Positions 1 through 55,017 of a stretch of 55,017 nt of DNA are shown in pieces (positions within the stretch are counted from its first letter, which is position 1; every line of letters begins with the position of its first letter). The translations under genes and the position numbers were made by a program. Source of the DNA: Bigelowiella natans CCMP2755 (taxonomy: Eukaryota > Protista > Cercozoa); the NCBI GenBank assembly GCA_000320545.1, contig ADNK01002880.1:1-55017 (forward strand), given 5' to 3'. The notes beneath the pieces are model-generated. The model ran no database searches. It was not told where the DNA came from and saw only the letters and a program-made list of their open reading frames with translations.

Positions 1-628
1 CCTCTACCGTGGCAACAATCGCCAACACTTTTCGACTGAAGAGGTTCAAAATTTAAATGCACTGTGATAGTACTACTCACGCTAGCTGGAGAATCTTCAT
101 CCTCTTTCTCCTCCCCCCTGCTGTTTTTTTGGTGGCATAAAGCAGATGGCGTGGCTGATTTGAAAAGGGCTTCTTCAAATCTGTCCATAAGTCTTTGATT
201 TCATGTTTATGCTCTAATTTTTCTCTTGGGAACACTGTGGTATAGATGCAGAATCGCTTCCACGCACCGTGTATGCTCGAAGTCTCTTTGAACGAAAGCG
301 TAGTAGGCTTCTCCTCTTCTTGTCTGCCGTCGAGTGTAAGCCGTTTTCTCCTCTTTTTAAGTCTTGGGCATAGGTTGGTATATTCCAACATGATCTCTTC
401 TTTGCCTTGGTCACTCCCATTACCTTGAGCACCTTCTTCATCCCCATTTTCTGTTCCTGCATTTGCATCTTTGCCTTCGTCCTTGGTTTCTTCATTTAGT
501 TGTCCATTTTTGCCATGGAGGGGTCGTATCAAATAGCATCTTGGATGTGGAATGTGAATCCTGCGCTTCCGTGCCTTTGGCGTTTTTGGGATCCTGGGTG
601 TGTTCTAATTATTAAAAATCTGTTCGGA

Positions 629-666
<38 letters not shown>

Positions 667-1417
667 AATATTATGTATTACTGACAAAATACTTACCTTA
701 GCGATCTTGCAGCCCGCTGCTACAATCGTCTCTCTTGACGTCATACTCTCGGTAACGATGGGGGGGAGGGAGAGGTTCGCTTCTGCTACCTTACAAGTTT
801 GGGACATCTGCACAACAGCTTGGACCTTTTGGTAATGAAAATGGGGGGATGGTAGAGAAGGGGGGAGGGGAGAGATAATAGCTGTAATAAAGATTTATAA
901 TCTAATGGCTTCAACGCCGATTAATGACGAATAATCGTAGTCATCTTCATCATCATCATCATCATCATCACCACCACCATCCCCATCACCGCCACAAAGA
1001 GGAAGATACTATCACCATTGAAGTACCACAACCAAACGTCGAGAACCTACAACTCAAGATCTAATCCAGCCGCTCACTGCCGCTACCACTACTACCACTC
1101 ACAACAACAACAACGACTATTACTACTACTACTACTACTACTAACACTACTGCTGCTGCTGCTACTAATGCTACGAGGACGATCAAAACGACATATGGGC
1201 TGCGAATTCATTGTGTGTTGATACCGGGTACATGCCCTTCGCTGTTTCGCCGCTCAGCATGACGCAATCCGCACCGTCGAGAACAGCACTACGCATTGGG
1301 TCAACCGCCGCATGCGCATGAAGAGTATTTATATATCCATAACGAAGATCCAGGGGAAGGGGGGGGGGAGGGGGGGGGAGATATGGAAATGAAGAAGCTG
1401 ATTCGATAAAATACACA

Positions 1418-1457
<40 letters not shown>

Positions 1458-1489
1458 GTGTGTGTATCTATGTGTGCGCTATTACAAAG

Positions 1490-1529
<40 letters not shown>

Positions 1530-2776
1530 GAGAAACACTGCACAATCTCCCCCCTCCCTCCCCTCCCTCCCCACTTACTTCGCCACATCGGAGACTTCGG
1601 CACGAGTGGGTCGGGGATTCGACACCATACCTGTGCATGGACGATCAAAAGACGAACAGGAAGCTGAGAGAGGCAGCAAACGGCCAATGCACCAACATTC
1701 ACCTCATATCATGTAGTTGATAAGAGCCATTCATGCCGTTCACACGACACTTACAGTGTTTTTACCAAACCCCACAGTGTTCCTAATGGAATAGCTTCTA
1801 CTCTTTCTTCTTCTTCTTCTTCTTCTTCTTGTCCTACCATCTCCTCTCATCCCCCCCCCTCTGTTCCCTCCGATGTATCACCCCAAGAGTGAAATTCGCA
1901 CCCAGCCCCTCCCCACGCCAGACACCAGCAGCAATAAACTTACTTTGAAGCATTTGAGTGGCCACGATGACGGGTTTGCCAGCCGCACGGCATAACCGAA
2001 TCATTCGTTTCTGCTGGACGAATACCTGACAGGGGGGGGGAATGGAGTAAGAAACATTCATTTCACCATCATAGGCCGCGGCAGGTATATGCCAGAAAGC
2101 AATATGTAAGAAAGCGAGGAGACGGACGAGTTGTCAGATTTTATCCTGTGCTCTCCTCAACTCAAAGCGCTGCTTCTGACCGCTGCAGACACGTGTGCAG
2201 TATAGGCGTTCAGTAGGCGTTTCTTTGTTCTTCCTTCTCCACTTATCCCTACTTCTCTACTGTGCATGCTTTGGATATCCTCAGCTCTAACCTTTGTGGC
2301 GTCGATCTCGATTCCAAGGTCCCCTCGCGCCACCATGATGCCGTCACTCTCTCGCAGAATGTCCTCGAAGTTGTCGCAGCCTGAGGAAAGCATGCCGTAG
2401 GTGGTGGGAAGGGGGGAATATTGAGGGCGGGGGGGCGGGTGTGGGCGAGGGGGTAAATTGAAGCCCGGTAACACCCAGCGCAAAGGCTGCTAAAACTACT
2501 ACTACTACTAATAATAATAATAATAATAATAATAATATCATCGCCACCACCGCCGCCACGCTTTATTGCTATCGTCATTCCTGTGTTTGTGCAGCAGCAC
2601 CTTCTTGATTCTCTATCTTTGAGATCACCATAACGGTCTTTGGGATAAGCTTTTTGATGCTCAGGACGTCCTCGGCCTGGTTGGGAGTCAAGCACACATG
2701 CTGTGTGTCAATCTGCTATGCACAAACCATCCGAGAGCAAGCCCACGCACACGCCCACACACATACACACACACAC

Positions 2777-2828
<52 letters not shown>

Positions 2829-3461
2829 CACTGATCGCGGAAGTAGCACCTTTCGAATGAAGGATGCGAATATCATATCCACCTTCATCTCTACACCGAA
2901 CTTAATGTCGTTTATGTCCTGACGACGACGAGGGGGAGGGGGGGGGGGGCGGGGAGGAAGACCATAATGTCAAATGCAATAGTAAAGAGGCTGTTGGTGC
3001 TAGCAGCTCTTCTTGGCATCGTATCGCTCGATAGATGAAACGATGTCGCAACTACAACACTTCAGTTGGAGAGGCAAAATTCTCGTTTTCGTGGAGCTAT
3101 CTCTGTGCTTTATTGCTAGCCGAAAACGTCTGTAATTTCCGCCTCCATTCATCATATCTTTGGGTAAAGACATAACGTCTACCCATCCATATTCACTGGG
3201 GGGCGCTCCTCCTAGTTCCTGGTATGATAATTATACCTTTTCACTGAGAGCGGGGAGGGTCACAACAGCGCCTGGTTTTGCGATCGAGCAAACAAATAAG
3301 AAACCAAAGACACGATGATGAGAATCGACGCCTCCATCCGAAAAGCTTTGCCGGCTAGCATACGCGAAGAAATCTTTACCGCAGTTACAAAGACAACTGA
3401 TATCTGGCTAAGACCGCAAAACGCTCTGAAACGAAGCCGTGCGGCCTCCTCTCCGCACTCT

Positions 3462-3509
<48 letters not shown>

Positions 3510-5510
3510 TAATGAGATAGCTAGCTACGACAAGCGATGTCTGATTCTATTACGCGCTCCAAGAGATAAATGCTGACCTGGCAAGTTAACTCCTTTTCTG
3601 TTCGATACGACGCCACCCTCCTTTACCTTGCAATGGACATCTCCTCCCTTCACCTCCTCCACCTATAGAGTAGACATAGAGTGTATTTGCGAATATATAC
3701 ACATATATGTGCATTTATATAATAGTTCCATCCTCTTTGATTTTTCCAACCCTCCACCCCTTTTAAGGAATGCCCGTGACCGCGCGCAAGCTCTCTTATC
3801 AAAGGATACCGTTAGAGCCAGCAGCCCATCGTCTATAAACACGGTCATGCCCGGCTTCAGGGACTTGGAGATCTCCTTGTAAGTTACCTGATGTTCAAGA
3901 TTGGTGGAAGCGGGGGGGGAGGTTAGGGTTGGTCCATTGGGACAATAACACCTTTTCGTTATTATACACGCCTCCTGCAAACTCCAAATCGGTCAAAACC
4001 ATCATAGCTTACCCAGAACTTCTCGGCGGTTCCTTTGTGTTGATAGGCATCGTCTGGTGTGAGTACGACTTTAGCATCCTTAACTAGCTTCACCTCTTCC
4101 TCAGGGAATGTGCCTACAATGTGTACAGGTGGGTCTCGTATTCGAAGCATCAAAGGCTGTGGGCTCTTTGCTTCGCAACGTCGTTAGGATGACGACACAA
4201 ATTTTCTGTGTTTTTAATATGGGGCACAATTGAGCATATCCACGCTACTATTCTTATTCTCCTCCAGCGGAAAACCAAAAACAGGCTTCTAAATGTCGAA
4301 GATCGATCTTGGGAAAGGTAAGTTTAAGTTTTCGCCACATTAGACTTGTGGGAGGTCATGCTTCTCTCCCCCCCCCCACCATCTCAGTCTTGGTTAGGAA
4401 ATTGTTCTTTGCTATTATTTTGCTTGCTTACGCACCGGTTCGGATCTCCGGGCCCTTTGTGTCGAGCGCCAGTGCGACAAAGCGGCCCTGATTCTTCGCG
4501 GCAGTGCGCAGTCTATTCATCAGTTTGCCGTGGTATTCGTGGGATCCGTGAGAGAAGTTAAACCTTAGTTTGGGAAATTTGTCATGTTTGACGTAAGCTA
4601 TACATGGAGGAGTAGAATCATAATGCAGTTGGGACTTCAGATAAGGCCTACTAGGTATGTAGATTTTTCAGTGCCTCCTTTACCAAGGAACTACCTCGCA
4701 ACATCAAGCCCAGCCGTCATAAGTTTTCCCATTATCTCGACGTTGTCGCTCCCAGGTCCGAGTGTGCACACAATACCTTACAATATGCTACTGAGCACTC
4801 AATTTACGTATGTACGTATTGTTCAAACGGTGCTGTCATGCTAGAAACTTCATGATGCTATTTGCGAGTGAAATTGTCGAATGTATATCAAAGGGTACGA
4901 GTAAAAGTGGAGACCTCACTTGTTGGGTACTATTTCCTCTATTCGAGTAGCATGGGTTTGTGCATCATGATATACCTGTAGAGCGCCAAGCGTCCTTGAA
5001 GGTTTGTACCGTAACTCCGGGCTTCGCCTGGGTATCCTAGTAATACGAGCGTGGACGAAGAATGTGAGCTGTTGGAGAAGATTCGGAAGCGGGATTTCGA
5101 CTCCATGTGCATATCATGACGTTGTCTCTACGCTATTATATAGCCACATCACGATTTATGCATCTCGTAGACGCTCGAGAAAACAAAGCGTTAAAGCAGG
5201 AGGCCACTTCATGTGAGAAGGAACACACCTTCTTGTCTTCATCAAAGTTGAAGGTGCTATGACGCCGAACGAATGGACTGGTAGCTTTAGTTTTCTTCAT
5301 GCTTTAAACACAGCGCGAAGCAATGAACAACACCTTAGGGTTCATAATTACGTATTTACAATTGCGCGCTACGTGTTTTTCAACACGCTGTACGTAAACA
5401 TGAAGGAAGCAGAGAGGGGGGGGGACCTTGGTTTAGGGTTTAGGCGTCCGAGATTTGGGTCACGGAAGAAAGTCACGTCACACACCGTTTTTTGTGAATT
5501 CGACAGACAT
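1..5510 (-). CDS. PK: Pyruvate kinase, multi-exon (about 16 exons), 3' end possibly beyond the left edge
   Basis: Spliced minus-strand exons give MSVEFTKN (ATG 5510) ... RSTG|[10 protein letters not shown]|[39 protein letters not shown]|[11 protein letters not shown]|[51 protein letters not shown]|[17 protein letters not shown]|[21 protein letters not shown]|[16 protein letters not shown]. These are canonical PK motifs joined at GT-AG junctions with matching phase (e.g. introns 1224-826 and from 696). Glu in GPEIRTG matches the K+-dependent type. Confidence 0.96.
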
Positions 5511-6582
5511 TTTAGATGTCGCAGGTTTAAAACAACAATGTTTCCATTGGCTACGGCGCGAGATTCGTGATGGAAATCCTTCCTTCACAGACAGGAATCC
5601 TTTTCGGATCTAGCAAAACAATCCCTAAATGATGTTGTCGCAGCATTTTTCTCCCCTCAAAAACATCAACAACGATACCGTCCAGGAGAGCATTCCTGCT
5701 GGACTACTGCGTCGCTTAGTTTGTTGCGATTTTTCCGTGTTTCCGGCGCTCGGAATAGGAAACATGAAAAATCGCCATGTGTTTCCGCAAAGTGGGTCGG
5801 TTCACACTGGCATGTCCTAGCATCTCTGCGTGTGTGGTTCTTGCTCATGTAGTTTGCATCAATGCTGCTTTCAATGTTCAATGTTCAATGTTTACATCTG
5901 TTCAAACTCTAGTTTCTTGTTCAGCGATGATTTGGTTTGTGTCAACTCGCACCTGATGAATGCTGCTAGGCTGCCTAGCTGCCCAATGAACTCTGAACGC
6001 CAGCCATTGGAAGCACTTGATTCATTCATCATTGTTGATCGCCAGCAGCAGCGGTTGTGCGCGTCGTTGTTCTGGTGTTTGCGTCTCCCGTGTTGGTCTG
6101 AAAGAATTGCAACTAAATAACACCACAGATTTCTGCGCCTAAATGCGCCTACTTGACCCACCGCGCGCGCGGGAGTGCTAGAGTGAACAAGCAGCAGTGC
6201 ACGCGACGACTTCGTCATTTGATCTGACCATGTTCAAGCTGCCGCATGTGCAAGCATTGCGCGTGTCGCGGCATTGCATCAAACTTGATGACATGAACGG
6301 TCTAGCTAGCGGTGAACACTTCCGTTGCACCGCTCGATCATGGATGCAGCTTCTCCCTCATGCACTAGCTCAGTCAGATTGGGTGTAGGAGGATCAATTC
6401 ACTTTGGGCTGTTGTGTCATGATGCACATCATTGCCATGAGCCTATCAGCAAGCATCATAGATTTGCACATGGACCACACTTGCTAGCTTGTGTGACGGG
6501 GAAAAAAAGCTTCTATTAGACACCATTGAAATATTTCCAACGCATGCGAATGACCTATCTCTACTCCTCATCATTTCTCGGA

Positions 6583-7158
6583 CTACGAGTCTTCTTCCTC
6601 TTTTCTTTTCTCAACTTCATTTATCTCTTCAAGTAGCGTCTTCTTGTTGAAAGACATTGACCGATTCAAACTCTACACCATGCAATAAAAATTGATTAAG
6701 GACATTCATTTTACTTCATTCTGTGGTGCTTATTAGCCCATTTTGGCCAAACAAAAGATTGAAATGCAATTGAGCATGCGTGCTAATAGAATTCTACATT
6801 TCGCTTCCAGTATTTGCCATCCGGCCGTGTTTCGGATATGGACCTACATTGAATGGATGGTATCAATCGGCGGCAACGGTGCTTCATGCAGAGTTGTAGA
6901 TCATTGAACCAATAGTACAGGAGGAGGACGTATGTAAATGCAATTTAAGTGTCATGATACGGGTGGAAGATACGCACGTAATCTCCTTTTTTTTTTTTTG
7001 GTATATCCTCATGCGTCTTCAATGACTCTAACCCACCTTGCCTTATTATGTTTAATCTGATCGCTGAGGAGCGCTGATACGGCAGGCTCTGAAACGGTCG
7101 ATTTTGGCAAACCGCCTCCGTCTAGTTAGAATTGAAAACACAAGAAGATGGACTTGTC

Positions 7159-7207
<49 letters not shown>

Positions 7208-8147
7208 ATATATATTATATTTACATATATCGCAAATTGAGAAGTCGCCAAAATGGTTCCAAAAGAAGATATAAAGGAAAACCGGACATAGCCAGCAATG
7301 GCAGCATAGCTTTCAGAGATGCAACACATTCCCTGGGATTGACACCCACGATGGCTTTTCATGATTCTTATCGTGAAGGCAAACCTTGTTCTACATTTCG
7401 AACTCCTATTTGTTCTTCATATATCCTTCTTTCCTCTATTTGAGATCTCCTGATTGCCTTCACCCACCTTTTTTGTAGCAAAATCCGTCGTTGCAAAACA
7501 AGTTTTATTTATAATTTAATCATGTCTAGGCATTCTAATACAGACGTATATATATTTATATATATATATATATTATATAAAATAGAAATGAATACAATAT
7601 AAACATAAACACATAATGTGTGAATGTGTGCGCGTTTGTGTATCTGTATGCGAATAATAACTTACTCTAATGCTATGGCGTCATTTTCTGCTTCGAATTT
7701 GAACAGACGATTGCCTTCCATTAACACGGAAAACGTCCCTTTTATTAGAAGCGAAAACATCGGATAGAGATTTAGGAATGTTAGTTAGTGGAGGAGGGTT
7801 TTACGAGGGGACGTACAACATAGTTGTTCAAATCTGCTTAGCATGGATTTGCACGAAAAGTGTTCAAATGACGATAACATGGAGAGAGGAACCTTGCCAC
7901 TCGATGGATTCGCTGCCACGACTTCCATTCTTTTACAAAGAAGAGTTCCTGCATGGCCCAAGTGCATCGTCAGCTTGTTTTGACGTTTCATACTAAATTT
8001 GACAAAACCTGCAGCAGGTCGCTTTGTATTGGTGCTTCTCCAGTAACTGAAGGCCGAGTCTCTAATACCTTCTGGGGCAGTAAGTTTTTGGAATCGTCAG
8101 AAGATATTATTTTATGCAAAGCTTGACGAGAGAGTATACACCCATAC

Positions 8148-8191
<44 letters not shown>

Positions 8192-9028
8192 ACAACCATG
8201 CAAGGATGTATTATTTTTTACGCTGTTAAGAATAATTTATAGAATGCTACGATATTGAACTCACTTCTTGTTCCAGAAGGATGGTAGACGCAGTATCTCT
8301 CCTGCCATATTTCCTTCCCCATGTAACTCTTTCATAACATATTCGACTGCCTCACAACGTTATATCGATCTGCAAATTTCTACTCTGCCAGCATGGAATT
8401 AGCATGAAGAGAAATTGCGTTTGGCCAATGACTTCGTACTTTAACAATTTCTACCTTGGGACATTTCTTCTTTAAAAAACCCATCATCATGCCGTTTTGA
8501 TTCAACTATTGATGAAGACAGATTCATTTCAAAAATTAAAAGATAGGGATTAACTTGTTCAAATATTAACACACGCACTCACACACAAACACACAATTTT
8601 TCCTCTCGTGATGGCAGAAATTATAAAATGCTAAAAGCACAGTATAACGTATACGATGCAGTAAGCAGTGAGATAGGAAATGAACGACCTCTATCTTAAA
8701 CTTCCCGTCGGCCCCTTTCAGTTGTGGGCTCCGAAGATCTTCATTCCGAGAAGGAAATCATTGTTTAGATAATAAATAAAAAGAATTCTTAATTATGTCT
8801 CCGGAAGCACAAGATGATAATACGTTCAATAAAGAAATTCAAAGTATCTTAAAAAAAAATTCTTGTGTTTTCTGATATTTTCATTATCGTACATATGAGT
8901 ATTATTCGCTAGTGCTTTCATAGAAAACTACCTGTGATGGTTTTGGGTTTCTCCTTATCTGAAGATACTTCAGGCGTATTTTCCCGTTGTAAACCAAGGA
9001 AGTTTTTGAATGCGATTTTTACGCTCAT
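6583..9028 (-). CDS. PH-domain protein, multi-exon
   Basis: Phase-consistent exons give MMGFLKKKCPK|SYMGKEIWQERYC...IRDSAFSYWRSTNTKRPAAG|TLLCKRMEV...W|TFSVLMEGNRLFKFEAENDAIALE|WVKAIRRSQ, which follows the PH pattern (GxLxKK, WxxRY, terminal WxxAI helix). Putative ATG at 9028. The 3' end is uncertain: stop at 7368, or further exons ending KKTLLEEINEVEKRKEEEDS* at 6583. Confidence 0.65.
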
Positions 9029-9417
9029 CTTTACCAAGTCTCAGGAAACTAATATATGCACTGATTTATACCACAAGAACAACCACCATAGCTCGACCGT
9101 GTGGCAAAACGTTCATTCTCATCATGTTTTCAACAGCTGCCCATAGCAACTCATTGGAGTTTTGTCAAAGATAGAAATCCTAGCTTCTACCTCTACACCC
9201 GAACCCATTCTATTCCTATTGTTACCTTCTTGGGATTCGCTTTTGAGGGCATGGAGCATTGGAGTGGTGGGAGTGGGGCCCCACCTTCTTCTGTTACGAG
9301 CACCACTGAGGTGGGACTACTAAATCGGACAAATCGCTGTCGCAACCCTGTAAACTAAGGCCATTTTAAAAAGAATAATGGAAAATCTTTAAGACTTGAA
9401 ATCGCACCAGTCGTAGG

Positions 9418-10230
9418 TCAGGTTTTGCCAGCCGTCATGCGATTCTTGTGCATGTAATTTTTTGCGAACGTGTACTCTAGCGCGGCGTCGCTGCATTGCG
9501 GTTTCCAATCGTGTTTGAAGTGAAAGGAGCTGTCGCTCTCGTGGAATAACGTGGATTTTTGTCCCGGCGTCCTCCACCACTGCTTCGTCACCCAGCCACA
9601 CACCAGCTGGCGCGCCCACCCGAACTGGCAAGGCAGTCTAGTTGGAAGAGAGAATCTCAGCACTCCTCTGCGATGAAGACCCTTCTGTGCTTTCTTGGAG
9701 TCGCATTCCTACCAATATACGCCAGGACGACGAGCGGAAGTGTTCAGGTCGGTGGATGCATTATGCAAAATTGCAAACCTCTGAGTTCTTCCCTCCCTGT
9801 TGACCATAAAGGGCGATCACCTCTCGCATAATCGCCTCACTGCCACAAACCAGGTTGGGTGTATATGCATGTAGGACAGAGTCTGTGATGTGTAGCAGCC
9901 AGCCCACGCACATATACACAGGAGCAAGTCAACTTACACCACCAACGAACCGGCATCATGCATCAGACACAGCACATATGCTTCCACGCATGCACAAAAA
10001 GATGCTTGACGGTAATCTCGTTGTTTTTCGTTACAGGCTCGAATCCCCATACGCTACAACACCCATCCGCTGAAACGGTGGACGCAAAGGGCACGTCAGC
10101 AACACCGCGAGTTCAAAGAGGGCCTTTTAAAGGACATACTAGATCGAGAGCAGGAATCGTTTCTCTGGGACCAAACAGGTTTTGGATCTTCGCGGCGTGC
10201 GACGTCACTTAGCGATCGTTATATCAGTGG
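9418..10230 (-). CDS. Hypothetical small Cys/Trp-rich protein, 5' end unresolved
   Basis: ORF 9418-9663 extends upstream in frame to an AG acceptor near 9715 (ECDSKKAQK...) and can splice to an exon DGCCSVWGFEP near 10045-10075. No family recognised. Confidence 0.35.
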
Positions 10231-11237
10231 TAAAGGATCCCGCAAGTCACGGGACCGTTTAGATGCTCCAGAAATTAGCCACCATAAGGCCAAGCAAGAT
10301 AAGTTCTGGGAAGACATCCTCAAGTGCCTCAGCATCCCGGAAGAATGAAGCAGTGGAGATATCACGGATAAATACAGAAAGGGCGTAAACCGATCGAGTT
10401 GGTTATCCCAACGAACATATATGAGTTATGAATTTGTAAAAAAACAGAAGACAGAAATAGGAATTTATCTGTGGCCAAAGACAGCAAGTACCTTGCGTCG
10501 TTACTAATGTATAAAGTGAAGTCATCGATGTTTTGTAGAAACAGATGTTTGATAAGATAAAGATATAGATAAACGAAAGAAAATAGATTAATGTACTTGT
10601 GTATGACGTCCAGTGGACTTTATTACAAATTGTAAATAGTCAAAATGGAGTCAAAGCATCAATAAATTTCGATGCCTTGCTAGCTGCAAATGATGCTACG
10701 CGCTTACATGCAATGATGCCGAGATATAATAGATGTCAGACAGCAAGCTAGCATGGAGCATGCGTTTGCCTATGCGCATGCATGGATATGGATATGCATG
10801 CGACGCGCCGCAATGTATCGTACTATTTTGCACATATATTATAAGAACGTGACGCTTGCATTGATAATCATTGGCATGCAATGCACACACTGAAGCTACA
10901 TGCACACACGCACATAGACTCGTTTGTTGAATCGCTTCTTTGACAGGTAGTCCAAGTCCAATTGTAACGCATGAAACATCATGCATGCCATGCGATGCAG
11001 CGTGTGTTCTACATTTAGCAAGTGTGCACTCATGCTATGTATACAAACATTATGTTTACACCAATAGACGAATGGGGACTAGAAAAGATAGCCACGTAAT
11101 ACGAAGGAAGGAATACGTAACCTTAAGCATTTTGTAAATGCTCGATAAAACGAAGGTCAGCGAAATCATGTACGTGTATGCGGAAATAGCTCAAAAACTG
11201 GCTAGAATCGGTGACACATGTACTAGAGGCAGTTTCA

Positions 11238-12573
11238 TTAATTCTCCAAATCCCCCACTTCAAGCGCAATAGCAACAGCTATTCCCTCATTCATTACAGC
11301 GTGCTTCCAGCCTGTTGGCACAAACATCACCTCCCCTGCATGCTGCGTGCATCGGAGGGGCCCATAGCGCTCCAGATGGGGTGTCGTAGAGTAATAATCG
11401 CCCGAATATCGAGTCGAAGGCAAGGCTGCGGTGAACCAGTTGTGGATCAGGGGGCCAAGGTTTGACACCGGTGGCATAAAATACCAATGCTTCTTGCCAA
11501 ATACGAGCCCGTTGTAGGCGTTCGAGTGGAAATGGAATCCTGTGCGAGTTGAGGAAATAGAGTTTTGACTTGTTTTCACCCCTACCTTGATGATCGTGAG
11601 CGCTCAGACTCCCAATCAACAAAGATCTCACAACGAAATAGCGTAATGGGGAGGACAGCAATCGTGGCGGGGAAAACCTAAAATCTCTCTACAGGCAACA
11701 AGATTCTAAGTTGAATTGGCAGGAAGCTATAGGACATCGAGCGGTCTCCCAAAGTAGATGGTGAACCTCCTACTTCCATTTACCTGTTTTTGAGCGGTCT
11801 GCACCGATCATGAAAATAGCACGCCGTTCCCTGCCCACATTACATTTGGTTCTCATTCTCGACAACATGGAGGTACGATTCTGACAACGTGCGATTCAGT
11901 ACCGTTCCGCAAGACTCATCGGAAACTCGTCGAAGAGCTCCAAGTGCTCAAACCCGTCCATAATCGGCTTGAACTTCTTTCTCGTGAAGAGATAGGGTAT
12001 GTCACCTTCCTTTGAGCTACACGCACCAGGAGTCGTTGAGCCGCCTACAGCATCGCCCTGAACATCCTTCTCCTCGCCGTCATTATTACAAGTCCCCGAA
12101 TGCTCTGCACGATAAAGCTCCTCGATAAAACTAGCCAGTCGCAGCTTTCTCTGCCTCCTTCCGCTCGATACTTCTTTGTCCCCGCTGACGCCGTATGAGG
12201 CGACATCGCTGCTCATGATTACCGCAACCTCCTCGTCACCAGAAGACTCGAGAAGCGCCGTCTTTCTCCACAGTTCCGTTCCTCTCCAATTCGACATCAG
12301 GCCGCCGATGAGTACAGGCTTCCCAGTGCGCGCATACTCCAGCAGCTCAGACAGGGAAAGGTTCATCCGGCGGTCTATGTCGCAGCGATTCTCGTCGACG
12401 AGCTCCTTCGATTCACCAGGCCTCGGAGACGTGCCCTTTAAATCTATGTTCCAATCATCGTCCTTGTGATTGGGAATCCGACCGGCGAAGTAGCTGTCGG
12501 GGATGTAATCAGTGACAGGTGTTGCTCTTTCACCTGTCAAAAGATGCTTCAGCTATTCCGCAATACACACACA

Positions 12574-12610
<37 letters not shown>

Positions 12611-13013
12611 GTGCGCACGTAATAAATGGTTACTCTGGATCTTGTGTTTAGTCAGGATTTGATTCTACTCTCACGAATGTGCGAACACGCAGCTATGAAT
12701 CAACCTTTTGCAACCGCCCGAGCAAATGAGCGCGAATTGGCATAAGCAGTGTAGAAGACAGCAACCGACTTCCCATCTAAACGGCGACTGAGATCCTTTA
12801 TGCGCGCGTACCTTTGGGTTGAATCATAGCAATCTGCAATCGCATCGCAAATCGCTGCCTCTGCAGCTAACAAATTGAAGAGCCCATCAGGGTTGCTCCA
12901 AGTGCACATGTCCAGAAACTCAGAACAAGACATATTTCCAGCCGAAAATGCGTCCTGAGAACGGACTCATTATCAGAATTCTAACGAAATTCTCAGCAAA
13001 ATTGATTTAAATG

Positions 13014-13052
<39 letters not shown>

Positions 13053-13867
13053 CCAGGCACACGTACGAACACACACACACATAGCACGCTCATGTATTGC
13101 GTGCATAGGAATGCTTGCACGCATTCGTAATTTTGCAATTGTCATTCTACCTTTACGGTTGAAAAATACGATGAATGCGAAGCAACATGAGGACAAAGAA
13201 GGTGGAGAGCGTCTCTAATTTGGACTAAGTCATATTGGGACAATCCCATCTCCGCCGCGTTTCGGAGCCGATGATGCATTGAGAGAAGCAATTCAGCTCG
13301 AATGCGATCCGCTTCGCCCTACACGATGTAAGAGATGAGATAATAGTTTCACTTTTTGTACTTTAAGGTGCGGGTATTTATGGATTTTCGGTACGTATTC
13401 AGGGCGGACATTGCACTGACCATATCTCCTATTGCCTCATGAGCAACGCTTAGCCAATATCTGACATAATCGTCGCACAGATCCAAGCCTTTCTCACAGA
13501 AGGGTTTCAAAGCGACTATGGCGTTCTTGAACGTCTCTGATGGGGAATGTTAAGGCAGTTACGCGATCTTGCCTGTCTGACCAAGACGGCTTGTTAGAAC
13601 ACCTGGCTCGAAACGCATTTGCCCGGTTGCTGTTTCCACGTCCAAACACACCGTTTTGGCGAAATTTTCCTGTCTTAAAGGAGATTCGCAGGTTCCAGGC
13701 CCGTTCTCCTCGCATGATTCTGTAACGGCCACAAGGTAAGGAGATCTTCTTGATGCAAACTCTTCTTCTAATGTGCTTGTGACGATACCGGAAGCTTCAG
13801 AGGATGAGGCAATGACGAGGAAGAACAGTGCGACCACGGAATAAGAGTTCCTATCAGCTAGTCCCAT
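11238..13867 (-). CDS. Signal-peptide-bearing JmjC/cupin-8 protein, JMJD8-like
   Basis: Hydrophobic N-terminus (VVALFFLVIASSSEA); KPVLIGGLMSNW (JmjC N-terminal motif); spliced AIFMIGADRSKTG|FHFHSNAYNGLVFGKKHWYFMPP and CTQHAGEVMFVPTGWKHAVMN. The HxH...H metal triad plus signal peptide resembles JMJD8. Confidence 0.85.
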
Positions 13868-14182
13868 GCCTTCAGTCTATAGTCTTGGCATACGCCGTCC
13901 CCTCCATCAATCCGCCACCCCCCAACACCTCGCCGGCTCGGGATTAATTTGCTCGCGAGCGTAGTCGAAGTTCTGAATTATGGAACAGAAGGCCATTTGC
14001 GGAGGGCGGAGCAGCAAAAAGCAGGCGGATCCGTCCTTGCGACATGGATAAATTAAGCGGGGTTCAAAGTCGATTTTGTTGATTTTATTGATGTCTCAGC
14101 AGCAGAAGGGCATGCCGTTTCTCGATAATTTGCACCGGATTCATCTGAGATTCCGTTCATTCTCTCGGAGGCGAGCGGTCCG
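13868..14182. promoter_or_regulatory. Putative bidirectional promoter (JmjC / thioesterase)
   Basis: 315 bp between divergent start codons; CpG-containing with no microsatellite. Function is inferred from geometry only. Confidence 0.45.
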
Positions 14183-14755
14183 ATGGCGGCCGATCTTGCT
14201 GTACAGGATTTGATCGGACCCCATGCCAACGGTTGCTATGGATGTGGGCCTTACAATGAAAAAGGCTTAAAGCTTAAGAGTTATTGGGTTGACGAGGAGA
14301 ATAACCCATTTCTCGGAAGCTGCCACGCAACATTTGTTCCAGATCCGTCGATGAATGGGGGACATCCGAATGTCACGTATGGCGGAATTCTCGCTTGCAT
14401 CGTTGATTGTCATTCAATGAACACTGCAATGGCGTATCTTTATCGTAAACAAGGATTATCCATTGGAGACAAGTCAATCCCTCAGAAGTGGTGTGTTACA
14501 AAATCCTTAAAACTAGACTACAAGCGCCCCACCCCCGTATCTGCGATCAAATTGACTGCGAGAGTTACGGGGACAAAGAGAAATAGAAGGATTGTTTTCG
14601 TTGAGACTTTGGTTCAAACAGTATCTACTAAGGGAAAGGCTGTTCTAACGGTTAAAGGCCACGCAGTTGCAGTATCCATATCAGGCTCTAATGCGATGAA
14701 TCCTCACCCCAAAAGCCACACTCCGAAACAACAGCAGCCCCAATCAAAATTGTGA
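14183..14755 (+). CDS. HotDog-fold (PaaI/4HBT-like) thioesterase, single exon
   Basis: 190-aa uninterrupted ORF with CYGCGPYNEKGLKL, GHPNVTYGGILACIVDC (HGG..D-like hotdog helix) and VTKSLKLDYKRPTP, typical of PaaI-family thioesterases. Confidence 0.85.
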   Translation: MAADLAVQDLIGPHANGCYGCGPYNEKGLKLKSYWVDEENNPFLGSCHATFVPDPSMNGGHPNVTYGGILACIVDCHSMNTAMAYLYRKQGLSIGDKSIPQKWCVTKSLKLDYKRPTPVSAIKLTARVTGTKRNRRIVFVETLVQTVSTKGKAVLTVKGHAVAVSISGSNAMNPHPKSHTPKQQQPQSKL

Positions 14756-15369
14756 ATGGTTTCGACAATCAAATAATAGCTAATGTTCAATATTTTTGTC
14801 TAAGTTCTCATTGAGTATAGGGTTGAAAAAATTAGCCCGCATTGCGCGATGTAAAATTGCATGTATGACGATTGACGCATTTGGCATAGCCAGATGGTAT
14901 TGTTTGATCATCTAGACATATAGACATCTCCTGTGCATGCAATTTTTCGCTGGCGGCAAATGGCTATATTAATTTTGGACTCAAACAAGACTGTGTATTT
15001 TCAAATACTGTCGATCACTAAACATGTATCATTATCTGATGTGCATATGTGCACATATATGTACATATATCCGTCTCATACTAAAAAAACATCCGGCTCA
15101 TATGTACATATATAGACGTGTCTATACACATTCTAGATCATACATTCGCACTAGTGCATATGGCAATTATCGTACTCTGGATTTACATCAGGTACTATGT
15201 CTGCTATTATGCAATAAACCGCACAGCAGGCTAGCAGTAGACTGCTACGATGTAACTGCCTGCACTAAATGATGCGGTGCGACTAATCGGCGGCAAATTG
15301 AATGACTCCATCACTGTTGCAGATACATAAACTCATGTACATGCAGCACTAGGATACAGATTGAATAGG

Positions 15370-17167
15370 CTATTGCTTCCAAGGCAGCCTTTCTACTTCC
15401 GATTGTACAAACGGACAGTCAACAACGCCTCGATCTGTGAAATAGCCGTTACATCTGTACTTATATAGAATGTACACTAGTTGGCCCCGGCGACATTCGG
15501 GGCACTTGGGCAGGGCGCCACGCATCGCACCGTCGGCACAACGCTGAACCAGCTCGTACTTCTTCAAACTTGAAGACGACTGGTTATTCCGCCGCAGCAG
15601 CCCTCGAAGGTATTCGGCGGTCTTCTCCTCGAAGCCTTGCAGGGCCTTCGATTCCTTGACCATGCTACGGGTGTCCATTCGCCTATGCTCTGGGATGTAT
15701 AACGACCTTCGAGGTGATCCCTCATGCGATTGTGTGGTCGGCGATTTTCCAACGAGCGCCTCTTGCTGCTTTCGGGCATACGCGACGAGGCTGCAAGCGA
15801 TGTGAATGCATGGTCTTCGTATTCGTTTCCTTCGATGGCCGCTTCTGTACCGTTCGCACGAGCACCTCCACGATTCTACCCGGTCGTCAAGGAACTCCAC
15901 AACAACCTTAGCGGAGCTCGAAGATCGGGAGCCCGCGTCGCCGTCTTCGCACTTTGCCAGGAGGGTCGATCCGCTTTCCAGCGAAATCTTCTTTGTCACC
16001 GTTGCATGCTTTTCGCGCGCATCCATCCACAGGTATGTTCCCAGAATGTCTTTGAGCCCCTCTGCTGTAATGATCGGCGGGGTACATGGGTATCCTGCTT
16101 GGGAGCTGCTGGCGGTGCAGAGCTTTGACTCAGGGAGCTGCAGGCTTCGTCGCTCTCTTTTTCTCTGGCTGCTACAGCTTTCGCCATCCACACGCTCTGG
16201 CCTGCGCTTTCGAGATCGATGCGGCGATCGAGAATTCACGATTCTATTGCGCACCTTCAAATGGACGGAATCACTGTTTGCGCCAGGAGAGTCCCTGCTG
16301 GTTTCTTCCGCAGTTTTTGGGGCTTTCACGGCTGCCTTCTGGAGACGGCTTTGCACAGTCCGAAGATGCTTCTCGATCTGGCCGATGTAGAAGCTTCGAG
16401 GTTTCCGGTCAAACACTGCAGCTCCAAGTTCCGCGTTGACGTCGTCACGCAACCTGTTCTCTCGCGCAAGCTTTAGCGCCGCTTTAAAGCTTTTCTCACT
16501 CTCTTCCCACCTTTGCTCGCGGGCGTATAGAACTCCCTTCAATTTGTGCCTTTTTGGAGAATACGGGCGCACGGCGATAGACTTATCACATTCAAAGTGT
16601 GCTTTGGCGAGGTCTTTTAGCTTCGCGTAGCAGGTTGCGCGGCGGTGGTGTAGCTCTGCCTTTGAGGCTTGAAGCTGTTTCACTTCAGTGCAAACTTTGA
16701 TGGCCTCCTCCAGCGGCATCAACGCGCTTATGTGCCTGTTTTTATGCATCAAGACTGCAGCATCATTGAGAAGCTTGGTCACTTTGGCATCCCGCTCCAT
16801 GAGCTCGGATGGTGAAACCTCTATAAAACTGGGAAAATCCTGTCGGGGGGGCAGCACTGTCGCTGCTGCATTGCTCGAGGGCTTCGTGATAGCCGTCGTT
16901 GAATGATCTTTGCCCGGTACCTCACTGTGAACAGCTATCGTGGGAGTCTTGGCCTCCTCACCGGTTTCGTCTTTGTCATCCACTCGGACGCCAAAAAGCA
17001 TTTCCATTAGATTCTCTGGCTCGGGATCGTTGGGGTGTCCACCCTTATCGAAAAACCCAGAGGAATGGCCCTTTGGTGCTTCGCTCACTTTAAGCTTGTC
17101 ATTGGACGTAATCGGACTCGTTGCTTCACTCCTTGCACTCTGCATTAGATTGCTGTTTAATCTTATT

Positions 17168-17212
<45 letters not shown>

Positions 17213-19462
17213 GCATCGTGATATGAATCGTCTGACTCGGGGGAATTCGGAATCAGCGTGGCTGCGATTTTGGGTGCCCCCTGAGAAAACTCTGGCTGGC
17301 CACATGGGATGGCATCGCTCGACATCTGCCGAGAGGCATCTGACACGATGCTCGACGATTTTCCAGCCTTCTTTCCAGTTGCTGGCGACGTCCTGGGAGT
17401 GGCTGCCGTTTTCGGGATGGCAGCTTGAGGTGGTCCAGAACTAGAACTATCGAAGAGATCATCCTTTGAGCTATGTGACTTCAGCCCTTTCCCTTCCCCA
17501 ACCTCCAGGGCATTAACTTCTACCGTCTTTCTCGTGCCGCGTTGTACTGTTGAAATGGCATCCGCATGCATTTCCCTCGGAATGTCTCCTGGAACTATTG
17601 TTATTGCGGCTGCAGCGCTTGTATTTCTAAGCCCTTCTTGGACATTCGCTGCGCTACCAATGGAAACAGCACCGCCAGCCTTCCTATTCTTGATTGCATC
17701 CACAGAGCCCATCTTTGTGCCTGAGTGTTTGGCTCGAAGCTCACTTGTCCCTGCAGTCTTTTTCAGTTGACGGGAACATCGATCACGAGGCGATTTTCCA
17801 CCGTCTGCACTATTCTTCCCAGCTGGAGTCTCACTCTATCGAAAAAAATCATTGAAGGGGAAGATGTAGGAGTGTTAAGCACTGTGAACAAGCGCAAATA
17901 TGAAAGCATCCAGCATTCTTTCAATGAAACGTATCGGTAACATATTCGGGAGGTCATTACTTAGGCTACCAAATATCTCATTTTTCTTACCTTGCGCGCC
18001 GCTTTATTCGGGGTCCTCACAGACAAATGAGTGCTTCTACTTTGGTTCGGAGGAGGACATATGCGAGAGAGTTCAACCAGCAAGGCCTGGCGGTCTCCTG
18101 CAATTTGAAAGGGGGTTTTCGGTTAATCTATGCTTGGTTAAAGTAAGTAACACTTCGTGGTACCGTATGCGTCTAGTCCCATTTCGTCTCTCAAAGCCAA
18201 GTTCGTGATTGTCAGGAGTGCTGATCACATGAAATAACACAGAGGATGTTACCACTTTCCCTTTTCCTTAGATGTTCTAAAATCTCTTGGGACATACGAA
18301 TCAAAAAGATGATATGTTGAACAAAGAGAATAAATTTTCCATAATTTCCAAGCAATTTACTACCGCGTCCGTCAACGTGGTGCTTCTTTAGCATACTGAC
18401 CACTCTGAAGCTCAAACGAACCCGCCGAGCCCAAGCAACAACCTGCAGGTTAAAATCCATAAAATAGGGCTGGAAATTTATCGCCCGTTCATATTGTCAA
18501 CCTCTTCCTCCGTCCACATGGTAGCTTTCTTTTCTCGTGTCCGCACTGCGCAGTTTTCTGATTGCCTCTTTCTCCTCTTCCTCTCATATTTGACCGAGCG
18601 CTCGCAGATACCGCCACTGCTCCCATTGCTCGATAAGGTGTCGACGTTCTCTTGAGTCAATACTTCTTCTTTCAATAGGAAAAATATTTTTTCTTATATA
18701 TTAGTTGGGTTAGTTTTCTCAAATAAAGGATAATCGCAAGAATACCTTCGTCCTGTGTAACAAGCCGAAATGCAAATTTAAATTCTGACGAGGCCTTGTT
18801 TGATCCGAATACTAGTATATCGCCATCCTAATATCGAATTTATAATATAAGATTACCTTTCATTCGCCCGTCATTGAAATGTGCGAAACAAAACTCACAT
18901 GAAGCATGGTAGGGGCTTCTATCTTCACATCGTTCACGAAGATCTAAGAATTGGTTTGAAGAATATTAGTTGAATCATGAAATAGGGTGGTGACTTTCTT
19001 TATTACCCCGTTGGTGCTTCCCTCGTCTTTGATCTCCCAAAAGAAGTTCTGATTTAGTTTTGGAATTTTTTGACTCACGAAGTGAATGCTTCCATGCTCT
19101 CTGCTTATCATCCCTAGTTCGGAAGAATACAACACGTATAACTTTGTTAGAGGTACGAATTGGATGCATTGAGAGATAAAATCATTTACTTACGGGGATG
19201 TCTAGCGCTATCCAGCACTAAATCGGAAAATTTTGGATTACGGCCAATGATGTAGGTCCCCTTTTCCGGGGCCAAACGGAACTAAGAAAGACGAAACATA
19301 ACACGGCTTGCTCGAGACATCAACGACTTTGGGCAAACCTGTTTTGGAAAGCTTCTGGTTTGTGGAACACTCGCTGAGAGTAAAATAAAATCAGATTTCG
19401 GCTAGGATGGCATGATAATAGGCGCGCAGACCGATCCATTCCAAGCACGCCTCGGGTTCCAT
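15370..19462 (-). CDS. FHA + TPR + SWIM zinc finger + PADR1 (PARP Zn3-like) protein
   Basis: N-terminal exons give YIIGRNPKFSDLVLDSARHP..MISREHGSI..WEIKDEGSTNG..DGDILVFG (FHA GR/SxxH/NG). The 780-aa terminal exon has polyQ, TPR helices (AELHHRRATCYAKLKDLAKAHFECDKSIAVRP), WRCSC...PCIHIA (SWIM CxC..CxH) and LLRRNNQ..ELVQRCADGAMRGALPKCPEC..YRCNG..C (PADR1). Middle exons and the start (ATG 19462) are tentative. Confidence 0.8.
17170..17211 (-). repeat. (CAG)14 polyglutamine tract in the FHA-TPR-SWIM-PADR1 gene
   Basis: In-frame Q14 in ORF 15370-17712. Confidence 0.9.
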
Positions 19463-20333
19463 TTCTTCGTAGTCGTTGGGTTCTGAGGTGGCAAATCTGC
19501 TCCAAGACAAAAACAATGCGATTTTCTGTCAGCGACATAGTTTCCCTATGTCTTTCCATTAAAGCGACACCGACGCTTCTGTTGCAGGAAGGTCTTCACG
19601 CCGAAGACCTCCACAAGAAGGCTTTTTTTATGGGATCTTTCTCCTATGTTTCGACATTCACCATCTGGTTCCTAGCTTGCACCGCTTCTGTCTGGCGCGC
19701 AGCCAAAAAGCGCTCTCTGGGCTTGCGTCAAGGTTGTTCTGGCATGTTATAAGTGCCAGCGGCGGATAACGAAAATGTAATCCATTTTGAAATTTTATCG
19801 AGTGTATTCATTGTCGCGAAAACTAAATTCTCCACCGTGGACGGGACGTCAAAATTTTATCTGGATACAAGCCCGATCCCTCACAACGGGGATCCGAACT
19901 TCGCGCTCTTCGTACAGGCTGGAGCCACTAACACCCTCACCGAAAAGAGCTGTCGTTATCTAAGACGAGGTAGTAACTCTTGATCGTTTATGTTTGAAGG
20001 AAATGATTCTGAAACCCTGCAAAAACAGCCCATATTAAGATTTTGATCAGCTTGCGACTACCATTTCAGGGAAGAGGCGTATCTGTTATGCATGGAGGAA
20101 CTCCAAGACAGCGCACAGGATCCAGCCGATATTTGACACCCAAAAATGGGAGAAGGTACTACGTCACCGTAGGTTAGTAGGATGACTCAGTTGGCACTCT
20201 GAAACGCATGTTTGAGATAATGCCTAAAGCTCGCAATCATAGATGATGAGAAGATGTTTCACTTCCTACGACACCAAACAATGAGGCAATCGATTACTGG
20301 CATCGGCCAAGGCTTAGAAATATTGGGAGAAGC

Positions 20334-22747
20334 ATGCAGAGCGCGCCTTGTAGTGATCATAACTGTCACTTGGCCTTTTATCTTTCTCCGTGTCCCAACA
20401 GCAGATACAAGAGATGGTGGAAGCAGATTCGCATCCCAACGATTCGCGACTTTCGGAAAGCATTTAAGAAGAGCAGCGCCAAAAATGTAGTAAAAATATT
20501 GGCCGGCTTTCGGGTCTCTACCTTGGTGTGACGATTTTTTCTCGATTCAGGAACAGGCCGTTCGATTAAGGATTGTGCTAGCCACCTTTGGGTTGTTTAT
20601 GCTGTATGTTCTTCACGACATTCTGCAGGTAAACTTGCCACTCTAGCCATTGTATTCTGTTATAAAATTCCCAGCCGGGATTTAGTGATATCTACTGTGG
20701 ACGGCATGGGGTTGAGCTTTGATGTTCTTTAGGAAAAAGCTTTTCGCACCAAGAACTTCAAGTTTGGTTGGCTCATGACAACAATAGGTAGCATGCAATA
20801 CCTTTCTTTTCCTTTCTTTGCATTTTCCCACAAAGCCTGTGCTGCCATCCTCTTAGAACTCGGAGTCTTCGCTCTCTGTGCGAAGTTTTTTGAAGGAGCT
20901 TCGTTCAAAGCTAGGCCGCCCCCAAGGTGAATGAATTTCAAAAGAAACTACTCGTCTTATGCATTGATATATGCTAAGTTACGCGTATACGCCCCACCAT
21001 TGTCTCAATCACACACACCCACACGCATGCACGTATTTTAAGTATATGCTATTTTGTCCGAGTGTGCTTTAGGACATCTGAAATAAGTAGAAATCGGAGA
21101 AAATGAGAGATCATAATATCGATTGATGTTTACGCATGTACACATTTTGCAGAGTCCTGGCCTATTTCTTCCTTCTTTCTGTGGTACTAGCCCTGTCGCA
21201 GGGATCTGGGTCTGCATCCTTACAGGTGAACGCACATTTGTCGCATATATTCTCCGCCTCTTCCAGTTTTCCAATCCAAGATGCTTGTGGACCTTGCATA
21301 TAGCTAATAGCATGCCTCGGCTTTGTCTAACGATTAGCTTAAAGAACTTATGAAACGCGTTGTGATAAATCATCTACTTCCTCTGTGCATTGCATACAGT
21401 ATGTGTCGTTTCCCTTGAAAGTCTGCTTCAAGAGCTGCAAGCTGATCCCGACGATGCTGCTAGGAGTTCTCATTACAGGTGGGCAAAATAACTCCGTTAT
21501 GTGTGTGAAATGATTGGGAGAAGTGATTGACGGCAGCGTCGTTGTGCCGCCGCAAACGAAAAGAGCATGCGTTTGGGTCCACGCCCCCCATCCTAAATCT
21601 GGGGAGTTGACATTGATTGATATTTATCGATCTTGATGTCGTAAGAATCTATCCTTATGCTGGAAGCGCTTGCTGACGATGATATACTTCTTGGTCAGGA
21701 CGCCGGTACAGCACGCTCCAGTATGTCTCTGCGGCGCTGATGTGCACGTCGTTGATTCTCCTCGTCAACGCTCCTAACAGCAACAGCAGCACCAACTCCA
21801 TCGTGAAACCCTCGCTTCCTACCCCCCCCCCTCCTTCCGACGAGCTTCGCCGCCACCCAGTTACAGTGCCCCCCCTCCAAGCTCTGGAGAGCAAGAAGCT
21901 AGTTACTGGGGCGGAGAACTTCCCTGATTCTGCGGTAAGTTTGCCCAAGGTGCTCAGCGTGCCGTCCAGGGTGAAGAGAGGGGGCGGAGCCCGTCCAAAG
22001 AAGCAAGTGACGTCTCCGAGCGACGATAGGAACGACGCAGCTGCGGCCGATAAGCTTCTTTATCGCGGCATCTTCCTCCTCGTCGTGGCTATTGCCTGTG
22101 ACGCCCTTGTCCCTAATATCCAGGTGACCAAAGGCGAAATCCAATGAAGAAGATGTAACTTTTTTGATGTTCTCTGCATCCTTTCCCCTCCCCATCCCCC
22201 CCCCCCTCCCCGCCTCAAAAAGGAACGTGTGCTGTCTGGAATGGGAGTCCGGGCTGTGGACATGATTATGTGGACAAACATGCTCTCTGGAATGTAACAA
22301 AAACGCCATCGGCCCTCCGCATAAATAAAAAGCTAACTTCCGCAATATCTTGCAGATCTCTATGCAATTTTGATTCGTTCCCTAATCTGACCTCCCCCCC
22401 CTTCCTCGTTATCGCAACAGAGCTACATTTCTGTATACGCTGAAATCGGGGGAGCTTGTCGCCGCCATGGGGTTATTTGCCGTTCACCCAATGGTACTAT
22501 TCTGGCTGGTTTGCCAGGCTATTAGCGGGTCAGTTCTGGAGGTTTTTCCATAGTCTGCATCAGCAGTAGTAGTAGTAGTAGAAATAGCAGTAGAGGTGGC
22601 TTTTTAGAGAAGGAGGAGGAAGAGGAGGAGGGCATGAAGGCAATGAAGTCCTCAGAGGGATTGATGTTCCGCGGTCATTTGTCTTGAATGCTGCCAAAAT
22701 ATCTAACGTTTTTTGGTTTTTTGTGATTGCTTGACATTTAATTTTAA

Positions 22748-22785
<38 letters not shown>

Positions 22786-23624
22786 ACTCCCTCTTTCTCT
22801 CTCTACCTATCTCTCGCCCTCTGCCTATGCATCACTTCTGCTCTCCCTCTTCTGTTCTCATTCGTGTGTCAAAGGTATTGCGGGCTCAGGTGCTACCTCT
22901 TGCTAGTGAGGGAATGCGGCGCGGTTTTCGCGGTAAGAATTTGGAACAGAATAGCCGCAAGGCTAGTCACACAGCCCCACCCATAAACAATAGAGGCCTC
23001 GACAACACAACATCTGCGTCAGTACCTTCTGCAGGTATACTAGGCCTTGAGAAACAATGGATTTCCTGAAATAATCAGGTGGTCGCAACCTCGTTCAGAA
23101 AGGTGATAACGATTGTTCTTAGCTTCCTCCTCTTCACCAAGCCTTTCACCAGGAGGTACTCGGAATGCATCGGATGCGTGAAAAGCGATAATGCGAATAT
23201 CTGTTGGTGCTTCTGCTGCTGTTGTAAATGTTGCTGTTGTTGCTGCTGTATTGTTGCGTTCAATATCGATATTTTCTGGTGTCTGTTCAATCGTCTGTAG
23301 GCATTTCTTAGCGCTTCTGCTTCTGCAGCTGGTGAGGGAGACGCTTCTCATATTTCTATCGACATGAATTTGAACACGCCTAAATTGGGAATATCTGACA
23401 TTTAAATTGGAAAGCTATATTGGAGAATCTTACCAATAGTTGTAGTACTACTCCAAACTTAGTTTTGAGAATAGTATCGATGTAATTATATTTTGTTGTG
23501 CGCATCGTACTGATCATTCGCGTGGTTTTGGTTGTTGCAGGGTGTTGCTTTGACGATTCTCTCCCGTCGGAAAAAGAAAAAGAAGAAAAAAAAGATAGGC
23601 CGTAGAAGTAAGATTAGGCTTTGA
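20334..23624 (+). CDS. UAA-family (SLC35B-like) nucleotide-sugar/PAPS transporter
   Basis: Spliced exons give LFMLYVLHDILQ|EKAFRTKNFKFGWLMT, SGSASLQ|YVSFPLKVCFKSCKLIPTMLLG, GIFLLVVAIACDALVPNIQ|E, GELVAA..HP, VVATSFRKVITIVLSFLLFTKP and a stop at 23624. These are SLC35B/UAA signatures. The 5' boundary is uncertain; candidate exons extend back to about 19750-19920. Confidence 0.87.
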
Positions 23625-23673
23625 AGTACAGCAATGCATTCAATGCATTGAAAGAAACAACGCAATATCTGTA

Positions 23674-23749
23674 TGAGACGGATATAATGAATTAATTAAA
23701 AGTTTTCAATTGTCATCCTAATGTAGCTGTGCAAAGCAGCGGCTACAGC
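23674..23749 (+). repeat. Degenerate dispersed repeat, copy A
   Basis: TGAGACGG..AATGAAT..TTCAAT..TCATC..ATGTAGCTGTGCAA-AGCAGCGGCTACAGC aligns colinearly with 51919-52011. Confidence 0.7.
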
Positions 23750-24379
23750 AGCACTCATGCTACATGTATTTCTTTCCGCTGATGTCTTTCATGCATGTAA
23801 ACACCACAACCCCCTACGTGTGTGATACTAAGTCCCCATCCAGTTAAATATCCTTTCACATAAATGTCACAAATAATGTGCAGCCTCTGTGCTTCTAAAT
23901 GTTAATGCTTTCTAAACCTTTCTAACTTTCTAGCTTTGCACCTAGATGTGTGCTGCTGTGATTCCAACGATGCGTGTGCAATTATCAGCTCTTGTTCCCA
24001 TCTAGGTACGCTAGCATGCTATTACGACACACATCAAGACACAATAACGTAGGCGTGTGCAATGTCTTTGTTAGCTTAGCAATAGCACGATGAAATATGT
24101 GCGCTAGTCGATATATATATATGCATGGTATAATAATCATATTAGAGAAAATATTATATCTGGAATGCTATAATAGCTTGTTTTTGCTGCGCTATGTGAC
24201 TCAAACTGTCCATGCAATAACAGTGCGCCTCTTAAGTACATTATGTACTAACCAGCTTGTTGCATGTCGCAGAACTGCATGCACGCCAGATGAATGCTGT
24301 TCGCAAGTCTAAAACACGCGTCTAGCTGCAATGTCATGTAGCATGATTACTGTAGATTAATTGACTTATGACGCACTTG

Positions 24380-24607
24380 CTAGCATCCAAATGTATAAGC
24401 AGCTTCCTTCGTCTCCACTACATGCCACATGTACCAGCTGCCTATTGTACGATACGGTCTCCAAGCATTAGCAATCTTCAAAAGATCATCTCGCCCGGGA
24501 AGCTTTTCCACTATAGTCTCTGCATCAGGATCAATCTCCATCTCGTACAGACGCTTGAACGCCTTCCTTACAGCTAAATCTCCCACCTGAATAATAACGA
24601 CGCGACA

Positions 24608-24639
<32 letters not shown>

Positions 24640-25406
24640 GTGTGTATGTATGTGTGTGTGTATGTGTGTGACAAGTCCCAATCGCAGGTAGAGTGGAGAG
24701 TTTGTGCTCAATTCCGCACATGTATACCGGAAGAATGTCTGGACGTCCAAGCGAGAACATCATAAACATTTGCACCGACCTTTTGTTATTAATGGTGAGA
24801 AAGACGAACAACAGACAAGCGAAGATTCGGCCAATAAAAAATGTGCCAACAGCAACTCACCCAAGCCCAAGAAATGCAAGCACAAAAATTCAAGATGACG
24901 TGCTTCGGTCCAAATTTTCTAACAACAGCTCGCTTCCTCTCCATTACCACTCGCCGAGGCCCTTAACTTTGCAGAGCGCCTCCATGACCTCAATATCCTT
25001 CATCTTACGCAGCTTCTCATTGGTCAGACTTCCATCGCCAAATTTGTCGGAGAGATCGAGTAAATAGCTCACCTTCGGCCGCGAAAGGCCTATTGCTAGT
25101 CTTTTTTCATGGTTCTCATCAATCCCGAGACCCTTCACGGAGCTTGGGTTAAGATGCGACTCCCCGCCGCAGGCCTCCACAAGTCTGGCAAAAATCCGTG
25201 CGGCTGACTTCACGGAAAGCTGCTGGTAGACGATACTTCGGCATAGCGACTTAAACGCATCCAAGCCAAGTCGTGGGATTAGACTTGTTGGAGGGCCGAT
25301 TTGTCGAATGACCTGAGAAGTGGGTTGTATAACAAGAAAGGAAGAGGAGTAGGAAGTAGTAATAATAACTAATTGGGCTAAAGAGCTGCTCAGCATGAAA
25401 TCATTA

Positions 25407-25450
<44 letters not shown>

Positions 25451-25702
25451 CAACCCGAGCCAATCTTGCATCATTTTCGGAGAGGTGGCTGAGAGCTGCT
25501 GATAACAGCTTTGTTGATATTCTCGGTTGGTTTCCAGTATGGTCCTCCCCAACGGTCAGCTTAGCCAAGCTCAAAAGCTTGCTCGATGCACTCTTTGCCC
25601 TCTTCTTCGGAGATTTTTTCGAGGGCTTTTTCGTTCTTTTCTTTGCCTTTTTCGGCTGGGTGGAAGCTGCATCCACCATCTTCCCTTCCTCCTCGTGACA
25701 TT
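24380..25702 (-). CDS. AlkA/MAG1-type DNA-3-methyladenine glycosylase (HhH-GPD); standalone from ATG 25679 or the C-terminal module of the upstream helicase
   Basis: FKSLCRSIVYQQLS, GLSRPKVSYL, HhH LCKVKGLGEW, MFSLGRPDILP|VGDLAVRK (catalytic Asp) and WRPYRTIGSWYMW, all joined by GT-AG introns. Confidence 0.93.
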
Positions 25703-25868
25703 CTAGGTATAGAAACACACCAAGAAGAAGCAAAATCAGTGGCCCTCCCTACCTTACTACCAAACTCTAGTTGCATCGAATTAAAAAAAAAAAACTACGA
25801 GAATAAGCATAAGCATGCTCTGCACTCTCCTGCCAGTATTCTGATTATTTTGAATAATGCCCACGTAA

Positions 25869-28800
25869 TCATAGCTGGAACGCATACATACCAGAGGAGC
25901 GAGCGTCAGATCTGCTGCCTGCACGAGAGGCACTTCTAGGCACTCTAGCCGAGAAGGCCCCATCGTCTCGGTAAACACGGTCGTCATTATTTTCAGGTAG
26001 GACGGTTCCAATCTTCCTCTTCTTCCGCTGTTTTCCCGCTGTGTTTACGGGCGACGCGGAGCTGCTGCTGGCAGCGCTATTGCTGACGAGTGCGTTCATC
26101 CGCCGGCGGAATGCTTTGCCCAGTGTCCCGAGTTTGGACGTCTTCGCGTCCCGATGATGGCCTCCCGGTGCCAAAGACGCTGCAGCTGCTAATGAAGCAT
26201 CAAGCCCATGCTCCTGGAAGCGATGCGACAACGGATCGAGGAACTGGCGGAAGAATGCACCGCAAAGTCGGATGTTGGCCGCCTCGATCTCCTCGAGCGT
26301 GTTCGCAGCGTAGAGAAGGGAGAGAATCAGAGTCTTCCTTTCCTGGCCAGGCCGGTCTATCCGCCCCTTGATTTGTTCCATGATGTCCCCGGGTTGAGGC
26401 CGGATTATAATGGCGTCGCCTTCTTCCTGTAGATTCAGCCCGTGGGAGGCAGCTAGCACAGACACAACAAGAGGGCCTTGGGAACTATTATCATCTTCTT
26501 TTTCATCACGATCTCCGTCCTGCCCTCTCCTCCTACGGCCAACAGTTGTCTTCCTCCTTTTCTGTTGCTTGCGCAGCTTCGAGGAAGGGCCGGGTAGCGA
26601 CGCCAGGCTTCTCGCGTTGGGAATGAGTTTCAAAAAGCGAGCCTCCTCCAGCTTCGTGAGCGCGAAGACGATTGGCCTCCGCCCCTCCTCCTGCAAGGCT
26701 TTGACCTCCGCACAAATAGAGGCTGGGAGCAGCCGTGTCTCGAACCGCTTGCGCAAGAAAGCCTTCAGTCGGGAAAATATCAGACGCGCGTCCCTCCCAA
26801 CCTGAAGGGCACTTGTCTTCAAGATGTCACGGTACGCACGTGCATCGTCCTCATCCAGCCGAAGCCCGCGGTAGCGAATCTTCCACTTGCGGCGATTCTC
26901 CGGCACGTGACAGATGATGTGCTCCCTGAGCAAGCATGGCAGGTATGCTCGGGTTCGTGGTAGTGACGAGCGCAGCATCCTAACCATGTAGAACAACTTC
27001 GAGAACTTTGACCGGAAGAACGTCGCTGAGAGCAGCAGCACTCCGCATCGCGACGCCGAAACCTGTAATATATATATATATATATATATGATGATATTTT
27101 TGAGAGTGAGGTGATGAGGATTCGTCGCGAAAAAGCCTGGAGATGCAGATGGCTCTACCTGTCGCCAGGCTTCCCCAGTGTGGAGTGCACTGTCGTTTTG
27201 TATCGAAAGACACTCGTCAATAACCACAAAGTCCCATCCTGTTTGCTTGGAGAAGATATGGTCGCGGGCCCGTGAGAGCGTCGTGATTACGAGGCTTCTC
27301 GAGGACAGCACAGCGTCCTTCCCTCGAGGACTCGAGCCTGCAAAAACACACAAGGCCGTCAAACATTTAGTTGCTTGGCTCTCATAACCTCTTCATAATT
27401 CCCACTGCTGTGTTGGTCTCTCCACCCTCTTCCCATTTCTCCCGTTTCCCTCACTCTTACGTATCGGTGGCCCCACTCCAGCGGAGGAGACGCCTTTGCT
27501 CACCAGACGTCCGTTTGCCTTCTGGCATATGATGTCGAAGCCGCGCGTGTGGATGAGGGCCTGATTCGCCCACTCATTGATGAGAGGATTGGTCGGGACA
27601 AGGACGAGAAATCCCTTCCGTTCCACGCGCCTCTCCTCGAGATGGCGACTGATCTCGCACATGCTGCCTAGCGCCGTAAGCGTTTTCCCCGCCCCCACCG
27701 CACTGGCATCTGCAAAGCCGCGCTTCCCCGCCGAGATACCGGCCATGATTTCGCCCACCGCTTTGCACTGGTGTTCCCACAGCGCCGTCTTCACAACGGG
27801 GCATGGAAAGGAGGGACGTGGCCGGAGCCTTGTTGTCGTCAATCGGCTTGCTGAACTCCTCGAGCCGCTGTCGCCGTCGCCACATTCACCATCGTGCTCG
27901 CATACTTCACCACGCACACCGCCTCTATCTATTCCCATCGCCTTGCTGCGGACAAGGGCGCTATCTGTCGCGGCGAAGGACTGGCCGTCATCGTAGGTGC
28001 CAAAGGCTAAAAACTGCACGCAGCGGAGGAGATGCATGAAGGTGGGCGATGACGTGCCACGTAAGCGAAACCTGAGTTCCCCACACCGGATAACATTGAA
28101 CGGGTACAACGCCTGCAGCATGAAGAGGAGGCGCAGCATGACGCCTTCGGTCATTTGCTGAACTGACCCTACTCTTCTCAACCCTGAAGAATCGACAGGG
28201 GAGATGACGATGGTACTATCTCCATAACTACTGCTAGTGTTGCTGCTGCTGCTGCTAGAGCCGCCGCTCTCCACATCCTCTCGAGTCACGAATTTTACAA
28301 AGAGATCTCTCCAGACTTCGCGACTTAACTCGCTCCGATAGCTTCCATTGCTACTGCTGGCACTTTTCTTGTCGGCCCTCTTGGCAAGTCGCAGCCAGTC
28401 GTACACAGCATGAAATCGCTGCTGATTTCTATCAAATGCAAAACACTTTCTGTTGATCGTGACTCTCTTGGAAAAAATGAACATAATATCTAGGTGGAAA
28501 ACATAACGCAAAATGAAATATTTATACGCAGGTGAAAGATGTAGTCAATCTTATATTAGCTTCTTCGGATATTTTCTCCCCTCTTCGCTCATTCGTTTTA
28601 TAGAACCTTCTCTCCTCCTCTATCTTCCTTTCCTTCCTCGCTGCAGCCGAGAGAGATTGAAGCAGGGCAAAGCCCTCACTCCCAGTTTCGCCTTCCTGAT
28701 CACCCTCATCACCATGCTGGCGCTGCTGCTTGCTATCCCCAGTTCCCATGGAATCCCCATGCGAACAACCTTTTTCTTCCTTTTTATTTTGTGTGTCCGC

Positions 28801-29468
28801 TGTTCCTTCTACTCGGACATAAAGCGCCTTTTTCACCAACGACTCCAGCTGCTCCGGCATTTCCTTGAAAACCAGCGGCTTTTCGCACGGTACTAAGGCG
28901 CGGCTGGCGTCGAACGCCGAGAGCCTCAGCCCGTTTGCAAAGAACGACAGGGTTGGAGTCTTCTCGCTGGCGCTGCTACTATTACTCCTTCTCGCCTTAG
29001 ATTTTGGTTTCCTCTCTCGATCAATTTCTACCCGAACTAAAATGGCCTTGGGGAGTGGCTTTCCGTTCCCCCCCCTTCTGCTAGTATACCTGAAACACAT
29101 ATGAATCATTAGGATTATGTTTGTCCTTGCGTGTATAGCTTCGTACAATCTGCTACTTGCATATGCCTCGCCCATACATGAAGCAGCCAGCGCTGCATGC
29201 TGAACTGCATGCAATGAATCACCGATGATCAAACTCCCATCGCCAGGCGAAGCCAACTGGAGGAGCCCCGGGATTGACGCGAATACCAGTTTCGAGCTTT
29301 TCTAGGACCTTCCTCCTCACGGCGCATTTCACGGAAGAATCTTCTACAATTTGCGACGCGGAAGCCTCGTTGGAACTTGTCGAAAGCACAGTTTGCACGA
29401 GGAATGGATCCTGCTTGTCGCCGCACAAAGTAGCAATGTACGCTCCGGAGTAGGAGCTTGATGAAGGC

Positions 29469-29505
<37 letters not shown>

Positions 29506-32500
29506 TTCTTGAGGATGTGATAGTATCTTGAGGCCGGGAGAACGAGCTAGTACTGCCCACATCGCGACTTTGACGCTTTCGAATACTGGAATTCGTGGTT
29601 TTTTGTTTCCGTTGTCTTTTTTGATTTGCGTATGTGTCCTTCTGCTTCCCTCTTGTACTGTTTCTACAATGTTCGTTTATTGTGCGTTTATCCCCCCCCT
29701 CACCTCCGGCGTGGTCTGTATCGCTCTCTTTTGATAGACCAACGATGTGTGAGGCCCCAAATAGCTGAAGAAAAGCCACCTGAATCGGTAAAATGAGAAT
29801 GCATAAAATGTGGAGATCCCATAAAATTTGTCGCGAATCTGAATTCCTCCCCCATCCATTCATACCAACACCAGACGCACGATGATCAGGACTATTACAG
29901 TATAATTTATGAATCTACCCGTGCCTCATATTGCGTTGGCTTTCGTCCGTATTTTGCAAGATCTCCGTCACAGATAGGCAACACCCCTGGTGATTCCTCT
30001 TTCTTTACGACGGTGTTTATGCTCTTGACGGCAGTTATCGGCGTTGTCGCAGTTGCAATTTCCCTTGGCATTAGCGATGATTGTGATCCCCCAAAGGCTT
30101 CAGATCCGAGCATTGCTGTTTTTCTAACCGTCTTTGTCACAGATGATCTTGTGAATGGTGTAATCCCAGCCATTGTTGCTTGAGTTGTTGCGGCAGTATC
30201 TCGAAGATGTGTTTGGATAGCTTCGATTACCCGCAGAAGACGCACCTCGCGACCTGATAACGTGAGGACATCTTCGATAGGTTTTCCGAGCCAGCGCAAC
30301 GACGATGCCTCCTCGTCTCCCCGCTGCTTTCCCCCTTTTTGTCCAGAAATCAAACGATTTAAAAATAAGATGCTAGCACACACATACAATACAGGCATAG
30401 ATATACACTCCGCACACGCACAGATATCGTATACTCATTCATATATACAACTTGGTTTTACCAAAGAGACTAGTGTCACGATAAGAATGGGAACGAGAAC
30501 GAATATAACAACGCAAACTCAACCAACACGTGAAACATATTCAATCACTCCATCTCTGGCTGGTCTTAATGTACCGAGGTTGGTAGACGTCCTAGGCTCC
30601 TGCGACGTATTAATGTCAGGCACTAACGTGTCATTTTGACTCCCAACGCTGGTCTCCTCCTTTCCTTCCTCAATGATCTCCTCCGTTACAATTCCATTTT
30701 CCTTTTGCTTCTGGTGCTTCCTAGCTGTGACGGAAATGCCATCATTACCAATGTTGGCGCTTTCTCGCTTTTCTGTTTTCCCCTCCCCAGCATTATCACC
30801 GTCGCCTTCCCCATCCTCGTCCTCAGACGTGTCCTTGCCCATAAACTGCATGATTCGGAACAGCTCCTGACGGGGCCCACCGTCCCTTCTCGATGTTCGC
30901 GCATTGACACCGGAACTGAGTCGCCACACGAGGCCGGAGAGCGCTCGCAGGGAATGCTGATAGTCGCAACAGTTTAAGTCTGCGTGGTTCTTTGTGGTGC
31001 AATGTGTTTGAATGAAAACGTTATCATCGCTCTCCGCCAATCGTCTAGAAATTTAGGTTTGCGAGAGATTATAAAACTCGAAATCTAACACTATAACTTG
31101 CTGATTCTTCTACCTGAGAGGCCTCTCTCGGAGGATACGGCAGCGACGCTTGGAGGAACAATAGCATATTGCTATGAAACTGATGATCAAATGCACAAAG
31201 TCGCGCTCGATCTTCAGCAACGGACACCTGGTGCAAATCCACATCGCCAACCGCCTTGTCCTCGTGCGTATCATCTTCAGAATAGGCTTTGAGAGGCATC
31301 AGGTTCCTCCCTCCCTTCAACATCGTCTTGGTTTGACAATTGCTGGCTCCTTTCACCTTTTTGTTCTTCCCCCTCTTTCCGTTGGTCCTTTCGGCCGGGC
31401 TCAGCATGCTGAGGTAGCGCAAAAGGAGGTTTTGCTCACCGGCGTTGAGGGGCATTAGCATGATTGCTGCACGGATGCTATTCCGGAGATACATCTCATG
31501 CTCCTTGGGATCATCGTGAGTGCCGGCACTGTTCTTAGTAGAACGACCAGCATTTGCCTTCTCCTCTCTATTTCCACTAGGCCTTAATCCTCCCTCAAAT
31601 CCGGAGCAAATATTTTCCAGAAGCTTCTCGCTGCTATCCGCTCTAAATCCCCTCCATGGCCAGTGCGATTCTAGGAAAATAATTCTCATACCGTACAGTA
31701 CAGATATGATCTATTGGCTTTCGAAAGCTATTTAATTGTTTCTTCATAGGGCGTTCATTCATTGGGAAATTTGCACACGCACCGCAAAACCACCAACCCC
31801 CCGGCCCCACCCCACACCACTACCTGGCTCATCGTTAGCCTGTAAGGCCAGAGCTGTGTTCTTGCAGGCATGCAGTAGGGGTTCGGGTAACACGAAACGA
31901 GAGTCGACCATAGCAATTAGAGATATTGCGAGGAGATCGTCAAGCCCCACCATGGTCCGCGTGGCCTTTCGGAATGGGCCGACGTCTTCCAGAGCTGCGA
32001 CGAATAGCCTCCACGCGAAAACGAAAGTTCCTAGAAAACCAAAAACAGTGACGGTCTGATTTCTCTCGTTCATCTGGCGATTCGAAGTCAAATCTCACCA
32101 GACTGCTTCGCATCGGGCGTTCCGGGGTTTTGAGTACTGTGGCGGTTTCCAGCTCGAGCTAGCACCTCTATCGCCTTGTTACAGTTAACACATTGGACAG
32201 AAGTAGTAGGGAATTTGCGTCATTGCCATTAGAGATGCGAGAGGTTGCATATTGTGATCCACACGCACCAAGCAACTTTCGCAAAATCTAAACATAGCCT
32301 CCCCCGATTCTATTGCGCCCCTCAGAAGAAGAGGCTTGATGATCGGCCATCACAATGATAAAATAGCCTGATGCTTATCGCGTATCCCGCACAAGTAACT
32401 ACCTCGACAAGGGACTGAGGCCCGGATAAACAGAGACCCCGTCGTATGCACCTTTGCATCAGCAATGCTGGATACCGCAGCTGCAGTGCAGCCTTTGTTG

Positions 32501-33078
32501 CGCGGCTGAATAGCGTCGAATCGTGTCCGCTATTGCGACGACGGTGGAAGCTGCGATGGGTAATAGAGCCGATTTCTGTTACTCCTTGATCAGGCTTTTC
32601 CTCATGGTCGAATCCAGGCTCTTCTTCCTCATCCACAAGTTCATTTTCTTCATTTCTCTCTAGATGAGGCAAGAGGCTGGGATCGACGCTCAATACCCCT
32701 ACGCAGAGAGAGGGTGACCCGCCCAGATCTTGATGTGCATTTCGTCCTCGTGAGTTGGGCAGTGGGGATGGCTTGTCTACGCTCCCTTTCTTGCTTGTGG
32801 CTTCTACGATTGAATGATATACAGCACGTATGAATAGGAGGGGACTCGTTAGGGAAGAGGCTGAACAACAAACTAAAACCAACACACCCACCCACACACA
32901 CTTAAACATATACATTTATAGATTTACATCCATGTAATACATTATATTTATTCATTTCTTTACATGTACTAAATGCACTAGCGTGCGCTCGGAGGTTTGT
33001 TTTGATGACCGTTTTGTTTTGTCTTGTGCTCCGATCGCGATCTCTGCCTTTGCTGATATGAGTGACGCTTTTTCGCAT
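25869..33078 (-). CDS. Large SNF2-like SF2 helicase/ATPase (roughly 2000 aa) with an N-terminal RarA/MgsA-C-like helical motif
   Basis: Q motif LWEHQ, motif I GFADASAVGAGKTLT, Ia LVLVPTNPLINEW, II FVVIDECLS, III LLLSATF, V SHGLNLQ, VI QIKGRIDRPGQ. The upstream long minus-strand ORFs from 28522 to 32915 link by GT-AG introns. Putative ATG at 33078. The single-gene model is inferred. Confidence 0.82.
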
Positions 33079-33809
33079 GGTTTGGTAGCGCCTCTCCCTC
33101 CCCTAACTCGCCATTTTCTTCCTTCACAACTCTTGAGGCATTAGGGAGAGGGATATGACCACGTATGAGTCGGTGCAGCGAACAGCCTCCGGCCTCATCA
33201 CTTCCCTGCCCGGCTCTGTACCGACGAATTGCTACCCTATATCATTTCAAAAGGTATTGTGCTAGATGAGTGTTGGATGAGTTCTTTCTCTACCTCGATA
33301 GGAGGTTATCTTCGGTTCCATATTTGACTACTAAAATGCCATGAAGCACAAATCATAGAACTCTCTCTCTGCATTCAGGTAAAGAACCGTAAGAGCCTCG
33401 CCGTAGTATACCCAACGCATATCTACGCAGACAAAACAGAACATTCGATGACGAGATTAAAAAGTATCAGCAGCGAAGACATCGGAAAATCGACGGGGAG
33501 GGTGGCTACTGGTTAGACTAAACTAGTCTTGAACAAGGAGAAATCCAATGTGTTTCTATGAAGGATCTGTCACCTCGAGTTGTGGGCTGAGCTTCTGCGC
33601 TCTCATTATCGCCTCAATCTGTTAATAAAAGCAGAAATGCAGCACAAAAGGAATATTCATCGTGCCTCCCCCTCGCTCATCACGACATGTTAGCTGCAAC
33701 GGGTAATACTCCGACTCCGAGAAGAGGATACTTCCAGAGGAGGATGCAAACTAATTCAAGAAGATGCGATATTACTAATGCTTTTACCTGATCCTTCCGC
33801 ATCCATTTT

Positions 33810-34285
33810 TCATTTGACCGAAGCTGCATGCCCAGCGTGGCTCTCACCCCTCTTTAGATCAACAAAATAGTAGAAGCCGTGCAAACACCATAAGATACGG
33901 AAATGGGAAAGGAACGTAATCACGAATATGACCAAGGCAACCACCCCCCGTCTTTCCCTCCCCGCTCCTTTCTTTGATTCGGTCTCACTTGCATCAATGT
34001 CTTCTTTTGTTGTCATTTATCTTTTTCTAGTGTAAGATTTCTGTTTGGACTGACATATCGGTGAAACGCCTTGCAAACTCATCGCCATTTGCAAATCTCT
34101 GGCCTGTTACATTCATCCTTCCATCAGCGCCGGGAGTAAATAAGACTCAGTGTGTAAATGCGTCGAAATATCCAAACCTATGCAGTCCGCGGAAATAGCT
34201 GTTTTTCCTTGAGAATTTAGCATAAAATTAGGAGGGTAATTATTGATGATGCAGTTATGAATTTGTGCCAATTTCTCGAAAAGAG

Positions 34286-34335
<50 letters not shown>

Positions 34336-34926
34336 GAAACAACGTACCCGGGTCAATCTCCTCCAAGACAAAAGCTACTGGAAGGTCGTCTCTGTAGATT
34401 ATCAAAAACACAAGGGATATATGGTGACAAGAGACGGAAGATCTTGAATAAGTGGCATCGCATACACCAACAAAAATTAAATAGGAACAAAAGCAATGTA
34501 GCGGGGAGGACGAGGAAGAGGTGGTGAAAGTGGAGGGGGGACGGCATCGAGGCAGCACTGTTCGAAATTAGTGAATTTATTGGAAGAAACGATAGAGGAA
34601 AATGGTGACTCATTGTGTTCTGGCAATGCTACCTCCATCGAAGCTGAGCCCTTTGTTTTGCGACGTCTGAAAGAACTCCGATATCCTGGGTGCAAGTATA
34701 GTTTTTAAGAGGACAGGTCAGAAGAGAGCAGCTTTCAATTCTCTTGTTGTCCCGCCCTCTTCTTAATCGCATAACCTCATCACCTCATTCGCATAGGTAG
34801 GGGGCACTTGCATGCCATTAGACTGATGCCATAGCTTGATTAAGGCTCCTATACTAAGTGCATCGTCATGAAACAGCTGAAAGCACAGATAAGGATACAA
34901 CAAGTACACAAGAGTGAGTAATATAT

Positions 34927-34964
<38 letters not shown>

Positions 34965-36537
34965 TGCATAGAGTGGGACAAGACGAGGAGGGGGGGGGGT
35001 CGAAGCACAAAACAAATACTACCTTATTCTTGACATGCTGCACGTCTTTACCATGCGCTAGGGACTCCATTGCATAGGCAATGCTTTGATGTGAAAGGAT
35101 GGGTGGGAATGGTTCCAGCACTCTGATCTAAGGAATCCAAATATCAGCAAAATTGTTTACATTTAACAACGCCGAAGTGAACCTTGAGACACGGTGAGCT
35201 ACATGCTATTTAAACAACACTGCACAGGACGATGTCGCTTCTTCAGCAATATAGTTTATACAATGCGCAAGCTGCCCAAATCCTGCCCCCTTTCTACTAA
35301 AAGAAGGTGAGTCTGTGGAGCATACTGTGAGTCCGAATTTGACATTTTTCGCGCTCTGTCCCAGTTCAATGCCTGTATGTTGATTATGGGAATGGCAGGT
35401 AAGGGTAGTGTCGCGAAAATGGTGTGTGGAATTTAAAACAAATTAAAGAGCAACGACAGCGAGGTATAATTCAAAGTAAGAAGATTCACACCTCTATTCG
35501 CAATGGTGGGGATAAGCTTTCCTTTGCCGTCGACTATAATTGATAAACATTTATATTTATAATGGTGCCCCGAGCAGCAGTTTTCCTTTATGAAATGCCA
35601 CTCTTCATGTTATTATTTTTTCGCGTTTTGCACCTTGAGCGAACCCTTCGACAGGCCCGTTTGCCAGGAGTGCCTATTATTAGGGGAATTTGGGTTAGGC
35701 TTCGTTTGGATAAATCTGACGCAGATATAGCAAGGAGGCAGCCATACCTTCCACGGGGATTTCTCTCCCTCCTCCCCGGCTTCAATAGCGTCGCTGTTGA
35801 AAACATGCACTTTTCTCAAAGCGACCCGTCATTCGAACTGTACGCTCGTTTCCCGATATAGGACGACGAGGCAGCGACTAGCGAAATAATTGAAAGTTCA
35901 TAAAATATCGTGATTTCTGTGAGCTTCGAGGCTGTGCTCAACCTGATATAGCTCCCAAATGCCTGGCGAACGCCATTCGAAGCTACTACGAAATCCCCAA
36001 CGCGCTCCCTACGAGACAGCAAAGGTTATGCAAGATTCCAGCCTTTCAGCGGCCATGACGTTCGTCAAAATCCTCCCCATGCCCATTTTGCATTGTATCT
36101 CGAGAGCGCTCACCGTTTTTTCCGCATACGCAGCTTCCTCATGCTCGCGTTGGGTTGTGGGACGGAGAAGTCCAGAGATTCTACGAGTAGTGAATACTAA
36201 AAATATTTCATATATTTTCCTTGACGCAGGTCCGAAACCGATGGCATTTTCCTGAGCGTCAAAATTTCAAAATCCCAGGCCTCAACAATGGAAGATTGAC
36301 AATATTTTAGGACATATTAAGGTACTTGTTCGACCAACATTCGTTGAGTTCAATATGGAATCTGGACAAAATTAGGGTTCAATTTGAACGCGATATTAGC
36401 CTTATACACCCGATAACATCAACTTATTTTTTTACTGAAGCCACACACTTCAGTTCGCCCTTTCTAGTCCCGAAAAAGCTTTTTCCCTTTCTGCTCCCGA
36501 AGTCCTCGGGCGTGCACTCAATACGACTTTCGGCCAT
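33810..36537 (-). CDS. Hypothetical multi-exon protein
   Basis: A chain of short AG/GT-bounded open segments (e.g. GARWGFRSSFEWRSPGIWELYQ|SLPRRP; KNK|LFHDDALSIGALIKLW..NE|DIGVLSDVAKQRAQLRWR|DDLPVAFVLEEIDP) with putative ATG 36537. No domain recognised and both ends are uncertain. Confidence 0.45.
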
Positions 36538-36832
36538 CGCAGGACACAGTTGTCGCAGGATAGAAACCTGCGAAGAGTGGTAGTTTTTCCGATTTTGGAA
36601 AGGCTCCCTAAGGCGCTCCAAATTTAGCTCGATTTATCGATTTGCAATTTTGTTATTGTCGCTCACGCTTTTACCGCCTATATTCTAGATACACTGGTAC
36701 GCCGGCTATGTCGACAAACCGTCAGGCGAACGACCTGATAACTCCCTCCTCCCCATGGCGACGATGCCTCTAGCACTTTAGCATTAACAGTCTGCCCCCG
36801 CCGCAACGTGTGAGTTCCGAGGGGTTTCGCAA
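36538..36832. promoter_or_regulatory. Putative bidirectional promoter (orphan / polycystin-like gene)
   Basis: 295 bp between putative divergent ATGs. Confidence 0.35.
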
Positions 36833-37220
36833 ATGATTCTGAGTCTTTTGGTCTTCTTTGCTGCGACACCGCAACACGCTGACGGGTAAGGAGTACTGAC
36901 TCGCCAGCTCGTTAATGTGTGTAACATTGGTGTGTTTCAGGGTCTATTGTCGTCGTACGACTCTGTTTGGGCAACCCGGAAATTCGATGGAGGGTGTTGA
37001 CATAGAGTACCATCCCTCTTGGTATTTTATAGCGTCATCTCTCTCTAATGGGACGTCTGTCATTGGAACCACCGCAACAGGAAAGCAAGATGCTTTGATA
37101 TTCAGAAAAGATTATAGTGGAAATCAACGGTATCGTCGTTACGTACTTCTTCATATATATTTTTTTAAAACGAGAGTATTGCAATTCTTTTGGAGATTTA
37201 AATGTTGCTGATAACACACA

Positions 37221-37295
<75 letters not shown>

Positions 37296-38874
37296 ATGGA
37301 TGTATATACAGGACGAAGGCTCTCGGTGTCGCTGGAGCAACTACGACCGGAATGGGGGTTGCAGCTGATCTCGAGGGCAACGCTTACCTTGTGGGCCAAA
37401 CAGATGGGAGGTTAGGCCAGGTTCTAGAAGGCCGTAAGGATTGTTTTGTCCAGAGATATGACACAGATCTCAATCCTGCTTGGGTGAGAATTATCGCCGG
37501 AATTTGCTGTAACCATTGAACCCTATTATGAACCCAACTAATTTCTCATCATAACTTTCAGGTGACTCAGTTTGGATCTCCTAACGAGGAGAGCGCGGCA
37601 GTAGGAGCTACTTGCAGAGATCCAGACCCGCGCCATATATACGTGTTTGGATGGACTAAGGGGCCGATCAGGGGAAGACCAATGGTAGCATGAAATGTGT
37701 CTGCGCGTACACGTTTGCGCTGCTACACGCGTACGTACACGCATACGTTTATCTTGTATTGGGTTTTTTTTGAACAGCCTAAATTAGATAGTTCAGTGCA
37801 AAAACAATAAACTCACAATGGTTTTGTGTAAATCTTCCTTTAACAGAAAGGCACGGGGCAGCATGTATTTATCAGCAAAGTTGATAGAGGTTGGTTTGGT
37901 GGCACCCATGAAGTCCCTTTCAAGTGTTGGCTGATATTTCTTATTTCCATTTTTGTATTTGTTTCTTGGTGCAATTGCCCCTATCTTCATTCACTACCAG
38001 ATAACGGGGAAATCGTTCTATTGGAGCAATTCGGTGACAACTAAATAGATCTAGGAAGATAATAAGGGAGCGTTGCCAACTTTCTATGTTGTGTGAAACT
38101 TATGTTGGGAATCTCCTTTCCTTCGTCACTGCTAGCCCAACTTTTGTCGGCGCATTTATGAAAATGCAAAAGGTGTTGGCGGTGAGCGACAGCTGTGATA
38201 CTGATTCTAAGGTTTATCTGGTGACACTACTCCAACGGCAATGGCGATAAACAAGGCCGCTGATGCACTGTATATTACTGGGTACACCTTCAATCCAGGA
38301 ACTAATGCATTCGACGCATTTATCATAAGGTGAAGAGCTGACACTTCGTTGAATTCATTTTCTCCATACGGCCAGTGCGCGCACCGATCATATCCATCCA
38401 TTTTTCCTTGAAATACACGCATCAGCACACGATTATACGCTGGAAAATGAAAATCAGGTGCGATACTGCTAACCTGGCTGAGAGATATCGGAAGACATTA
38501 GGATCCCCAATCGTTGGTGAGACACGAGGCTACGCAATCGCCTTGCGAGATCAGTTAGGCTATATTGCAGGGTCAACGACACATGAACCTTTGCTTGGGC
38601 AACCGAAGATAGGTACTCAGTGAATGCCGCCGCCGCCGCTTTCGAAAAATGCACTTTGCGCGATGGGCAGAGCGACCTCTTCGACGTATCTCAACCTCCT
38701 CGTCGTTTGTAGGCAAGAAAGACGGGTTCGTGGCTGCGTTTGTTCAAGATGACGGTGAGGTCAGCTTGCTAAGACGTTTTGGTAGTCGCGAGAAGGAAAC
38801 CCAAATTTTTGGAATCGTACAAACGGATTTAAGGGTCCTCTATGTGGCGGGAGATACCACAGGTGTGTGCGCGA

Positions 38875-38911
<37 letters not shown>

Positions 38912-39414
38912 AGCCAGCGCATTTTTGGTCCCTCATTCAGCTACAATTCGGTTGAAAAGCTTAAATTGATTTCAAAAACAGGCAGCCTTCCTGGACAGAA
39001 TATAACTGGACTCAAGGATGCCTTTTTGCTCACAGTGGACATCGATACGTTTGACACCCGCACGACGGTGCAATGGGGAGAAAATGGCACAGTAACCTCT
39101 GCGAAGGACGTGGCGGGAATAGGTATAAATGCACAAAAATAAATATAAGTGCTCTCCTTCAATAATCCTCCTTCTCTTCCATCACAGGCCCGGTTTACAT
39201 CACCGGGAGCACAAACGGAACATTTGGGACGGCATTAAAAGGTATGCGCAGCTTGTTGCATTTTTAATTTTTTAAAGGAAAATTAAAAAATAAAACTTTG
39301 ACGGCCTACCGACTAATGCCACATCGTTTATGGGTAACGAAAAAAAATTGGCAAATATTTGCATTAATTAAATTTAGGTCGTCACTTTGTTCGATAATGT
39401 CTCAGCTCTATTTC

Positions 39415-39465
<51 letters not shown>

Positions 39466-41433
39466 TTTCCCCGTCAAGGAACTCACGATTTAATGATTTC
39501 TGAGCCCTGCCCGGTGACATCAAGCCCCTCTGCCAGTCCAACGTCAGCAGCGCCCAGCAGCACCCCCACCGGCACTCCTTCCGCAACTCCAACCACCACC
39601 CCAACGAATGCTCCGAGCTTAACCCCACTGACTCGCTCTCCTGAGACACGACTGCCATCGATGGCGCCTCAAACCTCATCACCATCTCGCAGCCCGGCGA
39701 CGAGGCTACCCTCGCAAAGCCCTACATCGTCAGTTCAAGCACCAATACCTCTTCAGGCGCAGTTCGGGGACGCTGTCAGGAGCATTGTCGTGGGCTTTTC
39801 TTGGAAGACGGACAGGCCGGAGGGCGGGGTCCACTGCCGGAACCTCGTCTCCTCCTCCTCCTCCCCCTTCGTCTCTGTGCGGGATCTCTTTGGGAGCGGG
39901 ACTGCCAACAAATCCCTCACCTGCAAATGGCGCACGGGCACAGAGCTCGAAATCCAACTAGGGGCGCGCTTCGAGGCTGAGGTGGGAACCAACATCACGG
40001 TGCTGGGACGTGCGATCTACGACAGCACTCGCACGTTACCCTCTCCAGCCACTCGCCTCTCGATTCTCGCCCCAGCCAAGCCTACCCCCGTCACCGCTAT
40101 TCTGACCGGGCCTAGCAAGGTGGCAGAGTGTGATAACCTTACTCTGGACGCGAGCCAGAGCTTGGGAAGGGCTGGGAAGCAGTTCTCCTTTGACTGGGGG
40201 TACGTGCCTTTGCCGACGACATCTTCCTCTGTCGCGCAGAGACTCAGGAGCCTCGCTGCCGCGAACCGAAACTCCTCAGCGCTTGATTTTCCCTCGATCG
40301 CTGATTTGGATGGCGGGCTCAATAACTTCAGCCTCACAGTCACGAATTGGCTGGGGGCCGCGGATACCAGCTACTTTGTAGTCGAGAGGCTTCTGGTCGC
40401 CATACCCAGGGTGCAGTCGTTCAGCCAGGCCGTTATTCGCACAAAAAGAGAGCAGCAGCTTGTGATTCGCACCCGTGTTAGCCCTCCCTGCGGCGCCGAA
40501 GATTCCTCCTCCCTCCGATTTATTAATAGGGGTACGTGGACGCAGCTCTTTCGGGGCTCTCCGTTGCTTTCCCCGTCTCAGAGCGGCTACTCGTCCCAGC
40601 TGTCAGATCACGCAGTGGCCATTCGTGACCGAAATAGCTTCTACCTCACCCTGGCCGAGAACTCGCTAAAATCCGGCCACGTCTACGGGTTCAGCCTCTT
40701 GGCGCAGTCGTATAGCGCAAATGGAGTGCTGCTCGGGCAGCTGACTAGCACGTATATCGTGGTCGTGGAGGACGCTCCTATATTCGCTAGAATTTCAGGG
40801 GGCGATTCAAGGAAGGTCCCTGTTTTGGAAGGAGCGAGCACCCTTCTGAGCTTCGACGGCAGTCCTTCATACGATCCGTCCAACAATTCTTTTCCTCTTC
40901 GTTACAACTGGAGTCTCACCCACCCCAATGAAACCACCGCGCCTTTGCAGGAAACACCGTCGGCGAGGCATCGACGAATCTCTATCGCCTCCTCCTCTCT
41001 CCAAGACAACTCCACATACATCGTAAAGCTCACGGTGTTCGGCCAGCCGGCCAGTACGACTGGCAGCCAGCGCTTCAGGACGTTCTCACAGAAGATCGTG
41101 ACACAAAACGTGCCCATCCCTACGATGAAGCTGAAGAGCAACGTGCCGGGCTCAAAATTCGATGCGGGCAGCATCCTTCGCCTCAAAGCCTCCTCGGAGA
41201 ACTACGCAATCCAAGATTTGGATCTTACCTGGAGTGTAGAGCCCAGCCAGAATTTGGATCTCTCAAGTTCCGATGTGCTACGGTCGGAACCTAATTCTCC
41301 CTCTCTCGCTCTTTCCGCAGGGAGTCTGTCTCCAGGCGTGCAGTATTCCTTTACGATATCGGGGGCAAGTCGTCGTGGGCTGGTTGGCTCTGCTACTACG
41401 TTTGTCGTAGTGAATTCCCCTCCAAGCTTAGGT

Positions 41434-41482
<49 letters not shown>

Positions 41483-44400
41483 CGCGTGATCATGTGCTCC
41501 TTACGTTTTTATGTGTAGCTGTGTACTTTGCGTCGTCTATATTCGTACATATATACCGATGCAATCAGCACAACACGGTTGTCATAGTAACCGTCGCAAA
41601 TTTGCGCGTTTTCTAGGGGTGTTGAGAGGGGGGGTTTTTTTGTTCTATTGACTCCAAACCATGACTGTGTATATTTCTCTTCATTCCAATGGAATTGTTA
41701 CGATTAGGAACTTGCTTCTCGACCCCGACGGCGGGGATCGCGCTCAAGGATAAGTTCTTCCTAAAATGCGTTGGATGGGTTGATGAAGATCTGCCTCTTC
41801 GCTACGCCTTTTTCATGGAGACCAAACTATCGGGCCGCGCGACACGCGTGTCAGTAAGTGGCCTGCAAGACCTCAATTCGTACTCCACATTTCTCCCGGC
41901 GCCGGAGTCGGGGGGGCCCAGCACGGGGGGGGGCGTAAGTAATGAAAGTGTCAGCATAACTGCGCAGATTGAAGATAGTCTGAAGTCATCTTCTTACTTT
42001 GAATTCCGTGTGTGGGTCTCCAACGAGGAAAAGTCGCTCTCTGAAAGCCTGAGCCGCATCAACGTATCTTTGAGCCAGGGGGACACGCAGAGCTTCAAGC
42101 TGCTCGTTCTCGACACCGCGAAAGACCTGAAGTCAAATGTGGTGAACTCCACGCAAGAGATCCGCGCCTCGAGGGCGCAGCTTCTGGACATCATCCAGGT
42201 GGACAAATTGGAAAGTGTAGATGCGGCTCAACTCATCGAGGCAGCCACCGATTTCGGGGCTGCGCAAGAACTCCAGGCCAATGTGAGGAAGAGTGCTGTG
42301 TCCAAGATCAGCGACATCGTAGGAAGAGCGGAATCGAGGGCTGCTGCTGCATCAGGGTCCTTTGGGGATGACGGCGCAGAAACAGTGTCGACCTCGTCTC
42401 TCACCGATGCAGATGCTCTCGAGCTTGCCCAGGCATCCATAGGCGCTCTCGACAACGTGTTCGTTGCCAACCGCCTGGACGCAGTCGATTTCACCGACGA
42501 GGACAGGGTGGAGATCACAAATGCAGCGGAAACGGTGCTGAATGGCCTCAGTTCGCTAATCCTACAAACCGCGGTGTCAGGGGAGGAAAGAACCGACGTG
42601 ACGGCTGATACGATTCAGTTTTCAACACAGCTGAAGCCTGCAACCAGTGCAAATGCCTCAAATCTCACGACGACTTCGGGCGCGTCGTTGATCATCCCCG
42701 GGGCGTTGACATTGCCACAGCGAGATGTTCCATTACGAATCGCTGTTACCCATACAGTGGACGCACTCTACCCACTTGAGGCCACGGCCGCATCTGGGCT
42801 GGTAATTGTGGAAGTGTATCAAAATCGAACCAAAATTTCGCAAGCGCCGTCCCCATTTGTGCTGCATATTCCTGTAAATTCCAGCAAGATTGCTTCGGCC
42901 CTGAGCTCTGCCTCGAATGGCGGACTGCTTTCCTCCACGGGCCCCAGTCCCTCTTCCTCGCACAACTACACCTGCCGGTACTGGTCGAAAAGCGAGGCGA
43001 AGTGGAAGATTAACGGGGTGCGGAAGAGATCGGAAGGCGCAGCACGGGTTGAGTGTGAGAGCGATCACCTCACGGCATTCAATACAAAGGCTGAGGTCCG
43101 AGTCAGCCTCAATACCTTTTCGGAGGAAGACATCACCATTGCGGCATTTTCCTGGCGAAATCCCGTCATGGTTATCCTCTCCTTCGTGATGGCCGGATTC
43201 GCATTTGTAACATGTTGCACCATCTTGTACGACTACAAGCTGGCCGCAGCGCACGGGGTGAAGTCGTCGGACAACTTCTGGAAGCAGCAAAATAAGATGC
43301 GTTTCCTGCGGCTCTCGAAGGGTAGAAATAGCCGCACGTGCAAGCGGCTTTCCCAGTGGGGGCTCCGGCGCCGCCACCCTTGGTTTTCTATATTCGTACG
43401 CCATCCTGGGGACTACATGACCTCGACGAAAAGGCTGATGACATTGATGATCATGATGTTTAATGGACTCACCGTGTGCGCGCTGATGCTGGATCAGGAG
43501 CAGCAGCTTCCTCTGTTGGATGCGACCTTCTCCGCAGCGGTGGTAGCGTTCGTACTTGCCTACCCAATACCTGCCACCCTTGACACCTTGCAGAGACGGG
43601 TGATTCCGAAGCGGCTGCGGATTAAGATATCGGGCTCTGAGAACACGAGCGGATTCTGCAACTACCTCACCCTCATCCTGGGCTTCCTCTGCGGCGAGCT
43701 AGAGCTGGACGACTTCGAGGTTGAAGAGGGGGAGGAGGACGAGGAGGAGAACAAGGACCAGAAAAAGGGCGCCGAGAATGGAAGCCACTGTAACAAGGAA
43801 GACAGCAAAAGCAATCAGGTTGTCAGCAAGGCGAAGGAAAAAGATAACGGTGGCGAGATTAGCCAATTAAACCAGGCCGATAGAAACAGCGGAGGCTATT
43901 CTGTGACTTTGACATCCGAATCGTTGCCTGGAATGGCATCGACAGGCATTTGGCCCAAATCGAATGCAGCTCTCATGTCACAAAATGAGTTAAAGAAGCG
44001 AAGAACAATGCATGACAACGTGGAATCTTCATCGAAGAAAACTCTTTTTTCCGACGAGCAAGCAGTTGGAACGCAGCAGATGAACTGCCTCTGCTGCAAC
44101 TTTGTCAGGGATGCGGATATGGACAAAATTTCAAACCACGATTGGGTGTGGAAAGACTTTTTCGCAACAGTCTTTGCCTACATCGTTGCGCTTGGATGCT
44201 GGTTCATCCTCGTGGTGCTCTTTTGGAAAATGAGAAGCTCTGCAACACCATGGATATCAGCGACATTCCTGTCGTTTGTCCAAGACTTCGTAATTCGCAT
44301 CATGCAAATCATCTTTCTGGACTCTATAATGTTCTTTCCGTGCTTTGCCGTCATATGTTGCTGCTGCTGCTGCTGCTGCTATGATGCAGAGCCAGTTCCT

Positions 44401-44658
44401 ACGGATGCCGAGGATGTGCACAGTGGGTTTTACAGCGACATCATGTTTAGGATTGATGTGGCCAAAATTCGACTTGTTCGTGGAGTTCTTCAAATTGATG
44501 CAAAGACATTGAGAGCTGAAGGAGTTAGGACCGGGTTGAGGATTAGGGCCGTTCATGTAGATGGTCTAAAGATTGAGTGGAATGACTCGGAGATGCTAAA
44601 ACTCCACTGGAATCGAATAAGATGTACCGAGGAACATGCAGATGTGTCATTCCGTTAA
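36833..44658 (+). CDS. Polycystin-1-like cell-surface protein: signal peptide, SBBP-type beta-propeller, S/T/P stalk, REJ, GAIN/GPS, multi-TM
   Basis: Signal MILSLLVFFAATPQHADG; propeller repeats (GVAADLEGNAYLVGQTDG..KDCFVQRYD..W; LYVAGDTT|GSLPG..KDAFL; VYITGSTNG); TPSATPTTTP stalk; REJ motifs (LTLDASQS, FDGSPSYDP, PPSL|GTCFSTP..CVGWVDEDLPLRY); GPS CRYW..W..CESDHLTAF; PKD1-type HPWFSIFVRHP..KRL; several hydrophobic helices. Confidence 0.85.
37228..37295. repeat. Perfect compound-microsatellite palindrome A(CA)13(TA)7(TG)13T in an intron
   Basis: Read directly from the sequence; 68-bp self-complementary tract. Confidence 0.9.
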
Positions 44659-45501
44659 TAGCGTTCACCCTGTGTGCAACAGATGTATGAGAAACACGTG
44701 GGACGACAACTATTGTACAGAATTATAATCAATCAACTTAATTAATCTACTTTGCATCGAGGTGCATATGGTAGCTGCTTCAACCATGTATAAACAGTCA
44801 GAAGAGCTACAGCATATCAAAATGTATAGAACACCTTTCCGTCCCAGTTATCGTTGACAAAAGCCGCGTGCATTGCATACTACTCAGAGAACTGTCGAGA
44901 GTGTGCGTGTCGTTGAGAGCTAGGAGATCAGAATTGTTACTAGATATAATAGAGACTACTGCCGTGCGTACATGATAGCAATAAGCAGTCGGTGTATACA
45001 CGTTGTTAGTCGGTAATGGCACATTTTCATACACTGAATAAGTTCGGGCATCTGTTATTAAGACATGTAGCGCATGAAATATAAACTTGCATGAAGCCGT
45101 GCATGCCGAATTTGTAACGCCATATAGCTTGCCATTGCAAGACGAATGTAACGAATCAATGCAAATAACATCAAATTTGTTCAATGGTCATGCCGTCATC
45201 CTCATTTATCTGCCATTTTAGCATTATGATGTAGCAGCAACGCGCAAGGAGCAACTGTTATTGTCGTGCAATGGAGGACACATAAAACTTAGCGTAACAC
45301 CAAGTATCAGTTAATCGCACGTCTCTGTTGCCCAAATCTTAATGACAGTCGCTATGGCTAGATGGCCGAATCATGCTTACATATGCATGTCTATCACTTA
45401 CATAAAGAGGTTTTAAATATAAACCAGTTTCATGGTACTTATCTCGTTTATAATTTAAAAACACATAACCGTGCGTTCATTACGCAAAAAATAAATATAA
45501 A

Positions 45502-45548
<47 letters not shown>

Positions 45549-45623
45549 TTATATATATATATATTATTTGTATCTCGAATTTAAGATGGCATTGCATGGG
45601 TCGAAATGAATCCTGGCTTACAA

Positions 45624-46188
45624 TCAGTATGTCGCTCCGGTAGCGTCACACAAATGCTCCCACAATTTTCTACGGTTTTCCTGTTCGTATGGTATAAGAT
45701 GACCGTTATTGGCTATGTGTGGTGGAAGGGGGGGGGGGTGGGCAATAATAAGCTGGCAAGTGTGAATAATACGTCTATAGGGTTGCACAATTGACCGTCA
45801 GATCTGTCTCCAAGGTCACGCATCATCGACTTCATACCAATACTAACCTTGTCGTAAGCGAAGCTGTTTGATCGTCTCTCATTCCTGAATAGACACCAGT
45901 AGATATGCATTTCTGAGAGGGCGAATAAGCTTATATGTCGCCAAAATGAAGGCGTGTGCAGTTGACGAACTAATCCATGCACGGATTGATTGATTTGTGC
46001 GTTGATAAGATACCGATAAACGTAGTATTTTCCGGTTACGCCTTCCACATCACCGCTGGTCGCAAGCCAAAACTATTGGCATTTCAACAAATTCGAAGAG
46101 GTGAAAGAATGAACAGAGATCCACTTCACACCATGTTGATCGCCCATTTCTCGTTATCAACCCCCTCTTCGATATGATGCTGTAATAG

Positions 46189-46254
<66 letters not shown>

Positions 46255-46980
46255 ACATACGTCTGCACACGAGCACACGCTGAGACCTGGTCATTCGCAT
46301 CTTCGATGGATATGCCACATGCACCTTCAGAGATTGGAGTGGAAGATAAAAAACGCAAGAATAGAAACTTGTGGTATTGCCAACCACGAGCAAGCGGGGG
46401 ACATAAAGATATGTACACGGACGCCACGCATGCGCTCACACACAAAACACTTTGCAGCTGAGGCACAGAAAGTCAGCACTCCCCTCGGATATGCTCCTCT
46501 TCCCATCTTTGTTGATCATATGCAGCCTGCTACACGCCAGCGCGCACACTGGGCGACTCCATACATGATAAATTCCGCACGTAATAAAGCGCAATTTCAT
46601 GTAACAAGCGAAAATCCTACCCCATCCCTCCAGTAGCATCTTCGTGTTGACCGTTCCTGAATCATACAGCAGCAGTAGCAGCAGTAGCACCAGCAGGTGT
46701 GGTTGCAACATGTAGCAATGTGATGAAGAAGACAAATGTCACGTGCTATCGGACAGTGTTTCAACTCCGTTCCTGCCTCCCCCCCCCCCCCCCTCGATAG
46801 ATGTCCGAAGTATTCACCGGGATCGAGCGTGTTTACGGTTATTCCCTTCGACTCCAATCGCTCAGCGAGCTCATAGGCGATCATCGCATCCTTGGGGAGT
46901 AACAATGAGGTATCTTAGGATGTTTTCCCGACATACTTTAAAGAGATGAAAGCTTAACACGAGCAATTTACCGACAGTGT

Positions 46981-47032
<52 letters not shown>

Positions 47033-47709
47033 TATACACATACATGACGACTCACCGCCAACTTGGAAATTGAGTACGCATTGTGAGCGCTGTAGCCTAT
47101 AAACAGCAAAGAACAACGTGGCATATCACTTCCCTATTCACGAAGGTTTGTCGTCGTCGTCGTCGATGCCATTGTTGATGTTGTTGTTGTTGTTGTTATT
47201 GTTGATGATGTTGTTGTTCCCCTCGTATTTATGCGATTGCTGCTAATGTGCTACTACTACCATCACCTTTTTCCTGTTGCAGATTACTGAAGTCGAGAGA
47301 GGACGACTGTGAGATCGATGATACCATGATAACACGACGCATCTACGGGGAGGAGGGGTGGTAAGTAGTTAGTATTGCAGAACCGTCAGTGCTTTTAAAA
47401 GGGGAGGGGAGGGGGAGGGGCTGAACGCATCCAACAAAAAACCGACTTTCCCAACACTATGGCCGATATACTAGATGCTGTATTTTAGCTCCCTCTCGTA
47501 TTTCATCGTCCTCTCTCTCTCTCTCTCTCTCTCTCCCCCCCCCCCCCTCTTCAAACTAGTTGTCATCATCATCATCATCATCGTCGTCGTCGTCGTCGTA
47601 CCTCGGATTTTTCCACACAAGGTATGAGCTTGGAGGTCAGGAGAAATGGCGCGAGGACATTCACCTAGCAGAGATTATGGTTACGGCAACGGCGATGATG
47701 ATGATGACA

Positions 47710-47741
<32 letters not shown>

Positions 47742-47773
47742 GACGATGAGAATAGGATTACTAAACGCTGAAA

Positions 47774-47813
<40 letters not shown>

Positions 47814-49482
47814 ATAATTATTTCGTATTATGTGTGTACATCTAGAGGGGGGAAGGGGGGAAGAGAACCTGCCAGGTTGTCTCGTAGCCATCGCATGTTC
47901 TTATTAAAAAGTAAAAGTAATCATAATACGCTAATGTGTTTGTATGTATGTGTGCGTGTGCGTGTGCGTGTGTGGTGTGATGGCAGTGATATGCACACAT
48001 TCTCAAACGTAAATGTTAAGATAGCGATTACTTGCGATTTTTTGGGTTGAAAACGCCTGCGTTGTTGATGAGAAGATCAATTTGCTTACAGTCCTTCTTT
48101 ACCTCATCGGCGAGGCGCCGAACCTTTATCAATAAGTTTGCAAATTTTTGAGTTGTTCAGTGCTCGTCGTCGTTATCGAGAATGCGCTACTCTTTGATAC
48201 TCTAGGAAAAAATTGTGTATGACGATTTCCTCTACGGCAAGTCCGCAGGGCTTAACTCCTTTTGACGTATTCAGTGATTTTTGCTATATCCGTAACTCCG
48301 ATCCCCAAATAAAATATCACAAGATATTATCACAAGATGGTTTGTATGTACATTTTGTTTTCGTTTCATGAGGTTGCTAAGTCATTCTCGTTGCACCCAT
48401 CTCCCTCCCCCAACCACAAAGCTTTGATAGCTAGTACTTGATCTAAGCTTTCGAAGTCAGCAATGTATCCTTGAACTCTCTCGTTTCCAGAGCGACTTTT
48501 GATGAAGTCTATGCTCTGATTATTTAACAAGATAGAAAGAAATGGGGGGGGGGAGGTAAACAATAAACAATTAAAACTTCAGAAAGGCTTTGAAGTAGCT
48601 TCATTTGTCAAATGGTATGCGTTTTAAGGGAGGATAGATCCAACTTACACCCTCCTCCCCCCCCCCCCCCCCCCTCCCTAACCTAACCGCATCCTCTTTG
48701 CTCTACTTTTGACAACCTTTTGCAAGCGCTCTTTACTACGACCGTGGATAATCACGTTGCACCCTTCCTTTGCTAATCTGTCACAACAGAAAACATCGCA
48801 CAGCCACGAACCAGCATTCAGATCATTGCCGCCCGGAGGTATCGAGTATTACACATAGCTTAATAGAAGAAATAGTCAATGACCTTGTCGCGGTATGCTG
48901 GCCAATTCCTTCGTTGGTTGTTTGGGGGGGTTGTGGGGGGGGGATTCCGACGTGTAAGCGCACACCACACACAAACACACGCTCATTGGTAAACGACGAA
49001 AGATTTTCCACGATAGTCGTCTAATCGTTAGGAAGCATCATTGCATTGTATTGTGAAGTCAGAGATACGTTTGTACATTAGGAAGTAACCATCTGTGGAT
49101 CCGGTGACGAAAGCAGTTAACCCTTTCAAGCTGCCTGACTCGCTGCTTTTTGGTTGAATTAAAAATATTGCAATGATCAACTCGCGGACGAAAAATGAAA
49201 TTCGTCTCTTCCGATCGATGGACGGTCTAAACACACCTTATAGCTCGCGGAGCTCCCAGCGCTCTATGAAGCTTCCTGTTTTGAGTAGAAACTTGGTTTG
49301 GGGGGGGAGGGCAAGGGATTTGGACGGGATTTTCTTTTCGTTTTCTCACAACTTTTTCTCCAATATCAACCAATGCGATTGTAAAAAGTTTCGTCGGACC
49401 TGCTCTTTAGCTTCCGCATTAGCGAGCTGGATGCCTTCTTCGACGCAATGCACGGTGTTGCTGATGCAACTCTCAGCAGCAT
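45624..49482 (-). CDS. Classical short-chain dehydrogenase/reductase with a putative mitochondrial presequence
   Basis: TAFVTGSTDG|IGQHTA (TGxxxGIG), ADFESLDQV, VNVLAPFLLT, RVIMVSS, AYSISK (YxxxK), VNTLDPG|TVNTKML, AYDK|ENRRKLWEHL...* (stop 45624). N-terminus MLLRVASATPCIASKKASSSLMRK is basic and lacks acidic residues. Confidence 0.9.
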
Positions 49483-49955
49483 TATGATCGAAAATAGAAG
49501 CTTCTTCTGCCAAACACACAAACACTCAAATAGGCGGTAGGACGGTGGGGAGGGTGATTCGGTAAAGGGTTCTAGTAAGCAACATTACATGAATCGATGG
49601 CTCCCTCCCTCGATCGGACATCTATTCTGGTAGTTCGTTCGATCGTAGGTTGGGAAGATCTTCTTCCTTCCTCCGAAAGGTCTTTTCTCCTCTCTTGTAC
49701 AACGACGACAAGGCTTTCTGGAAGTATTCCCAAGATAAACCCATGTAGGAAAAAGTTCCCGCAGCGACAGAAAGTAAATCGTGTCGTTGCGGCGAAAATC
49801 CCTTGCAGGCGCAGCTTCCTCAAGGCATTTACAGTTACAGGACGTTATACCTTCTCCAGCGTTTTGGGATACGAGTCGTAGTGTATGTAGGTCTACGACG
49901 TAGTTCCAGTTATAGCTTCTCTTCATAGATCTACCTGGAGTTCTACGCCTTCTAG
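49483..49955. promoter_or_regulatory. Putative bidirectional promoter (SDR / acyltransferase)
   Basis: 473 bp between divergent ATGs. Confidence 0.45.
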
Positions 49956-51511
49956 ATGGAGATGGCGGCCCGAATGGCGGCCCGAATGGCGTCCGCTGCC
50001 CTTCGTTCGAATCAGCGTAAAAACTCTCTATTAGTCACAACGCGCCGTTATCTGGGCAGTGCAAGTGACGCATGCGACCTCGATCGCCGCCTGGGTGACA
50101 AGGAACTCGAAGGAATGAAGAAGATCAATCTCCTCCGTCGTGAACAGAACTGGATTCATAGGCACGTCATCCCTGGAATGACCTACGTGACCTTCTTCCA
50201 AATTAGTGGGGGAAGCGATGCAGAGCCGGGGAAATTACCTACAGAATATTTACAGAATAGGTTACGAGCTATCGTGAAGGAAAACCCATGGTTAAGATCC
50301 AGACTTGCGTACTACAACCGCGAACTTGTTCTGGCGTACCATGACGAATCATCAAGCGACCTTGGCAGCGAAGCACCGAATGCAGAAGAACATGACATGA
50401 AAGATATTTTCCATATATATGACAGCAGTGATGTGCAGATAAGTGTAGATATGCCTCATTCCAAACTTCCAGAAGCTGTGTCGAGCATGTGCGTGCCCCT
50501 AGCGGCTAAAACAGTAGGGACTAATTGTCCACGATTCAAATTGAGTATAGTAAGAGATTCGGAGAATCCTCAACGATTTGCTGTCGTAGCGTCAATGTGT
50601 CACATTATGGGTAAGTGCATTCACTTATAGTTCCAAGTTATAACAGCCCTGATATAGTACTTGCTTCAGGTGATGGAGCGACATTCTACAAAATTTGGAA
50701 TATGTTTGGTCAAGATTCTGACATAACAGCACTAAATCCCAGCCGCTATATGAAAATTGAAAACACAATCAAGCAGTCATTTGGACTTCCAGAGTATAAC
50801 TTCCAATGGAAGTTTGTCTTTAACATAGTCTGGGAAAATATTATCACCCTATTCACTGGGAAAAAGCACGTAGATATGCGTGCGTTTGCAGTCAATGAGA
50901 GTTGGATTGCAGCACAGAAAGTAGCATACAAGGAAGGGGAAAGTGAAAGGAGCTCCAGTGACCCCGAGTATTTAACAACGAACGACATTCTCTCCCAGTG
51001 GATTTTGAAGTTTATAAAACCTGACATCGGAACGATTCCGCTTAATGTCAGGGTGAAATCCGAGATGGGTACGACGGGTGAGCTCCCTACTGAAAATGAC
51101 GCCGGAAATTACATTGGAGACTTGTTATTTCTCCAGGAAGACTACGAGTCTCCGGCGCTGATTCGCAAGGCCATATCCAATCGAAAAAGATCGGCTGAAC
51201 CCAAAACTAAATTGCCCGATCTGGTCGAGGTGTTTGGAAAACGGTTACACCTTGTTACGAACATATCTGGGGGATATTCCGATGTAGATCTCGACGGTTG
51301 CCACACTGTCGTTCATTACCCCATGTACGATTGGCAGACCTTGTGTTCCGAAAACAAAAGCCTCTCCATCATTTGGCGGCCATGCAAGGACAAGCTTGCC
51401 GTCATGATGACGGGGGTAGATGTGGGAGAGCGATTGGATGACGCCCTTTCAAACGGTGAGTTGGAATGGATTGACCCAGATTTCCCCATTCAGATCAACA
51501 CGAAGGAGTAA
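49956..51511 (+). CDS. CoA-dependent acyltransferase (HxxxDG; BAHD/CAT/condensation superfamily), two exons, putative mitochondrial presequence
   Basis: Removing intron 50611-50669 (GTAAGT..TTCAG) joins ORFs 49956 and 50615 into SMCHIMG|DGATFY (HxxxDG). Also ENPWLRSRL, LTTNDILS, PLNVR and DAGNY, seen in transferase folds. Arg-rich leader MAARMAARMASAALRS..RRYL. Confidence 0.8.
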
Positions 51512-52460
51512 CTAGAACCCATCACGAGCCGGCGTGATGTCATGTCTAGATGTCTAGGTGTGCCTAGCGTGCTAGCGTGTCGATCTAGCTATGTGTGCAC
51601 GATTGCTTCAGTTTCCCCATCTTCGTGCGCCATGATTTAGAACGCGGCCTCCGTCTTGACCCAGCCACTTGATGAAATCCATTACACGTCATACATTCTA
51701 GCATTGTTGCATTCTAGCATCATGTGCATATCCTGTTGGCTCGCATATATTAATGTGACGATCATTGAATTAGCTTTCCATGAATGCAACTACCTAGACT
51801 ACTGTAAACAGCTAGATGGAATGCGGTTGCACAAGCTAGCAAGCATCAGTCTTCAATCGATCTAGTGTTGTATGTCGACGTCGTCAGAACAAAACACAGC
51901 TAACACACACTAATAATGTGAGACGGGTGAAATGAATCAAATTAAATATGTTCAATAATCATCTTCATGTAACTGTGCAATTCAGCCAAGCTAGCTAGCA
52001 GCGGCTACAGCGCTAATGGCGAATCTGTTGGACTATAGACATTGTTTGGTCTCCACTACTAATGCTAGAATCATGGCGAGAACACATCACGTACACGCCT
52101 GCGACGCTCGACCCGCCCTCGTTGTTCTTGTACAATGCTTGACTAAGCATTATAGCTAGCAAGCTATGGACACATGCTAGCATGTCACAGATCATCGCTA
52201 GGATGTGTTAGCGCGTGTCGCATGGTTGTACATGCTAGCATGACCAAACTACATGCACTACTAGACTAGTATAAGTGCGCGCATTTGTTGCTTCATATGC
52301 TAACATCGCGCACAGCAAGATTTCTAGACTAGTCTAGATTTCAAGATTTATTGCGATTCTGCGCTATCTAGCTATTATGCCACACATGCTGCTACAGCTA
52401 CGCGCTGCATATAATTGTATGGCATTCTAGCATTGTGCAATGCATGTGGCCATCTGAATA
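51512..52460. other. CTAG/CATG/TGCA-rich intergenic block (similar blocks at about 5800-6500, 10680-11100, 14900-15360, 23630-24370, 44780-45400)
   Basis: Dense GCTAGC, GCATGC, ATGCAT and ACTAGT words visible by eye, unlike exons, introns or promoter gaps. Confidence 0.6.
51919..52011 (+). repeat. Degenerate dispersed repeat, copy B
   Basis: Same blocks in the same order as 23674-23749, with a 16-nt insertion (TTCAGCCAAGCTAGCT) before an identical 15-mer AGCAGCGGCTACAGC. Confidence 0.7.
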
Positions 52461-52659
52461 ATAAACATTCAAAGCTGCAACTAAGACATTCCGCATGATA
52501 ATAGTATTCACGACCAAAGTGCATAATGTAACAATTCAGGACCTTACGTTGTACATATATATATATATATATATATATAGGTTGTATGTGTATAAGAAAG
52601 CTGGAAAGGTCTATGAAATCGCCCACGCAACGTTGGGAAAAGTCCTTAATTTGTTTCTC

Positions 52660-53015
52660 TTATGAGTTCTTCGCATCCGCTAGGGCATCCGACACGGAAG
52701 CTGCAATGGTGTTCTCATTCGCGTTTGGCAGATAATAGTATTTCCCCTGCGCCGCCTCCGCTATTTTCTTCGTGATTCCTGATGGGAAATAACGAGTTCA
52801 GAATACACGATGCTGTGGGAGATCTGTAACAGCCATCCGCCCTTAACATGCCGCGCAATGTCGCGCGATCGATGAGGAGCAAGGAAACCTACCTGTCGAG
52901 ACGAATTGATTCTCCGAGTCGATTACTAGCAGCTGCATGCCCAGCGCCCCAACCTGTATCCAACAGAGAGAGAACAGCATGATGCACGAGAAAGAACGAG
53001 AAAGAAAGAGAAAAT

Positions 53016-53061
<46 letters not shown>

Positions 53062-53438
53062 AGTAATGGGGGGGAGGAGACGTACACAAGAGAGCGGCTA
53101 CATACAAAATTGCGGTGGTGTTTTCGCACATGTTTTTAGGGCGATAAAACGCATAGATACACTGATTTTCGAACCTGTTTGGCCATCTCCAGCACCTCCT
53201 CATTGAGCTCGTCTTTCGTAGGTTTCTTTGGATCCTCCCCGATATATTCAGGGTCCTCTGCGATCAATAACCAGGACAAGTATTGGGAGGGAAAGGGGGC
53301 GGGATTGGATTGGGTGAATATCTGTTCATTTGTTTTCCTTATCAACTTCCTAAAAAAATCAGCCGCGCATCGATATATTGCCACAATCCTTTCACCGACG
53401 ATACGAGGAATACGTAAAGTGCATTCTCTCATATATGT

Positions 53439-53474
<36 letters not shown>

Positions 53475-53583
53475 AATGCTACTACCGTTCGAAACGCCCA
53501 GGGGCACATTGGCTCTCCCGTCCGTTACACAGACCACCATCACTCGGCTGGTGTCGCCTACACACATGGGCAAACGCACGCAT

Positions 53584-53623
<40 letters not shown>

Positions 53624-54027
53624 GACAGACATAATCAAAACCCTACTGAGAGCATTTGGTGGTGATTTGTAGTAGTAAATTTAAAAAAACAAAAACCGGG
53701 ATTATCTGCCCAATGACGACAATAGCGATCTTGCATCGGAATACAAGATGCCGCCCCCCCCCCCCTCCCCCCCCTTCTCTCTCCGCCGTTTCCTAAATAA
53801 CCAACCACCTGAGCTCATAGCGTTCAGCCCCGTCCGCATCGCAACTTCCAAGGCGTGGGCGAGGGGAGACCCTCCGCCGCACCTGTTCGGATGGAAAAAA
53901 ACGAAAAGGTTTGAGTTCGGGGAAGGGTGGCATGTGGTGGGAAGTATGCTTACGGAAGTGTTTCGAGACGATTCGTGGCCATGGCTACCGACTTGGAAGG
54001 GGGGAGGAGCACCTAAATAGAAATTCA

Positions 54028-54066
<39 letters not shown>

Positions 54067-54354
54067 GCAGCAGCAATAGTAAGTCATCAGGACGGGGTAT
54101 TTCTCCTTCGTACGCGGCGCCGTGGCGCAACAAAACGCCAGTGTGGTAGTGGCCTCCTTTTATTAATTTGCTTTCATTTGTGTCTATTTGTGTGCGTTTC
54201 TTTTTCTTTCGGCACTCTGCTCCTGGGAAGATGAAGATGCATTCTCTCTCTCTCTGGATTGGTCGGGTTACCTCCGCTTTGTTGGCGTAGAAGGGGATGA
54301 GGGCCACTTTGTCCCGCGACGTGTACGACTCAGAGAGCAGGTTGATGATAGCGC
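52660..54354 (-). CDS. chlD: Magnesium chelatase subunit D, C-terminal vWA exons; 5' part lies beyond the right edge
   Basis: GAIINLLSESYTSRDKVALIPFY..AE|VLLPPSKSVAMATNRLETLP|CGGGSPLAHAL..G|DTSRVMVVCVTDGRANV..|..EVLEMAKQ|VGALGMQLLVIDSENQFVST|GITKKIAEAAQGKYYYLPNA..AKNS* closely follows the plant/algal ChlD C-terminus. Confidence 0.95.
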
Positions 54355-55017
54355 CTGGGAGGGGGGATGATACGAAGGAGGGGGAGGAGGAGGAGGAGGA
54401 AGAAGAGGAGGGGAGATTGTTTTATCTGCTATGTGCTTTCAATACATGATCAAGTAGAGGGGGAAGGGGGGGGAGGGGAGAGAGACAGCCAAACTGTCTA
54501 CGAGAACGCAAAAATGTCCCAGCCACATCAATTCATGGGTCCCCCCGCTTCCATCTCCCCTCTTCGCGTTGCGCAAAGTGCCCCAGATCAAAAGTTGTCA
54601 ACAAAAATGTGCGCGCATTGCAGGTTTGATCCAGACGTGATGTGCAAGTTTTTTGAATTGTTTGCATTCCAATGCTCTCATTGTTGGCTTGCTTGACCTC
54701 ATCGAATTCTTTCATCTCCTCTGTCCACTAACTGACCGAGGAGAGAAGAAGTCAGTGATGCATGATTTAGCAGACCATCATTTCAGTGTTTCTGCAGGTG
54801 ATGATGCACCTCATCTTGCTCAACACGGCAGCGCAAAACTAGTCAATGTGCAAACACGTTGTTCCTGCAATCCCACCATTTGGGAGCACGAAAACCTGGC
54901 TGTGTGGCTTGACACAACATCAAGACAACTAGGCGTGGGCATTTCTTTGGAGCTTGAGCGGTCGAGTGGCATTCGAACAATTTCCTCATTCCCACGCCAT
55001 GGGCTCGGACTAAACTT

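Follow-up and report, generated by a model that had tools for sequence, protein, structure and literature searches.

The question raised by this locus is whether a helicase-like reading frame and the DNA glycosylase frame just downstream of it, on the minus strand of the window (the whole stretch of 55,017 nucleotides analysed), belong to two genes or to one. The sequence-only reading had proposed an in-frame fusion, and its domain calls hold, the window exons matching HhH-GPD at 31.2 bits (cutoff 26.2) and ResIII at 27.4 bits (cutoff 22.5). Its label of SNF2-like stands at the profile level only, the top PDB matches of the helicase profile being ISWI, Snf2, Rad54 and RapA (E 2.7e-11), with CHD1L and DDM1 also among the best. 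The ATPase is a divergent one with motifs I, Ia, II (DEC), III, V and VI all intact. The locus most likely represents a long intron-rich gene whose product fuses an SNF2-like DNA motor of the giant-virus type to a DNA glycosylase for alkylation repair. It is very likely that 24383 to ~32900 of the minus strand is a single gene, with 12 or more exons and some 2100-2300 codons, in which an intron (25891-25703) joins ATPase to glycosylase. Its features, from the 5′ to the 3′ end, are as follows.

32508 to 33078, minus strand: provisional 5′ end, frame open back to ATG 32915
28600 to 32507, minus strand: upstream exon blocks of the N-terminal module (28600-28992, 29234-29629, 30696-30965, 31114-31551, 31807-32037, 32397-32507), from colinear HMM and tblastn matches, intron candidates ambiguous
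32397 to 32507, minus strand: the first of these blocks, an MgsA-C-like start (...LLMQRCIRRG...)
27461 to 28430, minus strand: exon in which the conserved N-terminal module ends, also carrying LWEHQ (27782-27768), motif Ia and Walker A GAGKT (27695-27681); site of the Pfam ResIII match
27338 to 27460, minus strand: intron, 123 nt, GTAAGA...TTGCAG, with an in-frame TGA inside that separates two long ORFs
27159 to 27337, minus strand: helicase exon, motif II DECLS (27218-27204)
27063 to 27158, minus strand: intron, 96 nt, GTAGAG...TTACAG, (AT)n at 27068-27089; excision restores AWRQVSASRCGV as in all orthologues
25892 to 27062, minus strand: large helicase exon, then a low-complexity tail starting the linker; HMM 1122-1421, score 374
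27032 to 27009, minus strand: helicase motif III, LSATFFRS
26444 to 26427, minus strand: helicase motif V, HGLNLQ
26375 to 26343, minus strand: helicase motif VI, QIKGRIDRPGQ
25703 to 25891, minus strand: proposed junction intron, 189 nt, phase 1, GTATGT...CCTAG
25455 to 25702, minus strand: linker exon, E-CHEEEGK, Met (25679-25677), Lys-rich tract (25652-25593) and, after it, the beginning of the glycosylase domain
25313 to 25454, minus strand: intron, 142 nt, GTTGGA...CTCAG, (AT)n at 25408-25448; excision restores the conserved DARLARVIRQIGPP block
24948 to 25312, minus strand: main glycosylase exon, HhH-GPD core with helix-hairpin-helix KGLGEW at its end; Pfam, tblastn and HMM
24780 to 24947, minus strand: intron, 168 nt, GTAATG...AAAAG
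24728 to 24779, minus strand: short exon, translated as (W)SVQMFMMFSLGRPDILP, with the HhH hairpin before it and the catalytic Asp after it
24587 to 24727, minus strand: intron, 141 nt, GTATAC...TTCAG, (GT/CA)n microsatellite at 24608-24670; excision restores the conserved LPVGD
24383 to 24586, minus strand: last exon (24386-24586), opening with VGD (catalytic Asp) and ending ...WRPYRTIGSWYMWHVVETKEAAYTFGC, and stop TAG (24385-24383)

The exon bearing the Walker A motif aligns to HMM positions 838-1073 (score 259) and has candidate 5′ boundaries at 28421 or 28466, while a lineage-specific stretch of ~1 kb, partly acidic or trinucleotide-repeat, lies between 30696 and 29629. The N-termini of the family are not conserved, hence the absence of homology support over 32508 to 33078. 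The start at ATG 33078 proposed earlier would require one more intron. The exon blocks give about 2100-2300 aa with this provisional 5′ end, making the earlier estimate of ~2300 aa plausible.

Both splice sites proposed for the junction can be read directly. The donor is CGC TCC TCT G/GTATGT, its GT beginning at 25891 and the exon ending at 25892, and the acceptor is ttttgcttcttcttggtgtgtttctatacctag/AA, a pyrimidine tract with TAG/AA whose AG ends at 25703, the next exon beginning at 25702. The phases match, G and AA joining as Glu to give the spliced frame ...SRSDARSS-E-CHEEEGKMVDAAS..., and the 189 nt between are T-rich and intron-like as described (GC 0.39, T 0.38, one T11 run). They also contain a branch-like CTGAT and the read-through stop TGA at 25871-25869, which lies not five codons past the donor, as first stated, but seven including the split one (G-M-Y-A-F-Q-L). 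In addition, the segment is similar to five other introns of this gene that have homology support (96-168 nt, GC 0.27-0.47). The glycosylase frame is open from 25748, and its ATG at 25679, 8 codons (24 nt) past the acceptor, has A at -3 and G at +4 and is followed by an NLS-like Lys tract.

These same features allow for gene fission in this lineage, with two independent genes and coincidental splice signals: a helicase ending at its TGA with the tail GMYAFQL, and a stand-alone 282-aa nuclear Mag1-type glycosylase starting from ATG 25679. This model is formally possible and is consistent with a stop soon after the donor, a well-placed ATG with an N-terminal Lys-rich tract, and stand-alone glycosylase relatives of ~200-230 aa being the norm. 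Chance pairing also fits it, since the final ~94 helicase codons (13 GT) and the glycosylase frame where it is open upstream (20 AG) yield 91 phase-compatible GT..AG pairs, so that an in-frame pair is expected by chance; taken on its own, the sequence gives the junction weak support. However, close to the ORF end there is a single consensus-like donor, which agrees in phase with the sole pyrimidine-tract acceptor (1 in 3), and this match of best donor with best acceptor is not trivial. Fission would also confine a terminator and a promoter to 190 nt, an atypical spacer in a window where genes change strand often and ORF-bearing regions are separated by long ORF-poor gaps of kilobases, an arrangement unlike polycistronic arrays.

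The decisive support for a fusion lies in comparative evidence rather than in the splice sites alone. With the helicase exon as query, phmmer found 247 matches among 1.84e9 representatives, and a glycosylase is present in 21 of the 150 matches listed. The closest listed relatives, with 50-54% identity in the helicase (P0018, P0019, P0020, P0021, P0022, P0024, P0026, P0028 and P0029), all combine a ResIII/SNF2-like domain with a C-terminal HhH-GPD domain, and all near-full-length close helicase relatives carry an AlkA/Mag1-type glycosylase at the C-terminus after a Lys-rich linker. The fused orthologues include the following.

Diplonema papillatum KAJ9465403.1, 2586 aa, automatically named 'putative helicase'
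Hondaea fermentalgiana (labyrinthulomycete) GBG27498.1 / A0A2R5GCS2, 1922 aa, automatically named 'DNA-3-methyladenine glycosylase 1'
Durusdinium trenchii (dinoflagellate) CAK9105775.1, 1754 aa, automatically named 'Putative helicase L115'
Artemidia motanka, Lacrimia lanifica and Diplonema ambulator, diplonemid Trinity transcriptome ORFs
P0023, an MMETSP transcript

A helicase and an HhH-GPD domain in one protist protein, the combination that the sequence-only reading had suggested looking for, thus occurs in diplonemids, Hondaea, Durusdinium and an MMETSP transcript, and the orthologues are fused in at least three eukaryotic supergroups. The architecture is uncharacterised, as had been supposed, but was already present in public databases under automatic names; no paper describing a helicase–glycosylase fusion was found. 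Four fused orthologues are assembled transcripts, and the whole fusion is a single stop-free genomic ORF in Hondaea (5769 nt) and in P0020 (5175 nt); these two lack introns, whereas the window gene has one exactly in the linker. In P0182, the nearest relative (48% identity), the junction falls inside one uninterrupted ORF of 687 aa, on a genomic contig that has introns. Family HMM and tblastn matches follow one another colinearly along the window, from 32507 to 24386, and continue straight over the junction, which HMM segments 1122-1421, 1411-1476 and 1474-1591 traverse in order. The linker exon aligns to the second of these segments and to the Lys-rich linkers of fused orthologues. The sequence of the linker varies among orthologues, so homology does not fix the exact junction.

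Tree position adds a further variant of fission. The placement of the window is unstable, sister to the Hondaea group in one tree and to the diplonemids in another (helicase-only), and diplonemids trans-splice; were the organism euglenozoan, the AG could be a spliced-leader acceptor. Every near-full-length close orthologue is fused, diplonemid transcripts included, rather than always encoded as two genes, and with this fission appears quite unlikely. The fusion proposed at first is therefore strongly backed by orthologues and by colinearity over the junction. No same-species protein was found in a search of 5.8e9 proteins, nor any record exactly matching the window's ORF, and the organism was also absent from the metagenome set. 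Since no transcript of this organism turned up, splicing is inferred, and removal of the 189-nt intron here is judged highly likely.

Like the window gene, the DEAD/SNF2-like helicases of giant viruses (Mimivirus L115 type, Edafosvirus A0A3G4ZTR7, Pithovirus LCDPAC01 and 19 GVMAG/IMG-VR loci) possess the N-terminal module and the helicase (Foldseek E 7.5e-32 over 705 columns; 30-37% helicase identity), but these proteins of 1070-1380 aa (about 1250) stop right after the helicase and lack the glycosylase. The existence of such helicase-only members indicates that the motor can work without it. All 18 IMG/VR loci used in the tree lie on a separate side of it with 100% support, although two helicase-only proteins with virus-like gene neighbourhoods are placed on the fused side. 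It is conceivable, if doubtful, that this organism makes both forms, splicing giving the fusion and intron retention a helicase-only protein ending 7 codons into the intron, like the giant-virus form, with an internal start that could also give free glycosylase. The retained-intron end almost matches the viral ends, a few to a few tens of residues past the core, and an in-frame Met lies at 25679; chance readily accounts for the Met and for the early stop, taken singly, however, and orthologues with a continuous ORF cannot have such a switch.

The domain order of the predicted fusion is a variable N-terminus, an MgsA/RarA-C-like helical domain, a ~600 aa conserved alpha/beta module of unassigned fold, the ATPase, the Lys-rich linker (probably disordered and nuclear-targeting) and the glycosylase. 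The same order of N-terminal module, ATPase, linker and glycosylase is seen in the Diplonema, Hondaea and Durusdinium proteins; the window C-terminus is near-identical to the first two, that of Durusdinium being far more divergent. The glycosylase retains the HhH hairpin and the catalytic Asp, the Asp of VGD being kept in all aligned full-length fused orthologues but P0029, whose model diverges there. Its PDB matches are 2H56, Mag1 (3S6I), AlkA2 (2YG8) and Mag2 (4B21), the last exon matching Mag2 of S. pombe. It shares the compact HhH-GPD fold class of S. pombe Mag1, the Bacillus halodurans 3-methyladenine glycosidase (2H56) and D. radiodurans AlkA2 (E 1.4e-32 to 2e-23 for the domain of an orthologue), and like them lacks the N-terminal domain of AlkA. 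However, these are stand-alone enzymes of ~220-230 aa, while here the domain forms the C-terminal ~10% of an ATPase of more than 2000 aa.

In the proposed mechanism, the ATP-driven motor would translocate on, or distort, duplex or chromatin DNA and so bring the glycosylase tethered to it to those alkylated or deaminated purines that are poorly reached by a free 25-kDa enzyme. The glycosylase would then flip and excise the base, and the resulting abasic site would pass to base excision repair (BER), while the N-terminal module might provide oligomerisation or recruitment. Coupling of a Snf2-type motor to a base-acting enzyme on chromatin is shared with kinetoplastid JBP2, an SNF2 ATPase fused to a thymidine hydroxylase, and with the remodellers ALC1/CHD1L, CSB and ISWI, which assist BER in trans. 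The partner in JBP2 is a dioxygenase rather than a glycosylase, and the window ATPase, unlike canonical remodellers, is of a divergent viral-type lineage with homology confined to the ATPase core.

In a further reading the fusion is real but acts on something other than alkylation damage. The target would be a modified or deaminated base peculiar to certain lineages (5-hydroxymethyluracil or base J derivatives, or hypoxanthine), and the enzyme would remove it over chromatin domains in the role of an epigenetic or genome-defence editor. JBP2, with its SNF2 ATPase coupled to a base-modifying domain, is a precedent. Dinoflagellates and diplonemids, both with fused forms, have 5hmU-rich DNA or base J, and HhH-GPD enzymes include the ROS1-type demethylases. 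Such a role seems unlikely, as the closest solved relatives, Mag1 and AlkA2, are 3-methyladenine glycosylases, and labyrinthulomycetes also have the fusion yet are not known for such bases. Alkylation repair is the most likely role of the fused enzyme, its substrate and mechanism being inferred.

It should also be mentioned that no Pfam match was obtained for the MgsA-C-like domain. Over its first ~120 residues the module can be superposed on five MgsA-C structures, with Z scores of 5.7-6.6, modest for a helical domain (rmsd 3.2-5.8 Å, 17-22% identity). Unlike E. coli MgsA/RarA, yeast Mgs1 and human WRNIP1, the window protein has no AAA+ ATPase domain ahead of this region, but the likeness to their C-terminal domain extends to the S.LQK.IRRG consensus, which fits.

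The gene on the minus strand from 24383 to approximately 32900 is predicted from sequence comparison to be one orthologue of a family in which an SNF2-like ATPase and an AlkA/Mag1-type HhH-GPD glycosylase form a single protein. This had been proposed in the sequence-only reading and is supported by the existence of fused relatives and by colinearity with them across the proposed splice junction. With the 507-aa helicase ORF as query, phmmer returned 247 matches among 1.84 billion cluster representatives, the closest showing 50-54% identity with lengths of 893-2586 aa, nine of them possessing a ResIII/SNF2-like domain and a C-terminal HhH-GPD domain. A local scan identified the glycosylase in at least 21 of the 247 matches, among the 150 listed. 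The combination of both domains in one protein among protists, suggested earlier as a check, was thus found, examples being diplonemids, Hondaea and Durusdinium. Such orthologues are already present in public databases under automatic names.

Fused members of the family
Diplonema papillatum, KAJ9465403.1
Artemidia motanka, Lacrimia lanifica and Diplonema ambulator, Trinity ORFs
Hondaea fermentalgiana, GBG27498.1
Durusdinium trenchii, CAK9105775.1
MMETSP transcript

The Hondaea gene (5769 nt) and that of relative P0020 (5175 nt), which comes from an environmental assembly and groups with the diplonemid clade in two trees, each consist of one stop-free ORF whose translation is exactly the fused protein; the fusion is therefore no artefact of gene prediction. 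The nearest relative of the window protein, P0182 (48% identity), has introns in the helicase on its genomic contig, with the C-terminal half of the helicase, the linker and the glycosylase lying within one 687-aa ORF. Once spliced, the window protein can be aligned over its whole length with the fused proteins, through motif VI, a conserved FFRQ(F/Y)LDPLS block, the linker and the glycosylase. Between that block and the glycosylase the linker is variable and Lys/Ser-rich, with a length similar to that in the fused proteins, and the C-terminus WRPYRTIGSWYMWHVVETKEAAYTFG is near-identical in Diplonema and P0182. Matches of nine orthologues (tblastn) and of the family HMM follow one another in order along the window, from 32507 down to 24386, the junction being crossed by HMM positions 1122-1421, 1411-1476 and 1474-1591. 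The position of the window protein in trees is unstable, near the Hondaea group in one and near the diplonemids in another.

Searching the 507-aa ORF against 5.8e9 proteins gave no same-species protein, with nothing above 45% identity, and exact look-up of three window ORFs found no record. A length-filtered search with the 125-aa glycosylase exon returned only relatives of approximately 200 aa. A 34-nt probe for the spliced junction had no match in JGI metagenomes; a control exon probe likewise had none, indicating that the organism is absent from these.

The helicase ORF is open from 27392 to 25872 on the minus strand and reads CGC TCC TCT G|GTATGT, which places the exon end at 25892. If unspliced, its frame would continue for seven codons (GMYAFQL) to a TGA at 25871-25869, and not for the five counted in the sequence-only reading. 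The acceptor is a 30-nt pyrimidine-rich tract whose terminal TAG ends at 25703; immediately after it the frame E-CHEEEGKMVDAAS is open. Splicing at 25892^25702 takes out 189 nt and, after removal of three more introns in the glycosylase part, gives a single open frame to the TAG at 24385-24383; re-reading of donor, acceptor and frame on the minus strand confirmed the coordinates first proposed. Taken alone, a GT/AG match at this position would hardly go beyond chance, since the stretches concerned contain 13 GT and 20 AG and offer 91 phase-compatible pairs. G|GTATGT is the sole consensus-like donor near the ORF end, 25703 is the sole acceptor with a pyrimidine tract, and both are in phase. The description of the skipped segment as intron-like also holds, since its length and GC content (189 nt, 0.39) resemble those of five introns of the same gene fixed by homology, which have 96-168 nt, GC contents of 0.27-0.47 and the donors GTAAGA, GTAGAG, GTTGGA, GTAATG and GTATAC.

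It is very probable, judging above all from the comparison with orthologues, that the 189-nt intron is spliced in Bigelowiella natans. The small remaining probability belongs to a lineage-specific fission of the gene or, if the organism were euglenozoan, to a spliced-leader acceptor at this site; polycistronic packing is disfavoured because gene strands alternate and kilobase-scale ORF-poor gaps occur in the window. TpA depletion was also tried as an intergenic marker for the 189-nt segment (TpA observed/expected about 1.0) and was uninformative, since no TpA-erased block occurs anywhere in 21-34.5 kb of the window, including downstream of the glycosylase stop.

The window exon at 24947-25555 scores 31.2 bits against the Pfam HhH-GPD profile (cutoff 26.2), with orthologues scoring 50-60 bits. 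Two motifs of the domain were located:

24964-24776, minus strand, HhH hairpin KGLGEWS
24733-24569, minus strand, LPVGD with the catalytic Asp

The Gly-rich hairpin precedes the catalytic Asp by approximately 20 residues, as membership of HhH-GPD requires. The Asp column is kept in every aligned full-length fused orthologue except P0029 and aligns to the VGD of 2H56; we take this residue to be the equivalent of AlkA D238 and Mag1 D170. The best solved relative of the orthologous domain is the Bacillus halodurans 3-methyladenine glycosidase 2H56 (E-value 1.4e-32), followed by Schizosaccharomyces pombe Mag1 (3S6I), Deinococcus radiodurans AlkA2 (2YG8) and S. pombe Mag2 (4B21), the set spanning E-values of 1e-32 to 1e-18. 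OGG is matched only at 1e-6, placing the domain closer to alkylpurine glycosylases than to OGG1, Nth or MutY. By these comparisons the domain is assigned to the HhH-GPD superfamily and within it to the AlkA/Mag1 (3-methyladenine DNA glycosylase II) branch. S. pombe Mag2, also a close match, is reported to be inactive, and so excision of 3mA, 7mG, hypoxanthine or ethenoadenine cannot be assumed. Alternatively, the glycosylase may act on modified or deaminated bases.

The ATPase has intact SF2 motifs I, Ia, II, III, V and VI (GAGKT, LVLVPTNPLINEW, DECLS, LSATFFRS, HGLNLQ and QIKGRIDRPGQ, respectively), which are invariant in the family alignment A2. With Pfam, the window exons match ResIII only (27.4 bits), DEAD being below cutoff, while orthologues score 23.6-39.9 bits against SNF2-rel_dom, straddling its threshold of 24.9. 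Single-sequence phmmer found no PDB relative of the ATPase; the family profile matches ISWI, Snf2, Rad54, RapA, CHD1L and DDM1 first (E-value 2.7e-11). The earlier term 'SNF2-like' holds at the level of the family profile only; among helicase profiles, the window exons themselves exceed the cutoff for ResIII. Because of the profile-level PDB matches, the straddling Pfam scores and the single-sequence result, the protein is classed here as a divergent Snf2-like SF2 ATPase.

Upstream of the ATPase lies a module of approximately 700 aa which is common to the whole family, fused and unfused, and whose HMM blocks are colinear in the window. It has no Pfam match, and its fold was taken from an AlphaFold model (pLDDT 81.6). 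In this model the first 120 or so residues appear to resemble the MgsA/RarA C-terminal domain, with five MgsA-C structures among the top six matches (Z 5.7-6.6, 17-22% identity), although for helical domains Z values under 8 may be unspecific. A Foldseek search of the module against the PDB gave nothing, and VIA-wide recovered only the MgsA-C-like start, along with weak winged-helix-like matches for the last 100 or so residues (Z about 4); beyond the start, the structure searches gave no clear solved counterpart. A full upstream exon-intron model was attempted and abandoned, with most boundaries giving several near-equal frame-compatible GT..AG candidates; for this reason the upstream part is given as HMM-supported blocks. 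At 29629-30696 the family HMM advances only from position 605 to 619 across approximately 1 kb, a stretch that lacks a counterpart in orthologues and contains acidic, low-complexity open frames; it is an insertion specific to the lineage or else represents larger introns. The gene also carries simple repeats, with dinucleotide microsatellites in three of the six mapped 3′-end introns, namely (GT/CA)31 at 24608-24670, (AT)21 at 25408-25448 and (AT)11 at 27068-27089, and a perfect (GAT)12 at 29469-29505 in the upstream part, which would encode poly-Ser, poly-His or poly-Ile depending on frame.

A Foldseek structural match of the N-terminal model was obtained with an Edafosvirus 'DEAD/SNF2-like helicase' (E-value 7.5e-32 over 705 columns), and a Pithovirus helicase was also matched. 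Proteins of approximately 1070-1380 aa with 30-37% identity are encoded at 19 giant-virus loci in IMG/VR (L004-L022), on AT-rich contigs. The helicase with its N-terminal module of approximately 700 aa is a widespread giant-virus gene. The viral ORFs stop within a few residues of the helicase match, although one continues for up to about 90 aa, and no glycosylase was found near the 19 loci. Giant-virus helicases of the L115 type share with the window protein the module directly upstream of the ATPase but end after the core, whereas the window protein and its clade run on into the linker and glycosylase. The Durusdinium protein was automatically named after Mimivirus L115, whose gene has 3741 bp (PMC8097291).

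A tree of the helicase core has two sides with 100% support, the viral one holding all 18 IMG/VR loci used and the other all 12 fused sequences together with four helicase-only ones. Two of these four, P0040 and P0033, have virus-like gene neighbourhoods with DUF5906, DNA ligase and kinase genes (loci L023 and L024). P0036, an 1842-aa helicase-only call from Logan contig ERR14888981 on this side of the tree, sits in the clade of the fused P0038 and P0039. A separate 438-aa ORF begins 55 nt beyond its end on the same strand, and here too an interruption in the linker may have split the gene call. For annotation, the lesson is that an intron within a low-complexity linker can split such a gene in gene callers. 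A transcript isoform of the helicase-only P0211 was considered as gaining the glycosylase and rejected, as it adds only a longer N-terminus.

Both catalytic centres look intact, and a flexible basic linker joins them. Most simply, the protein would be a translocase or remodeller driven by ATP and would deliver its own alkylpurine glycosylase to lesions, whether in duplex or in chromatin DNA, with the N-terminal module possibly acting in oligomerisation or recruitment. It is conceivable, if improbable, that the protein is a processive ATP-powered 'scanning glycosylase', cellular derivative or donor of a giant-virus helicase, which patrols chromatin and, instead of repairing sporadic alkylation damage, excises a modified or deaminated base specific to the lineage (5hmU or base J derivatives, or hypoxanthine).

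In base excision repair it is still debated by what means small glycosylases locate the rare lesions in chromatin, and to our knowledge the known remodellers (ALC1, CSB, ISWI and INO80) assist only in trans. Here a Snf2-type motor and a Mag1-type glycosylase are covalently joined, an arrangement kept in diplonemids, labyrinthulomycetes, dinoflagellates and very probably Bigelowiella natans, offering a single polypeptide in which the coupling of ATP-driven translocation to base excision could be tested directly. Genetic manipulation is reported to be feasible in Diplonema papillatum and in thraustochytrids. The connection with a helicase that is widespread in giant viruses, and whose function there is not known, also provides a route to the role of the viral protein. 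Full-text literature searches found no paper describing a helicase-AlkA/Mag fusion, with PMC10201439 covering UDG-PolA fusions only. The fusion is a new, uncharacterised combination of known kinds of domain and no categorically new system.

Elsewhere in the window, two adjacent long ORFs of 782 and 997 aa at 39268-44655 on the plus strand both match the REJ (polycystin/receptor for egg jelly) domain, at profile positions 45-318 and then 313-445, and are probably one gene with a short intron. An 821-aa open frame at 15373-17835 on the minus strand has, according to Pfam, TPR repeats and at its C-terminus a PADR1 zinc ribbon.
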